Shown here in pieces: positions 1 through 64,000 of a DNA stretch of 64,000 nucleotides; position 1 is the stretch's first letter, and each line of letters opens with the position of its first letter. A program made the position numbers and the translations under genes. A model generated the notes under the pieces. That model saw only the letters and a program-made list of their open reading frames with translations, was not told where the DNA came from and made no database searches. Source of the DNA: an uncultured Chlamydiae bacterium (lineage in GTDB: Bacteria; Chlamydiota; Chlamydiia; Chlamydiales; Parachlamydiaceae); the NCBI GenBank assembly GCA_963754655.1, contig CAVWGN010000001.1, forward strand, positions 1,440,001-1,504,000. Reading direction: 5' to 3'.

Positions 1-664
1 CTGGAAAATCAGTATCTGCATAACGCAAGTCAAGTGAAGGCAAACCTTCAAGCTTTTTAATTAAATCTAAACAACGTCGAGCTTTAGTTTTCGTCATTTC
101 ATCTCCCGTTTCAGCCTGGGCATAAAGTTCTTTGACGGCAAAGCGGGGAATAATCAGGTGATGATCAAGCAAACCAGAAGAAGCTAAATCAACAATGCGA
201 GGATCCGAGAGAATAGATAAATCAACTAAAATATCTTTTTTCTTATGGCTCATCTGCTTGAATTCTATAAAGGGAATGCTCAAGCGAATTTCTTCAGCAG
301 CTTGTACAGTCATAATCATTCCCACATAAGTGCAAATGAGGTAAACGAGAAATCGCAAGGGCATAAAATCGGCACTGCTGATTTCCCAGCTCATGATGCC
401 GCTTAGGCTAAATAAAATGGTTTGTGCCATCAGATAGCCAAAAAATAGCCCTAAGATAGCAGTATTAAAGGAGCGTAAATTGAAGCGTTTAAAAATAAAT
501 TCAACTCCGATTAGTCCTCCTGCTAGAATCCCTCCTCCTAAGAGTCCGACTGCAACATTAATCCACTGGAAACCGCCTTCAAAATAATGTGTAGTAAAAC
601 TGACTGAAAAGAGTAAACATATCACGGAAAATAAAACTTGAATAAGAGAGAGTGAAATACTCAT
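1..664 (-). CDS. PIN/TRAM-domain membrane protein (YacL-like), 3' end outside the window
   Basis: Translated by hand from ATG at 664: four hydrophobic segments, then DILVDLSILSDPRIVDLASSGLLDHHLIIPRFAVKEL...KARRCLD, which resembles the YacL PIN domain. Frame stays open to the window edge. Confidence 0.75.
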   Translation of the reverse strand, partial: MSISLSLIQVLFSVICLLFSVSFTTHYFEGGFQWINVAVGLLGGGILAGGLIGVEFIFKRFNLRSFNTAILGLFFGYLMAQTILFSLSGIMSWEISSADFMPLRFLVYLICTYVGMIMTVQAAEEIRLSIPFIEFKQMSHKKKDILVDLSILSDPRIVDLASSGLLDHHLIIPRFAVKELYAQAETGDEMTKTKARRCLDLIKKLEGLPSLDLRYADTDFP

Positions 665-949
665 GATTTTGGTTCTTTACCTCATACAAAGTTAAATGCT
701 TTGAAATTTTTGTTCAAAGAATCTTAATAAAATTTTAATAAAGCCACCCGTCTACGAGATCGAGCGTGGCTAAGCTTAACACAATCTTAATTTTTTGTAT
801 ACAAATTAAAACTTGATTCTGCAAAGCAATACAAATGTTTTAAGCACGTGTAGAAAAGCTTGGAATTAACCTAATCTTTTTTTACACTTCAAAACTCAGG
901 TTTTAAGAACCAAAAGTTTCTTTACAATTTACCATTAAGGATTTTCTCT

Positions 950-1456
950 ATGTTTAAAGTGAGTCATTCAACTCTTATTTTTTTGTCGGGATTTGCTTGG
1001 TTAGCTATTGGCTGTTTTCTTTTGCCGCTCGGGTTAAATTTTATTGTAGCATCGCTTCTCAAGGAAAATGCTGCTCAGCCTCATCCCATTCTTTACTTTC
1101 TAGCCCCTTATGCTGGAGGACTAGATGCAGCGGCTCTGGTTTTAATTGCATGCGCCCTTCTGATTGGATTTTTGAAAGGGAGAACAGTATTTTCTAAGAG
1201 CGTAAAAAGAAGCGTTAGCCGCATTTTAACTCTTCCCAACCCAGCCCCTTTGAGCAAAATTTACACTCCTAGCTATTATCTGTTACTCGGTTCCATGGTT
1301 TTGTTAGGAGTTCTTGTACGCTATACTCCTTTAGATGTTAGGGGTGCAGTCGATGTAATCGTTGGCTCTGCATTGATTAATGGAGCGATGCTTTATTTTC
1401 GTCAAGCTTGGATTGTACGCCGCGCAACTTATCGGTCGTCCTCCGAGCTGAGATGA
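950..1456 (+). CDS. Hypothetical integral membrane protein (about 4 TM)
   Basis: 168-aa ORF, mostly hydrophobic segments, AAGGA upstream. Confidence 0.75.
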   Translation: MFKVSHSTLIFLSGFAWLAIGCFLLPLGLNFIVASLLKENAAQPHPILYFLAPYAGGLDAAALVLIACALLIGFLKGRTVFSKSVKRSVSRILTLPNPAPLSKIYTPSYYLLLGSMVLLGVLVRYTPLDVRGAVDVIVGSALINGAMLYFRQAWIVRRATYRSSSELR

Positions 1457-1589
1457 GGAAAATGTGAGTTCGGCAGGGTTGAAACTGCTCAACACATTTA
1501 CCGAAAAACAGAGAACTAATACATGAAATCCATCTGGATTTGAAGCCCTGCAGTCCAATCACACGGGCTTACAATGTGGTGGATCATGC

Positions 1590-1790
1590 GACGCCTTCAG
1601 TCGCCGCGCCGCTTCGCTCTGGGCTCTGGGTGAGGAGTTGTGAACCCACCGTTCGGTCGCCCTCTGGGCTCTGTCACGGTGGGTTTACAACTCCTCACCC
1701 AGAGCCCAGAGCGAAGCGGCGCGGCGACTGAAGGCGTCACTTATCACTTAGCTTACCGCCTCTTGTTAGCTTAACGCATAAGAGGTTTAA
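1590..1790. repeat. Palindromic element, family G (REP/MITE-like)
   Basis: 63-bp inverted arms at 1590-1652 and 1676-1738 with one mismatch. Arms and the downstream tail (to ~1790) match the arms of the 39938-41889 element. Confidence 0.9.
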
Positions 1791-1827
1791 ATTCGCTTCT
1801 AAAGGCAAAAACTCATTATCCTTCCTT

Positions 1828-2808
1828 TTATAGGGCTTCAAGTGCAGTTTTAAAAGCAGGTCCTGTTGTTGGATCTTTGTTTATCGGTAAGAAGACAAAA
1901 CGTACTTCTTCAAATGCACTTGGATTTTTCTCTACAAATTCTTTTACTGTTTTTAAAGCTATAGGAGCTACTTGATCGAGAGGGGCTTGAAATATGCCTG
2001 TACTCAGGGAAGGAAAAGAGATCGAATGCAAGGCTTGCTTCGTGAAATTATCGCTGACATAGTTAGCATGCTTATTTGGATCTTGCGCTATTTCTAAACT
2101 GTTTTGAAAAGCTGCCGTAAGAAGCTCTTCGCCATTTTCTTTTTCTGCTTTAACGCGATAATCAGGCCCAACTGCATGAACAATGGCCTTGACTCTGGGT
2201 GCTAAATCGCCCGCAGTTGTCAGAACGGCCTCACCAATATCAATTTGCTTGCGCTTTTGAGCTGCTAAAATTGTTTTACATTCCTTAAACGGGTCTTTGC
2301 CAGCCGCTTTGCTAATGGCACCACAAAGTCCGGCGCCTGCCAAAAGACGTTCATTAGCGGCGTTGACAATGATATCCGTTGTTTCTTCTGTTAAATCGCC
2401 ATATAATAAAACAATTTTGGTTTTTCCAATCTGTTTTTCAGCAAGGATTTCATTGGGGCTGGCTTTTGTCAAGATTTTGCATGCATTTAGTTGAATTTTA
2501 AAAGCTAGTTTAATGATGAGGGCAATCGTCGGCAATATGCCACCTGACAAAATATAGCTGCTCACTTTCAATACCGTATCGAATAGAGGAACCTGATTGA
2601 CATTCCCTTTTTCAAAATAAATTTTGCGGGCATCAATGCGCTCTGCCTTGACCTCAAAAGTTTCCGAAGTCAAAGAGGCGTATTGATCCGCTAAGCTTCC
2701 AATATAATATCCCCATTTTGAGAGGGAAGTCGTTCCGGGGTTGTCCGTCAACGTAAAGATAACGGGTTCACAAAAAGAGAAGTATGCAATTCTTTCACTA
2801 TAATCCAT
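1828..2808 (-). CDS. Macrodomain protein (ADP-ribose binding/hydrolase) with chlamydial N-terminal hydrophobic domain
   Basis: IVNAANERLLAGAGLCGAISKAAG, IVHAVGP and SISFPSLSTGIF macrodomain motifs; N-terminal LKVSSYILSGGILPTIALIIK segment (DUF648-like). Confidence 0.85.
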   Translation of the reverse strand: MDYSERIAYFSFCEPVIFTLTDNPGTTSLSKWGYYIGSLADQYASLTSETFEVKAERIDARKIYFEKGNVNQVPLFDTVLKVSSYILSGGILPTIALIIKLAFKIQLNACKILTKASPNEILAEKQIGKTKIVLLYGDLTEETTDIIVNAANERLLAGAGLCGAISKAAGKDPFKECKTILAAQKRKQIDIGEAVLTTAGDLAPRVKAIVHAVGPDYRVKAEKENGEELLTAAFQNSLEIAQDPNKHANYVSDNFTKQALHSISFPSLSTGIFQAPLDQVAPIALKTVKEFVEKNPSAFEEVRFVFLPINKDPTTGPAFKTALEAL

Positions 2809-2890
2809 AATATTATCTTTGGTAATGAGTTAAATTAACTTGTTTTATTTAAATAGATTAAATAGAATTTATAATTAAATGCAAGAATAA

Positions 2891-3310
2891 TTATTTGTGA
2901 TAATGGGAGCCTTTTTGAATTTCAATTGTTCGATAAATTTGTTCAATGAGAACCAGCCGTGTCATTTGGTGAGTAAAAGTAAGAGGAGATAAGCTCAGTA
3001 ATGGTCCCTGTTTAAGTTCTGGTGGAAGGCCCTCAGCTCCGCCTATCACTAAAGTCAGGCGAGATCCTCCCTTTTCCCATTGTTGGATCAAGAATTGAGC
3101 GAATTCTTCACTTGTCAGCAAACGTCCAGAAGGATCCAAACAAAGATAAGAACTTTCTTTTTGAGTCCATTCTAAGAGTTGAGGGTTATCTTTGGCCCAA
3201 ACGCACTCAACTTGCACAAAGGATTTTAAACGTTTAACGTATTCATTAAAAGCTTCGTCCAGCCATTTTTCTTTTGTCTTTCCAATGGAGAAAATTTTTA
3301 GTTTAATCAT
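2891..3310 (-). CDS. rlmH: 23S rRNA (pseudouridine1915-N3)-methyltransferase
   Basis: SPOUT motifs IGGAEGL and LSLSPLTFTHQMTRLVLIEQIYR...GSHYHK. Confidence 0.93.
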   Translation of the reverse strand: MIKLKIFSIGKTKEKWLDEAFNEYVKRLKSFVQVECVWAKDNPQLLEWTQKESSYLCLDPSGRLLTSEEFAQFLIQQWEKGGSRLTLVIGGAEGLPPELKQGPLLSLSPLTFTHQMTRLVLIEQIYRTIEIQKGSHYHK

Positions 3311-3327
3311 AAAGGTTGAGTACTCCG

Positions 3328-3385
3328 CGTCCCCTCAGTTTGTGGCTATTGAGAACAATTTCAATAGCCACAAACTGAGGGGACG
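3328..3385. repeat. Perfect 25-bp-arm hairpin between smpB and rlmH
   Basis: cgtcccctcagtttgtggctattga, 8-nt loop, tcaatagccacaaactgaggggacg. Confidence 0.85.
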
Positions 3386-3390
3386 AATGA

Positions 3391-3846
3391 CTAACGGGTC
3401 TGTTTTAAGGCCTGTTGCATACGCCGCTTTTCGTCGCGTTCTTTAATATCTGAACGCTTATCAATGTTTTTCTTACCTTTGGCAGTAGCAATGCGCAGCT
3501 TAACTCTTCCTTGTTTGAGATACATGGCAAGGGGAATAATGGTGAGTCCTTTTTCATTAGCAGCAACCTTAAGGCGGTTAATTTCTCGTTTATGCATGAG
3601 AAGTTTGCGATCGCGCTTTTCTTCATGATTGTAAATATTTCCAAAACGATAAGGAGCAATGTTGCAGCCAATGAGCCAAATTTCTCCATTTAAGACTTTG
3701 ACATAGGCTTCTTGAAGTGTGGCACCATGATTGCGAATTGATTTGATTTCTGTTCCTTGCAGAACAATACCTACTTCAAATGTTTCGAGAATTTCATAAT
3801 CATGTGTCGCACGACGATTAGAAACAAGGTCTTGGGATTGACTCAT
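3391..3846 (-). CDS. smpB: SsrA-binding protein
   Basis: NRRATHDYEILETFEVGIVLQGTEIKSIR, RKLLMHKREI and KGKKNIDKR motifs. Confidence 0.97.
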   Translation of the reverse strand: MSQSQDLVSNRRATHDYEILETFEVGIVLQGTEIKSIRNHGATLQEAYVKVLNGEIWLIGCNIAPYRFGNIYNHEEKRDRKLLMHKREINRLKVAANEKGLTIIPLAMYLKQGRVKLRIATAKGKKNIDKRSDIKERDEKRRMQQALKQTR

Positions 3847-3918
3847 ATGGATTTGACCACTAGATAATGCGTTGATAACATTGCTATTTTAACTTATTCA
3901 GGACTAAGGTGCAAGGGA

Positions 3919-5031
3919 CTATATTACTGATGGAGGATACGGTTGCAAACAAGATTGAGCCGCTAAAGGCAGTAGCAAGATCTTTTTGGGCCCAGCAAAT
4001 GAATTTAGGAGATCAGAATCAGTAGTGGTTAAAAAAACTTGGCCTAATGAACCTAGTTGATCGAGCAGTCGCTCGCGCCGTTTTCCATCTAAACTGATTC
4101 CTACATCATCGATCATCAAAAGGGGAATGTCGTCTGCTACTTGTTTTAAGCGTTGCCATTCGCCCATATGTAAAGCGGCAACGCAGCTACGTTGTTGACC
4201 TTCGCTAGCAAAAAAACGGGCATCTCGTCCCCCTATTCCAATCCAAATATCATCTTTATGAGGCCCTACAAGTGTATGACCAAACACCATTTCTCGAGTT
4301 CGATTTTTGTTGAATTGATGCAAATGGAATTGTTTGATTTCTGCTTCGTTTTGGCAGTCACTGGCTCCTGAGCAATATTCCAGCGTTAAATTTTCCTTTT
4401 CTCCCGTTAGATAACTGTAAAATGCCTGGCAATGAATTTGAAGCGCCTGTAGGCTGCGGCGGCGTTGCATTACAAGATAAGAAGAGGCTTGCGCCATTTC
4501 ATTCTCCCAGCTTTCAATGCTAAGCAGTTTTTTTTGCTTTAAAAGTTGGTTACGCTGGCGCATGGCTTTGGTATAGCGTGCAAAATAATGGACATAGAGA
4601 GGGTCGACTTGAGCCAGTTGAATATCGAGGAATTGACGGCGCAATAGAGGGGGACCTTTAACTAAATTGACATCATCGGGTGTCATGGTGACACCTTGAA
4701 TGAGGCCCAATAAATTGGAAACATTTGATAAAACGGTACTATTATAAATGATTTTCCGCTCTTTCCCTTCCATATAAATGCGTAATTTTTGATCAACATC
4801 GTGTTTGCAAAAAATGGCTTCTAAATAAAAGGAATTGCATCCGATATGAATCAAATCCTGATTCAAAATAGAGCGGAAGGATCGACCAAACATGAGGTAA
4901 TGAATGGCTTCTAATACACTCGTTTTCCCTTGCGCATTGGGTCCGCAGATGAGGTTAATGGAAGGATCAAACTCAAAATAGACTTCCCTATAATTGCGAA
5001 ATTGCTGCAAATAGAGAGAGCGCAGATGCAT
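3919..5031 (-). CDS. recF: DNA replication/repair protein RecF
   Basis: FRNY, Walker A GPNAQGKT, GPHKDD, FASEGQQRS, LLMIDD; follows dnaN. Confidence 0.96.
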   Translation of the reverse strand: MHLRSLYLQQFRNYREVYFEFDPSINLICGPNAQGKTSVLEAIHYLMFGRSFRSILNQDLIHIGCNSFYLEAIFCKHDVDQKLRIYMEGKERKIIYNSTVLSNVSNLLGLIQGVTMTPDDVNLVKGPPLLRRQFLDIQLAQVDPLYVHYFARYTKAMRQRNQLLKQKKLLSIESWENEMAQASSYLVMQRRRSLQALQIHCQAFYSYLTGEKENLTLEYCSGASDCQNEAEIKQFHLHQFNKNRTREMVFGHTLVGPHKDDIWIGIGGRDARFFASEGQQRSCVAALHMGEWQRLKQVADDIPLLMIDDVGISLDGKRRERLLDQLGSLGQVFLTTTDSDLLNSFAGPKKILLLPLAAQSCLQPYPPSVI

Positions 5032-5058
5032 ATTTACCTGACACTCACGTTATGATAA

Positions 5059-6183
5059 TTAATCTTCTGACAGGCGCATGGGCATTAGAACAAATAAGGG
5101 AGAGGCTTGGCTAAGTTTTTCAGATTGTTCCCCATCTGTAATAATTCCAGGATTATAAGGATCTGTTAATCCCAGTGTCACAGTTTCTTGTTTGCAATGG
5201 CGCAGGATATCAAGGAAGAATCCTGGATTAAAAGCAATCTCAAGCTTAGAATCTTGATAATTCACTGGCATGCCCACATGACCCTCTCCAATATCCATCG
5301 TATTGGCTGTGAGCCTAAGTTCCCCATTCGTAAAGGTAAATCTTACAGAATGATTGTGGTCTGCTGTAAATAATGAAATTTGGCGAAGCAGCGAGGTCAG
5401 TTCTTCTCGGTGCAAAGAGATAATAATCTCAGAATTTTCTGGAATGACTCGATTAATGTCTGGATAATCGCCCGCTAAGAGCTTGGTGAGTAGAAGTGTC
5501 TGATTGGCTTGAATAGTGATTTTATCTGACATAAGAGAGATTTTTGCCTCTCCTTCATCACTCAAATTCTTAAGGATCTCTTCAACAGCTTTTAAAGGAA
5601 TAATAGATTGACTTGTAAAGGCAGGAGAAATAGGAATAGAAATGTGCGCACGAGCTAAACGTTTGCCATCTGTTCCAACAAATGTCACTTGGCTATTGGC
5701 AATATGCATCAATACGCCAGTCAAAACGTAGCGATTATCTTCTTTAGAGACAGCAAATGAGGTGCGATAAAGCACATCTTTAAGATCTTTCTGTTGAATT
5801 TGGAAAGTTTGAGCATCGGATGAATCAGGTAAAGCAGGATAGTCATGTTTACTCATTCCATTTAACTTAAAACGAGAAGTTCCGGCGACAAGTGTCGTCA
5901 TTTCGTGGGGATTAGAAGAGATTTCAACATTTGTGGTCGTCAATTCGCGCACTAGCTGTGCTAAACGTTTGGCAGGTAGCGTCGTCGCCCCTTCTTCCAA
6001 AATCTTGACTTCCGTATTGCAGCGAATCCCTACAGTCAAATCTGTTGCCGTCAAAATCAGTTCATCATTGCCAGCTTCGATCAAAAAGTTATTTAAAATA
6101 GGAATGGTCGCTTTTTGAGGAACAACGTTTTGAATTTTGCTAATTAAGTAGTTAAGTTCTTGGGTAGAAATTACAAACTTCAT
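5059..6183 (-). CDS. dnaN: DNA polymerase III beta clamp
   Basis: PILNNFLI, TATDL, GTDGKRLA, YPDINRVIP, VLMPMRL. ATG at 6183 (MKFVIS) preferred over the TTG start in the ORF track. Confidence 0.96.
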   Translation of the reverse strand: MKFVISTQELNYLISKIQNVVPQKATIPILNNFLIEAGNDELILTATDLTVGIRCNTEVKILEEGATTLPAKRLAQLVRELTTTNVEISSNPHEMTTLVAGTSRFKLNGMSKHDYPALPDSSDAQTFQIQQKDLKDVLYRTSFAVSKEDNRYVLTGVLMHIANSQVTFVGTDGKRLARAHISIPISPAFTSQSIIPLKAVEEILKNLSDEGEAKISLMSDKITIQANQTLLLTKLLAGDYPDINRVIPENSEIIISLHREELTSLLRQISLFTADHNHSVRFTFTNGELRLTANTMDIGEGHVGMPVNYQDSKLEIAFNPGFFLDILRHCKQETVTLGLTDPYNPGIITDGEQSEKLSQASPLFVLMPMRLSED

Positions 6184-6264
6184 AGTTATCCGTCCTAAAT
6201 CATCATGGTGCTTGAAGATACGAGATTTAGGCCCCAATGTCAAGGTAAAACCAAACCCTATGAA

Positions 6265-7632
6265 TTAATGAATGAAGTGGTTGCTAAAGGGAGTTAAGCA
6301 AAAGCAGGGACGGCCATGGAAAAGACCTGTCTCCACGACTCCTAGCTCGGCTAACCTCTCTAAAATGACAACTTGTATGAACTGTTTTTCTAGATCTGTA
6401 TAAGCAGGAACAACATATTTCCACTTTTTTCCTTTATTTTTTAAGGTCACCGGCTCTTGATCTCCAATAGGAACGATGACTCCCTGTAAAAAGTCTTGCA
6501 TTTCTATCCATTCATTGGGAGCAAGTCGTCTCAAGCTTTTTTCTACTAAATGTAAATTACGAATATTCCAAAGCGTAGAAAACTCTTCGACATTTGGAGG
6601 GGTGTTGAGAGGGTCCTGGGCCAATGCGGAGACTTGCTCTGGAATCGATTTTAATATCCAGTTTTGTCCTTTTTCAGTTGCTATGATTTGATGATTTGTA
6701 CTTTGTTTAACAAATTCTAGCTGAATCAATTTGCGGATAAGACTCTGAAGTTGATAAGGACTACAACTATGCAAATCCTTGACATCTTTTGGAAAGATTT
6801 TTTTGGATTGACAGGCACGTAAAAGAGTCACCAAATCTTTGATAAATTGAAATTCAGTTTTTTCAATTTTTTCAATTGGACCTTGAATCGGTCGAAATTG
6901 AGATTGAGTTTCAAATTGTAAATAGTCTAGCCATTCAGCAAAAGGAGTCACAACTTCTTGCCAATAATCGCCTATTCTTTGATAGCTTAAGCAGCAGACA
7001 AAGTGGTATTCAAGTAATAATAAATATTCTTCTAAACATTCATGGGTTAAGTCAAATTTAGCCATTAATGCTGCTGTTGTGACTTTAAATTGAGGAGATT
7101 GATAAACTTCTTGAATGATGGCTTTAAAAATCGGATGATCAAATTGCAACTCATTGAGGTATTGTTGATAGATCTTTGGAGTTAAAAAGTATTTCTCAAT
7201 AATGGATCCAAAAATATTGTCTGATGAACGAGGAATAGCATACCAAAGAGGAAGAATATGAATAGGCACTTGATTTAAAATGCTTTGTAAAAACTCAAGG
7301 TCAGGACGAAAATTTTCATCAAATTTCCCCATCTTCACTTCAAAGTATTTTCGCATTTCTTTATCTACTATTAGCACCATGTTCTGTCGTTTAAACAGTT
7401 TTGTGGCACTTAACTTATCTAAAATAGGCAACAGCAAATCGACTCTTGCCCCTAAATCTTCTGCAAATTGTTCTATTGATATCTTCAATGAATGATGGAT
7501 AATTTCTCGCATCACTTCAACTTCAAATACACTCAATTGAGCAATTAAAAGACGCGTTTCAATATCGCGGCGAAAAGAGTAATCAGCTAAGCTGATTTTC
7601 GCTTTGCGTAGCGGAGGAACAGATGATAGCAT
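6265..7632 (-). CDS. Hypothetical protein (455 aa)
   Basis: Long ORF with ATG start, same strand as dnaN; no motif recognised with confidence. Confidence 0.75.
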   Translation of the reverse strand: MLSSVPPLRKAKISLADYSFRRDIETRLLIAQLSVFEVEVMREIIHHSLKISIEQFAEDLGARVDLLLPILDKLSATKLFKRQNMVLIVDKEMRKYFEVKMGKFDENFRPDLEFLQSILNQVPIHILPLWYAIPRSSDNIFGSIIEKYFLTPKIYQQYLNELQFDHPIFKAIIQEVYQSPQFKVTTAALMAKFDLTHECLEEYLLLLEYHFVCCLSYQRIGDYWQEVVTPFAEWLDYLQFETQSQFRPIQGPIEKIEKTEFQFIKDLVTLLRACQSKKIFPKDVKDLHSCSPYQLQSLIRKLIQLEFVKQSTNHQIIATEKGQNWILKSIPEQVSALAQDPLNTPPNVEEFSTLWNIRNLHLVEKSLRRLAPNEWIEMQDFLQGVIVPIGDQEPVTLKNKGKKWKYVVPAYTDLEKQFIQVVILERLAELGVVETGLFHGRPCFCLTPFSNHFIH

Positions 7633-7947
7633 AGACTTCCAAATTTATATTCAATATTTTAGGAACCTTAGGATCTTAAAGCAGCCCTACAATTTTAAGA
7701 TATCCTCTTAGTCGACGTTCGTACGTTCAATGAAGCCATACTCACTTCAAGTCATTAATTCCTAATCAGTCCAATATGTAATAGCAATGAAATCGACATC
7801 TTCTTATTTTATTACTAAAAATGAATTTAATCAATTTTAAACAAATTTTATATAGTTAATAAAATTTTTTGTAGTAAATTAATTTGCTATTATTGTAGTA
7901 TAAAATTAACGAAGTTAGAGAAAGTTGATAAAAATTAGGACATTTGT

Positions 7948-8208
7948 ATGCCACGTCCACAGAAGGGTCATCCATCTAATTCCTCCAAAGCCAAGCAGAT
8001 AGCAGCAGACCAAGACATGCTAGAAGGCTTAGCTAGGGGCATAATAGAAGTGTTAGAAATAGATCATCAAAAAGAAATTGATCCGTTTGAAAATTATGCC
8101 CATCAGTTAAGAAATCGCATGCATGCGGATAATGAGGTCTTCTGCAATCGTTTTATTCAGGGCTATGAGATCTTGTTAGAGCAATTGCGTTCCAAAAAAT
8201 CCTCATAA
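7948..8208 (+). CDS. Small hypothetical protein
   Basis: 86-aa ORF with AGGA ribosome-binding site, followed by a hairpin. Confidence 0.65.
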   Translation: MPRPQKGHPSNSSKAKQIAADQDMLEGLARGIIEVLEIDHQKEIDPFENYAHQLRNRMHADNEVFCNRFIQGYEILLEQLRSKKSS

Positions 8209-8225
8209 ATTTAAGACAGATGTCA

Positions 8226-8259
8226 AATTGCTAAGGCTTGAAAGTAAGTCTTAGCAATT
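8226..8259. terminator. Hairpin between convergent genes (probable bidirectional terminator)
   Basis: aattgctaaggctt-gaaagt-aagtcttagcaatt. Confidence 0.55.
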
Positions 8260-8270
8260 AAAACTTCGTC

Positions 8271-9263
8271 CTATCTTGTGGCGATCCAACAAGCTAAATG
8301 AGGGAATTGTTTTTGCAGATTTTCTAGCCATGCTTGAGCCTCTTCAATCGAATTGAAAAGCATAAGAACTTTAGCTAAAGCATCAGCGGTAACGCAATCT
8401 AAAGCTAATAAGCTTGCGCTGGCCACGGAGCCTGGTTTGACTTCAAGAGGGGCAAGAGTCAAAGGATTAAAAATATGGCAATAGATCTTTTCTTCGCCCT
8501 GATCTGTCGTGATTTTCCAATATTGATAATAATCGCCACTGGTTGCTAAGGCACGATTAATTAGGTCCACGTGTGCAAGGGCATCTATAGGATTCGGATT
8601 GGCTAAATGGGTAATATAAACCCGCCATGGACGCTGTGAGGGATGAAAACCGATTGTACGTATTTCTCCACCCCATTCGACATAAAGATGGTTTAATCCT
8701 ATGAGATGAAGCCTTTCAATCAGTAAATCAATGCAAAGTCCTTTGGCTACTCCTCCTAGATCGAGCTGAGTGCGTGGATCATCTTTATAGAAAATACCGT
8801 TCTCAAAATGAAGAGTCTGCCAACCTAGGCAGGGCTTTAATGTGTCAATTTCTTGAGAAGTTGGGCGTTGGCCCTGCTCCAATCTTTCTTTCCATAATTG
8901 CTGAAGAGGCTCGATGGTTGGATCAAACCGGCCTTCTGAGAGTTGAACAAGACGATCAAGGCGGTGCAAAAATTGATCAAGTTGTGGAGAAAGATTATGC
9001 GGAATATGTGCTGGAAGAGCGTTCAATCGGCTTAATTCAGAGTGAGGATTCCATTTGTTATAAATCGCATCAATTTCTTGAAAAGTTGCATCAATGACTT
9101 TTTGAATCTGTTGCTTTTTGCCAGGTGGCAGTGGATCGCCAACGCTAATGTGATAGTCAATTGTCATGACATTTTGGGCAAAATGGGTAGGTTGAATTTG
9201 CGGGGGAGAAGAATGACAGCTAGAGAGGAAGAAGCAAAGAAACAACCAAAATGTTTTAAGCAT
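8271..9263 (-). CDS. apbE: FAD:protein FMN transferase lipoprotein
   Basis: Lipobox LSSC; FDPT, LDLGGVAKG, GGEI, ATSGDY, HIFNP and ADALA motifs. Confidence 0.93.
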   Translation of the reverse strand: MLKTFWLFLCFFLSSCHSSPPQIQPTHFAQNVMTIDYHISVGDPLPPGKKQQIQKVIDATFQEIDAIYNKWNPHSELSRLNALPAHIPHNLSPQLDQFLHRLDRLVQLSEGRFDPTIEPLQQLWKERLEQGQRPTSQEIDTLKPCLGWQTLHFENGIFYKDDPRTQLDLGGVAKGLCIDLLIERLHLIGLNHLYVEWGGEIRTIGFHPSQRPWRVYITHLANPNPIDALAHVDLINRALATSGDYYQYWKITTDQGEEKIYCHIFNPLTLAPLEVKPGSVASASLLALDCVTADALAKVLMLFNSIEEAQAWLENLQKQFPHLACWIATR

Positions 9264-10131
9264 TCTTCATTCTTTTTTGGTAACTTAGTAATGTATTGTG
9301 TAGGAGCATGGCAATTGTCATGGGGCCAACCCCTCCTGGCACCGGTGTAATAAAAGAGCATTTGGGCTCCACATTAACGAAATCAACATCTCCAACAATC
9401 TGATAGCCACTTTTCTTGCTAGGATCGGCAATTTTGTTAATGCCGACATCAATGATAACGACGCCTTCTTTGACCATATCTGCCGTAATGAATTGAGGTT
9501 GTCCAATTGCCACAATAATGATATCAGCCAACAGGCAGAACTTTTTTAAGTCATTAGAATAGCGGTGAGCGACAGTCACCGTTGCATTTCCTCCTGGTGT
9601 GCCTTGCATGAGCAGAGCTGCCATCGGTTTGCCGACAATATTGCTGCGGCCAATGACGAGTGCATGCCGCCCCGAAATATCAATGGAGTAGCGTTCGATA
9701 AGAACCTTAATGCCAAGAGGTGTGCAAGGTAAAAAACCATCGGTTTCCCCAATGAGAATTTTCCCTACATTATAGGGATTAAAGCCATCAACATCCTTAT
9801 TTGGGCTAATAAAATGAGTGATACGCGTAGGGTTGATGTGGGCGGGTAAAGGAAGTTGAACGAGTATGCCATCAACGTTTGGATTTTGATTTAATTCACT
9901 GATTTTTGCCAGTAATTCTTCTTCGGAGAGGGTTGCCGGAAGCTCATACTTAATAGAATGAATCCCTACAGCTTCACAAGCTTGCGTTTTGCGATTGATG
10001 TAAATCTGAGAGGGGGGATGATTTCCTACAAGGATAACGGCAAGGCAAGGAGGACGAGTGGTCAACTGCTGGATGTTGACTTTGATTTCTTGTTGAATGT
10101 CTTCTGCAACTTTCTTTCCATTAATGATCAT
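9256..10131 (-). CDS. folD: Bifunctional methylenetetrahydrofolate dehydrogenase/cyclohydrolase
   Basis: DGILVQLPLP, KDVDG, PCTP, GRSNIVGKP, TPVPGGVGPMT. Start ATG at 10131. Confidence 0.97.
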   Translation of the reverse strand: MIINGKKVAEDIQQEIKVNIQQLTTRPPCLAVILVGNHPPSQIYINRKTQACEAVGIHSIKYELPATLSEEELLAKISELNQNPNVDGILVQLPLPAHINPTRITHFISPNKDVDGFNPYNVGKILIGETDGFLPCTPLGIKVLIERYSIDISGRHALVIGRSNIVGKPMAALLMQGTPGGNATVTVAHRYSNDLKKFCLLADIIIVAIGQPQFITADMVKEGVVIIDVGINKIADPSKKSGYQIVGDVDFVNVEPKCSFITPVPGGVGPMTIAMLLHNTLLSYQKRMKNA

Positions 10132-10421
10132 GCCATTTCCTTTGAATAACACTAGAAGGCATATAAGAATAACCCAATAAAATTAAATAATCTAGAAGGA
10201 TGTTTAAATCAGCGATTCGAAATCTAGAAAATATGTAATGCAAGGCGCTTTCCCGTTAATGCAAGTATTTTTAATAAAAACCTTCTGCCGTTAATGCATC
10301 AGTTGCAAAAATTTCCTCTTACTCATTGCTTGTTTTCATGTTTTTCATGTATTATCTTAAATTTATGATTCGATTTTAAAATAAACTTTTCCTTAATTAA
10401 ATTTAACGAGATATATAAAAT

Positions 10422-10940
10422 ATGTTTAATGATATTACACAAAGAATGGAAGCCTACTATGATGAAATTCCCAGCAACACTTTTCCCACAATCGCCAAAG
10501 CTATCGTTTTTTCTTTTACGGTAACGTTATTTAGTCAGGGTCAGGTAGAAGGAGCAGGTCTTGATTTCTATGCACGTCCCTTAATTGCAGCAGGTATTGG
10601 AGCTGTAGCGACCCTCATTCATGCTTTGGTGACTCCTATTTTCAATGCAGCATTTGAAAATAATCATCAAGTCATTTTATATCAAGAATTGGTCAAGACA
10701 GGAATAGTTGTGGGTCTTACAAGGATTTTAGCGTGTTGTGTAACAGGTCAAAGAGTTGATATACTAGCCACTACAAAACTTAGTATGCTTTCGACTAATC
10801 TGATAAAAAGTTTATTTCATTTATTGCCGCAAATGTATAGTTATATTGATCCGGCAGTCACTTTCGAAGCGAGAGATATCTTAAATTCATGGGGATTAGA
10901 TACTCCCCATGGAGCAAATTCAACCTATCTTGTTTTTTAA
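10422..10940 (+). CDS. Hypothetical membrane protein
   Basis: 172-aa ORF with 2-3 hydrophobic stretches after an AT-rich leader. Confidence 0.65.
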   Translation: MFNDITQRMEAYYDEIPSNTFPTIAKAIVFSFTVTLFSQGQVEGAGLDFYARPLIAAGIGAVATLIHALVTPIFNAAFENNHQVILYQELVKTGIVVGLTRILACCVTGQRVDILATTKLSMLSTNLIKSLFHLLPQMYSYIDPAVTFEARDILNSWGLDTPHGANSTYLVF

Positions 10941-11003
10941 CTTAAGCTTCAAAGTTAGTGAAAAAAACCCCCGATCGCGCTAGGCTAGGGAAAAGGAGCA
11001 ATT

Positions 11004-11471
11004 ATGCGCGTTTGGCCTTGGATGATGGGGATTGGGTTATATTCCGTAACACTGGGGGCTATTCCAACAGTTGTACCCGATCCGGTTCCTTGTGTTTTAT
11101 ATCTTGAAACACACTTTTTTGTGGAACCTATTGTCAGCCAAGCATTGGGTTTATATAATATCCGGCAGGAGCTATGGGTGCCCATCAATGCCTACCTTCA
11201 AAAGAAAAGCTTAGAGGTGCCAGAGCGCATGAAAAGACGAACAGCCTATAGAGTGCCCAATCCCATTGAGTATCCCATACAAGGGGAAGTCACAGCTAAA
11301 ATTTTGAAAGAAGTTTTATTTGAAGTCTTTATGGAGGCAATGCGCGAATATAATTCCAATGAACGGCCAACTGCCGATTTTGTGTTTGATTATATTTTCA
11401 CTCAACAATTACCCCATTTCATTAAATGTTTTGGCCCTAAAGTTCAAGAATTGAGGCCGAGCTTTGACTAA
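11004..11471 (+). CDS. Exported hypothetical protein, paralogue of the next gene
   Basis: AGGAG ribosome-binding site, signal-peptide-like N terminus; shares FF...PNP...Q...I..E.L.EVF...F..C with 11490-11981. Confidence 0.75.
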   Translation: MRVWPWMMGIGLYSVTLGAIPTVVPDPVPCVLYLETHFFVEPIVSQALGLYNIRQELWVPINAYLQKKSLEVPERMKRRTAYRVPNPIEYPIQGEVTAKILKEVLFEVFMEAMREYNSNERPTADFVFDYIFTQQLPHFIKCFGPKVQELRPSFD

Positions 11472-11489
11472 AATTTTAAAAGAAGAGGA

Positions 11490-11981
11490 TTGATTATGAA
11501 AGACATGATTTCTTGTTTGTGTTGTGCAACCGCTATTTCTACGCTTTGTTTTGCAACTTTGCAGGCAGAAACAACAGGGGTTGTCCTTTCTAATTCCATG
11601 AAATGTACAAAAGAAGAATTAATGACCTTTTTTCCCAAGCAAATTCTCCAATCAATTTTGATTCAAGCTCAATTGCCAAAAGATAAGGCCGATAAAATTG
11701 CCGAAGAATTGTCTCAAAAGGACAAAGAATTTACCAAAATTGTAGAAGAGAAGGCGGCAAAGGTTCAACCTAATCCTTTTCAAGATTTAAGCCAACGCGA
11801 TTTAGCCATTCGAATTTACCGTGAAACTCTTTATGAAGTGTTTGCTAAAGTTTTAAAGGCTAATGGCGTGACAAATGAAGATCAAATTCAAACCTTGCTC
11901 GATGAAATGCAAAATGAAAAGAGCAAGCGTTTTATTGAATGTATTCGCAAACAACCTCATCCTTCAGAGCCGTCATCTTAA
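11490..11981 (+). CDS. Exported hypothetical protein, paralogue of the previous gene
   Basis: GAGG ribosome-binding site, signal peptide ending ATLQA, same shared motif. Confidence 0.75.
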   Translation: MIMKDMISCLCCATAISTLCFATLQAETTGVVLSNSMKCTKEELMTFFPKQILQSILIQAQLPKDKADKIAEELSQKDKEFTKIVEEKAAKVQPNPFQDLSQRDLAIRIYRETLYEVFAKVLKANGVTNEDQIQTLLDEMQNEKSKRFIECIRKQPHPSEPSS

Positions 11982-13246
11982 TCTTCGTTGTTTTTTTTCT
12001 TTCTTAATTGCTGAAAATATTCAAGCCTTTTTTTGAGCTCGCGCTCAAAACCTCTTTCCACTGGACGGTAAAATGATTGTCGTTTCAATGTTGAAGGAAA
12101 ATATTCTTGTCCTGAAAAAGCATCTGCCACGTCATGATCGTATTGATATCCTTTCCCATAGCCTAGCTTTTTCATCAACGAAGTCGGAGCATTAAGAATG
12201 GAGGCTGGCGGACTTAAGTGAGTGGTTTGGGAGGCGCTTTCACGCGCTTCATTGAATCCAGTATAGAGAGCATTGCTCTTAGGAGCCAATGCAAGGTAGA
12301 CGGCTACTTCGGCAAGAGCAAGTTCTCCTTCCGGAGATCCTAGCATTTCATAGGTATCTCTTGCTGCAATGGTAAGAGAAAGGGCCTGCGGATCTGCTAA
12401 TCCAATGTCTTCTATCGCCATTCGAATGAGTCGCCGAGCTAAAAAAAGGGGCTCCTCTCCACCTTCGAGCAAGCGGGCGAGCCAATAAAGGGCAGCATTG
12501 GGATCAGATCCTCTCACTGATTTATGTAAAGCAGAAATGAGATGATAATGCTGATCACCGCTTTTATCAAAAAGGGCAGGTTTTTTCTGCAAAATTTGCC
12601 TTAGTCCCTGCTCATCTACTATCTGTTCAGAGGTGTTTCTAAGGTTTTCAATTAAATTATAGAGATAGCGTCCATCGCCTTGAGCCCAAAGGATCATTAG
12701 CTGGCGTGCTTCTGGAGTTAACGGCAAAGCCCCGAAACGCTTTTCATAGTGCTGCAGTAACTGCTCGAGTGCAAAGGCATCTAGAGGATAAAGAGGTAAA
12801 ACACGCAAACGTGAAAGCAAGGCTGCATTGAGGTAAAAAGAGGGATTTTCTGCTGTCGCACCTATCAGGATAAGGGTTCCATTTTCAACATAGGGTAAAA
12901 AAGCATCTTGCTGAGCCTTATTAAAACGATGAATCTCATCGACGAAAAGCACCGTTCCTTTATGTAAAAGAGGATGCTCTTGAGCCTCTTTAATGATTCT
13001 TTTTAAATCTGTTACACCACTAAAGATTGCACTCATGGAAATGAAGCGCATGTCAAAAGCTTGTGCGTAAAGACGAGCGATAGAGGTTTTGCCACATCCC
13101 GGGGGGCCCCATAAGACAATAGAAAGGGGAGTGCCAGATCGAATCGTGCGCGTAATAAGCCCATTTTCTCCTAAAATATGATCTTGGCCCACAATGTCTT
13201 GAAGAGTGTGAGGACGGAGTTCTTCTGCAAGCGGAAGTTTTTTCAT
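11978..13246 (-). CDS. rarA: Replication-associated recombination protein A (AAA+)
   Basis: GPPGCGKT, FVDEIHRFNKAQQD, ISALHKSVRGSDP, EDIGLADP, APKSN. Confidence 0.95.
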   Translation of the reverse strand: MKKLPLAEELRPHTLQDIVGQDHILGENGLITRTIRSGTPLSIVLWGPPGCGKTSIARLYAQAFDMRFISMSAIFSGVTDLKRIIKEAQEHPLLHKGTVLFVDEIHRFNKAQQDAFLPYVENGTLILIGATAENPSFYLNAALLSRLRVLPLYPLDAFALEQLLQHYEKRFGALPLTPEARQLMILWAQGDGRYLYNLIENLRNTSEQIVDEQGLRQILQKKPALFDKSGDQHYHLISALHKSVRGSDPNAALYWLARLLEGGEEPLFLARRLIRMAIEDIGLADPQALSLTIAARDTYEMLGSPEGELALAEVAVYLALAPKSNALYTGFNEARESASQTTHLSPPASILNAPTSLMKKLGYGKGYQYDHDVADAFSGQEYFPSTLKRQSFYRPVERGFERELKKRLEYFQQLRKKKNNED

Positions 13247-13755
13247 ATCTTTCGACTCTTCGTCAAACGGAATAAACGGTAACGTCTTTTCATCAGCGTG
13301 AGCATCCAGGCGGGTAAGGAAAATGCCAAAATTGCATAGATGGCCATTTGCATAGGGAGCACAATCAGATCACTGATGAGCCATTCTCCGGAGAATGTAA
13401 AGGGTTTGCCGATGAGATAAAATATGCCGATCTGAATGAGCATAGATAAGCAAGTAAAAATAAATGACATGAGAGGCAAGGTGCTGAATCCATCTTCAAA
13501 AAAAAGAAATCTGTAACGATAGAGGCAAAAAATTGTTAAACAATAGTTAATAGCATAATTTCCTAAACGAGTCTCTGAAGAAAAAAGATCAATAACTCCT
13601 CCGCAGATCAAAGCCCACCACAAACAATGAGCAAGAGAGCAGCGGTAAAGGCATAAGATCAAAAAGGGAGTAAAATAGAGCAGATGCAAAAAAGGAAAGA
13701 AAAGGGGAAGTAGCATAGCTAGGCAATAAGTATAGATAAACAGATACAGAGTCAT
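13243..13755 (-). CDS. MreD-like rod-shape membrane protein
   Basis: About 5 TM segments with a G..IDL......G.YA pattern typical of MreD. ATG at 13755 assumed. Confidence 0.55.
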   Translation of the reverse strand: MTLYLFIYTYCLAMLLPLFFPFLHLLYFTPFLILCLYRCSLAHCLWWALICGGVIDLFSSETRLGNYAINYCLTIFCLYRYRFLFFEDGFSTLPLMSFIFTCLSMLIQIGIFYLIGKPFTFSGEWLISDLIVLPMQMAIYAILAFSLPAWMLTLMKRRYRLFRLTKSRKI

Positions 13756-13816
13756 TATCCTACCAATTTGAAAGTGCTTTTCTTTTAATAGCAATCAAAT
13801 TCTTATTTCTCTTGTT

Positions 13817-15100
13817 TCAGCTTTTTGATGCATCGTCTTGTATCGGTACTTTGGGGGAATATTTTTCAACAATTCTTTGATAGGAATTGGCAAAACCCCA
13901 TTTCCTCATAGATTTAAGACTTTGAGTCAATTCATCTTTTTTAACATGACTGAAAAGAAACTCAATCAGATTTTCATCATATAATTGACAGAATTTCTCT
14001 TCTATTGAGAATCGAAACATCACATAATCTATCAAATCTGCCGAAAACTCGCCTAGTGTTTGAGGAGTGATTTTATCATAAATTTTTTCAATAACATATA
14101 GGGAATATCTACCAAGAGCTTGACGGATGTGATATTCTTCAAGTGTTAGGGAGCATTTCTTCAACAAATCTAGAATAAAGCCTTCAGAAAACGTAGAATA
14201 AGTTCCTTGGAGAGCTAACCTAACAATACTATCATCAACAGTAGGACAATTTTTCAAAAGCTTCGCAATAAATTTCTCAGAATGGCCATTTAGAATTGCG
14301 TGTTGAATATCACATTCCTCAACTTTTATTAACTGATCATACTTGTCGATATAGTTTTCTTCTAACAAGTGTTCGTAATCAGGTGGAAAATCATTAAAAA
14401 GAGAGGGTAGCCAAATAGAGTTTGGACCACAACTTTTTATTAAAGCCGGCACAAGATGTTTAAATTTTTCTGTTTTGATTGCGAAGGATATGACAGCGCC
14501 ACTGACCTTAAATTTATAATGATTTAATGTTTGTACTGTTTCTACAGAACACCAACTTTGCTCGATGATGGACTTGAACAGTCCAAATAATTTTGCTTCA
14601 GTAGCCCCTGCGCGAAGAAATGTCTGGACTTCTTGATCAGGCTCCAGAACGTATGAATCATTAAAACGCTCATCATTTGGGAGCTTAGAAAACCGACAAT
14701 GAATAAAAATTGGTTGGAGTTTAAAAACAAAACGGCTCCATGTTTCATTTAAAAGAGATAGGGTATTTTCCGCATTTTGGTTAGACGGATCTGTGGGTAA
14801 AGAAAGTCTACGATCAATATTTTGTTTTGTTTCATAAACTTGTTTTGTGCGGCAGTTGTTCAATAGAGTAGGGATTTTTTTGCAAAAGAAGTTGCAGTAG
14901 CCTTTGTAGTAGCTCATGAGCTGTGCACTGGGTGTTAAATTTGGATTTAGGATAATTCCCAATTTAGACAGCAGCTCTGATGAAACAAATTGATTAATTT
15001 TTTTACTTACCAGTAAGCATTCTCCTTGAGTTTTTTGATCTAAGTACTCACCTAATATCAGTGTGGATAATTCATTTGGCAAATTTGAAAGATAATCCAT
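13817..15100 (-). CDS. F-box-like protein with C-terminal helical repeats (putative effector)
   Basis: N-terminal LSNLPNELSTLILGEYLD...CLLVSK F-box pattern; repeated AI/AL...SE.FI..LLK.C helices. Confidence 0.75.
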   Translation of the reverse strand: MDYLSNLPNELSTLILGEYLDQKTQGECLLVSKKINQFVSSELLSKLGIILNPNLTPSAQLMSYYKGYCNFFCKKIPTLLNNCRTKQVYETKQNIDRRLSLPTDPSNQNAENTLSLLNETWSRFVFKLQPIFIHCRFSKLPNDERFNDSYVLEPDQEVQTFLRAGATEAKLFGLFKSIIEQSWCSVETVQTLNHYKFKVSGAVISFAIKTEKFKHLVPALIKSCGPNSIWLPSLFNDFPPDYEHLLEENYIDKYDQLIKVEECDIQHAILNGHSEKFIAKLLKNCPTVDDSIVRLALQGTYSTFSEGFILDLLKKCSLTLEEYHIRQALGRYSLYVIEKIYDKITPQTLGEFSADLIDYVMFRFSIEEKFCQLYDENLIEFLFSHVKKDELTQSLKSMRKWGFANSYQRIVEKYSPKVPIQDDASKS

Positions 15101-15247
15101 AACCGACAAACCTCTATTTAATTATAAATAAATTTATATTACTCCTCTTTAAAATTGATTATTGCATGTTGTTAATTAATAAATCATGGAAAAAAACTAG
15201 GAAAAAAATATGTTAATGAAATACAAATGCAAAGTATTTTAAAAGTC

Positions 15248-15286
15248 CTAGTATCTGTCACATGAGTTTTGCCTATAGGATGCTAG
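15248..15286 (+). repeat. Truncated left end of a family G element
   Basis: ctagtatctgtcacatgagttttgcctataggatg resembles ctagtactcaaccacatgagtttttgcctagtgggatg at 39938. Confidence 0.6.
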
Positions 15287-15335
15287 CATTTTTAAGACAC
15301 TGAGGACATAAGAAACGCAAAGGGAAAATCATGAC

Positions 15336-16385
15336 ATGAAAAAGATTTCAGTTGGCATTCTGGGTGCAACAGGAATGGTAGGACAAAAATTTGTCGAGTT
15401 GCTCTCTTCTCATCCTTGGTTTGAGATTGTCGCTCTTGCTGCTTCCGACCGTTCTGCTGGTAAACGGTATGGCGAGGCCATGCAATGGTTAATGCCAACG
15501 ACATTATCACAAAAAATTGCCGATATGCCTGTCGTGACCTGTCAACCAACTCTACCTTGCGATCTTGTCTTTTCAGGATTGGATTCTAAGGTTGCGGGAG
15601 AAATTGAAGAAACTTTTGCTAGGGCTGGCTATAAGGTCGTTTCCAATTCTAGCAATCATCGCATGGATCCCACCGTACCGCTTTTAATTCCTGAGATCAA
15701 TAGTGATCATCTAAAACTTATTCAACATCAGCGCTTTGGCAAAGGCGCTATTATCACAAATCCCAACTGCTCTGTGATTGGAATGACCCTCTCATTAAAG
15801 CCTCTGCTTGATCAATGGGGTATTGAGGCTGTGCATGCCGTGACCTTGCAAGCGTTATCGGGTGCAGGATATCCTGGAGTTCCAAGCATGGAAATCCTCG
15901 ATAATGTGATTCCTTACATTGCAGGAGAAGAGGACAAAGTGGAAAGAGAGCCTTTAAAAATTATGGGAACATGTCAGGGAAAAGAAATTATTCCCTATCC
16001 CATGCGTTTGAGTGCGCAATGCAATCGTGTACCTGTAACAGATGGACATTTAGCTTGCCTATCAGTCAAGTTTAAGAAAAAAGCCAATGCAAATGAAATC
16101 CTTGTTGCGTGGAGAAGCTTTGAGGGAGAACCTCAATGGTTAAAACTCCCTATGGCCCCTAAGCGTCCCATCATTTACCTAGAAGATGAGAGGCATCCCC
16201 AACCAAAATTGCATCGCACTCTTGAGAGTGGAATGGCAGTCTCGATAGGGCGGCTTCGCGAGTGTCCTTTGTTCGATTGGAAATTTGTCATTCTTTCGCA
16301 TAATACCATGAGGGGAGCTGCAGGATGTGCCATTCTCAATGCAGAGCTTATGGTCAAAAAAGGATATCTTGGCATGGAACCATAA
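15336..16385 (+). CDS. asd: Aspartate-semialdehyde dehydrogenase
   Basis: GATGMVG, NPNCS (catalytic Cys), QALSGAGYPG, CNRVPVTDGH, HNTMRGAAG. Confidence 0.96.
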   Translation: MKKISVGILGATGMVGQKFVELLSSHPWFEIVALAASDRSAGKRYGEAMQWLMPTTLSQKIADMPVVTCQPTLPCDLVFSGLDSKVAGEIEETFARAGYKVVSNSSNHRMDPTVPLLIPEINSDHLKLIQHQRFGKGAIITNPNCSVIGMTLSLKPLLDQWGIEAVHAVTLQALSGAGYPGVPSMEILDNVIPYIAGEEDKVEREPLKIMGTCQGKEIIPYPMRLSAQCNRVPVTDGHLACLSVKFKKKANANEILVAWRSFEGEPQWLKLPMAPKRPIIYLEDERHPQPKLHRTLESGMAVSIGRLRECPLFDWKFVILSHNTMRGAAGCAILNAELMVKKGYLGMEP

Positions 16386-16430
16386 GAGAAGGGCGTCAAA
16401 TCAATAGAACAGATGTTCTTTGGAGGGAAA

Positions 16431-17002
16431 CTAGTACTCAACCCCACTAGTTTTGTGTATTTAGACTCTTCAAAGCCCCGGGGCTAGGGTGTTCATTTTG
16501 TGCAAAAAATGAGCTTTATTTTTCACAATAATTGGCATAGTTAAATTGAAGGTCGCATGTTTATGCCGTCCTTTCAGGACTCGATGTCTTTTTGATAGAA
16601 CCCAGGCCTCCGCTTCGCTGCGACCTGGGCTGTAACATAACGGCCCTTCAGGCCTTAACAAAAAGATGATTTAGGGCTATAGAAGAGGGACTTAAACATC
16701 TCTTGTTAAGGCCTGAAGGGCCGTTATGTTACAGCCCAGGTCGCAGCGAAGCGGAGGCCTGGGTTCTATCAAAAAGACATCGAGTCCTGAAAGGACGGCA
16801 TAAACATGCGACCTTCAATTTAACTATGCCAATTATTGTGAAAAATAAAGCTCATTTTTTGCACAAAATGAACACCCTAGCCCCGGGGTGAATTGGCGTA
16901 ACTGGGTCCATATTGTGCTAATATTGACCCACTTACGCCACAATTCAACCCCGGGGCTTTGAAGCAGTCTAAATACACAAAACTAATGTGGTTGAGTACT
17001 AG
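16431..17002. mobile_element. CTAG-bounded MITE-like element (family A) carrying an inserted 397-bp palindrome (family B)
   Basis: Terminal inverted repeats ctagtactcaacc..ttttgtgtatttagac / gtctaaatacacaaaa..ggttgagtactag. B (16484-16880) has 178-bp inverted arms and ccccgggg on both sides. Empty A copy at 41140-41305. Confidence 0.85.
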
Positions 17003-17003
17003 A

Positions 17004-17693
17004 TTAATAGGCTCCTTTCGAAAAGAGCATGGCAGGAATGGTTTTAGCAATGAGCTTCATATCTAATAGAAAAGAATGATTGTTGACATAATATTCATCC
17101 ATTTCAATGCGTCTCTCATATGAATGAACATCACTTCTTCCAGACACTTGCCAGATGCCTGTTAATCCAGGGCGAATAGAAAGAATTTTATAAGCTTTCA
17201 CATGGTAATACTTCGCAATCTCATCTTTAACGACAGGCCGTGGTCCGACAACACTAAGATCCCCCTTAAAAACATTCCAAAATTGAGGTAATTCATCCAA
17301 AGAGGTTTTTCGTAAAAATGCTCCAAAAGGGGTAATGCGAGGATCGCTTTTTAATTTATAAGTTTTTTCCCACTCTTCTCGCAAGTGCGGATGAGAAGTC
17401 AAAATAGCTTTAAGGCGTTGATCGGCATTTGAATACATAGAACGAAATTTGTAGCAGCGAAAGGTCTTGCCTCCTCTCCCTATGCGCTCATGCGAATAAA
17501 TCACTTTTCCTGGCGATGTCACAACAATCAATAAGGCAATTAAAAGATAGACAGGAGCTCCAATGATTAAACATACCAGACTAAAGAAAATATCAAACCC
17601 TCTTTTAATGGGAATATGCTTAATTTTGCAATCAAGTGGCAAATGTAAGGGAATCAGTGGTGCACAAGGAGATAAATTATTAATTTCTTCCAT
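17004..17693 (-). CDS. Undecaprenyl-phosphate sugar phosphotransferase (WbaP/WcaJ family)
   Basis: IKRGFD, KFRSM, DPRIT, LRKTSLDELPQFWNVFKGDLSVVGPRP, RPGLTGIWQVSGRS. Confidence 0.93.
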   Translation of the reverse strand: MEEINNLSPCAPLIPLHLPLDCKIKHIPIKRGFDIFFSLVCLIIGAPVYLLIALLIVVTSPGKVIYSHERIGRGGKTFRCYKFRSMYSNADQRLKAILTSHPHLREEWEKTYKLKSDPRITPFGAFLRKTSLDELPQFWNVFKGDLSVVGPRPVVKDEIAKYYHVKAYKILSIRPGLTGIWQVSGRSDVHSYERRIEMDEYYVNNHSFLLDMKLIAKTIPAMLFSKGAY

Positions 17694-17846
17694 ACCACAA
17701 ATTAAGTAAAGTTGATCACTAGCAAATTCTTATATCCTATTTAATAAAAAATTCCAATAGATATTTCGCACCTTTTAGCAACTATTCTGTAAATCTTTTC
17801 CTTTTTTTTCTTTAGAAGGAGAAATAATTGCCTAAAATCCTATTGA

Positions 17847-18737
17847 TCAATGTTTACGGCGTAAAATAAAATCAGCCAAGCCAACTAAAAGAGAGGTGTC
17901 ATAAGGTAAAGGAGCTAAAGATTTAACTGCTTGATTATAATAGTTTAAGGCGTAAGATTGGGCTTGCTCTATACCGAGTAGTGAGACATAAGTTGATTTT
18001 TCATTGCGAATATCTGAAGCAATGTTTCGGCCATGTTTAGCCTGACTCGAAGTGACATCTAAAATATCATCTACAACTTGGAAGGCAAGGCCAATGCATT
18101 CCCCAAATTGACGCAAACAATCCAATTGATTTGGGTTTGCATTGGCAATGATTCCGCCAAATTCAATCGCCGCTGTCATTAATGCAGCAGTTTTATTGCG
18201 GTGGAGAAGGCGTAAGGTATCCAAAGAGATTTTCTGTCCTTCATAAGCCAAGTCCATGACTTGTCCGCCAATCATTCCCTCACTTCCGCTTTGACGGGCA
18301 AGAATAGCAATCAATTGAGCTTTTTTGTCAGCATTTAAATGACGATCAGTGGCTAAAACTTCAAAAGCATAAGTCAAGAGAAAATCGCCTGTTAAAACCG
18401 CATGTCCTTCTGAATATTTTCGATGAAGTGTTAATTTTCCACGACGGTAGTCATCATTATCCATGCAGGGCAAATCGTCGTGAATCATAGAATAAGTATG
18501 AATCATTTCTAAAGTGCAAGCGGGGGTTAGGGCAAGATGAGGATCGCCTTTTAAGACGTGTGTTGTTGTCAGAGCTAAAATCGGCCGCAATCGCTTACCG
18601 CCGCCTAATAAAGCGTAGCGCGCCGCTTCAAAGAGCTGTTGAGAAGGGCCATGACGTATGGGAACTAAGCGATCTAGCTCTTGTTCAATGAGTTGTCCTT
18701 GAGTTTGTATATAGTGGGCAATATCTGTTACCATCAT
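17847..18737 (-). CDS. ispA: Farnesyl/geranylgeranyl diphosphate synthase
   Basis: GGKRLRP, HDDLPCMDNDDYRRG, GQVMD, KT, FQVVDD. Confidence 0.92.
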   Translation of the reverse strand: MMVTDIAHYIQTQGQLIEQELDRLVPIRHGPSQQLFEAARYALLGGGKRLRPILALTTTHVLKGDPHLALTPACTLEMIHTYSMIHDDLPCMDNDDYRRGKLTLHRKYSEGHAVLTGDFLLTYAFEVLATDRHLNADKKAQLIAILARQSGSEGMIGGQVMDLAYEGQKISLDTLRLLHRNKTAALMTAAIEFGGIIANANPNQLDCLRQFGECIGLAFQVVDDILDVTSSQAKHGRNIASDIRNEKSTYVSLLGIEQAQSYALNYYNQAVKSLAPLPYDTSLLVGLADFILRRKH

Positions 18738-20146
18738 GTTTGACCTACTTTTATCTTAAAAGAGAGAGGGAGACAATCGAGTTGCTTTTTTAAATTGTTG
18801 ACATTATGAGCATAAGCAGGCTGTTGGCCAATGCTAATGTAATCAAATCCTTTACGAGCCATTTCTTCAGGTTGATATTGATTGCGACCGTCAAAGAACG
18901 CACGACCTATCATGCGATTCAATAAAGATTGAAAATCCAAAAATCGAAATTGTTTCCACTCTGTCATGAGAACTAAAGCGTCAGCTCCTTCGGCAGTTTC
19001 CAACTCATCTTGGCACCAGGTAATGCTTGCATGATGAAGACCTAAAGATTTGGCTTTTGGCATGGCAATTGGATCGAAAAGACGCAGAGTAACATGTTGA
19101 TTGAGAAGATCTTGAAGGAGAACAAGAGACGAGGCTTCACGCATATCATCTGTATCAGGTTTAAACGATAAGCCTAAAATTCCAATTGTTTTTCCTTTTA
19201 GTCCGCCGTGAGATGCAAAATAAGCAGCCAGTTTTAATCCCATCACTTTTTTTTGATTGCGATTGACTTCTTGCACGGCTCGAATGACTGAGAGCTCTAC
19301 TTTACATGCCTCTCCCTGAGCGATGAGAGCTTGAATGTCTTTAGGCAAGCAAGATCCTCCAAAACCTACGCCTGGATAGAGAAATTTATTACCAATTCGT
19401 TCATCCGCTCCCATGGCTTTGCGGACCCAATTGATATTCGCACCGAGCTTCTCACAAAGAGTAGCCATTTCATTCATAAATGAAATGCGAGTGGCAAGCA
19501 TTGCATTGGAAGCATACTTTGCGAGCTCTGCAGAATAAATATCCATGACAAGCAAGCGATCATGATTGAGCATAAAAGGGGAATAGATTTCTTTCATGAT
19601 GGTTGCGGAGCGAGGATTATTAACTCCAATAATGACGCGATCAGGTTTCATGAAGTCTTGGACTGCATTCCCTTCTTTGAGAAACTCAGGATTAGATACA
19701 ACATCGAAATCAATAGAGATCTGACGTTTATCTAGTTCTGTTTCGATGATTTGTGCGAGTTTGGAAGTTGTTCCCACGGGGACAGTAGATTTGGTCGCAA
19801 TGACGCAATAACGCTGGAGATGGCATCCTAATGTCTTAGCAACTAATTCGACTTGAAGGGTGTCGGCTTGTCCAAGCGTGGTTGTGGGAGTATCAACAGT
19901 GATAAAGCAGGCATCGGCTTGAGAGACGCTGGTTGCATAGTCAGTTGTAAAAGCCAATCGTTTAGATTTAATATTGCGCTTAACCATTTCTTCTAAGCCG
20001 GGCTCATAAATAGGAATCACGCCTTGATTGAGGGCGTCAATTTTGGCAGCATTAATATCCACACAAATGACGTGATGCCCCATTTCTGCAAAGCAGGTTC
20101 CGCTGACCAATCCAACATAACCCACTCCAATCATGAGAAGTTTCAT
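18734..20146 (-). CDS. ugd: UDP-glucose 6-dehydrogenase
   Basis: GVGYVG, KSTVPVGT, NPEFLKEG, GFGGSCLPKD, FKPDTDDMRE. Confidence 0.93.
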   Translation of the reverse strand: MKLLMIGVGYVGLVSGTCFAEMGHHVICVDINAAKIDALNQGVIPIYEPGLEEMVKRNIKSKRLAFTTDYATSVSQADACFITVDTPTTTLGQADTLQVELVAKTLGCHLQRYCVIATKSTVPVGTTSKLAQIIETELDKRQISIDFDVVSNPEFLKEGNAVQDFMKPDRVIIGVNNPRSATIMKEIYSPFMLNHDRLLVMDIYSAELAKYASNAMLATRISFMNEMATLCEKLGANINWVRKAMGADERIGNKFLYPGVGFGGSCLPKDIQALIAQGEACKVELSVIRAVQEVNRNQKKVMGLKLAAYFASHGGLKGKTIGILGLSFKPDTDDMREASSLVLLQDLLNQHVTLRLFDPIAMPKAKSLGLHHASITWCQDELETAEGADALVLMTEWKQFRFLDFQSLLNRMIGRAFFDGRNQYQPEEMARKGFDYISIGQQPAYAHNVNNLKKQLDCLPLSFKIKVGQT

Positions 20147-20256
20147 AGCAACCTTTTATTTTGAAATCTTGAAGGAACAAAATTATACTTCATCTGAACT
20201 TTTGCTGCATGAAGAAAATACAATAGGAATGATTTGAACTTTTGCAAACAAAACAC

Positions 20257-22494
20257 CTATTCAAAATAATACATTTTTCTTGATTTATCTTCCTGCACAG
20301 GTCGTCGCAAGCCCACATTTAGATACATGGCCACTCGATCATCTTTTTCTTGGTGCTGGTAAGAAAAGCGAAGATGCCAAGCGGTTTGAATTGTTGTGAG
20401 GAGATCAAATTCAAATTCGATATAACTTGGCTCTTTTTTGCGATTCCAGCCTTGACGAGAGGTAAACTCACACGCCCAATTGGGATGGAAGCGATAAAAA
20501 AAATGCACAAGGAGGGTGTCTCTGCGATCAGACAAGGGGGAATGAAGCAAACGCTTTTCGCTGTGAAACATATCTAAAAAGAAATTTTCGTGATCCACTT
20601 TTCGCCACCAATAGGGTCCACGATGGCGGTATTCGGCTGCAATGGCAAAATCAGCATTTAATGTCCATTTTGTAAGAAAATTAAAGTAATCGACTTGATT
20701 GTGCTCTAGATTCCATCCTGTATCAAGGGTGTGTTTGATTGTAGGAAGTGAAAAAAAACATAATTGACCATAGACTCTAGGAATCGTTTGACGAATTTTG
20801 TGCATATCAAAGAAAGCAAACGCATAGAGATCAGCGGATAGCATACGGGCCACACAAGCATTGTTTTGCTTGGTATAAAAAGCGTTATGAATTCCAAAGG
20901 ATAAATAATTGAGGCGCGTCCACCCATCGGTGATGTCAAAGATATCATGTTGATGAGGAGAAGAAGTAGGAGAAGAATAATAGCGATAAAAGACATAGGG
21001 TTCAATGATATGCTTGAGAGAACCATAATAGCGATAGAGTTGGCTTCTCAAATCAATTCCTGTTTTTCCTAACACAACCCATTGCGATTCTCCTGTTGGA
21101 CTATCACCGTAAAAAATGGAGATCATTCCAATTTCAGGTGTTAAGGTACCAAAGCGTCCAAGCACCAGGGGGCGATACAGGGTAGGAAAATATTGAAAAC
21201 GCGATGAAGAATAATTGCGTACGTGTAAAAGAAACTTCGAGTATTCAAAATTCAAGTAAGAGGCACTGGCCCAGTTTTCAAAAATCATTCCTGTGCGCTG
21301 CAATTCAAAGGGTTTGAAATTGGCTTCTAAAGTAGGAAGTTCTTGCTTGACTGTTTGAAAGCTATTGATGCGAACGCGTGTATAAAAGTTTCCTATCCAA
21401 TTTTCCTCTTGCCTTCTGATTCGAAGTTGTGTGCGTTCGGCAGTATCAAAATCAAAATCGCGATCGTAATAGTAGCTGGGCATGTCCTTGTCGCTAATTT
21501 TATCATAAGTCAATAAAATGCTAGTCTTGTCTTCATCCATCAGCTTTCGAAAAGCCCCTTCAAAGCGAAAGCGCGCTTTTTCATGGGGATGTAAAATAGA
21601 AGAATCCTTTGCTAAGTAAAAAATGCTTTGAAACTCTGTTTTATTGTCTTGCGAGTGGTAACTTGTTTCAATCCCTCCTCCTGGCCCTCTAGTCAAGCGA
21701 TAATCAAAACGAATAAATGTTTTCCAGCGTTCCCAAGAGAAAATTTCATAGGTTAAACCAAAGCGCGGCCCTTGGTGGCCTCCCCAACGAAATCGATAAC
21801 GAATAGGATTATCAAAAATGGAATCCAAATTGACCCGCAACGCTGGAACCCACAACACATTATAATTGAAGATTTTGAGAGAAATATGTTGAGCTCTTAA
21901 ATCACGTTCTTTTTCTATCCGAACAACTTGTGCGTAAATGCCCCAATCAGGCTGATCTCTTTCCGATGTTGTCACGTAACCATTATAAATGAGATAACTG
22001 CCATCCGGCCTGAGTTCCAGCCTTTCTCCTCCAAAAAACCAAGGTTCAATGGCTGTTTTACCATATTCAATGATCCCTTCTTTAGCTTGAAAATCATAAA
22101 ATAACTTCTTCCCTACAAAAATATATTCGCCAAATTCAACAATTAAATCTCCTTCAGCTTCTATCGTCCAAATCGACTTTTGATCCACAACCTTTCGTGT
22201 ATAACATAAATGTAGCGCTTGAATACGAATGTCAGAAGCAGTAATGACTCCTCCTTTATCTGTTGATAAAATCCCATCAGTATAAAGCGGTTCGCGTAAA
22301 TCGACTGTAATTCCTTCTTGCATCCCTTTCTGCATCATTTTACCTATCTCCTGGCCTAGAGCAGGCCAGCAAATCAAGTGAAATAAAACAAGGGAGAAAA
22401 AGAAGAGAGTCGACTTTGCCTTTTTTATTAGATGAAATGACAAAGGACAGCAGGAAAAAAATTGAGACCAAACAGCTCGATTGATGTGCTTCAT
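20257..22494 (-). CDS. LptD-like outer-membrane LPS assembly protein
   Basis: 745 aa; signal-like N terminus, OstA-like N region, aromatic beta-strand-rich C region; lies near the HEAT and maf genes as in Chlamydiae. Confidence 0.6.
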   Translation of the reverse strand: MKHINRAVWSQFFSCCPLSFHLIKKAKSTLFFFSLVLFHLICWPALGQEIGKMMQKGMQEGITVDLREPLYTDGILSTDKGGVITASDIRIQALHLCYTRKVVDQKSIWTIEAEGDLIVEFGEYIFVGKKLFYDFQAKEGIIEYGKTAIEPWFFGGERLELRPDGSYLIYNGYVTTSERDQPDWGIYAQVVRIEKERDLRAQHISLKIFNYNVLWVPALRVNLDSIFDNPIRYRFRWGGHQGPRFGLTYEIFSWERWKTFIRFDYRLTRGPGGGIETSYHSQDNKTEFQSIFYLAKDSSILHPHEKARFRFEGAFRKLMDEDKTSILLTYDKISDKDMPSYYYDRDFDFDTAERTQLRIRRQEENWIGNFYTRVRINSFQTVKQELPTLEANFKPFELQRTGMIFENWASASYLNFEYSKFLLHVRNYSSSRFQYFPTLYRPLVLGRFGTLTPEIGMISIFYGDSPTGESQWVVLGKTGIDLRSQLYRYYGSLKHIIEPYVFYRYYSSPTSSPHQHDIFDITDGWTRLNYLSFGIHNAFYTKQNNACVARMLSADLYAFAFFDMHKIRQTIPRVYGQLCFFSLPTIKHTLDTGWNLEHNQVDYFNFLTKWTLNADFAIAAEYRHRGPYWWRKVDHENFFLDMFHSEKRLLHSPLSDRRDTLLVHFFYRFHPNWACEFTSRQGWNRKKEPSYIEFEFDLLTTIQTAWHLRFSYQHQEKDDRVAMYLNVGLRRPVQEDKSRKMYYFE

Positions 22495-22585
22495 AGTGAA
22501 AAGAAATCCAGATAGGCAATCAGATAGAACGATTATAAAGTGAAAGTGATTTATGACAGAAGGATGAAAATAGAAAAGAAGTCAT

Positions 22586-22617
22586 TTTACCCAAGAGAGA
22601 GAATTCTCTTGGGTAAA
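22586..22617 (-). terminator. Hairpin downstream of the 22630-23817 gene
   Basis: tttacccaagaga-gagaat-tctcttgggtaaa. Confidence 0.6.
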
Positions 22618-22629
22618 TGAGGAGAGTGT

Positions 22630-23817
22630 TTACACAGCAGGAGGATTAATCTTAAAAATAGACTTTATAATATTATTTTGCTGAAAGGAGTTGATAAAAT
22701 CTTGAGGAGCAGTGAATTTAAAATCTATTTTAAAATTCTCCATTTCCTTTTCTAACTCTTCTCCATATTCAGCCGCCATTGATTGTGCCCATTTTGAAAC
22801 AGCTCCTCGTTCATTAGGAATATCTTTTGGTGTTTCTTTTGCCAGTTGCTCGAGACCCGCTTGTAATTCAGAATGTCGCTCAGTAAGAGTTTTCCAAGCT
22901 TGTTCTGCTGCTGCTCGTTGAAAAAGTTGAGCTCCAAACGCAGAGCAGAAAACTTTTCTTGATTTACCTTTTCCACCCGTCAAATGTGTTGCTTGAATAT
23001 GTTCATCAAAAATTCCTTTAAATAAACGCTTCTTTGCTTGCAAATCGAATGTATCGGATCTTCTAAATATTCCTTTTAAAGCTAATAAAAAGGAAAATTT
23101 GCTTAATTTATCCTTTTTACTAGAGGTATTATTCCCATCCTCTGTGTTAGGGTTTTCCTCTACTAAATACTTGGCTTTAGGAGCAACGCGAAGAGCAATT
23201 GTCGCTGCTTTCTCTGCTGTGGTTGCATAAGTAGGAGTTGGACGAAAAACTTGATAATTATATCCCATGCCTTTTTCCAAACGACAGGAATCATGGGTAA
23301 AAAGATCGACAGTACGCAGTCCTCCACTTCGGGAAGGCATCGCTTCTGAAATAATGACTCGCCCCTTTTCCTTATCCACTCCTACGACAATCGCAATATG
23401 GACTGCAGTATGGTCTGCTGTTTTATTAGATCGCCCAAAAAATTTGGCAATCCGCTGAAGTATCACAATAAAGGGATCGACCGCTTCAATTTTTTTAAAA
23501 CCCGTGAGATGAGTCACAATAATATCTCCGACTTTAAACTGCTCGCTTAGAGCTTTTTTCTCTTCTAAATTTGTCGGAAAAATTGTCGCTGTAAGAATAG
23601 ATTCATTTTCCTTCTCTACCTTAGACTGTTCTGTTTGAAGAACTTTTACGGGTTTTGAAATAGAATTAGATGCAGAAGTTGCAGCATCCGCTTGTATTAA
23701 TTGAGGTATATTTAAGTCATTTAAGTGTTCGATATTTTGTATAGGGGGTGTTTGAGTTTCAATTTGAAAAGGATTGGATGTCTGTAATAAATTAAATTCA
23801 TTTAAATTTTTTATCAT
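22630..23817 (-). CDS. Permuted papain-like (NlpC/P60, YiiX/LRAT-type) protein
   Basis: VGDIIV...HIAIV...ISEA near the N terminus and VFCS.F near the C terminus (His before Cys); low-complexity N terminus. Confidence 0.65.
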   Translation of the reverse strand: MIKNLNEFNLLQTSNPFQIETQTPPIQNIEHLNDLNIPQLIQADAATSASNSISKPVKVLQTEQSKVEKENESILTATIFPTNLEEKKALSEQFKVGDIIVTHLTGFKKIEAVDPFIVILQRIAKFFGRSNKTADHTAVHIAIVVGVDKEKGRVIISEAMPSRSGGLRTVDLFTHDSCRLEKGMGYNYQVFRPTPTYATTAEKAATIALRVAPKAKYLVEENPNTEDGNNTSSKKDKLSKFSFLLALKGIFRRSDTFDLQAKKRLFKGIFDEHIQATHLTGGKGKSRKVFCSAFGAQLFQRAAAEQAWKTLTERHSELQAGLEQLAKETPKDIPNERGAVSKWAQSMAAEYGEELEKEMENFKIDFKFTAPQDFINSFQQNNIIKSIFKINPPAV

Positions 23818-24164
23818 TGTTTAACCTTGGTTGAATTATTTTATTTAATATATAATTATATCTTAATCTAATTATTAATTTATTAAAGAAATTGTTAATT
23901 TTTGTTTAAAAATTCGACTTTAAATAATTATTTATTATATATAATTAATTTTATAGTTTGTTTTCGTAATTTATTTAGATGAAATTAATTTGATTTAGTT
24001 TTATTAAAAAGACCCCGTTCCGTTAATTAATAAATTATATTCATAGAGAAAGGGTCATATAAATTATTGAATAATTTGTTTTAATATGTGAATTAAAATG
24101 AATTAAGGGAAAAATAGTTAGAAGGAGAGGATATAGAATGAAAAGCTCAAAAAGAATTGTTTTC

Positions 24165-25862
24165 TTATTGAGTGGCGCGGAGAAGCAAGCCTGCTAAGGC
24201 ATATTTATTTTTAGCGTGACCTGTTGCGATAGCTTCGATTAAAGTTTCCACTCCTTGTGTATCTTGTTGGGCTGCAAAAGTTTCAAAAGCTTCAATCAAT
24301 AATTTAGAAGTTTCTTCAGGGGTTAAAGTGTAAGTATTTTCGCCAAATTTCCATGGGCTGAAGGGTTGGAAGCGAATGAATTGTGTTTGATTTTGCGTTT
24401 TTACCCATTGACGTAATTGCTCGGCATAAGGACCCGGTTCTTGTAAGCGATAAAGTGCGAGATTGCAATAATGGCGGACGAGAGGGGCCCCAAATTGTTG
24501 CTGATGTTGCTTGAGACACTCTATTGCCTCTTTTGTCCCCAAATGCTCGAGTAATTCTGTCGTGCGAGGGACTAAGTCATTTTGTTGTTTTAAGAAAATT
24601 TGATGAGCTAAGGCAAGAAAATGCTTGGGAGAAAGTTCTCGTACCTTTTCTAAAAGTGATTCTTTCAATTCTAAATGCTCTTGATAAGCACTCAGATCAT
24701 CTTTTAATAATTGATTGGCAGAGGGGGTGACTTTCCACGCTTTAAATATTTGTCCTGGTGAATGAATAATAGTAAAAGCTAGATCTTTTTTGTCTCGAAT
24801 GACAACTTCGCTGATAAGATCAAGGGCGCGAGGGTGATGTTGTTCTAAAAGAGCCATAACTGCATTCAGACGAATCTGCATATTGGGCTTTTCAAGTAAG
24901 TATAAAAGAATTTCTGATCGATCTGGAATAGAGCCCAATGCTGAAATGGCAAAGAGATCTTCTTTTTGTGCTGCTTGTTCAATAGCTTGGATGGATTCTT
25001 CGTGCCCTAATTGATAAAGAGCGACATGGGCTGCTAGAGACACTGTGGGATATTGCGATAAAGTGAGTTTTTTGAGTTTAGGAATCGATGCTTCATCTTT
25101 TAATGTTCCGAAAGTTGCCGCACAAGCCTCTTGTAAGGCAAATTGAAGTTGGGATGATTGTTGATGAATCTGTGGAAGAAGATCATCTCGCTGGTATTTA
25201 GCAATGCTTAAAATGATCGCAAGGCGAACACTTTTAGATGATTGATTGAAAAGCTTGCGCAAAATACGGGTAGAATGAGAATCGCCCACCATAGCAAATA
25301 AAGGGGGAAAAATTGCCATATAAGCCTTAGGGGTCTTATACATTAAAGATTCAGCCTGATTAATCGCTTGAGGATGTTTTTTCTTGCAAAGTTGATGAAC
25401 GGCTTCATAACGCACTTCAATGGAAGGAGATCCAAGAGCGCGCATCAGGGCGTGATCGGCTCGATCATTTTGAAAGCGGGCCAAAGCTCCTAATGCAACC
25501 AATTGAATGGCTGGATAGGGACTTTTAAGGCTTTCCTCTAAAATATAATAAGCATCCTCATGGGCAGAAACAGCAGCTCCAAAAAGAGCCAGGAGTTGAC
25601 ATTCAGGGTCGTTTTGTCGAAATCCATCATCTAAAATTCTTAGCCCCATTTGATGTAAAAGTTCAAAATCATGTTGCTTGCTTGCTTGAACATCTTTCTG
25701 ATAAATTTTTAATGCTTGCTCATGATTGCCTTGCTGGACTAAAAATAAGAGATGCCCATGGTGATGAGAGACAGAAGGGGAGGAAGGATCTTCTCCATAT
25801 CCATTAAAAGGAAGAATAAGCGCGCCTAGATTTAAAAGGGTTATCCCCATCTTGCCATGCAT
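24165..25862 (-). CDS. HEAT-repeat protein
   Basis: Repeated ..IQLVALGAL, VRYEAV and VRLAII helices; directly downstream of maf. Confidence 0.8.
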   Translation of the reverse strand: MHGKMGITLLNLGALILPFNGYGEDPSSPSVSHHHGHLLFLVQQGNHEQALKIYQKDVQASKQHDFELLHQMGLRILDDGFRQNDPECQLLALFGAAVSAHEDAYYILEESLKSPYPAIQLVALGALARFQNDRADHALMRALGSPSIEVRYEAVHQLCKKKHPQAINQAESLMYKTPKAYMAIFPPLFAMVGDSHSTRILRKLFNQSSKSVRLAIILSIAKYQRDDLLPQIHQQSSQLQFALQEACAATFGTLKDEASIPKLKKLTLSQYPTVSLAAHVALYQLGHEESIQAIEQAAQKEDLFAISALGSIPDRSEILLYLLEKPNMQIRLNAVMALLEQHHPRALDLISEVVIRDKKDLAFTIIHSPGQIFKAWKVTPSANQLLKDDLSAYQEHLELKESLLEKVRELSPKHFLALAHQIFLKQQNDLVPRTTELLEHLGTKEAIECLKQHQQQFGAPLVRHYCNLALYRLQEPGPYAEQLRQWVKTQNQTQFIRFQPFSPWKFGENTYTLTPEETSKLLIEAFETFAAQQDTQGVETLIEAIATGHAKNKYALAGLLLRATQ

Positions 25863-25864
25863 GT

Positions 25865-26452
25865 TTAGAACCTTTTAAAATGTTTCCAAAGGTCAATTCC
25901 TGCATGTAGTAAGACAGAGTAGAGAGCATTGATGGGTAATCCGACAACATTATAATAACATCCTTCAATGCGTTTGACAATCAACCCTCCTGGACCTTGA
26001 ATCATATAGCCGCCAGCCTTATCAGAAAAAGTGAGGCTCTGATGATAAGTTTTAATCTGCTCTTCTGTCAGAGAATTGAATAACACCCGCGTTTCATCCA
26101 CTTCTTGAAAGTTTTGGCCCTTTAACGAAAGGGTTAATCCAGTAAAAACGCTATGCCATTTTCCCGACAATTCTTTTAAGTATTGAAAAGCCTCCTCCTT
26201 ATTTCTTGGCTTTCCATAAATCTTGCCTTCTTTATAGACAATAGTGTCAGCTGTCAAAATTGCCTCTTGAGAAAACTCATAAGCCAGAGAATCGGCCTTG
26301 CCTTTTGATAAAATTTGGACATATTCTTGCGGATTGCCATGAAAAGGAATCGTATCCTCATCAAAATGAGGAGAGACTTGCTTGAAAGGGATATCAAAAA
26401 AACTTAAAACCTCTCGTCTTCTTGGAGATTGTGAACCTAAAATCAGTTGCAT
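25865..26452 (-). CDS. maf: Maf family nucleoside triphosphate pyrophosphatase
   Basis: [34 protein letters not shown]. Confidence 0.95.
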
Positions 26453-26459
26453 AGAGATC

Positions 26460-26750
26460 CTAAATTAAAAAAAGTTGAGAAAAAAGATAAGCGGAATGCT
26501 TATCTAGGTTAATTTTTGGACAATAAACGTATAATTCTGTTTTGACTTCTTTCTCTTTTTCTTTCAATTCAGCATATGTCATGAAAGAAGGAATAAAAAG
26601 ACCGATATAATCTTTTTCTTGCTGTTGGACGACTATAAGAGTTGCCTTTCCTAAAAGTTTAGCTTCTTTCCAATTTCGACTTTGATTCAAATGTATTTTC
26701 ACTTCTTTAGTTTGAATATAACCTAGAAAAATCCGAATTTCAAATGACAT
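26460..26750 (-). CDS. Hypothetical protein
   Basis: 96-aa ORF closely upstream of maf on the same strand. Confidence 0.7.
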
Positions 26751-26829
26751 TTCAATCTCTTTATAAAATTTTTTATGACATATTTATTGAGTAAAAAAAT
26801 AAAAAATATGTTATCTTATAATTAACTAG

Positions 26830-27843
26830 GTGGAGCCTTTTATGCTTACCGAGTTTATTTATCAATGGAATCCTTTTAATGTTTATGGGAATGAAGTTGA
26901 AGTTGATGACTTAATTTGCAATCCTTTACAGCCAAATGAAACACTTAGACAGGATCGATATGGCCATTTTAGGCGAATTCGTGTTCCTACTTCTCATTCT
27001 ACTCTTTGGGAAAGAGTTGTCTTTTGGTTTCAGATTCACATTAATGAAAAAGATCATTTGCAAGCAATTGATAAATTAATTTCTCTTTTTTACCAAAGGC
27101 TTCTTCAACATCCTCCTCAACAGACTGAGAAAATGCAAGAATTTAACTTGCAGGTCAATCAATTGCGTTCATTGAAAAATGATTATGGCTTTGTCTATCT
27201 TAAGAAAGAAGATCCTTCTTTTATCGATTTAAGATTAAAAGAGATAGAAAGACATGCTTATTCCATTTTTGCTTACTATCATAAACACCAGATTCTTGAA
27301 CAGGAAGAAATTAGAAAAAAGTCTTTTGATTTATTTCAAGCTCAAATCAAACAAAATTTTCAAGATTTAGAATTAGAATATGTAAGAGGTTTGCAAACTG
27401 CACGACTTTTAATTATGGTTCCTGTCACCATAGTCAATGTTCTTTTTGAAGAAAGAATGCAGAGCCTAGACAAGCGGCTGAAGATCATTGAAGCTCTTCA
27501 AGCCCAAATCAATGAATTAGAAAAAGAGCATGAAGGAAAATTTACCATTCCCTTTATTAATGATGATTTGAATCATATGAGAAGTAAATTGTGCTACGAA
27601 TTATCCAAAATTGGTATAGAGGCTCAATTGTTAATAGAAAATTTAATTTTAAATTATCGCCTCATTCCTTTTCAAGCAGGGGTCAAATGGTTATTAGATT
27701 CCCTTCAGATTGATCCCGAGAAATATGATAAAGAAAAATCATATGCATTTTTGTTTCAACAGGCTTTAGATAGCGAAATTCAGCGCCTTCGCTTTCTATT
27801 TCAAAAAAGAAAAAGAATAGGAGAAGAAAAAAACAGATCCTAA
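26830..27843 (+). CDS. Hypothetical helical/coiled-coil protein
   Basis: 337-aa ORF (alternative ATG at 26842). Confidence 0.7.
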   Translation: MEPFMLTEFIYQWNPFNVYGNEVEVDDLICNPLQPNETLRQDRYGHFRRIRVPTSHSTLWERVVFWFQIHINEKDHLQAIDKLISLFYQRLLQHPPQQTEKMQEFNLQVNQLRSLKNDYGFVYLKKEDPSFIDLRLKEIERHAYSIFAYYHKHQILEQEEIRKKSFDLFQAQIKQNFQDLELEYVRGLQTARLLIMVPVTIVNVLFEERMQSLDKRLKIIEALQAQINELEKEHEGKFTIPFINDDLNHMRSKLCYELSKIGIEAQLLIENLILNYRLIPFQAGVKWLLDSLQIDPEKYDKEKSYAFLFQQALDSEIQRLRFLFQKRKRIGEEKNRS

Positions 27844-27844
27844 T

Positions 27845-27860
27845 TGGCATTTATCTTGCA
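27845..27860 (+). promoter_or_regulatory. Putative sigma-54 (-24/-12) promoter
   Basis: TGGCATTTATCTTGCA = GG-N10-GC, about 35 bp upstream of the 27894 ATG. Confidence 0.55.
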
Positions 27861-27893
27861 TAAAGTAAAGGGATTTATAGAGAGGATTAAGCT

Positions 27894-29315
27894 ATGGTTA
27901 TTCAGCAGATTGCCTCCCAAAAATTTCATCTTTATGCTTGCTTGCCTTTTATCGAATTAGCACATGAAAGAATGATTCAATTCGGTCCTGTGACTTTTTG
28001 GCCAGCTTCCAAGTCCGAGGAGTTTTTAACAACCGATCTACATGCCTCTTTTCATCATTATTTACAGGTTGTTGGGCAAATTAAGGCGCCCAATGGGGAC
28101 AAAGAGCAACCATTAGTGAACACAATGACTTTAAATCCTAAGGGAATAACTTGCCTATCAATTGCAGAAAATATTCCAAGTGAAAAGCGTGAGTTTATTC
28201 TCATTGATTCTTTGTATTTACTTTACTTTGCCTGTATATTTCGCAATCTTTATTACGGACAAGAAATTTCTCCTTTTAATGCTTTTCGCAAGATGATTCC
28301 AGCCTCCGAAGAATTTATTAAAAATAAACAGAACTGGGAAAGCTTGCACATCTCTGAAACAGATAGAGAGGAAACAGTTTGCCTACATATTGTTGATCCC
28401 GATATTTGTCATGGACTAGGAAAAGCTTTAGAGTCTATTTATCTTCCTTCAACTCTTCAAGATCAAGAGTTCGTGCAAACTTATAAACGTATTGTACGGT
28501 CGATTCGCTATCTAGTTGACCGTTTTTTTCAACGTTTTATCAATCTTTTTGATAAAGGGCTGACTTTTCCTGAAGAAATATTTGAGCCCGAAGATGTGAT
28601 TTTTTTAGCCTCAAGTTTTGAGTCTTTATTTAATATCAATAATAGCCAAGAAACTCCAGCCGATTTTAAACATAAGCTGCGTCCTCTCCTTCATTTAAAA
28701 TACAGCCGCCCCGTTGAAATTTTCTGGAAATGGGTCGATGATTTTTACGAAGTGAAGCGCCGAATTATTCATGGCGAGACTTTTTTGGATCCTCTATTTC
28801 GTCTCAATCCTAATTTTGAAGTTTCCCATATTCTTTTGGGAATTAAACTTTTTGTTTATTCTGTCTATTATTATCTATTTAAATATCAACTTCTTGAGTC
28901 TACATACGTGGATCCGTATACCCCTCCCGACTTTAAGTGGATTCATCCTGAAGAAGTTTTGCTCTTTTTTTGGACAGAACCTTCAGTATTAGAGAAAATT
29001 AGCTTATTTATTAAGGAAGCTAGACAAGGACCTCTTAAAGAAGAGGCTTTAGCCGATATGAATTTATTGACAACTTTATTCGTCTCTCTTTATGACCGCT
29101 ATTATTTATCAGAGCAATTAACAGGAGAGGGTATTGTACGGTTTATTCCATCGCCTTTAGCTGATTTGAAAGCGCAGGGCGATCAAATTTTAGAACAGAT
29201 CAAACAAATGCAAATGGCTGATCCACACTGTCCCTTTCTGCAATTTATCCACCCTTATTTTATGAGTGTTCTAGAAGATCGCTTAAACGAAAAAAAGTGT
29301 CAGGTGAATGAATGA
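27894..29315 (+). CDS. Hypothetical protein with an ApeA-like HEPN region
   Basis: GAGG ribosome-binding site; FLASSFESLF...FYEVKRRIIHG resembles the HEPN LE.L...Y..RS.IVHG pattern. Confidence 0.7.
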   Translation: MVIQQIASQKFHLYACLPFIELAHERMIQFGPVTFWPASKSEEFLTTDLHASFHHYLQVVGQIKAPNGDKEQPLVNTMTLNPKGITCLSIAENIPSEKREFILIDSLYLLYFACIFRNLYYGQEISPFNAFRKMIPASEEFIKNKQNWESLHISETDREETVCLHIVDPDICHGLGKALESIYLPSTLQDQEFVQTYKRIVRSIRYLVDRFFQRFINLFDKGLTFPEEIFEPEDVIFLASSFESLFNINNSQETPADFKHKLRPLLHLKYSRPVEIFWKWVDDFYEVKRRIIHGETFLDPLFRLNPNFEVSHILLGIKLFVYSVYYYLFKYQLLESTYVDPYTPPDFKWIHPEEVLLFFWTEPSVLEKISLFIKEARQGPLKEEALADMNLLTTLFVSLYDRYYLSEQLTGEGIVRFIPSPLADLKAQGDQILEQIKQMQMADPHCPFLQFIHPYFMSVLEDRLNEKKCQVNE

Positions 29316-29412
29316 GGAGCCACTGTTTGGTCGCATACGCATCAGGCTAAATAAAAGAGATTCTTTTAACGGATGGCTCAAAATCCAGGGTATTTTTATT
29401 AAAAAAATCTGA

Positions 29413-29529
29413 CACTTACAGCCCTTCAAGCTGAGGCAGGAAATCTCAGCCTGAAGGGCTGTAAGTGCAAAAACCCAGGGCAACGCCCTGGGTATAATTG
29501 AGTTGTGTCATGTAGTCTGAAGGACTACA
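29413..29529. repeat. REP-like multi-hairpin unit (family H)
   Basis: Hairpins at 29413-29467, acccagggcaacgccctgggt and tgtagtctgaaggactaca; related copy at 54706-54811. Confidence 0.85.
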
Positions 29530-29539
29530 AGAGAATCAT

Positions 29540-29682
29540 CTCATTCCAAACATGTTTTCATCAAACGAATTCCCCCATCTATTTTAACCAGTTAGAAAAT
29601 CCTTTCTTAACTTCAATAAGCTTACTCAATGGCAAAGACAAGGTAAAGAAATAAAAGGATGGAACCCAGGTTTTTCAACTCC
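29540..29682 (-). pseudogene. Decayed IS200/IS605-type (HUH Y1) transposase remnant
   Basis: Manual translation across frameshifts gives GVEKPGFHPFISLP / SLPLSKLIEVKKGFSNWLK* / FDE.HVWNE, resembling TnpA GVEDHVH...SKLVEEVKKGSSKWIK...FDERYVW. Confidence 0.5.
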
Positions 29683-29685
29683 GGT

Positions 29686-31944
29686 TTACATTCCCATGGC
29701 AATAAGTGAAGGGGCAAATGATATAAGATCAACATCCCATTGTTGATTATTTACCCATGCTGTTTCATCCATTGGTTGCAAATTCGTTTTGTCTTCTGCG
29801 ATAGAACCAAAGCCAATCTGAGCTGTTCGAAGATTGAAGTAGGCACAAAAGTAAATATTTTTATTCCCTATATTCCAATTGGTAAATGCAAATCGAATAG
29901 CAGATTGCTGGATGATCGTTTTTTCATTTTGAGGCAATACCTGCACAAGCAAGTCATCCAATAGAAGGGCTAGTTGGTTGGCTTGAGTGGAATTCAGATT
30001 GAGCAAAGAACAAATACCGGAGAGAAGATTTTGAGCGTAATTCTGAATAGTTAAAGATTGATTATTATTCAAACTGGTAATTAATTTATTAATGGCACTT
30101 AGATCAGTGAATATATCCAATAAGGCATTTAAACAAGCCTTAGCAAATGCTAGTTTAGTATTTGCATCAATCTGTTGAGTGGCAATCTTCATGCCAGGAA
30201 TGATAAGCATTTTCTGGATCCATTGAGTAGGACTCAACCCGCTTTTTTTATATGCCACAAGATCGGGGATAGTAGGGACAAAATTAAATGCATGCTGAGG
30301 ACTATTCATTGGGCAAAACTCTAGAGTCGTCTTTTTAGATAAATTTAAACACCAATTAATTAATGCTTGAGGATTGGCAACCGTAATGGTCTGGACATTA
30401 GATTCAAATGAGTGACCAGTATCGATGTCATTAACTTCATAGGGATTATCTCCATCGCAGCTTTGCATAGGTGTTCGGGGTAATGTCATGTAATGGGCGA
30501 CAGGATCTGGTTCTTGTTGGTTAAGAATGTCGTATGCCCAAAGAATCTCTCGAAGAAAAGTATCACTTTGTACAAATTGAATAAGTAGGTTAGCAATGTT
30601 TACAACGGAAGGAGATGTGCCAAGTAGGTCTTTAGTTAAGATAATGGCAGCTAAAACAAGTTCCCTAAAATCTTCAGGAGTAATTTTTAGGATTCCTATT
30701 AACGTTGGTTGATTAGGGATGCGCTGATAAAGTTGGAATCCTCTATTTGTAGAGCTGCCATCAGCAGAAACTTGAGGAAGAGGGATGTCTAGATTGTACA
30801 CAAGGCGATAGGAAGCGTTGAAAATTTCATTGAAAGCTTTTTGGAAATCACTACCAGCTGAACCCAAGGATTGCCAGATGCTTGCCATTACTGTTGCAAG
30901 ACAATCATTAATGTTGCTCCTTGTCGAATCTCGAGGTCTATCTTCTGCCATGCTTGCGAATGCACACTCAGTTCCTCGAAGGATAGGCTGATTGGTAAGA
31001 CTGCTAAAACCATAGAGTCCTTGTCTAATTAAATCGTCTTTATTGAGCTGAGAATGAGTGGAAGTGATGATGTCTGCCATAGCTTTAATCACTTGTGAAG
31101 CTGTGACTTGAAGGTGATCTGTTGAATGTCCTTGAAAAAGTAATTGGATAACTTGATTAGAAAGATGGGGGATTTGATCGCCTCCCATTAAGTGAGAAGC
31201 TGCAGCGAAGCCTGGAGCTTCAAATAGAAAAATATGCGCTCCTATGTAGCCAGACTTGTCAATTGTAAATGGTTGATTTTGATCCGTATCGGCAAGGATT
31301 GGCAAGAAGAAGAAATAATCATCGTGAGTATTGACCAAACGAGTAATAAATCCCTTTTGCACAATGTCTGCATAATCCCGAGCACTCTGAAGGAAATAGT
31401 TATTGTGATCACGAATTAAATCAGCTATAGCAAAGCAATTTCCCACTGGACCTTGGTTAACAGGAGCAAACAGGGCAGCTAAAACAGCGACTTTAGCATG
31501 ACGGTTAGTCACAACATCTTGTGGGCCTAAGCTGAATAAAGCTCGCAAAGCTAAATGAGCCACGCTTTTAGGATCTTGAGGTTTACTAATTTTGTCAAAA
31601 AATGTCTGCCAGGAATTGTCTAATACATCAAGTAATCGATCAATATTTCTTTCAGCTTCTTTAGGTTGTGAAGAGACAAAATAAGGCTTGACCATCTTGC
31701 ATAAATGAGCTTGAAATTGATCGTTAGCATCAAATAATAGATCTGCAAGGATAAGGGCCCGCCGCATTTCATAAGAAAGATCCGAATCTTGGATGCCTGC
31801 TTGAATTTGGAGATGATGGAATTGATTTAGTTCATTGATGGCATGTTGGATAGAATCTAACTCGGCCGCGTAGATTTTATTAGGCTGTGCAATGACAAAG
31901 CATATGATAAAAAAAGACATTAAAATTCGTTGTAATGCTTTCAT
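29686..31944 (-). CDS. Exported 752-aa protein with a possible papain/calpain-like Cys-protease signature
   Basis: AAGGAG ribosome-binding site, signal peptide (..KIYA), NQGPVGNCFA, later HAF and FTNW. Confidence 0.7.
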   Translation of the reverse strand: MKALQRILMSFFIICFVIAQPNKIYAAELDSIQHAINELNQFHHLQIQAGIQDSDLSYEMRRALILADLLFDANDQFQAHLCKMVKPYFVSSQPKEAERNIDRLLDVLDNSWQTFFDKISKPQDPKSVAHLALRALFSLGPQDVVTNRHAKVAVLAALFAPVNQGPVGNCFAIADLIRDHNNYFLQSARDYADIVQKGFITRLVNTHDDYFFFLPILADTDQNQPFTIDKSGYIGAHIFLFEAPGFAAASHLMGGDQIPHLSNQVIQLLFQGHSTDHLQVTASQVIKAMADIITSTHSQLNKDDLIRQGLYGFSSLTNQPILRGTECAFASMAEDRPRDSTRSNINDCLATVMASIWQSLGSAGSDFQKAFNEIFNASYRLVYNLDIPLPQVSADGSSTNRGFQLYQRIPNQPTLIGILKITPEDFRELVLAAIILTKDLLGTSPSVVNIANLLIQFVQSDTFLREILWAYDILNQQEPDPVAHYMTLPRTPMQSCDGDNPYEVNDIDTGHSFESNVQTITVANPQALINWCLNLSKKTTLEFCPMNSPQHAFNFVPTIPDLVAYKKSGLSPTQWIQKMLIIPGMKIATQQIDANTKLAFAKACLNALLDIFTDLSAINKLITSLNNNQSLTIQNYAQNLLSGICSLLNLNSTQANQLALLLDDLLVQVLPQNEKTIIQQSAIRFAFTNWNIGNKNIYFCAYFNLRTAQIGFGSIAEDKTNLQPMDETAWVNNQQWDVDLISFAPSLIAMGM

Positions 31945-32125
31945 AAAAACTCCTTATCATTAATTCCTACTCTCAACCTGATAGATGTTTTTCTTCGGGG
32001 CGAAAAAACTCAGGTTATCAATTAAACGAGTTCTACTTAATCAGGGTATTAATATCAAGAATTTTTTTATTAAAGATGGTAAGAAAAGAAAAAGAGACTA
32101 TCCGATCCGAGATCATTCAATAAGA

Positions 32126-32151
32126 AAGGCAGACTCCGAGGAGTCTGCCTT
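32126..32151 (-). terminator. Terminator hairpin downstream of omcB
   Basis: aaggcagactcc-ga-ggagtctgcctt. Confidence 0.6.
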
Positions 32152-32181
32152 AAAGAGAGCTATTCTATTGAATAGAGTCTC

Positions 32182-34105
32182 TTAGTTAACAATTAAGCTC
32201 TCTTCTTGCGTAATTGGATTCTTGATGAAATCCGAACTTATTTGAACTTTTGGACGTAGATCACCTCGGCCATTTGCCTTAACAGTGACATAATATTCCA
32301 AAGTCTGACGAGGAGCTATATTGGGGAATGGAACAAATGTGACTGTTTGGCCATTCACTTGAGCCGCTGATGCTCCAGAAGCATTGACTGGAACGAGCTC
32401 AGGTGGGAAGTTGACCACAACGTTAACATTTGAATCATATTCTTGTCCTTTGTTGATAACTACAATTCTGAAGCGAGTTGTTTCGCCTACACAAATTGGG
32501 TTATCAGAGCTTTCGATGCAAATATCGTAAGCAGGACGTCCTTTCCAGTGAGTTCCAAACTCACAGCAAGAGTTGCAAGCTTCACAATCTGTAACGGTCA
32601 CGTTGTTTGTAAAGAAGCCTGGAGTGCAAGTTGTCAATGTAATATTGAATGTGACTTTTTCTCCTGGTTTCAACTCTCTAAGTTTCCATACAGCTTGTTT
32701 GCCGCAGATATTAGCACCTGGAGCTGCAACAATAGATGTCGCAGATGGAGCTGTATCTGTTACAACCACTTCATGTAAGCTCTTATCACCTGTGTTAACA
32801 ACTGTGATTTGATAGTCAGCATTTTGGCCAACAGGAATTTCCTTTGGTCCAACTTTTTGACACTCTACTGCGCAGCAGCAAACACATGTGCAGAATTCAC
32901 AAGATGTTTGGTTAGCATTGCACGCAGACACAACTGCTGTATTACAGATCTTGCCACGCTTACAAGCCGTGACAGCGAAGTTGACTTTCTTCGTTTGGCA
33001 TGGCTCTAAGCTGCCAAGTTTGAAGTTAAGTGTTCTTTGACAGCTTGCATGTTCTACGCCATCTGGTAAAATATCGGAAACCACTACCTCTTCAGCTGTG
33101 CATGTTCCAACGTTTGTCACAGTAATGGTGTAGTTGATAGGATCGCCTGGGCATACTTCAAGTGGTCCACACTTTTCGCAAACGAGAACTGGTTTAGCAC
33201 AGAGTAATGCGCAGAAGGCAACAGGTGTTGCTTTAACGCAGAAGCATGTGCAGATATCCCCTTCTCTTTCACACTTCAGCCAAATTCTAGCTGGAATTGT
33301 TTGCCCTTTGCTGATGCTGCCAAATTGCCATGTCAAAACTCGACCTTCTACTCTTGCTTCAGGTTGGCTTCTCATGTAAGTGACGCCTTCTGGCAAAGTC
33401 GTTGTCAAAATGCACTTCGCAAACATCGCAGCAAGCTGTGATTTCAAGATCAAGTGGATATTGATCGCCCAACATACACATTCTTGGATTCTTAGCACGC
33501 ACAGTTACGCCATTGCAAGCACATTCGCCCGATGGACCGTATTTGCAAGGTTTCAGAGGTGCTGCACACTTAGGTGGGCACACTTCTGGGCAAGGTGGAG
33601 GACAGGGCGGTGCACATACTGGCTTGCAAGGAGGTGCGCATGGGGGTGGGCATATTGGCTTGCAAGGTTGTGGTGGGCATGGCTCACATGGCTGAGCGCA
33701 TGGTGCACATGGTTGAGGCCGTGGCCCACATGGTTGAGCACGTGGTGCGCATGGTTGAGGACGTGGTCCACATGGTGGTTGAGCGCATGGCCCGCATGGC
33801 TGAGAACCGAATTGTGGAGGGCATACCTCTTCACATTGCTGAGGACGTGGTCCACATGGTGGAGGACACTCCATTCTGCATGGCGGAGGACACTCCATTC
33901 TACATGGTGGAGGACATTCCATTCTGCAAGGTTCTTGACAAACAGGCTTGCATGGTTTAGGGCCACATACGGGCTGGCAAGGTTCACAAATTGGAGGGCA
34001 TGGTTCACAACAATCGTCACCGTAACTGTTGGAACAGCCTGTCCACAAGAGTGCCGAGACACCCAAAAAAAGCAACGAGGCTAATATTCCCAGTTGTTTT
34101 CTCAT
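32182..34105 (-). pseudogene. omcB: Large cysteine-rich envelope protein OmcB (DUF11 repeats), split by one frameshift near 33408 (real lesion or assembly error)
   Basis: Lipobox LWTGC, Cys/Pro-rich N terminus, DUF11 repeats (YTITVTNVG..AEEVVVSDILP; YQITVVNTGD). Removing one A from aaaa at 33407-33410 fuses the two ORFs into ..CEVHLTTTLPEGV.. (640 aa). Confidence 0.85.
33855..33926 (-). repeat. Three 24-bp tandem repeats encoding (R)MECPPPC within omcB
   Basis: catggtggaggacactccattctg x3 with few substitutions. Confidence 0.9.
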
Positions 34106-34427
34106 TAAAAGACTCCTTGTGTTATGGTCTTGTTTTTTTTTGTACGAATTTCTAGAAAATTTCCCCAAAATCTTAGTCGTTCGTGTCCGAGAGGTTATTC
34201 TTAAAACTGGAATTGCTTGCTTTAAGATCGCCTCTGAATAGGCACTCGGAAAAGCTAAAAGAGACGAATTCTATCTCTTTTGCCCACTCATGATTCATAT
34301 TTGGTTGCGAATGCATGGGTTTAACCTCTTTTCGCACTCAGATAAGATTCATTAGTCTTGTATGCACAATCGCTCTTTTCTCCTGATTGGGCTAAAGTCA
34401 CACTTTTTTTCTTCCTGCTGATACAAA

Positions 34428-34448
34428 CAGAGGGAATCACTCCCTCTG
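34428..34448 (-). terminator. Hairpin between omcA and omcB (probable partial terminator)
   Basis: cagaggga-atcac-tccctctg followed by TTTG on the minus strand. Confidence 0.55.
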
Positions 34449-34486
34449 CTTGTAGATTTTTACATCCTGTGGCATGCAAATTGCAA

Positions 34487-34687
34487 TTAATAGCAGCAGT
34501 TGTTGTTGTCATAGTATCTTGGTTCACACTTAGGTGGACAACATGGCTGTGGGCAACATGGTCTTGGCTCACAGCAGCGTGGTCTTGGTGGGCATGGCTC
34601 ACAGCAGCTATCGCGATCAGAGCAGCAGCTTGTCAAAGAGAGAGCCGAAGCAGCCATAAGAGCCAAGCCTAATAGTTTTTTCTTCAT
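34487..34687 (-). CDS. omcA: Small cysteine-rich outer-membrane lipoprotein OmcA
   Basis: AGGAG ribosome-binding site; lipobox LTSC followed by a Cys/Pro-rich mature peptide; upstream of omcB. Confidence 0.88.
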   Translation of the reverse strand: MKKKLLGLALMAASALSLTSCCSDRDSCCEPCPPRPRCCEPRPCCPQPCCPPKCEPRYYDNNNCCY

Positions 34688-35003
34688 ACATTACACTCCT
34701 GTTAATTTTTTTTAGAGTTTAAGGAATTTCAACAATTTGGTTGCGTTTCCTATTACCCCTTTAGATCGACTTTTCTTTTTCCTGATTGAATGAATTGATC
34801 AGGAGCCGATGAACAAAAAGGATTTATCTCCTTTTAAATACCCCTTGGGAAATAAATCTTCCAGAAGAATTTTCAGTAAAAAAGAGGGAAAGACGTTAAA
34901 AAAAAATTTAAGTGATTAATAATCAAAAAGATGTAGCTAATAATGGAAGAGTAAAAAAAATTCGCTCAAGGAAGGGCTGATGAGGAAAAAAGAATTAAAA
35001 ACA

Positions 35004-35864
35004 CTATAATGAATTTTTCAGTTTACCTTGCCATCCGAGCTTTTCTCTCAAAGTAAAGAAATAATCGTGACGCATGAGGGTGACAAGTTGAAAGCGGCGT
35101 TGAGAAACAAGAACATTAAATGTTTCTTGCGTAGCAAGTGTAAAGCTTGAAATACCATCATAAGAAATCTCAACCGGTAGGTAAGCACTAAGATATTTGA
35201 TTTGAATTTCACGCTTAGGCATAAGAACAATGGGACGATTGGAAATGGTATGGGGACAAATAGGTGTAATGACAAAAGCATCTAGCTCTGGAGTGAGTAT
35301 AGGTCCTCCTGCTGCTAAGGAATAGGCTGTTGAACCACTAGGAGTGGAGATGATGATGCCATCAGCTGAAAAAGTGTTGACATATCTGCTATCCACATAA
35401 ATGGCTAAATCAATAAGGCAAGGATTTTGTGCTCGATGGACAACAACTTCATTGACAGCAAAGCAACTATTGCCTTTGGAAGTGAATCCTTCCATCATCA
35501 TTCTTTTCTGAATCGTGTAATGCCCATCAACAAGATCTTGCAAACTTGGAAAAATGTCATCAAGGGGAATGTCGGCTAGAAATCCCAAGCTTCCCAAATT
35601 AATTCCCAATAAAGGAGCTTGCAGATGTGGATGGCGATGAATTAGGCGAAGGATAGTGCCGTCGCCTCCTAATGAAATGCGAAAGTCAATTTGGTTGATG
35701 TCTATTTCAATTAAAGACCGGGCGTCAATGAGAGAAGCAACTCGATCTTCAGCTACGACGTCCACTCCCTTGGTTTTTAAAAATTGGCAAACTTCAGTTG
35801 CAATTGTAAGAGAGCGGGGTTTCATTTCATTTGGAAATAACGCAATGATCATAAATTTTTCCAT
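35004..35864 (-). CDS. nadK: NAD kinase
   Basis: GGDGT, NLGSLGFL, NE, ADGIIISTPSGSTAYSLAAGGP. Start uncertain (35852, 35864 or 35885). Confidence 0.95.
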   Translation of the reverse strand: MEKFMIIALFPNEMKPRSLTIATEVCQFLKTKGVDVVAEDRVASLIDARSLIEIDINQIDFRISLGGDGTILRLIHRHPHLQAPLLGINLGSLGFLADIPLDDIFPSLQDLVDGHYTIQKRMMMEGFTSKGNSCFAVNEVVVHRAQNPCLIDLAIYVDSRYVNTFSADGIIISTPSGSTAYSLAAGGPILTPELDAFVITPICPHTISNRPIVLMPKREIQIKYLSAYLPVEISYDGISSFTLATQETFNVLVSQRRFQLVTLMRHDYFFTLREKLGWQGKLKNSL

Positions 35865-35918
35865 GTCACAAAGCCAAAGATTCACTTCTTAGGGCGTGTT
35901 TGCAGACACGCCAAGTCC

Positions 35919-37838
35919 TTATCCATTTGAACACAGGCCAAGAGGCCTCTTGGTCAAACTTCTCAAACCAAAATGCGCCATGATCTGCTTGACAATCTTC
36001 TCTGGAGTAAGTCCAATTTCATTTAGTAAATCTTGATGGCTGCCATGGTCTAAAAATGTTTCCGGAATTCCTAAATTGAGAACTTGAACGTTCGAATAAC
36101 CTTGGCGCATTAGAAAATGATTAAGAATGGCCCCCATGCCTGCGACGACGCTGTGTTCCTCAATTGTCACAATTTTTTGATGCGTCAGCAGAAGACGGCA
36201 AAGTAAATCCGCATCTAGAGGTTTGATAAAAACAGGATCTAAAACAGTTGCCTCAAATCCATGTTCGGCAAGCAAAGCTTGGGATTTTAGGGCAATGGCA
36301 TTCATATGGCCTAAGCCAATAAGAAGAATCTCTTGGCCTTCTACTAAAACTTCCCCTTTTCCTAATTCTCGCTCTTTGAGAGGTTCTTCAGCATCCTCTG
36401 TTGCCAAATTGGGATAGCGAATTGCCGTGGGTCTTTTCCAGCTAAAAGCAGATTCTAAAAGTTCTTTAAGAACTTGGCCATTGCGCGGCTGTGCAATGAT
36501 CATATTGGGCATGGCGTTTAAAAAGGAAATATCATAAATTCCATGATGCGTAGAACCATCAGGGCCCGAAATTCCCGCGCGGTCAATGGCAAAAACAACA
36601 GGGAGTTCTTGTAGGCAGATGTCATGAAAAACATTATCAAAAGCGCGTTGCAAAAAAGTGGAATAAATGGATGTGACGACTTTCATTTTATTTCCGTAGG
36701 CAATTCCCCCTGCGAAAGTCACAGCATGTGATTCAGCAATTCCAACATCCAAACAACGCTCGGGAAATTTTTTCATAAAATCATCTAGACAAGAGCCGCA
36801 AGACATGGCGGGGGTAACGGCAACGACGCTAGGATCTTTTTCTGCCATTTTGAGAATATGCGCGCCAAAAATTTTAGGGAATGTGGGTTTAGTGATTGGA
36901 GTAGGTAAAAATTTTCCGGTATCGCGACTAAAGGGACGCGCTCCATGATAAGAAATGGGATTTTTAATGGCCTCATCCATCCCTTCTCCTTTGCGCGTTA
37001 AGACGTGAATGATTACTGGCCAAGAGGATTCCTTAATCCCTTCCATGACATCAATAATTTTTTTGATATCGTGTCCATCAATTGGTCCAATATAAGAAAG
37101 TCCATATTGCTCAAAATAAGCTGCAGGACTTACTAAATTCTTCAAGGATTCTGTGATTTTGTGTCCATGTTGAGATAAAAGAGGTCCATAACTTGGGATT
37201 TTAGAAACGAAAGTATCAAGTTCTTGGTAAATTTTATTGGTTGTTGGATTGCTAAGAAGCCGACTAAGAATATGGGAAATGGCTCCCACATTTTTTGAAA
37301 TTGACATCGCATTGTCATTGAGAATGACAATAAAGCGCTTCAGATCTCGAGAAATATTATTGAGCGCTTCTAAAGTCAATCCACAAGTCAAGGTAGCATC
37401 TCCAATAATTGGAATGATGTACTCTTGCCTTTTTGTTAAATCGCGATTTTTGGCTACTCCTAATGCCAAAGAAAGAGCAGTTCCAGCATGACCGGCATGA
37501 AAATGATCATGTATAGATTCTTTGGGGTGGCAAAAGCCGCAAAGACCTTTAAATTGGCGGATTTGATGAAACCGGTCATTACGTCCGGTCAAAAGTTTAT
37601 GAACATAAGTTTGATGACTCACATCCCAAATGAATTTGTCTTCTGGGGAATTGAATACTTTATGCAAAGCAAGTGTGAGCTCAACGACTCCTAAATTAGA
37701 GGCTAAATGCCCTCCATTAACTGATAATACTTCAATAATACGGTGGCGGATTTCTGTTGCCAATTGTTGAAGCTCTGCAATAGATAGTTCTTTAATATCT
37801 TCTGGAGATTGAATAGTCGAAAGAATTTTTATTGTCAT
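35919..37838 (-). CDS. dxs: 1-deoxy-D-xylulose-5-phosphate synthase
   Basis: [18 protein letters not shown]...EALN...[25 protein letters not shown]. Confidence 0.97.
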
Positions 37839-38044
37839 AATGATGATCCTTAATGCTATAAAGTATTGAATCCTAAAACTTTTTAATCTTTTTAATATTG
37901 TATACTAAACTGAAAGAAAATCCAATTTGAAAGAGAGGTAGAGGAGAGGAACTTAGCGAAGGATGAGGCAGTGAGGCGGTTAAATTGAACTGTTGCGAAC
38001 CCTTGCCCGAGCTTTCGCTCAAGCCCAAACTTTACTATTTGAGT

Positions 38045-38323
38045 TCACTTCGATACATAATCTTGCATTAAAGGTCTTTCATCATTTCCAAGTGTTAATT
38101 CGCCATTGCGGTTTTTTACGATAATTTCAATTTTGCGCTCTGCATCATTTAGACGTTTATTACAAATGGCAATTAATTGATCTGCCTCTTCGTAAAGTTT
38201 AAGTGAATCATCTAAACTAATTGTGCCGGCATTAAGCTTTTCCAGAATTTCTTCCAAACGTGCAAATGCAGCTTCAAAACTAAGAGGAATAGATTCCTGT
38301 TCTTGAGTGAGATTCGCGTTCAC
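38045..38323 (-). CDS. xseB: Exodeoxyribonuclease VII small subunit
   Basis: [16 protein letters not shown]...[10 protein letters not shown]...C...L..AE.KI. Confidence 0.93.
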
Positions 38324-39812
38324 GTGTCGTTACTTCGTTGATTGTAATATTGACTTCACCATCAGACAATAAAAGTCTGGCTTGCTGTCCCTTTTCAAGC
38401 TTTGTTATTGAATTTATAACGAAAGAACTTTTTTCCGCAAATAGAATACTATATCCTTTTTGTAAAATATTTTTTGGATCAAGGGCTTTTAAGAGGTCGG
38501 ACAGATGAGAGAGCTTACGGCGGTAGAGCTTCAAATGATCATTTATTATCTGATTTACATGCTGCTTAAACTGCTCTTGATTAAAAAGGTGTCGTCTATA
38601 AGTTTGCTTGACTTGCCATAAATGATCAAGTTGCTGTCGTTTATGGGTGATCTTTTGTTGTTCTTTTCCAAGACGCTGGTCAAATTGTTGCTGTAAAATA
38701 CGCTCGCAAGTGAAAAAGCGCTGCTTGAAATAAGAAATTTGATTAGTGGGCTTTAGAGAGAAGGCTTGCTGGGATCGAGCTGTGAGTTGATGTTTTTTTA
38801 AATCCAGCAATTTCCGCTTTGCTTGCTCGATATTCAGTTTGTAGTCATCCAATTTTTGCATACGCCATTCAAGAAGGGTATAAGGATGACTGAAAATAGG
38901 GTGTTTAAACATCCCCTTCAAATGGAAAAGATGTTGCTGAATAAGATGTCTTAACGTTTGCTGGATACGTTTCCTTAAAACATTCAAATAATCCAGTTGC
39001 TGGTTTTTTTCAGCAATGACAATCTCAGCAGCAGCTGAAGGGGTAGGAGCACGAACATCTGCCACATAATCTGCGATGCAGTGATCTGTTTCATGTCCCA
39101 CTGCACTTATGATGGGAATACGGCTATGAAAGATTGCAGCCGCCACAATTTCTTCGTTAAATGCCCATAAATCTTCTAGGCTTCCTCCTCCTCGTCCAAC
39201 AATCATGACATCTACAAGTTGATAGCGATTAAACTGGTCAATGGCTTGAGCAATTTCATGGGCCGCTCCTTCACCCTGTACCTTCACAGGATTGAGAATC
39301 AGGTGAAAGCTAGAAAATCGCCGGCTGAGGACATTTAAAATGTCCTGAATCACTGCACCCGTTGGACTTGTCACAACTCCAATGCGGCGTGGAAAACGCG
39401 GTAAGAGCTTCTTATGCGTTGTTTTAAACCAACCCATTTGGTGAAGTTTGATTTTCAAGAGCTCTAACTTTTGCAAAAGTTCGCCTAAACCTACATAGGC
39501 TAGCTCGCGAACGATGAGTTGATAATTTCCTTTAGGTGGATAAACATTCAGTTCTCCTTTGATGATGACCTGATCACCACCCTTAGGCATGATTTTGAGG
39601 AAAGAGGCTTCAGCTCTAAACATGACGGCAGTAACCTGAGCATGAGCATCTTTGAGAGAGAAATACAAATGGCCAGAAGTTTGAATCTTAAAATTGCTGA
39701 TTTCTCCTTGCAGATGAATACAAGGAAAAGTCGACTCTAAACTCAATTTAATAGCATTTGTCAGTTGTGAAACAGTAAGAGGGGGCAAGTTTTGCGCATG
39801 TGAGAGATTCAT
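38280..39812 (-). CDS. xseA: Exodeoxyribonuclease VII large subunit
   Basis: [46 protein letters not shown]. Confidence 0.96.
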
Positions 39813-40659
39813 AAAGTTGATAAAATGAAGCTGCTGAAGCGTTGTAAAAAAATTTTAATTTAATTTGTGAAATTATCTTCAACTAGGGAATTCAAGCCAA
39901 GAGAAATTTTCTTTGCCCACATTTATGTTAAGGCAGTCTAGTACTCAACCACATGAGTTTTTGCCTAGTGGGATGGTTTTAAATCGCTATGCGTTAAGGT
40001 AAGAGATGGGTGTAGGCTACGCGACGCATTCAGTCGCCCGCCGCTTCGCTCTGGGCTTTAGGTGAGGGGATATGGATCCACCGTTCGGTCGCCCTCCGGG
40101 CTCGGTTACGGTGGGCTAGGATCAGTCGTCCTCTGGACTCTAGCAGCAATGTAGAAGCCATTGAATGTTAGGTAAGATGTTTAGAATGCTAGGCGAGGCG
40201 TTTTGATCATGCCGCTAGAGTCCGGAGGACGACTGATCCTAGCCCACCGTCGGGACTTAACAAAGAACTGTTTTAGGCTTGATATTCGTCCCGTCAATTT
40301 AACAATACTGCTCCTGTAATAGACTTTAGAGGCATATTTCCCGAAAATGACGCGAAAAACATCAAAGCCCAAAATAGTTCTTTTTTCAGTCCCGGCCATA
40401 CGCTAGGAACGAAATACTTCTGGCAAACTCTAGAAGCTAAATTTGTCGCTCAAGCGGCGTGAGCCGCGCATGGATAGTAGCCGTGGGTGTAGGCGAAGCC
40501 GGAACCCACGGTGTATGGTAAAAAAAATGAAGCCACGTTAGTGGCGTAGGAAATGTGATGGTGGAGCAATGTTTATTTAAACGAATGCTACGCCACTAAC
40601 GCGGCTCAAATTTTTTTTGTGGGTAACCGTGGGTTTCGGCTTGCGCCTACACCCACGGC

Positions 40660-40802
40660 CGGGACTTAACAAAGAACTGTTTTGGGCTTGATATTCGTCC
40701 CGTCAATTTAACAACACAGCGCCTGTAATAGACTTTAGAGGTATATTTCCCGAAAATGACGCGAAAAAAATCAAGCCCAAAACAGTTCTTTGTTAAGTCC
40801 CG
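40660..40802. repeat. Family E MITE (~143 bp, ~33-bp terminal inverted repeats); other copies at 40251-40394, 41314-41457 and 41571-41711 (inverted)
   Basis: Terminal repeat cgggacttaacaaagaactgttttgggcttgat and a conserved internal sequence. Confidence 0.9.
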
Positions 40803-40810
40803 GCCATAAG

Positions 40811-41143
40811 CTAGGATCGAAATGCTTCCGGCAAACTCCAGAAGCTAAATTTGTCGCTCAAGCGGCGTTAGCCGCGCATGGATAGTAGCCGTGGGTGTAG
40901 GCGAAGCCGGAACCCACGGTGTATGGTAAAAAAATGAAGCCACGTTAGTGGCGTAGGAAATGTGATTGTGGAGCAATGTTTATTTAAATGAATGCTACGC
41001 CACTAACGTGGCTCAAATTTGTTTTGAGGTTAACCGTGGGTTTCGGCTTGCGCCTACACCCACGGCTACTATCCATGCGCGGCTAACGCCGCTTGAGCGA
41101 CAAATTCAGCTTGTGGAGTTTGCCGGAAGCATTTCGATCCTAG
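40811..41143. repeat. Family F CTAG-bounded palindrome with REP-like triple hairpins; second, interrupted copy starts at 40403
   Basis: ctaggatcgaaatgcttccggcaaactcc...ggagtttgccggaagcatttcgatcctag; inner hairpins gcggcgttagccgc, ccgtggg..cccacgg, gccacgttagtggc. Confidence 0.88.
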
Positions 41144-41305
41144 TACTCGACCACACTAGTTTTGTGTATTTAGACTGCTTCAAAGCCCCGGGGTTGAATT
41201 GGCGTAAGTGGTTCCATATTGCTAATATTGAACCACTTACGCCAATTCAACCGCGGGCGCTTTCAAGCAGTCTAAATACACAAAAGTAGTGTGGTCGAGT
41301 ACTAG
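41140..41305. repeat. Family A element, empty form (166 bp)
   Basis: ctagtactcgaccacactagttttgtg...cacaaaagtagtgtggtcgagtactag; shares its left CTAG with F; homologous to 16431-17002 minus the B insert. Confidence 0.9.
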
Positions 41306-42038
41306 CCTATGGCCGGGACTTAACAAAGAACTGTTTTGAGCTTAATATTCGTCCCGTCAATTTAACAACACCGCGCCTGTAATAGACTTTAGAGGCATAT
41401 TTCCCGAAAATGACGCGAAAAAAAATCAAGCCCAAAACAGTTCTTTGTTAAGTCCCGACCCACGGCTACTATCCATGCGCGGCTAACGCCGCTCGTCGCT
41501 GAGGGAAAGGATATGGATCAAGCAACATTGCAAAAACAAAGATAAAAATTCCGCTTACCTAGCCATATGCCGGGACTTAACAAAGAACTGTTTTGGGCTT
41601 GATGTTTTTCGCGTCATTTTCGGGAAATATGCCTCTAAAGTCTATTACAGGTGGTGTTGTTAAATTGATGCGACGAATATCAAGTCCAAAACAGTTCTTT
41701 GTTAAGTCCCGGCCCACCGTGACCGAGCCGGAGGGCGACCGAACGGTGGATCCATATCCCCTCACCTAAAGCCCAGAGCGAAGCGGCGGGCGACTGAATG
41801 CGTCGCGTAGCCTACGCTCATCTCTTACCTTAACGCATAGCGATTTAAAACCATCCCAATAAGCAAAAACTAATGTAATGGAATACTAAGTAATATTTTA
41901 ATATTAAGAAGTGTTTTAATTAAAATATAAATTATATTTTATTTTTAATAAATTATTTAAACAATCTTTAAACATTTAATTTATTATATATGAATATAGA
42001 TGTTTTAAATTAAAAATATAAGGGAGAAGTATAAAAAC

Positions 42039-43226
42039 ATGAATAATGATGTAAATATAAAGAGTCTTTACGATGGGTTAGCCTCCTATACCTCTCATCT
42101 TTATGAGATTGGTCAGATTCGAGAAAACTCTTATGCGCATTACAGCAGTGAAGGGCATTTTATCAACACAGGAGGGACATGGTCTGCTTATGGGGTTCAA
42201 AAGCTAGCAAATCTTATGAAAGGGCATTCAGAAGAGGAATTAGTGACTCAGATTGAATATTTCACTAATCAACTATTTGTGAAAATGAGTCGGGACCTTA
42301 CTTTAGCAACGACAAATGATAAGAATGTCACACTTCAAACAGAATTGATCATGGAAATGCGCATTTTATCCGAGCGTATAGAGCAAGCGATCAATGGAAT
42401 AGACAATAGTGGAGGACTCCAAGGTTTAATAAAAACCTATCAAAAAAATCCTTCGTTTGTCAATAGAATCAATCAAGTCATTAAGGAATTAAAAGTGCAT
42501 CAACAGATGGGTGTAGATATAGCAGAAGAACGTCTTAATGATATTTTCGATAATCAGCCTCAAGAACTTGAAAAAGCGGTTGTCGGCGATGCCAATAAGT
42601 TTTATGAGATGCTTCAAGAAGAAAATTTTTTGTTGCCAGCTGAAAGTGTGGGGATTTTGAAATATGCGCTTAATTATACAGGGGCTCTTTATTTTAATAT
42701 TATACAGAATACATACAAAAATTATGATTGGTCAAATAAAATTGGTCATTTTGAAAATGCCGATTTAATCTTAGGAGCCTTGCCTATTCAATCCGCAAAA
42801 TATGATTCGTTAGCTGAAATGAAAGGCCAAAATATTGAGGCGGTGCTCTCTGTTATTGAGGCTTTTGAAAATCGAAGTTTTGGAAAAGTGGTAAAGCCTA
42901 TCACACCTGAGCAGCTTTCAGAGGTAGGAATCAAACAGGTTCAATTATTATCTCCTGATTTTGAGACACTTCCCTTAGAGCTTGTGGAGCGAGGCGTTCA
43001 GTTCATTCACGATAATTTAGCCAACGGAAAAAATGTGTACGTTCATTGTAAAGCAGGAAGAGGGCGGAGTGCTCTTGTGGTAATGTGTTACCTTATTAAG
43101 CACCAACAGATGTCTGCTCAACAGGCGTTTGCTTTAGTTAGAAAACAGCGTCCACAAGCAGGTTTTAGAGAAAGTGAGTCTAAATATACCACTTTGCTGG
43201 AATATGAAGCAAAGTACGCTGTATAA
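42039..43226 (+). CDS. Dual-specificity (PTPMT1-like) phosphatase with N-terminal extension
   Basis: P-loop VYVHCKAGRGRSA, LILGALP, PDF acid loop, VRKQRP. Confidence 0.85.
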   Translation: MNNDVNIKSLYDGLASYTSHLYEIGQIRENSYAHYSSEGHFINTGGTWSAYGVQKLANLMKGHSEEELVTQIEYFTNQLFVKMSRDLTLATTNDKNVTLQTELIMEMRILSERIEQAINGIDNSGGLQGLIKTYQKNPSFVNRINQVIKELKVHQQMGVDIAEERLNDIFDNQPQELEKAVVGDANKFYEMLQEENFLLPAESVGILKYALNYTGALYFNIIQNTYKNYDWSNKIGHFENADLILGALPIQSAKYDSLAEMKGQNIEAVLSVIEAFENRSFGKVVKPITPEQLSEVGIKQVQLLSPDFETLPLELVERGVQFIHDNLANGKNVYVHCKAGRGRSALVVMCYLIKHQQMSAQQAFALVRKQRPQAGFRESESKYTTLLEYEAKYAV

Positions 43227-43235
43227 CCATAAAAA

Positions 43236-43366
43236 CTAATACTTGTTTACATGAGTGTTTGCCTATTAGGATGTTTTTAACTCCCTATGCGTTAAGTGAA
43301 GGGATGAGCGTAGGTTAAGGGACGCCTGAAGGCGTCCCTTAACTTAGCATCATTTCTTAGCTTAAA
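43236..43366. repeat. Degenerate family G copy
   Basis: ctaatact..acatgagtgtttgcctattaggatg..ctatgcgttaag..gatgagcgtagg matches the 39938 arm; central hairpin ttaagggacgcc-tgaa-ggcgtcccttaa. Confidence 0.75.
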
Positions 43367-43383
43367 TTCAATACTTCATGAAA

Positions 43384-45294
43384 TTATTTTGCATGCCACT
43401 TTAAGAGCCTTAAACTAATCAGAATCACAATCAGAGTGACCCCAACATCGGCAAAGATGGCTGAAGCTAAATTGCTGATTCCTAATAGGGCAAGTGCGAT
43501 AAAGATAAACTTAATGGTAATGGCTAAGCCAATATTGAATCGAATTGTTTGAAGGGTTTTTCTTCCCAGTTTGATGAGAAAGGGAATAACATCCAAACGA
43601 TCGCTAAGAATGACAATGGAGGCTGCCTCAATTGCCGTATCGCTACCAAGCGAGCCAATGGTGATACCTACGTTAGATAACGCCAAAGCCGGTGCATCGT
43701 TAACTCCATCTCCCACCATAGCTACTGTTTGATACTTCGTTAGGAGCTCTCGAATCATGGCCGCTTTATCCTCAGGAAGAAGCTCTGCTTTTACTTCTTT
43801 AATTCCGAGTTCGCGCGCAACAATTTGAGCGGGTGCATGATGATCTCCGGTCAACAAGATAGGTTGAATACCAAGTGTTTTCAATCCCTGAATGAGCTGT
43901 AGGCTTTCTGGACGGATCTCATCGGTTAAGGCAATCACCCCTTCGACTTGACGATGAGTGGCAATGACCACTGCCGTTTTTCCTTGCTTTAATAGCCTTT
44001 CTACCTCATCGATGATCGTTTGCGGTACGGGATGTTCTTCTAAAATGAATGGCAGTTTTCCCAAGCAATGATGCCGGTCTGAGCATACAAGACAGTCTGC
44101 TTGCGCTCCTTTGCCTAGGATACTTTTAAAATTTTCAACAGCATGAATAGAGAGGTTGTCTTTCTTCGCTGCCTCAACAATGCTTTGGGCTAAAGGATGT
44201 TCTGAAAAAATTTCAATTCCAGCTGCACATTCCAATAAATGCTCCTTCGAACTATAACCATAAGGAATGACATCGCTGACAATTGGACGTCCATAAGTCA
44301 GAGTGCGTGTTTTATCTAATGCAATGGCTTTGATTTGTCCGATAGCCTCTAAATACTTGCCGCCTTTAATTAATGCTCCCTGTTTTGAGGCATTTCCAAG
44401 AGCAGAGTAAATGGAAACGGGAGTAGAAATAACTAAGGCACAGGGACACGCAATGACAATTAACGCAAGTCCTTTTGCAAGCCAAGGATCCAAAGGATAA
44501 CCTAAAAAGACCGTCGGAACAAACACCCATAGAAAAGCCAAAATAATTACTGAAGGCGTATAATATTGAGAAAATTTTTCAATGAATTTTTGAGTGGGTG
44601 CCTTGACCTGAGTGGCGTGAAAGGTTAGCTCTTTGATTTTAGCAAATGTCGTATTTTGAGCGGTCTTTAATACCTCGACTTCTAAATAACCTTGCTTATT
44701 CAAAGTGCCCGCATAGACAAGATCACCTTCAAATTTTTCTTGGGGAATAGGCTCTCCAGTAATCGATGATTCATCGATGAAAGAGAACCCTATGGCTATC
44801 TTGCCATCTAATGCAATCATTTCGCCTGGTTTTATCAGAATTAGGTCGCCTACTTTGACTTCATTGATAGGCACTGGTTGATCTTGTCCTTTTAAAAGGA
44901 CAAATTTAGGCATTTTTTCTAAAAGCGTTCCTAAAGCAGACTGACTTTTTTCAATTCCAATATCCTCTAGCTTCTCAGCTAAAGTATAAAGAACAATAAC
45001 GACCGCCGCTTCTTCATATTGACCTAAATACCATGCACCAGCAACTGCAATCAGCATGAGGGCATTAATGCTTTTAAAATTGAGTGTCAATAATGCTTTT
45101 AGCCCATGCCAGAGAGTTTGATAGCCAATGGCTAAGGTAAAAATGAGGAAGAAGGGGATTTCGACCGGATGTGGTAAGCGAATTCCTGCCAAGGAGAGAA
45201 ATTCTAATACCCCCACAACGAGGGTTGCAAAAATCACCCATAAAAATTTTGAATCTTGCCACATGCAAAAAAAATCCTCCGCTATCGATATCAT
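43384..45294 (-). CDS. Heavy-metal P1B-type ATPase (Zn/Cd CadA/ZntA-like)
   Basis: ITGE, CPCALVISTP, DKTRTLT, SEHPLA, LTGD, VGDGVNDAPAL, ADVG. Confidence 0.9.
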   Translation of the reverse strand: MISIAEDFFCMWQDSKFLWVIFATLVVGVLEFLSLAGIRLPHPVEIPFFLIFTLAIGYQTLWHGLKALLTLNFKSINALMLIAVAGAWYLGQYEEAAVVIVLYTLAEKLEDIGIEKSQSALGTLLEKMPKFVLLKGQDQPVPINEVKVGDLILIKPGEMIALDGKIAIGFSFIDESSITGEPIPQEKFEGDLVYAGTLNKQGYLEVEVLKTAQNTTFAKIKELTFHATQVKAPTQKFIEKFSQYYTPSVIILAFLWVFVPTVFLGYPLDPWLAKGLALIVIACPCALVISTPVSIYSALGNASKQGALIKGGKYLEAIGQIKAIALDKTRTLTYGRPIVSDVIPYGYSSKEHLLECAAGIEIFSEHPLAQSIVEAAKKDNLSIHAVENFKSILGKGAQADCLVCSDRHHCLGKLPFILEEHPVPQTIIDEVERLLKQGKTAVVIATHRQVEGVIALTDEIRPESLQLIQGLKTLGIQPILLTGDHHAPAQIVARELGIKEVKAELLPEDKAAMIRELLTKYQTVAMVGDGVNDAPALALSNVGITIGSLGSDTAIEAASIVILSDRLDVIPFLIKLGRKTLQTIRFNIGLAITIKFIFIALALLGISNLASAIFADVGVTLIVILISLRLLKWHAK

Positions 45295-45358
45295 TTTTAC
45301 TTAATTAACAAATTAATTTAAAAAATTCATCTTAAAAGCTGAAATAAGTAAAAAAGAC

Positions 45359-45387
45359 TTGAAATTCTGCTTGTAGTCAATTATTCT
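45359..45387 (+). promoter_or_regulatory. Putative sigma-70-type promoter of tpiA-secG
   Basis: TTGAAA-N17-TATTCT. Confidence 0.4.
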
Positions 45388-45420
45388 TATTCATTAAATG
45401 TCTCTAACAGAAGGTGCTCT

Positions 45421-46206
45421 ATGACGGCCAATCGACCTTATGTCCTGATAGGAAATTGGAAAATGCACAAGACAGTTGAAGAAGCGCGCACTTTTGTCAA
45501 AAATTTGCTTACATCTTTTCATCCATTGGAGACCGAAATCATAGGTTTAGCGGTTCCTTATACCGTTATTTATCCTCTTTCGCAAGAGGTAAAAGAAACT
45601 TCCGTTTTGATTGGTGCTCAAAATATGAATGATGCCTCTGAAGGCGCTTTTACAGGAGAGGTTGCTGGCACAATGCTTAAAGATGCAGGCGCTCAATTTG
45701 TGTTGCTTGGACATTCTGAACGCCGTCATCTCTACGGGGAAAGTGATACTTTCATTAATCGCAAGGTGAAACGAGCAATTGAAGTGGGAATCCAACCTGT
45801 TTTATGTGTTGGAGAAACCCATGCGGAATATGAAAGCGGCCAAACACATGCGGTTATTGAAAGGCAACTGACAGAGGGGTTAAAAGATCTTCAGCCTCAG
45901 CAGCTGCAAAAACTGATTGTGGCTTATGAGCCTGTATGGGCGATCGGCAATGGTCATAGCGCCACGCCAGAAATTGCACAGGAAGTGCAACATTTTTGTC
46001 GATACATTCTGGCCAAGATTTTGACAGAAGAAGTGGCTCAGCAAATTGTGATTCAATATGGGGGATCAGTTAATCCCTCTAATGCCCAAGAGTTGCTTGC
46101 TCAGCCCGACATTGATGGGTTACTTATTGGGGGAGCGTCACTTTCTCTTGAATCTTTTCTTCAAATCGTGAATGATAGATATTCAAAAATCAATCAATTA
46201 GGTTAA
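45421..46206 (+). CDS. tpiA: Triosephosphate isomerase
   Basis: GNWKMH, GAFTGE, GHSERR, AYEPVWAIG, YGGSV, GGASL. Confidence 0.98.
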   Translation: MTANRPYVLIGNWKMHKTVEEARTFVKNLLTSFHPLETEIIGLAVPYTVIYPLSQEVKETSVLIGAQNMNDASEGAFTGEVAGTMLKDAGAQFVLLGHSERRHLYGESDTFINRKVKRAIEVGIQPVLCVGETHAEYESGQTHAVIERQLTEGLKDLQPQQLQKLIVAYEPVWAIGNGHSATPEIAQEVQHFCRYILAKILTEEVAQQIVIQYGGSVNPSNAQELLAQPDIDGLLIGGASLSLESFLQIVNDRYSKINQLG

Positions 46207-46211
46207 ATAAT

Positions 46212-46502
46212 ATGACGTTTCTTTATTTTTTTACGATTGCTCTCTTTATGATTTTATGCGTTTTATTATGTGCTGTCATTCTTATGCAAGAGAGTAAAAG
46301 TTCTGGTTTAGGCGCCTCTTTTGGGGGAGAAGCAAGCGAATCCTTATTTGGAACTTCGACTGCAGATGTCTTAAAGCGCTTTACAGCTTGGCTCGCTTTT
46401 ATTTTTCTTGTGGCTTGCATTCTTTTATCTTTATGGACCTCTGTTTTGGGTCGTTCAAAAACAACAGCGCCTGCCTTTACAATGGAGCACATCGAATCTT
46501 AA
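46212..46502 (+). CDS. secG: Preprotein translocase subunit SecG
   Basis: TM-ILMQESKSSGLGASFGG...L.RFT-TM; follows tpiA. Confidence 0.92.
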   Translation: MTFLYFFTIALFMILCVLLCAVILMQESKSSGLGASFGGEASESLFGTSTADVLKRFTAWLAFIFLVACILLSLWTSVLGRSKTTAPAFTMEHIES

Positions 46503-46570
46503 TTTTTAGCTTTCCTTTCCGCAAACGCGCCCTAAGGCGTGTCTTAAAAACGCTAGTATTCTAACGAAGG

Positions 46571-46600
46571 GTGAACCGCAAAATTATCTTTGCGGTTCAC
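46571..46600. terminator. Hairpin between convergent genes
   Basis: gtgaaccgcaaa-attatc-tttgcggttcac followed by T-rich sequence. Confidence 0.65.
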
Positions 46601-46667
46601 TTTAGGCTTTTTGCATTTGAATTGACTTTGCAATGACATGAGACAAGCTCAAGGAAAAGATGTGTTG

Positions 46668-48563
46668 TCACATGTATAACATAAATGTATACAAGTCTTT
46701 TATGAAAACATTCAACGTGCTTTGATTTAATAGGAAGTAATCATCTCCAGCAGCGTTATGATAAAGAGTCGCTTCCCACTTGCCTTTTGATTTTAATTCA
46801 TCGATAATTTTGCCTTGTTCATCGGCTAGGAATTTCTCGAGAGTGCGTCCGTTAACTGCATAGTCGCCAGTTAGAGAGCTCATTAATGAATCTCGCGTAA
46901 ACGCTTCTTTTACTACCGTCTTAGGATCTTTCTTTTGCAAGTCTGCCCCGAAGACTCCTTTGGCAAGTTTACGACGAACATCTTCTTCCGGATCTGTTAC
47001 CTCACCATCAAGCTTCGCACTCCATGTATGATAAAAGTTCATAAATGTTCTAGCTTTATCATTGAAGCACATATCAGAAAGACCTTTATCAAAAAACTCA
47101 TCAAAGAATTCTTTTGGCAATTTGCCATGATTCTGCTCCTTGCTGCGATAGGCCAATTCTGCTAACAAGAGGGGCATTCTCAATGTTGCGAGCAAAACGA
47201 TATCAGGATTGGGAACATTAACGTAATAATAGGTCTTCATTGTTTTAGGAGCTTCCCGTTTCCATATTCCATGATTAGAACGATCCAGATGATCCATTGA
47301 GGTATGAATATAGTCCATCGAAGATTTTGGAAGGTCTAACTTGCGGTTAGGAAACTGCCTTGCGACTTCATCTGCAGTCAGTTCGCCTCTTCCAGATTTT
47401 TTGAGGCCGCAGATTTTGCCAAAATTGATAATCATTTGTTCAGCTTGTTTAAGGGCTTCCGTATCGTTAATTGCATCGATTTCTGTGTCTAAATCGACGA
47501 CATTGCCTGTATAATATTTAAACGCTTTTAAGCCTTCATTATAATTATAATGATGTTCTCCACCTAAAAATTGTTGCTTGCGGAAATCATCAATGATACG
47601 AGGACCATGTTTAAAGAGGTTGCGAATCCCGACTAAACTGAGATATTTGCGTTCTTCTGTACTTTGGAAACCTTGGACATTGGCAAAATATTCAGGAACT
47701 TGTTCACCATACTTGATTTTTTGAAGAAACGGATTTCTTCTCTCAAATTCTACTACCATTTCGTCAAGTAATTGTCGAATTTGATTTTCCATTTTAGAGT
47801 CTATAACTGATAAAGCGTCGACTGCAGAAAAAGAGGGATTGGTAAAGATATTTTCTGAGATTTCAGCACAAGCTTTTTCAATTTTATTAAATGGCGATAA
47901 CGGCAATTGAAGTGCTTCACCCCCTTGCTTAGCAGCCCCTATCTCTTGAGCTTTTTTCGCGGGGCTTTCATCACTTAAGTCAATCTCTACTGGCTTAGGC
48001 GACTCAATAATATCTTTAGGTTTCAGCGGAGAGAGAGGAGATTTTTTAACTTCTCTATCATACTGTTGTTGTAATCTCTTTGCTATCTCCTCATCATTTT
48101 CAGTTGGGGTATTGTCTTGGTCAAGATCATCTTCATCCATCATCTGTTGTTGCAATTCTTTCGCTATCTCCTCATCGCTTTTTGGATGCATGTTTTTCTT
48201 TTTTTGATCATGACTGTTGATTAGATCTTTTTTGTTGTCGTTACCCTCTTGATCCAAATCCTTTACGCTCTTTTGAGGAGAAGCTTTCTTGCCTTGATTT
48301 TGATTTAAAGGAGAATCTGGCTTTTGATTAGGGTTGTTTTTAATAGGCTGTGGAGCAAGATGAGGAGGAATAACAGCTTCATCAGGAGATAATACCGTTG
48401 CCTTATAACGGCGATAAATCAAATAAATAACTGTTAATGCACTAAAAATTGCAATGGTAACAGCCGCAATTTTTACATATTTTTCAGTTGATTCTGAAAA
48501 ATATTTCATTGGGATAGGACTGTTTTTAATAGAATGTAAGCTTGAATTAATAAATGTAAACAT
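46668..48563 (-). CDS. Membrane-anchored hypothetical protein with two MIU/UIM-like motifs
   Basis: One TM segment, a disordered linker, SDEEIAKELQQQ and NDEEIAKRLQQQ, then a globular C-terminal region. Start uncertain. Confidence 0.75.
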   Translation of the reverse strand: MFTFINSSLHSIKNSPIPMKYFSESTEKYVKIAAVTIAIFSALTVIYLIYRRYKATVLSPDEAVIPPHLAPQPIKNNPNQKPDSPLNQNQGKKASPQKSVKDLDQEGNDNKKDLINSHDQKKKNMHPKSDEEIAKELQQQMMDEDDLDQDNTPTENDEEIAKRLQQQYDREVKKSPLSPLKPKDIIESPKPVEIDLSDESPAKKAQEIGAAKQGGEALQLPLSPFNKIEKACAEISENIFTNPSFSAVDALSVIDSKMENQIRQLLDEMVVEFERRNPFLQKIKYGEQVPEYFANVQGFQSTEERKYLSLVGIRNLFKHGPRIIDDFRKQQFLGGEHHYNYNEGLKAFKYYTGNVVDLDTEIDAINDTEALKQAEQMIINFGKICGLKKSGRGELTADEVARQFPNRKLDLPKSSMDYIHTSMDHLDRSNHGIWKREAPKTMKTYYYVNVPNPDIVLLATLRMPLLLAELAYRSKEQNHGKLPKEFFDEFFDKGLSDMCFNDKARTFMNFYHTWSAKLDGEVTDPEEDVRRKLAKGVFGADLQKKDPKTVVKEAFTRDSLMSSLTGDYAVNGRTLEKFLADEQGKIIDELKSKGKWEATLYHNAAGDDYFLLNQSTLNVFIKDLYTFMLYM

Positions 48564-48821
48564 AAACCAAATAAAGTTAATTAAGTTAATAGTAAAATTT
48601 GCTGAAATTATCATCAAAATTCGGTTTTTTTTTATTTTAAAATCTCATGTTAATAAGAGTAATTAAAGCCGAAAATAACCAAATTTATGAAATGATTGCT
48701 CCTATTTTGAAATATATCCATTAAAAAATAACAAAAATTGGATTTAATTTCATCTAAATTAAAAGATTCTTAAAAGAATGCGTAAAAAGTTTAGGCAGAT
48801 TGATAGAAAAGGAAGACATTT

Positions 48822-49355
48822 TTAATTTTGCTGACTATATTTTTTTTTAATTTCTCGGAGATAGCCTTCAATCTCTTTTTTCCTGCGAGGAGGGAGACGA
48901 TCAATATATAAGATTCCGTTGATATGATCATTTTCATGCATGATGACATGTGCATCAAAACCTATAAATGATTCTTCAAATTCTTTTCCTTCTAAATCAG
49001 TGGCTTGAATGGTGACTTTCAAAGGACGGACAACTGTTTCGCGCAGCCCCGGAATGGAAAGACAGCCTTCCTGACAAGGCCATACTTCTTGGCTATAAGA
49101 GACAATTTTGGGATTAATAAAGACACGCAGTTCCCCTGGTAATACTGTATCTTCATCGACATAACGAGGAATACAAGTAATAAAAAGGAGAAGAGATTGA
49201 TGAACTTGAGGAGCTGCCAAGCCACAACCATTATGTGCTTCCATGGTTTCTGCCATGTCCCTGACAAGTTGATGAATGCTCTTATCAATATGGACAATAG
49301 GCAGACCTTTTTTACGTAGAATGGAGTTCCCATAATAAGCTAAGGGAAGTTTCAT
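48822..49355 (-). CDS. def: Peptide deformylase
   Basis: GCGLAAPQ, EGCLSIP, HENDHING. ATG at 49355. Confidence 0.97.
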   Translation of the reverse strand: MKLPLAYYGNSILRKKGLPIVHIDKSIHQLVRDMAETMEAHNGCGLAAPQVHQSLLLFITCIPRYVDEDTVLPGELRVFINPKIVSYSQEVWPCQEGCLSIPGLRETVVRPLKVTIQATDLEGKEFEESFIGFDAHVIMHENDHINGILYIDRLPPRRKKEIEGYLREIKKKYSQQN

Positions 49356-49476
49356 AAATTTGCTTTTAATAAAAAAAAATAATTGATGTAAGTTTACTTT
49401 AATTATAACAAGCAAATGCTTATAAAGACAAGGACCTCTTACAATGAAAGTAGAGCCAACGTGTTAAGAGCTTTTC

Positions 49477-51903
49477 ATGTTATCAGAAACAAATATCGTG
49501 TGTGCGCTATGTCAAAATGTGGTGGCAAAACATTACCATCGAATAGAAGAAGATGAGGCTGTTTTTTGCTGTAAGGGATGTCAAGTTGTCTATTACATTT
49601 TAAAAGCACAAAATGCCTTAGAAAAATTTCAAGAGCATCCTGTTTATCGTCAAGCTTTGCAAGCTGGTTTAATTACCAATCCCAATCTTCAATTTTCTAA
49701 GCACGAAGAAGAAAAAATACCAGAAGAAGATTTTCAAAAATTGCATTTGACAATTCAAAACATGTGGTGTCCATCGTGCGCCCAAGTCATTCACTTGATC
49801 TTGCTCAAAGAAAAAGGAGTGCGTCAATGTGTTGTCGATTATTCTACCGATCTCGCTTTTATCGAATTTACTCCTCGTTTAATTTCAAAAGACAAAATTT
49901 TACGCCTTATCTGTCAATTGGGTTACCAACCTCATTTTTTGCAAGATCCTCGTCAAAAAGCCATCAGCCGCACTCTGATGCTGCGCCTGATCGTTGCTGC
50001 ATTTTTCTCCTTAAATGTCATGATGTTTGCTTATCCAATTTATGCGACCTATTTTGATGGAGGAAATGCAGAGGGCTATGCCAAGCTTTTTGCTTGGTTC
50101 TCTTTTATAGGATGCCTTCCTGTCCTTTTATATAGTGGTTGGCCTATTTGGCGTCGCTGCTATGTAGGGCTTAAAGTCGGAATCTGGGGAATGGAAGCAC
50201 TCGTCTGCATGGGTGTTGCTGCAGCGACAGGGCTTTCCTTGTATGAATTATGGCGTAATAGTCCCTATGTTTACTTTGATTCCGTTTCCGTCATTATCTT
50301 ATTTGTATTGCTAGGAAAAGTGATTGAATCCAAAGCAAAATTTTCTGCTAAAGATGCTTTAGTTAAATTATCCTTAGCCTTACCACGCAGGGGACGCAAA
50401 CGTTTAGCAACTGGGGAAGAATTATTTTTTCCCATTAAAGACATTCAGCCGGGAAATCTATTGGTTGTGCGAATGGGAGAAAAAATTGTCTTAGATGGCA
50501 TTGTAGTGGAAGGATCAGGCGCTTGTGATGAATCGCTTATGACAGGCGAATCCCTTCCTGTTGCCAAGCAGATAGGCTCTTGCATTCTTGCTGGAACTTT
50601 GCTTCAACAAGGGCATTTAGTTGTAAAAGTGACTGCTTCCTTAGAGGAGACAACGTTGCAGCGCATCATTGATATGGTAGGTAAAGAAATTGGACATAAA
50701 TCGCGCTATGTTAGAGCAGCAGACTCTGTTGTAAGGTGGTTTGTTCCTTTCGTCATGGGATTGGCTCTAACAACAGGATGTATTTGCCTTTTTTGGGGCA
50801 TAACAGATGGTGGACAAACTGTTTTGCAAACCGCCATTATTAGAGCTGTTTCAGTATTATTGATCTCTTGCCCATGTGCTATTGGCATTGCAGTTCCCCT
50901 AGCAGAATCCTCTTTGCTCAATGTCTTAGCTAAATTGGGAATTTTAGTGCGTAATCGTGGATGCTTGGCTTTTTTAGGACGAGAGACTCTTTTTGTTTTT
51001 GATAAAACAGGGACTGTCACCGAAGGATGCTTTAGTGTTTGTGCAGGGATAGAGATCTTATCATTTGAGGAAAAACAAATTTTAAAAGGGCTTGTCGCCC
51101 ACTCTTTGCACCCCATTGCTGTTGCTTTGCAGACAGTTCTTTTATGTCCGGTTGCCACTTTTGAGACAATTGAAGAAATTGTTGGAAAAGGCATTCAAGG
51201 AGTTTTACATGGTAAAAAATACTATTTGGGATCAGCTGCTTTTTTTGCACAGCAGGGAATTTCTGTCCCTCCACAAAGTGCAGACAATGAGGCTGAGATT
51301 TTGACAACTGTTTACTTTGCTAGGGAAAGTCATTGTTTGACAGAACTTGTTTTAGGAGATCGATTAAGACCCGGAGTCAAAGAATTTATTCAGCTTTTAT
51401 TTCCACTCAAAACTTTTTTAGTTTCAGGCGATGCCGAAGCGCCTGTCGCTAAAGTTGCTAAAGCCTGCCACATTCAAGAATGGAGGGCTGGATATCATCC
51501 TTTGCAAAAAAAAGAACTCATCGATCATTTGAAGCAAGAGGGAGAGGTGATTGCAATGCTCGGAGATGGGATGAATGATGCTCCCGCTTTGACAGCAGCT
51601 CACATTGGGATAGCCGTCGTTTCCGCGAGTGATATTTCCATTCAAGTTTCTGATCTTTTGTTAACGACAAATAATTATCACGCTCTTTCCGTTTTGCGTC
51701 AGGTTGCGCTTAAAGGAAAGCGAATTATTAAACAAAATCTTTTCTGGGCTTTTTTTTATAACTGTGTGGGTTTAGGGTTGGCCGCAGCTGGCCTGCTAAC
51801 TCCCTTATTTGCTGCTTTTGCAATGATCATAAGTAGTTTAATTGTTCTTTTGAATGCACAGAGAATGAGTTTAATGGTCCAAGAATCAAAAATCTATCAT
51901 TAA
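49477..51903 (+). CDS. Copper-type P1B ATPase (CcoI/FixI-like)
   Basis: N-terminal C..C/FCCKGC, HMA MWCPSC, MTGE, CPCA, DKTGT, GDGMNDAPAL, QNLFWAFFYN. Confidence 0.9.
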   Translation: MLSETNIVCALCQNVVAKHYHRIEEDEAVFCCKGCQVVYYILKAQNALEKFQEHPVYRQALQAGLITNPNLQFSKHEEEKIPEEDFQKLHLTIQNMWCPSCAQVIHLILLKEKGVRQCVVDYSTDLAFIEFTPRLISKDKILRLICQLGYQPHFLQDPRQKAISRTLMLRLIVAAFFSLNVMMFAYPIYATYFDGGNAEGYAKLFAWFSFIGCLPVLLYSGWPIWRRCYVGLKVGIWGMEALVCMGVAAATGLSLYELWRNSPYVYFDSVSVIILFVLLGKVIESKAKFSAKDALVKLSLALPRRGRKRLATGEELFFPIKDIQPGNLLVVRMGEKIVLDGIVVEGSGACDESLMTGESLPVAKQIGSCILAGTLLQQGHLVVKVTASLEETTLQRIIDMVGKEIGHKSRYVRAADSVVRWFVPFVMGLALTTGCICLFWGITDGGQTVLQTAIIRAVSVLLISCPCAIGIAVPLAESSLLNVLAKLGILVRNRGCLAFLGRETLFVFDKTGTVTEGCFSVCAGIEILSFEEKQILKGLVAHSLHPIAVALQTVLLCPVATFETIEEIVGKGIQGVLHGKKYYLGSAAFFAQQGISVPPQSADNEAEILTTVYFARESHCLTELVLGDRLRPGVKEFIQLLFPLKTFLVSGDAEAPVAKVAKACHIQEWRAGYHPLQKKELIDHLKQEGEVIAMLGDGMNDAPALTAAHIGIAVVSASDISIQVSDLLLTTNNYHALSVLRQVALKGKRIIKQNLFWAFFYNCVGLGLAAAGLLTPLFAAFAMIISSLIVLLNAQRMSLMVQESKIYH

Positions 51904-51958
51904 TTATTAATTAAATTACAAAAATGCATAATTAACTATAGATCCATTAAAAAGGAGG

Positions 51959-54667
51959 ATGGTGATGTATGCATTAACTCATTTGGTTTCGAATCCCGCT
52001 TTCCCATTATTTGATACAGAACAACGCTCCAATAGGATGGAGCAGCCTACAATTGAACAACAAGTGGAAGATTTTATTCAGCATCCTGAAAAGATGCAGG
52101 CTGCGCTTGTTGAGATTTTCTTGCATGTCAATGCTCAGCAAATAGTTCTCTCATTGTTAATACAATTTCTTCAAAGGGTTCAGGATCATCCTCAAGCTGC
52201 ACGGCAATGTGCCTACCAGATCATGATGACCCTTCCTGCTTCTATTGCAAGGTCTATTTTAGAAGAACAGCCGGAACTCTTTGCTCAACTCCTTAATTGC
52301 TTAAATGAAAATCAAAGGAGAGAAATGCTCAAGCAACTGACCCACCAATTAGAAAATTGGAAATTTCACTTTGAAAAAGTTTTTTGTTCTTTAAATCGTT
52401 CTGGGGAAGAAAGGCAAAACCCTCAAGATTTTCCCGCTGGTTCTTTTTTAGTCACTTTAGTAGGATCTCTCTCTCCAAAACGAACGAAGCAATGGATAAA
52501 ACATTGCTCTAATGAACTCTCATATGAAGATTGGGGTTTTTTTATTCTTACTCTTGGTGAGAAGAGCCGCACATTTGCCCTTAATGTCTGTATTCACTTT
52601 TTTGATTTCGATTTGTCGGAATATGGATTTCGTCATTGTTTTGAAGCTTTAGCTCTGCAAAGTACTTATAAACAGTTAGTGGCATCAGTTTTAGATAAAA
52701 TTTTACATAAGTTTTATCGAGCAAATGAATTTGACAAAATTGTGAATCAATTTAATCAATTAAGTCTTCATGCCCAAGTTTGCCTATTAAATACTATGAG
52801 CTCTTCAAAGCAAAATCAAATTTTGCGCCAAAATTGCCAGAATCTACCTCTTATGGCTTCTTGGATGGATGAATTATTTTCTTATCAACAAGAATTTTCT
52901 AGCCGCAAGAACACGGTGAAACGCATGTGTAGTTTCTTGCAAGAAGGATCGTTAACTGAATTCATTAGACAGTTGAATGAGCGGCGCTCAAAAATAGGTG
53001 CTTATTTTCTAATTTGCTTATCTCCTCAACACTTTCAAGAATTTGCTTTTACTGTTCCTTATCGAATACGTTCTGAAGTGCTTTCAAATAGCTTGGCCGA
53101 TGCAACAGCCTCTCAGGTTCTATACGCCATTTCGACAAATAACGAACGAGGACAAATGATTTATGAATCGGTTGGACTGAATATGGATAATCCGGTGATT
53201 CCAGTTGATACATTTTATACTCTAAAACAATGCTTCGACGTCTTGCAGCAGATGAGCCAAGCTCCCGATTTAGCCTCCGATTATATTCCTTTCATTTCTC
53301 GTATTCCTCCGGTACTTATTGGATTGCTATCTATGAATCCTGATCGACGAAATGTTTTATTACAACTGGCCTCTCAATTGAGTGACGAACAATTAAAATT
53401 TTTGGTTTGCGTTTTACCTAGCGATGTCTTTAGCGTGTTTATTGAGAAAAATTGGTCTTCATTAAATAATGAACAATATATAGCCATGTTAGAGGGATTA
53501 TCCCTAAGTCAGCTCATTGACTTTATCAAAGCAAAGACCGAAAAACTCCAACTTATCAATGTCGAGTTCCAAAATAAATATAAGAGCGTACAGGAGGCTT
53601 TGGAGAAAATAAAAGGAAGTGCATTCATTTCTTCTAGTTTTTTAGGTGAATTGGAAAAGGAAGTTAACCATCTTTCTCTTCTTACACGCCGTCCTTCTTA
53701 TAAAGATTATCATTGTTTAAAAATCTTTCTACAACGGCTGCAACAAAGCTTGCCGATTCTTCACCCAATCATTCAAGAGTTGCAACAGACAGCGAATCAT
53801 TTGAACAACAAGCGCATTTTATTTGAAGGTCCGCATGCGCTAATCAGAACTCAATTATCTGCTTTAAAAAATTTTGTTGTTGATAAAGAAACAATAGAAG
53901 AAAACGAAGAAACTGATCTTACTTTAGTCCTTTATGAAGGATTTTGGACTCTTGTACGAGAAGGAACACTACCTTATTTAGGAATCAGTCCTCATAGCCA
54001 ATTAGGGATTATTCACCCAGGCCAATTAAATTTTTTTGGAATTAAAAGTAATGCAGATCTTCATCTTTTAGGCATTTCTCCTGAATGGCAAAATCGCGTG
54101 GATAAATTGGCAAATGAAGTAAAAAAATTGCAAGCCAGCAAAGAAATAAAAATGCATGTAAAGGCGAATTCATTAGGTGATGAAAAAGAGAAAAATTCTA
54201 GCTTTCATGATCTCTGGCAAATTTTTATAAGTATTAAAACACCGTCTAATGAGCTTGAATCTATTTGTAGGAATATTCTCCAAACTTTACCTGTCCAACA
54301 GCTAGAACTTATTGAGCTCAAAAAGACTTGCTTGGCCTTTGGTCAAGAGCTATTGTTATTTCAGCACATTTCAATAGATGATCGAAATCAATTAACAAGA
54401 GGAATGCAAGAGTTAGAAAAATGTCATCAGCCTCAAATCCTTATAGACCTCGCGCTTCAGCTTTTAGGACTAGAATTAATTGTTTTGAGAAATCAATATC
54501 CTTTAATTTGCTTGCAACGTTATTTGCTCGATAACAAGAATTTGAAACAAGCCTGGGAAAAATTTCATTCGCACAAATGTTTTTCTCTCATCGCTTTGGT
54601 TGAAAAGGGGTTTGTTAAAACATCGGCAGATATTTTAAAACTTGAAAATATTGCAAACAAAATTTAA
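51959..54667 (+). CDS. Large alpha-helical hypothetical protein (902 aa)
   Basis: AGGAGG ribosome-binding site, long Leu/Gln-rich ORF, no recognised motif. Confidence 0.75.
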   Translation: MVMYALTHLVSNPAFPLFDTEQRSNRMEQPTIEQQVEDFIQHPEKMQAALVEIFLHVNAQQIVLSLLIQFLQRVQDHPQAARQCAYQIMMTLPASIARSILEEQPELFAQLLNCLNENQRREMLKQLTHQLENWKFHFEKVFCSLNRSGEERQNPQDFPAGSFLVTLVGSLSPKRTKQWIKHCSNELSYEDWGFFILTLGEKSRTFALNVCIHFFDFDLSEYGFRHCFEALALQSTYKQLVASVLDKILHKFYRANEFDKIVNQFNQLSLHAQVCLLNTMSSSKQNQILRQNCQNLPLMASWMDELFSYQQEFSSRKNTVKRMCSFLQEGSLTEFIRQLNERRSKIGAYFLICLSPQHFQEFAFTVPYRIRSEVLSNSLADATASQVLYAISTNNERGQMIYESVGLNMDNPVIPVDTFYTLKQCFDVLQQMSQAPDLASDYIPFISRIPPVLIGLLSMNPDRRNVLLQLASQLSDEQLKFLVCVLPSDVFSVFIEKNWSSLNNEQYIAMLEGLSLSQLIDFIKAKTEKLQLINVEFQNKYKSVQEALEKIKGSAFISSSFLGELEKEVNHLSLLTRRPSYKDYHCLKIFLQRLQQSLPILHPIIQELQQTANHLNNKRILFEGPHALIRTQLSALKNFVVDKETIEENEETDLTLVLYEGFWTLVREGTLPYLGISPHSQLGIIHPGQLNFFGIKSNADLHLLGISPEWQNRVDKLANEVKKLQASKEIKMHVKANSLGDEKEKNSSFHDLWQIFISIKTPSNELESICRNILQTLPVQQLELIELKKTCLAFGQELLLFQHISIDDRNQLTRGMQELEKCHQPQILIDLALQLLGLELIVLRNQYPLICLQRYLLDNKNLKQAWEKFHSHKCFSLIALVEKGFVKTSADILKLENIANKI

Positions 54668-54705
54668 AGAGTTAGCGATGTTAGCCCGATGGGCTATATC
54701 GTTAG

Positions 54706-54811
54706 CTGAGATTCCCTGCATCAGCCCGAAGGGTTGTAAGTGCAAAAGCCCAGGGCATTGCCCTGGGTATGAGTGAGTTGTGTCATGCAGCCTGAAGGGC
54801 TGCAAGTGTCA
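54706..54811. repeat. REP-like multi-hairpin unit (family H)
   Basis: cagcccgaagggttg, cccagggcattgccctggg and tgcagcctgaagggctgca; homologous to 29413-29529. Confidence 0.85.
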
Positions 54812-54881
54812 AATATGTTTAGTCAAAACACTCTGACTCAAAATTCAGATGAGGCACAAAATGGATTCAAAAAGCTTATCA

Positions 54882-55826
54882 TTACAATTTTTTTTTGATT
54901 TCTTTTAGCATGATTTCTGTCATAAGGGGGAGATCATATTTATGCTTCCATCCCCAATCCTTTCGTGCTTCACTATCATCAATACTGGCAGGCCAGGAAT
55001 CAGCGATTTGTTGGCGAAAATCTGGTTGATAGGTGATGGTAAAATTTGGCAAGTGTTTTTTGATTTCAGCTGCCAGAGCTTTTGGGGTAAAACTGATCGC
55101 ACTTAAGTTGTAACTCGAGCGGATTTTAATATGGGATGCGTCTGCTTCCATTAAATCAATGGTTGCTTTTAGGGCATCGTCCATATACATCATAGGAAGG
55201 GGAGTGTTTTCCTTAAGGAAACATGTGTATTTGCCATTTTTAATTGCTTCATGAAAGATTTCAACTGCATAATCCGTTGTTCCTCCACCAGCCTCTGTTT
55301 TATAACTAATGATTCCTGGATAGCGCAGGCTTCTGACATCGACCCCGTATCTATTAAAATAATATTCACACCATCTTTCCCCTGCTTGTTTGCTGATTCC
55401 ATAGACTGTAGAGGGTTCCATAATGGTCATCTGAGGAGTATTGATCTTGGGAGTGGTAGGACCAAAAACTGCAATTGTACTTGGCCAGAAGATTTGTTTA
55501 ACCAACTTTTCTTTGGCCATATCTAAAATTAATAGAAGGCTGTTCATGTTTAATTCCCATGCCTTCTTGGGCTGTTTTTCTGAAGTTCCAGAAAGTAAAG
55601 CAGCGAGAAGATAGACTGTGTTAATCTTTTCCTTCTTGATGATTTCACTCAACCGTTTTTCATCCATGACATCAAGAATTTCAAAAGGGCCTGAATGCAT
55701 CACCTCATCTGATGAGTGTTTGATATCGCTAGCTATCACATTCTCCTGGCCATATCTCTTTCGTAATTCCATCGTCAACTCAGTGCCGATTTGTCCCGAT
55801 GCGCCAATGACAATTATTTTCTTCAT
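54882..55826 (-). CDS. L-threonine 3-dehydrogenase (SDR/epimerase type)
   Basis: GASGQIG, LAALLS, YGISK, GGGTTDYA, RQQIADSWP; downstream of kbl. Confidence 0.88.
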   Translation of the reverse strand: MKKIIVIGASGQIGTELTMELRKRYGQENVIASDIKHSSDEVMHSGPFEILDVMDEKRLSEIIKKEKINTVYLLAALLSGTSEKQPKKAWELNMNSLLLILDMAKEKLVKQIFWPSTIAVFGPTTPKINTPQMTIMEPSTVYGISKQAGERWCEYYFNRYGVDVRSLRYPGIISYKTEAGGGTTDYAVEIFHEAIKNGKYTCFLKENTPLPMMYMDDALKATIDLMEADASHIKIRSSYNLSAISFTPKALAAEIKKHLPNFTITYQPDFRQQIADSWPASIDDSEARKDWGWKHKYDLPLMTEIMLKEIKKKL

Positions 55827-55871
55827 AATGAGTATTTTGTTTCAGTTATAAATTAGTATTAGGAGTTTGAT

Positions 55872-57059
55872 TTAAATCACTTGGAGTTCGCGGCCCACTT
55901 TCGCAAATGCTGCAATGGCCCGATCCAACTCATTTTGAGTATGATTCGCACACATTTGAGTCCGAATGCGTGCTTTGCCTTGAGGCACCACTGGATAAAA
56001 GAATCCTATGACATAAATTCCTTCATTAAGCATCCGCGAGGCAAATTCTTGAGCAATTTTGGCATCGCCTAACATCACTGGAATGATGGGATGGTCGCCA
56101 GGCGTAAGGTTAAAACCTAATTTCTGCATATGCTCACGGAAATAGCGGCTATTGATTTGAAGTTGTTGGCGTCGTTCATTAGCTTGCTCGACTAAATCTA
56201 ATACTTTTAGACTAGCTGCTGCTATACTTGGAGCTAACGTATTTGAAAAAAGATAAGGGCGAGAGCGTTGACGCAGCCAATCAATTAAAGATTTACGTCC
56301 CGACGTATATCCTCCAGAGGCTCCCCCTAATGCTTTGCCTAAAGTGCCTGTTAAGATGTCTACTCTTCCGAGCACATTGCGATATTCGTGAGTTCCTCGC
56401 CCATGCTTACCCATAAAACCTGTGGCATGACTATCGTCAACCATGACAAGCGCTTGGTACTTGTCAGCAAGATCGCAAATGGTTGGCAGATTGGCAATCG
56501 TACCATCCATTGAAAAGACGCCATCAGTGGCGATAAGGCGGAAGCGAGAGTCTTGGGCTTCTTTTAGCTGTGCTTCTAGGCTAGCCATGTCGTTATGGTC
56601 GTAACGTAGGCGCTTGGCTTTGCATAATCTGATTCCATCAATAATGCTGGCATGATTAAGAGTGTCGCTAATCACAGCATCTTCAGAGCCAAGTAGAGTT
56701 TCAAATAAGCCACCATTGGCATCAAAACAAGAGGTATAGAGAATTGTATCTTCTGTCAATAGAAACTGCGATAAACGTTTTTCCAATTGTTTGTGAATCG
56801 TTTGAGTTCCGCAAATAAAGCGCACAGAAGACAGGCCAAATCCATAATGCGCATAACTCTCGGCCGCAGCTGTAATGATTTCAGGATGATTGGCAAGGCC
56901 AAGATAATTATTAGAGCAGAAATTAAGAACGTGTCGAGAGTTTGTAAGGGTTATTTCTGCATCTTGCGGAGAGGTGATTTCTCTTTCTTGTTTATAGAGT
57001 CCTTGGGATTTTAAATCATCCAATTGCTTATCTAAATAGTCGTAGAATGTGAGTGTCAT
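55872..57059 (-). CDS. kbl: Glycine C-acetyltransferase (2-amino-3-ketobutyrate CoA ligase)
   Basis: [54 protein letters not shown]. Confidence 0.95.
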
Positions 57060-57128
57060 AAAATGAGTAAAATTTGAGTGTTTTGAGTGTTTGAAGAAAT
57101 CCTATTAGAGCGCGAATAAAGCTTTTAA

Positions 57129-58277
57129 TCAACCAATTTTTGTTAATGCTTGATCAAGGTCTTGAATTAAGTCATCAGCATCCTCAATTCCAATGGAGAA
57201 TCGCACTAAACCATCGTTTAATCCCAAGCGCTGTCGCTCTTCAGCAGGCACAATGGCATGAGTCATGGTTGTGGGATGGCTAACAAGGGATTCCACACCA
57301 CCCAAGCTTTCCGCCAACGTAAAGAATTGGAATGAAGAAATTAGTTTTAAAGTCTCCTTTAAAGATAAACGGAATTCGGCCGAAAGCATTCCATTAAAAG
57401 CATGCATTTGTTTTTTGGCAATTGCATGCTCAGGATGAGAGGGAAGTCCTGGATAAAAGACTCGCTCGACTTTAGGATGCTTCTCAAGAAAGTGGGAGAT
57501 TTTTAGGGCGTTTTTTTGATGCTGCTGCATGCGAACAGCTAGCGTTTTGACGCCTCGTGTAATGAGCCAGCAATCAAAGGGACTGGGATTACCACCCAAT
57601 GTTTTGCGGGCAAAATCAAGCTCCTGTTTAAAATGGGCGTCCTGAGTCATAACAACACCGCCTAAAACGTCTGAATGTCCTCCTAAGTACTTTGTGGTGC
57701 TGTGCCAGACAATATCAGCTCCCCACTGAAAAGGGTTTTGACAATAGGGAGAGGCAAAGGTGTTGTCGATAACACTTAAGACTTGATGGCGTTTAGTGAT
57801 TTGAGTGATGGCTTCAATGTCAAAAACGTTCAATAAAGGATTTGTTGGAGTTTCAAACATTAACCATTTAGGTTTAGTAGATTGCAAGGCACGTTCAATG
57901 TGATCAAAAGAGGTTTCATAAAGAATGACGAGCTCGATCCCAAAGCGCTGCATGACTTTTGTAAAGAGGCGATAGGTTCCTCCATAAATGCCATCTAATG
58001 CAAGGATTTTATCTCCTGCAGATAAAGTGGAAATCATCGCCATAAGAGCACCAATTCCAGAGGAAAAAACCGTGGCGTGGGCGGCATCTTCTAAAGAAGC
58101 CAGCGTTTTTTCTAATATAACAAAATTAGGATTGTTTGCACGGGTATACTCAAATCCTCGACTGTGCCCTGGAGCATCCAAGGCAAAAGTCGAGGTCATG
58201 TAAATCGGTGGCATGACAGATCCTGTTGTTGAATCAGGCTGCCATCCCATATGAATCGCTTTTGTAGCGAATTTCAT
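57129..58277 (-). CDS. Cystathionine gamma-lyase/synthase (Cys/Met PLP enzyme)
   Basis: EYTRANNP, ETPTNP, DNTFASP, HSTTKYLGGHSD, AESLGGVESL. Confidence 0.92.
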   Translation of the reverse strand: MKFATKAIHMGWQPDSTTGSVMPPIYMTSTFALDAPGHSRGFEYTRANNPNFVILEKTLASLEDAAHATVFSSGIGALMAMISTLSAGDKILALDGIYGGTYRLFTKVMQRFGIELVILYETSFDHIERALQSTKPKWLMFETPTNPLLNVFDIEAITQITKRHQVLSVIDNTFASPYCQNPFQWGADIVWHSTTKYLGGHSDVLGGVVMTQDAHFKQELDFARKTLGGNPSPFDCWLITRGVKTLAVRMQQHQKNALKISHFLEKHPKVERVFYPGLPSHPEHAIAKKQMHAFNGMLSAEFRLSLKETLKLISSFQFFTLAESLGGVESLVSHPTTMTHAIVPAEERQRLGLNDGLVRFSIGIEDADDLIQDLDQALTKIG

Positions 58278-58286
58278 CCTACTCTC

Positions 58287-59369
58287 CTAGCTAGCTGGAG
58301 TGAGTTTTTTAATAGCCTCTAAAATCTTATCCTCACTGATTTCATCTCTGCCTTCTAATTTGACTACACTATTTCGCTGAGGATTGTAAACAATAATTGT
58401 AGGAGTCGCATGAAGGTCGAATTTATCAACGATTTTTTCAAAATATTCTAAACCTGTTTTAATATCCAAAAACGACAATTCTTTGTACTTAATTTTATAC
58501 TTACTCGCTGCTGATTCGATATCATCTTCTTTGGGACTCTCTGTTTTATCTGACAGTTCCATGAGAAGTTGACGCGCTTTAAAATACTGAGACTTATTGC
58601 TCATCAAAAAAGCAAGGTTATAAGGAGTAAAATTTAGACTCTTCTTATGAATAGAAAAATCAATAAAATAAAACGCGACTTGAGATTTAATGTCGGGGTA
58701 CATTTTTTCAATTAAAGGCTCAATCTTTCGGCAAGAGGGACAAAACCAATCGGTGACAAAATAGACCTCTACAGGGCTATTTTTCGTACCAAATACAATG
58801 CGGTCTTTAATATCATTCATTGCAGCTTCAGCAGAATCAGGCTTGCTTATTCCAATAAAAGCAATGAGAAATCCTAAAATGATAAATGACAGGGATGCAA
58901 AGCCTTGTCTAATTTTTTGCATAATTTCACCTCGGTTATGATGTTGAATGGTTGCTTTAAGACTCATGAGGTATTCAGCCAATAGGACTAGGGCTGCACA
59001 TGCAACCGAAGCGGCAATACTTAAACAAATAGGACACCAATGTCCAATTTGATATTTTTGGACACCGACAAACATCAGCTCCGATCCAAGAGCCGATGCA
59101 ATTAGCCACCCCATAAGCTTTGTTAAAAATTCATAGCGTAATGATAAAAATTGTAGCATAATCAATACACTAAAAAAAATGATTCCTACCATAGCAAAGG
59201 GTAGGCCTATGAGGAGGTAATCTTGATTCGCTGAGCAATGCTCAACACAAACTTCTAACCAAGATAAAATAGATAAAACCAAGCCAGCAATTAATGCTAA
59301 ACTGACTAACCAAAAACTCCAGCTAAAGAATTTTTCTTTTGAAACTAAATTTGAAAATAACATACTCAT
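58287..59369 (-). CDS. VKOR-like membrane domain fused to a thioredoxin/DsbA-like domain
   Basis: CVEHC loop, GLP.A..G and WCPICL in the TM region; DWFCPSC and ATPT in the C-terminal domain. Confidence 0.8.
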   Translation of the reverse strand: MSMLFSNLVSKEKFFSWSFWLVSLALIAGLVLSILSWLEVCVEHCSANQDYLLIGLPFAMVGIIFFSVLIMLQFLSLRYEFLTKLMGWLIASALGSELMFVGVQKYQIGHWCPICLSIAASVACAALVLLAEYLMSLKATIQHHNRGEIMQKIRQGFASLSFIILGFLIAFIGISKPDSAEAAMNDIKDRIVFGTKNSPVEVYFVTDWFCPSCRKIEPLIEKMYPDIKSQVAFYFIDFSIHKKSLNFTPYNLAFLMSNKSQYFKARQLLMELSDKTESPKEDDIESAASKYKIKYKELSFLDIKTGLEYFEKIVDKFDLHATPTIIVYNPQRNSVVKLEGRDEISEDKILEAIKKLTPAS

Positions 59370-59579
59370 GTCACCTATATTGTGCGGGATACGTTAATAT
59401 TGTCAAGAGTTTTCTTCTTATCAATTAATAAGTCGTGATGCGTCACTGGATGTTTAAAAAGTTTATTTGATACATACCAAGCTAAGGAAGAAGTAAGAAG
59501 TTTAGTCAAAAACAACCTTATTCATTTTTTGGTGTGCTCTAAACAAACTAAAATTAATAAAATATTAATTCATTATTCC

Positions 59580-59609
59580 TTGACAAAAATAATAAGTTTT
59601 TAATATAGT
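59580..59609 (+). promoter_or_regulatory. Putative sigma-70-type promoter
   Basis: TTGACA-N18-TATAGT upstream of 59671. Confidence 0.45.
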
Positions 59610-59670
59610 AAAGATCTTAAAATTTAAAATCAATAAACTAATAGAATTATTAATAATTAAGGGTTTAAAT

Positions 59671-60555
59671 ATGAATGTCGATATCCGAGTTGGCGATTCT
59701 CAAGTAGATGTAAATTCACCTCAAGCGGCTAATGTTGAGGGGTCACCTGCTGTCAAGCGTGGGGGAGAAATTGTTGGGGCTCTCATCGTTGGAAGTTTAG
59801 TAAACTATCTTGGTTATTGGATCGCTCGTCTTATTATAAAATTAAAATTAAATGGGGCCGATGCTGGTACAGTAGGGAGTCCAATAGGCTATATCTTATC
59901 GGGGTTGATTTTTACAGCTATCGGAGAAGCGGCCTGTCTGATTCATGAAATGGCGCTGAAGATATTAGGGGATCGTCAACAGTTTGATCATCTAGACGAT
60001 CCAGACACTGCCACCGCCTTAGATCGTTTTCGCCAAAGAACTTGGACAGTCATTTCGCGCATGGAAAAAGTTGAGCAAGACGTGGATGTTGTTTTTGCTC
60101 GCATGTTTAATATTCGCACGAGAAAAGAAATTCGAGATCAAGACCTTCAGGATCGTCAGCTCGATAGGATGGAAATTTTACGACGGGCTTTTTTAGAGCA
60201 GGTGGCCGATACTATCAAGTTCGCGATTCCTCGGGAGATCAGTTTTCATGTAGTTAAAGCTGCGGGTTATACGATTTTTGGGGGACACTTTTTTATTTGG
60301 ATGTATGGAGCGACGTTCCTCCATGGACTTTATCTTAAGGACGAGGAAATTAAGACGAGGATTGAGGCTGAAAAACAAGCGAATGCTAGAAAGCGTTGGC
60401 TAGAGTTAGAAAGGAGACCCTCTTGTGAGATATCAGCAGCCTTGGAAGAACCTGTAGAAGTGGCTAATGAGCAAAACTTAGAAGAAGCTGCAGATAATCA
60501 TGAAATTTTAAAGACAGATGAACTTGCAAGTCATTCTGTTCCTGTTAACTCTTAG
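59671..60555 (+). CDS. Hypothetical membrane protein, paralogue of the next gene
   Basis: Paired hydrophobic segments; W.V...D.VFARMFNIR..EI. Confidence 0.75.
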   Translation: MNVDIRVGDSQVDVNSPQAANVEGSPAVKRGGEIVGALIVGSLVNYLGYWIARLIIKLKLNGADAGTVGSPIGYILSGLIFTAIGEAACLIHEMALKILGDRQQFDHLDDPDTATALDRFRQRTWTVISRMEKVEQDVDVVFARMFNIRTRKEIRDQDLQDRQLDRMEILRRAFLEQVADTIKFAIPREISFHVVKAAGYTIFGGHFFIWMYGATFLHGLYLKDEEIKTRIEAEKQANARKRWLELERRPSCEISAALEEPVEVANEQNLEEAADNHEILKTDELASHSVPVNS

Positions 60556-60571
60556 AAATAAATGATCGACT

Positions 60572-61327
60572 ATGTGGAATTATTTTTCATTTAGCCAATT
60601 GATACCAAACGTTTCATTAGGCCAATTTATTCCAGCTGTCCCTAAGAGCTTTTATTCTTCAGCAGGTTCTACCTTTATAGCTGCTGCTGTTGGAGGAACA
60701 TACGGTTTTCTAGGACGTATCATTTATCCCAATGCTGGCATTTCTCCTTTGCACTACGCTGTTTGGTTTGCCCTTGCTTTTCGAGTAAAACAAGTCATTT
60801 TTTCACTAGAAAAGAATTTGGAGCAATTTCTTGGAGAGGAAACAGATTTAGAGCGATTTAAGGATGTTCCAAAAGATCAATTAGAGGGGTGTGACTTCAT
60901 CCGTTTGCATTGTTGGGAAGTGATGGGGTTAACAAATCAAACATTGAAACAAATTGATCACGTGTTTTCCAGATTGTTCAATATTCGTCCTGCTGAAGAA
61001 ATTACAGCCGACAATGTGGCAGATGCCTCATTTTTCGAAATGTGTCGCTATCGCATCTGGCCTATTTTTAAAATGACTATTTTAGATACATTAAGCTTTG
61101 CATTAGCGCATCGTTTGTCCAATAGCATCAATTTTACCATTCCCGATCAAACTGCCGTTCAACTTCTTCTTGTCATTCGCTCTATTGTACAAGATATTAT
61201 TCTGATTCCCGCTCTCTATATGTATGCTCGAATTTGTAATCAAATTGCGGATCATTTAATTGATGATGATGATGGAATGGCTGCTTATTGGGTAGAGTGG
61301 ATTCATTGGTGTTTACCCGCTTTATAA
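60572..61327 (+). CDS. Hypothetical membrane protein, paralogue of the previous gene
   Basis: Paired hydrophobic segments; W.V...D.VFSRLFNIR..EI. Confidence 0.75.
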   Translation: MWNYFSFSQLIPNVSLGQFIPAVPKSFYSSAGSTFIAAAVGGTYGFLGRIIYPNAGISPLHYAVWFALAFRVKQVIFSLEKNLEQFLGEETDLERFKDVPKDQLEGCDFIRLHCWEVMGLTNQTLKQIDHVFSRLFNIRPAEEITADNVADASFFEMCRYRIWPIFKMTILDTLSFALAHRLSNSINFTIPDQTAVQLLLVIRSIVQDIILIPALYMYARICNQIADHLIDDDDGMAAYWVEWIHWCLPAL

Positions 61328-62044
61328 GAACCTATTGCCAGCATTTAAGGGGAAGAGATTCAAAGTTTCTAAAGTTCCATTGCGTAATTCATATTGGCGC
61401 GAACATAGCGCGGCCAATTCGCGATCATGAGTCACCAGAAGAAGTGCTTTAGAGGGATTGTGAGCAAAACTAATCAGGATGTTGTGAATCAATTGTGCAG
61501 TTTGACTATCTAAATTGCCAGAGGGTTCATCTGCTAAAATCAAACATGGATCATTACACATAGCGCGAGCTAAAGCGACTCTTTGTTTTTCTCCACCCGA
61601 TAGCAGCTTAGTGTGAAAATGAGCACGATCTGATAATCCCACTTTCTCTAATAAAAATAACGCTCTTTTTTCTGCTCGGCTTCCTTTTCCAATAGGCTGA
61701 CGTGCAATGTGAGCTGGCATCAAGACATTTTCTAAAGCTGTATAATCTTCTAAAAGATGAAAAGATTGAAAGACAAATCCAATTTTTTCATTGCGCAAAC
61801 GTGTCCGGTTATAAGGGGTGACTTTCTCTTTCTCTATATATAATCCCCCGGCGCAAGGATCTTCCAGCGTTCCTAAAATTTGAAGTAAGGTGCTTTTGCC
61901 TTCGCCAGATCGTCCAACAATTGCAACAGATTCACCCGCAGCGATTTCAAGAGAAATTTCTTTTAAAATTTGAACGGTTTTAGGATGGTAAAATGCTTTG
62001 CTAATGTTTTGGGCAACGAGTAAGGGGGCGGAAGAGTGTGTCAT
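61322..62044 (-). CDS. lolD: Lipoprotein-releasing ABC transporter ATPase
   Basis: [42 protein letters not shown]. Confidence 0.85.
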
Positions 62045-62047
62045 TCT

Positions 62048-64000
62048 TTAACCTCCACCCGATCTTAAAATATGAGAGGGGCGTAGGAGGCAGGCTTTAA
62101 TGGCAGGAACAATTCCAGCGAGTAATGAAATACAGACCGTTGCAATGATAACAAATGAAAGTGCTTCAAAACTTAGTTCAGAAGGTAAAACTTGCCCATA
62201 TAAATTTGCGCTAAACATCTCATGTCCCTGTAACTTACTTAATAATGCAACTAAGGTGTCAAGGTGCTGTAATGTCAAAATGGCTGCTACAATGCCTGCT
62301 ACACTGCCCAAGATTCCAATAATGGCTCCTGAAAGCCCAAAAATCAAGGCAATGCTTTTGGAAGAAGCCCCCATCGAACGTAAGATACCGATTTCTATTT
62401 TTTTATCATTCACTAAAATGATTAACATGGAAATAATGTTGGAGCATGCCACCAAAATAATGACAACTGCTATTAGCATAAAAAGATTTTTTTGACTTTG
62501 CAGTTCGCGCATAATTTCTTTTGTAAATTCATATTCGCGGTAAGTTTCAATATTCCAATAGCGACTGATTCCTTTTTCTTTTAAGATTTGCACTAATTGA
62601 GCTTTGACAGAATCGGCTTGATCCAAATAATGAAATCGCACATTGATGCCATTTGTCAGAGCGGCTTTGTCTTCTTGTTGGTGAGAAGCGCGAATCAAAG
62701 AAGTGATCTCTTGATTGGCTAAAATAAATTTTCCACCAATTGGAATGATTCCTGGATCATAAAACCCTGCCACATAAACGGGAATTTGTTGTTCTTGCAA
62801 CATACTGGCCGTGGGAGATAAATAACGGAGCGAGCCTCGATCTCCCATCATAACGCCAACATCACGAAAGCTTTTTGGAAGGACAATGCCCTCGCCTATA
62901 TCAGGATCATTTGGCAATGCAAAGGTAGGGGTTCCATTGGCCAACTTGAGTTGATGAACCCACAAAGGAATTTCTTCGCCAGAAGGTATTTGTGTATCTG
63001 CAACAGCAATTTCCAAGCCGCGGTAAGGAACGCTTCCTTTTAACAAAGAGCCTTGGATAGGGACTTCGACTTCAAAGCGCAAATCATCGATTTGCCTTGC
63101 TCGATCAATAGAAGCTCGATCAAGTTGAGCTGCAAAGGGAGATCCTCCTGCAAAAGTCAAATTGAAATGAGTCAAATATTGAGGCTCTTGTCCAGATAAA
63201 ATAACCGAAAGAAGACCCTCTTCTTCTTTTTTGGTTCGTCCAGAAATAACAGTCAATCCTTGTTCTTCTAAATCGGCTTGAAGGGCAAGTAGTCGCTGAG
63301 TTTGCTGAGGAACAATGAGTCGTACAACTTGTTGCTCTTTCAAAATGGCGCACACTTCCCATTCAAACTGGGAAGGAAGTAAATAGCGGGGAATGTTCCA
63401 ACCAGCCGGACGGGATTGTAATTGTTTGATGATGACAGATCCAAAGAAGTTTTTTAAACGTCTCTGCAAAATATCGGGTTGGAATAAATTTTTTTTTCCT
63501 TCCGCTCCTTCACTGAGGTCTTGATTGGCAATTCCCATTAAATCAAGCAAATTATTGAAATCCTGCCTTTCGACGGAGAGAAGAGTCTTTCCTAAGTAAA
63601 GATTATCTGATTCAAAATTGCCTAAATAAGCAGGATAAGACAATGCCGATTGTGTTGTTCCACCATAAACGTTGCTGGCATGTAGAATGGTTGTATGGCG
63701 TAAAAGACGGAGCTCGATATGAGTAGCTGTTAGTTCAAAATCTTGCCCATGCAGACCAGCGACATTTGGAACTTCATTCAAAGAAGCATAGACAAGCTTG
63801 ACAAGATCTTTAAGCGTACCATCAGAATTGCGATCAGGATTTGGCCAATAGGCGGGAATTTCTTCGTCTACTTCAGGATTATAAGGATCTGTGAGCAGGG
63901 AATTGTGTTTCTCTCGAATAGTTTTATGAGAATAATTAGAAGCTTCGCTAATGCTGTCTATAAGATAGTAATAAGAATGATAATAGGCATCTGTGGGAAT
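62048..64000 (-). CDS. LolC/E (FtsX-like) lipoprotein-releasing permease, 5' end outside the window
   Basis: LVACSNIISML...KKIEIGILRSMGAS...PAIKA. The frame is open from 63781 to the window edge, so the TTG in the track is not the start. Confidence 0.85.
   Translation of the reverse strand: MPTDAYYHSYYYLIDSISEASNYSHKTIREKHNSLLTDPYNPEVDEEIPAYWPNPDRNSDGTLKDLVKLVYASLNEVPNVAGLHGQDFELTATHIELRLLRHTTILHASNVYGGTTQSALSYPAYLGNFESDNLYLGKTLLSVERQDFNNLLDLMGIANQDLSEGAEGKKNLFQPDILQRRLKNFFGSVIIKQLQSRPAGWNIPRYLLPSQFEWEVCAILKEQQVVRLIVPQQTQRLLALQADLEEQGLTVISGRTKKEEEGLLSVILSGQEPQYLTHFNLTFAGGSPFAAQLDRASIDRARQIDDLRFEVEVPIQGSLLKGSVPYRGLEIAVADTQIPSGEEIPLWVHQLKLANGTPTFALPNDPDIGEGIVLPKSFRDVGVMMGDRGSLRYLSPTASMLQEQQIPVYVAGFYDPGIIPIGGKFILANQEITSLIRASHQQEDKAALTNGINVRFHYLDQADSVKAQLVQILKEKGISRYWNIETYREYEFTKEIMRELQSQKNLFMLIAVVIILVACSNIISMLIILVNDKKIEIGILRSMGASSKSIALIFGLSGAIIGILGSVAGIVAAILTLQHLDTLVALLSKLQGHEMFSANLYGQVLPSELSFEALSFVIIATVCISLLAGIVPAIKACLLRPSHILRSGGG

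Follow-up and report, generated by a model that had tools for sequence, protein, structure and literature searches.

Anatomy of the locus

The window, a stretch of 64,000 nucleotides from the genome of an uncultured Chlamydiae bacterium of the Parachlamydiaceae, contains a non-coding stack of mobile elements of about 1.95 kb (39938-41888), one lying within another, in the intergenic region of xseA and a phosphatase gene. A CTAG-bounded palindromic element of about 490 bp, named G, with a central hairpin D, hosts a 1461-bp unit lying between two E elements (40251-41711). A second E-bounded unit of 798 bp (40660-41457), which carries the CTAG-bounded palindrome A, lies inside the first. The order of the nest is G-D-E-F-[E-F-A-E]-F'-X-E-G, and its features are the following (strand given where assigned):

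39938-40107: left CTAG and left arm of G (TACTC-type, non-coding), from arm pairing; terminus CTAGTACTCAACCACA
40108-40250: D, central hairpin of G; the 3' stem base contains the target GCCCACCGT
40242-40250, plus: outer 9-bp target-site duplication, left copy of GCCCACCGT; single-copy in uninterrupted paralogues
40251-40394, plus: E1, 144-bp MITE, left end of the outer composite; termini CGGGACTTAAC...GTCCCG
40395-40659, plus: outer cargo, left part (12-bp junction, F left arm 40407-40488, central palindrome B 40489-40650, then ACCCACGGC); 92-96% identical to the inner copy
40651-40659, plus: inner 9-bp target-site duplication, left copy of ACCCACGGC, the first 9 nt of the F right arm
40660-40802, plus: E2, MITE, left end of the inner composite
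40803-41143: inner cargo, a complete F palindrome with B centre and CTAG at its end; F arms 105 nt, 93%
41140-41305: A, 166-bp CTAG-bounded TACTC-type palindrome with inverted repeats, at the CTAG between F and E3
41314-41457, plus: E3, MITE, right end of the inner composite, oriented as E2
41458-41570, plus: outer cargo, right part (ACCCACGGC right copy 41458-41466, F right arm 41458-41493, then segment X)
41571-41711, minus: E4, MITE, right end of the outer composite, inverted relative to E1
41712-41720, plus: outer 9-bp target-site duplication, right copy of GCCCACCGT
41721-41888: right arm of G, degenerate terminus ...GGAATACTAAG, from arm pairing and sequence reading

The structural statements of an initial annotation of this DNA were all located where it had placed them. 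The G arms that it saw enclosing the nest (39939-40099 and 41728-41888) pair over 161 nt with 94% complementarity, and the outer composite of 1461 bp is bordered by exact 9-bp repeats. The inner 798-bp E-F-A-E composite, with exact 9-bp repeats of its own, cuts the F palindrome, and the cut arm continues after it: 41458-41493 is identical to 41058-41093 in all 36 bases (100%). Rfam returned only sub-threshold miRNA-type hairpin matches for positions 39000-43000 and zero matches at the gathering score for the whole window. Two of the four small open reading frames overlapping the region were searched against Pfam, with no match. The window has no Acido-Lenti-1 motif; this motif was seen just below the Rfam threshold (36.4 vs 37 bits) in another repeat (L108:592-755).

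The genome has multiple copies of every part of the region (1174 BLAST hits to it), and no long read or independent assembly bridging the nest was found. Both points would suit an assembly artefact in which repeat copies of different loci were chained, a reading that is nonetheless highly improbable. The closest paralogue of every component is about 3% different from it (best non-self identities about 97%), the junctions coincide exactly with the ends of elements and show perfect 9-bp duplications, and the genome is assembled in 2 contigs. Furthermore, a 167-nt metagenome contig, from a sample that may be the genome's own source, matches the junction between the unique flank and G (39816-39982) with 0 differences. 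The only public holder found was a soil metagenome, in which 15% of the sampled words were present; its contigs are short and none bridges the nest.

Duplications and uninterrupted paralogues

The empty sites that the initial annotation proposed to seek by BLASTN were found for both junctions. At the outer junction, 77 of 79 chained hit pairs in uninterrupted paralogues overlap by exactly 9 bp, GCCCACCGT occurring once, and at the inner junction this holds for 71 of 74 chained hit pairs in uninterrupted F copies, ACCCACGGC occurring once; these are counts of hit pairs in both orientations, not of loci. Because each 9-mer occurs once in the uninterrupted paralogues, both are true target-site duplications. 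An uninterrupted G paralogue is found, for example, at 2718425-2717941 of contig C1 of the genome (positions marked C1 below refer to this contig), and the right part of the outer cargo is contiguous with 40659 in paralogues such as C1:1507893-1508564 (97%).

The E-F repeats of the locus could also have arisen by tandem duplication or homologous recombination and not by transposition, although this is very unlikely. E-F arrays with joint E copies and poor flank repeats do occur (C1:413215-416384, 725255-726404, 1987838-1988987, 2972050-2973691), and one E-F array displays a 753-bp tandem duplication. At the locus, however, a single insertion at ACCCACGGC fits exactly, with perfect 9-bp repeats at the E termini and an F arm resuming over 36/36 bases, whereas duplication would require a number of additional steps and gives no reason to expect a single-copy 9-mer in 71/74 paralogous chains.

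The same target is occupied elsewhere: GCCCACCGT in other G/D copies is filled by composites in two orientations (C1:345294-345948, 565212-565869) and, in another copy, by a solo E (C1:890161-890304) with a perfect 9-bp duplication. The proposal that the elements target REP-like stems agrees with the finding of E units at sites within other repeats, either short palindromes or stem bases (RCCCWGGGY, GCCCACCGT, ACCCACGGC). An end of E, or of the related element ISx described below, adjoins 28 of the 89 GCCCWGGGC copies. Only 2 of the 81 copies of ACCCACGGC/GCCGTGGGT adjoin an E end, both in the window, and the sites of F itself were therefore rejected as a favoured landing pad. Both nested insertions in the window sit at the 3' base of long stems.

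It was also considered whether REP/BIME-like palindromes had been spread here by a Y1 transposase (RAYT/IS200-type). The genome has 9 Y1_Tnp matches, none of them linked to these elements, and the elements are palindromic and clustered. This origin is nevertheless extremely improbable, given that E units have terminal inverted repeats and 9-bp target duplications and that the insertion sequence with the termini of E encodes a DDE-type protein; Y1 transposases are not known to produce either terminal inverted repeats or 9-bp target duplications. REP/BIME elements with RAYT, palindromes of 20-40 nt with no target duplication, were likewise rejected for elements of 144-655 bp with 9-bp duplications.

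E elements and two-E units in the genome

The genome holds 72 complete copies of E, which are non-coding, about 144 bp long (141-145 bp) and old (median pairwise identity 91%). The terminal inverted repeats of E2 have 53-nt arms that are 91% complementary. Small size, multiple copies, inverted termini, a 9-bp duplication and an insertion sequence with its termini make E a bacterial MITE. Searches for the E terminus gave only single chance matches, at 5 loci of unrelated genomes in public genome collections and at 2 loci in metagenome contigs.

Units with two E copies have the layout E-F-X-E and measure about 655 bp (654-660 bp); the outer E...E of the window, minus its insert, is such a unit. 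The E2+F segment (40657-41143) recurs at 95-97% identity (e.g., C1:2973206-2973700), and F is seen almost solely as cargo between E copies. No open reading frame with a family match was detected in the F/X cargo, so that these units consist of two complete MITEs around a segment without transposition genes, a TIME-COMP-like arrangement. The 9-bp flanks differ by 0-1 mismatch in 14 of 15 clean units (8 perfect), the clean set being what remained after a flank heuristic, which misfired for some units, had removed 15 of 44; the adjacent 9 bp, used as a control, showed 5-8 mismatches. These 14 of 15 clean two-E units lie at different 9-mers and in different host repeats. The flank repeats of these units therefore indicate that E pairs move non-coding cargo. 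The composite-transposon proposal of the initial annotation is thus supported by units found genome-wide, and its suggestion that the unit had inserted into a copy of itself holds in that one E-bounded unit lies in a sister copy of the same family.

Flanks were less regular in other contexts. Solo E copies showed 0-1 flank mismatch in 5 of 10 clean cases and two or more mismatches in the other 5, multi-E arrays had weak flank repeats (2-5 mismatches), and some E flank pairs are reverse-complementary and not direct (e.g., C1:1071131, 2863831). Therefore, recombination too has shaped E loci.

A doubtful alternative is that E-F-X-E represents a single long non-autonomous element whose terminal repeats measure 144 bp, solo E copies being derived from internal collapse between its partly palindromic E ends. 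The tight length of the family (654-660 bp), the near absence of F without E and the internal palindrome of E (53-nt arms, 91%), which makes deletion between two E copies possible, are in its favor. On the other hand, every E in these units is complete and has both termini, the E copies of a pair may lie in either relative orientation (in the window, inner +/+ and outer +/-), the inner E flanks GCCATAGGC and GCCATATGC resemble kept halves of older E target duplications, and a perfect 9-bp duplication surrounds the solo E at C1:890161, whose site is also used by composites.

CTAG-bounded elements

The D stem (40108-40148 and 40210-40250) is 41 nt long and 95% complementary. D had been described as a CTAG-bounded hairpin of its own, which the genome contradicts: 0 G centres without D were found, with up to 2 mismatches allowed, vs 34 and 33 G-D junctions. 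D is thus the centre of the G element and no separate family or insertion. The G terminus CTAGTACTCAACCACA is common to 78/72 termini genome-wide, and the termini of A and G are alike over 24 nt (88%), which places A and G in one superfamily. The count of at least five element families given earlier does not stand, since D belongs to G, A and G have common termini and F is nearly always cargo between E copies.

The empty site of A, ...GATCCTAGCCTATGGC|E, is present at many other E left flanks. The core hairpin of A (about 95 nt) is conserved across the Parachlamydiaceae, in 33 of 60 other genomes of the family, with compensatory changes at 17 of 42 pairs. The search for an insertion sequence with (CTAG)TACTC termini, proposed in the initial annotation, found no full-length element in the genome. 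Two candidate parents of A and G were rejected: an 846-bp CTAG-target IS5-type element, which does not match the A/G termini, and an IS5-type element of about 875 bp, which has other termini and is itself nested inside TACTC-type elements.

A putative parent of E and its transposase family

The corresponding search with the E terminus CGGGACTTAAC, carried out by tblastn and an inverted k-mer search, led to ISE, a 1786-bp insertion sequence present in one copy in the genome (C1:426687-428472; 3 mismatches to the E 20-mer). Its inverted termini are perfect over 12 bp (CGGGACTTAACA), its left end matches E over 17 nt, its right end has the TTCGCGTCA box of E, and its flanks are GCTCAGGGC and GCCCAGGGC. 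The DDE transposase that it encodes belongs to a family that neither Pfam nor NCBIfam contains. The frame of ORF2 opens at an A8 run within ORF1, and ORF2 matched the alignment of the ISx family over 354 columns (hhalign probability 100%, E 1.6e-48). The sister element ISx has 10 copies that are 99.65% identical, with perfect 9-bp duplications in 9 of 10 copies at GCCCAGGGC, GCCCTGGGC, GCCCAGAGC and similar GCCCWGGGC-type sites. The initial view of a protein-free community therefore falls: the same genome contains both the transposase-encoding parent ISE and its 10-copy sister.

Relatives of the ISx protein were found in 14 of 299 other Chlamydiota genomes, and a relative in one genome (G179) has 9-bp duplications in 4 of 4 copies. 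A single-protein query of species-representative genomes returned no relatives. The family alignment contains invariant D68, D142, E340 and K347. In the structure model of the ISx transposase (pLDDT 83, pTM 0.80), an RNase H-like core is predicted in which a large helical insertion separates the second D from the E; this predicted fold may resemble that of Hermes/hAT, P element and IS256-type (ISCth4) transposases. Hermes, P element and ISCth4, all DDE transposases, were its best PDB matches, with a TM-score of only about 0.25-0.43 and 10-13% identity; the top Foldseek match was Hermes 4d1q (E 2.7e-5, TM 0.41). A profile search against solved structures gave no meaningful match, and no Pfam domain of any kind was detected in the ISx and ISE transposases.

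Two known families were considered for these proteins. hAT elements have 8-bp duplications and a C-terminal dimerisation domain, which the 9-bp duplications and the lack of a Pfam domain in either transposase do not match. IS256/Mutator membership was rejected for want of a Pfam Transposase_mut match in ISx or ISE. The genuine IS256-like element of the genome (Transposase_mut E 2.1e-143) has 8-bp duplications and other termini, and was rejected as mobiliser of E.

The ISx transposase, and not that of ISE, may have moved E and its composites by cross-mobilisation within one family, but this is rather unlikely. ISx is abundant and near-identical (99.65%), its duplication length and target set match those of E, including the rarer GCCCAGAGC, and E and ISx lie back to back with a common 9-mer at C1:1781421-1783419. 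Nevertheless, YGGGA is the only stretch in which the termini of ISx agree with those of E (4 of the first 5 nt, 7 of 14), the E termini are matched far better by ISE, and the ISE and ISx transposases are only about 28% identical (tblastn).

Discussion

Successive insertions probably built the locus as a stack of non-autonomous DNA transposons with four levels, E being moved by a transposase of the ISE lineage. G, with D at its centre, would have landed first in the intergenic region. An E-F-X-E unit of about 655 bp would then have entered the D stem at its 3' base (GCCCACCGT), with a 9-bp duplication. In a third step, a second E-bounded unit (E-F-E) would have entered at ACCCACGGC, the base of the central hairpin in the F cargo of the first unit, again with duplication of 9 bp. 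The 166-bp A would have been placed at the CTAG of the inner unit, with no fixed order relative to the third step.

A parent element elsewhere in the same genome is the most likely mover of E-bounded units. E would be a 144-bp MITE descended from the ISE lineage, and the ISE transposase, putatively read by frameshift from two frames joined at the A8 run, would act in trans on the E termini. Where two E copies surround a segment, the outermost termini would be used and the whole segment would move as a composite. Integration would proceed by 9-bp staggered cuts at RCCCWGGGY-like sites. Since such sites lie mostly in other palindromic repeats, the elements pile up inside each other. Because ISE is single-copy, its end match spans only 12-17 nt and the E copies are old, the actual mobiliser may be an ancestor or a lost relative; present-day transposition activity is presumed. 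More speculatively, and probably not the case, recognition by the transposase family may involve both the sequence and the structure at the base of an extruded hairpin, and not the 9-mer alone, with palindromes as landing pads and self-reinforcing recursive growth. If so, palindromic cargo with four target-like 9-mers would seed new pads for its own family, and one master copy of an uncurated hAT-like bacterial transposase would sustain the growth of non-coding DNA.

The locus is a variant of MITE-bounded composites already known, here nested; as a case of transposon nesting it is unusually clear, though ordinary in its mechanism. TIME-COMP are composite transposons bounded by two Tn3-derived MITEs (TIMEs), which have Tn3-type 38-bp inverted repeats and 5-bp duplications (Szuplewska et al., 2014; PMC4133298). 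TIME-COMP and E units both have a MITE pair in either orientation around a segment without transposition genes, and the whole unit moves in trans, presumably so for E, with a target duplication around it. TIME-COMP belong to the Tn3 family, with 5-bp duplications, gene cargo and low copy number, whereas E units have an uncurated transposase family, 9-bp duplications at a near-palindromic target and non-coding palindrome cargo, in at least 15 dispersed copies, one within another. E was rejected as a TIME proper on its 9-bp duplications and unrelated termini.

REP palindromes are the target of insertion sequences such as IS1397 and ISPpu9 (Tobes and Pareja, 2006; PMC1525189). These insertion sequences share with E units a preference for short palindromic repeats, by which the repeats gather more elements; at this locus, in contrast, the target-seeking elements and most targets are both non-coding repeats. 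REP-targeting insertion sequences are members of the IS3 and IS110 families and make either different duplications or none. Nested MITEs in plant genomes have been used for reading insertion preference and order, and resemble the locus in having MITE in MITE, intact duplications and a readable insertion history; they are eukaryotic, of the Tc1/mariner and PIF families, with TA/TAA targets. Our literature search found no bacterial or chlamydial account of nested MITEs.

As a clean natural record, the locus shows that a pair of MITEs can take up a segment that is purely non-coding and multiply it as a unit (at least 15 dispersed copies, one inside another), and it links 72 MITE copies to a single-copy parent insertion sequence. 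Since they are absent from Pfam and NCBIfam, make 9-bp duplications and hit a short near-palindrome in the genome, the ISE/ISx transposases are, judged from sequence against these two databases, a candidate new insertion sequence family with a definable target. Such nests are a trap for short-read assembly, and they explain long GC-rich non-coding islands in environmental chlamydiae.

Anatomy of the Nested Region

The non-coding region at positions 39938-41888 is a genuine nested stack of non-autonomous transposons. The array structure described in the initial annotation proved correct by sequence reading and with a repeat finder, and comprises the following features:

39939-40099 and 41728-41888, inverted: arms of the CTAG-bounded palindromic element G (161 nt, 94% complementary, repeat finder)
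40108-40148 and 40210-40250, inverted: hairpin D (41 nt, 95%)
40242-40250 and 41712-41720: outer 9-mer GCCCACCGT, flanking 1461 bp
40651-40659 and 41458-41466: inner 9-mer ACCCACGGC, flanking 798 bp
41458-41493: resumed arm of F, 100% identical to 41058-41093

Piece-by-piece annotation gave, on the left, CTAG-G left arm-D-9-mer-E1(+)-F left arm-B-9-mer, where E is a 144-bp MITE, F a palindromic cargo and B the centre of F. The inner unit follows as E2(+)-F left arm-B-F right arm-CTAG-A-CTAG-E3(+)-9-mer, A being a 166-bp palindrome, and the right part as F right-arm remnant-X-E4(-)-9-mer-G right arm, with X the cargo before the right-hand E. The treatment of D as a family of its own was rejected, since it is inseparable from G and no G centre lacking it was found in the genome.

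Target-Site Duplications at the Two Junctions

Comparison of the region with its own genome by BLAST gave 1174 matches, and those ending on one side of a junction were chained to those starting on the other. The overlap in the paralogue was exactly 9 bp for 77 of 79 chains at the outer junction and 71 of 74 at the inner one, these counts being match pairs in both palindrome orientations and not loci. Therefore, the 9-mer is present once in uninterrupted G/D and F copies. Such copies are in effect paralogous empty sites, and both 9-mers are true target-site duplications. Additionally, the outer unit without its insert recurs as an element, for example at C1:1507893-1508564 of the chromosome (97% identity).

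Genomic Setting and Assembly

The genome comprises a 3.12-Mb chromosome (C1) and a 35-kb contig, with 38.8% GC; the window corresponds to C1:1440001-1504000. The nest is intergenic, between two divergent genes:

38280-39812, minus strand: xseA (Pfam Exonuc_VII_L, E 3.6e-100)
42039-43226, plus strand: dual-specificity phosphatase gene (395 aa)

The nearest named relative of one flanking gene belongs to a Parachlamydiaceae metagenome-assembled genome (75% amino-acid identity). GC content is 47% in the nest versus 39% across the window, and an extremely AT-rich leader of 150 bp precedes the phosphatase gene (segment 41889-43226). In a genome of the same genus, xseA and an ATPase gene are adjacent, with ~25 bp from the xseA start to the ATPase gene versus 3625 bp here, and the entire segment with the phosphatase gene is absent; the nest and this gene are therefore lineage-specific.

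The components of the nest are ~3% divergent from their nearest paralogues, the junctions fall exactly at element termini and the duplications are perfect. This internal evidence favours a real locus, short of proof. Among public runs, only a soil metagenome was found to hold part of the region (15% of sampled words), and none of its short contigs bridges the nest. A 167-nt metagenome contig spans the junction between unique flank and G with 0 differences, in a sample that may be the genome's own source.

E Copies and E-Bounded Units

The 72 complete E copies in the genome (141-145 bp each) were grouped by outermost E ends into 44 units. A flank heuristic passed 29 of these as clean and excluded the other 15, in some cases in error, as the internal junction motif looks like a true target. 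The clean two-E units (n = 15) measured 654-660 bp, except for one of 1800 bp that carries an IS256-like insertion. Their 9-bp flank repeats were perfect in eight, had one mismatch in six and three in one, and the adjacent 9 bp, used as control, showed 5-8 mismatches. The 9-bp duplications expected from the paired movement of E proposed earlier were thus present in 14 of 15 units at 0-1 mismatch. Among ten clean solo copies, four had perfect flanks, one had one mismatch and five had two or more; repeats were poor (2-5 mismatches) around three- or four-E units. Some flank pairs were reverse-complementary and not direct, and therefore recombination between copies has acted too.

Three E-F-X-E copies at C1:2512707-2529215, with starts 8.8 kb and 7.0 kb apart, have identical flanks (GCCYAGAGC), which suggests a segmental triplication. 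One of them holds an IS256-like insertion (2512868-2514192). F was found almost solely between E copies, and E-F-E-F... arrays, with 3-8 E copies and poor outer flank repeats, were present at four loci:

C1:413215-416384
C1:725255-726404
C1:1987838-1988987
C1:2972050-2973691

The arrays contain two more E|ACCCACGGC-type junctions, each without a matching left junction, and one array has a 753-bp tandem duplication, indicating that recombination was superimposed on transposition. Probably, the arrays arose by transposition and then recombination between E copies.

Target Sites

The targets of E units were GCCCAGGGC, GCCCTGGGC, ACCCAGGGC/T, GCCCAGAGC, GCCCACCGT and ACCCACGGC. The motif GCCCWGGGC has 89 copies in the genome versus ~4 expected from base composition, and 28 of these adjoin an end of E or of ISx, a transposase-encoding insertion sequence. 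The GCCCACCGT site is also filled in three further G/D copies:

C1:345294-345948 and C1:565212-565869: composites, in two orientations
C1:890161-890304: solo E

The G/D element offers four target-like 9-mers, at 40050-40058 (GCTCTGGGC), 40108-40116 (ACGGTGGGC), 40242-40250 (GCCCACCGT) and 41773-41781 (GCCCAGAGC), each of which flanks E or ISx insertions elsewhere in the genome.

ISx, ISE and Their Transposase Family

ISx (1846 bp, termini TGGGATGAGAAAAC) was obtained from a screen of multi-copy ORF families and has 10 copies, for example:

C1:890329-892174
C1:1781574-1783419

Nine of the 10 copies carry perfect 9-bp duplications, at sites of the kind used by E (GCCCWGGGC-type), and at C1:1781421-1783428, where an E adjoins an ISx back to back, GCCCAGGGC is present three times. 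The likeness between the termini of ISx and E is limited to YGGGA. The 419/439-aa ORF had no match in Pfam or NCBIfam, and its 52 homologues, mostly from ~1.8-kb contigs and Nostoc genomes, are all unnamed. D68, D142, E340 and K347 were invariant in the family alignment (27 sequences), and the best structural matches of the AlphaFold model (pLDDT 83, pTM 0.80) were the Hermes, P-element and ISCth4 transposases (E ~3e-5, TM 0.25-0.43). A relative in another chlamydial genome (2031 bp, termini TGGGGTGTAAAC) lacks the GCCCWGGGC preference and has 9-bp duplications in 4/4 copies; 9 bp is therefore a family trait. A search of 299 other Chlamydiota genomes found the ISx/ISE transposase family in 14. 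An IS256-like element (1324 bp) was excluded as the mobiliser of E by its 8-bp duplications and unrelated termini.

With the ISx protein as tblastn query, a distant paralogue was detected (C1:427281-428342, 28% identity), and an inverted k-mer search delimited ISE, a single-copy element of 1786 bp at C1:426687-428472 (locus L149:288-2073), whose ends CGGGACTTAACA are the termini of E. A full-length insertion sequence with E termini, as sought in the initial annotation, was thus found. Its left end matches E over 17 nt, the subterminal TTCGCGTCA box of E is also in its right end, and its flanks are GCTCAGGGC and GCCCAGGGC. The 382-aa ORF, without match in Pfam and NCBIfam, aligned with the ISx family profile (probability 100%, E 1.6e-48, 354 columns); its reading frame begins at an A8 run within an upstream 123-aa coiled-coil ORF. 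From these shared sequences, ISE would be the parent lineage of E, and it is likely the master copy for the 72 E MITEs.

Median pairwise identity was 91% for E copies and 99.65% for ISx copies, and therefore the E family is older than the current ISx burst. No E was among the matches listed for 60 other Parachlamydiaceae genomes, and its terminus gave chance single matches only in species-representative genomes and metagenome contigs.

The TACTC-Type Palindromes

A and G have CTAG-TACTCRACCACA termini in common. The genome contains 78 left and 72 right termini of this type, and C precedes 69 of the 78 left ones, giving CTAG. Element lengths cluster at ~160, 490-510, 560-570 and 630-720 bp, and insertion may duplicate either CTAG or only TA. 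No parent insertion sequence of A/G was found in the genome, where larger TACTC-bounded spans hold nested insertion sequences. An 846-bp IS5-type element (DUF4096 + DDE_Tnp_1, two ORFs; C1:564161-565006 and ~20 other copies) uses CTAG as its insertion site and has repeatedly landed at the terminal CTAG of TACTC-type elements.

The core of A (41168-41280; loci L082-L090) is a ~95-nt hairpin that 33 of 60 other Parachlamydiaceae genomes also contain, usually in multiple copies. Across ten genomes, 17 of its 42 predicted pairs have compensatory changes; it is absent from Rfam. It is therefore an old hairpin module inside a lineage-specific shell. An Acido-Lenti-1-like mirror pair (L108:592-755, C1:2051391-2051554; 36.4 bits versus a gathering score of 37) sits in another palindromic repeat, beside an E-F copy; this motif was not found in the window.

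Relation to Known Systems

MITE-bounded composites are experimentally established, as reported for the Tn3-derived TIMEs (PMC4133298), and REP palindromes have been described as targets of insertion sequences (PMC1525189). In a 2024 review of prokaryotic MITEs (PMC10969869), the terms "nested" and "Chlamydia" are both absent, and literature searches on chlamydial MITEs and on nested bacterial MITEs gave no pertinent description. The nest is a variant form of the established MITE-bounded composites, and it is explained by the E MITE and E-bounded composites, with an uncurated DDE transposase family.
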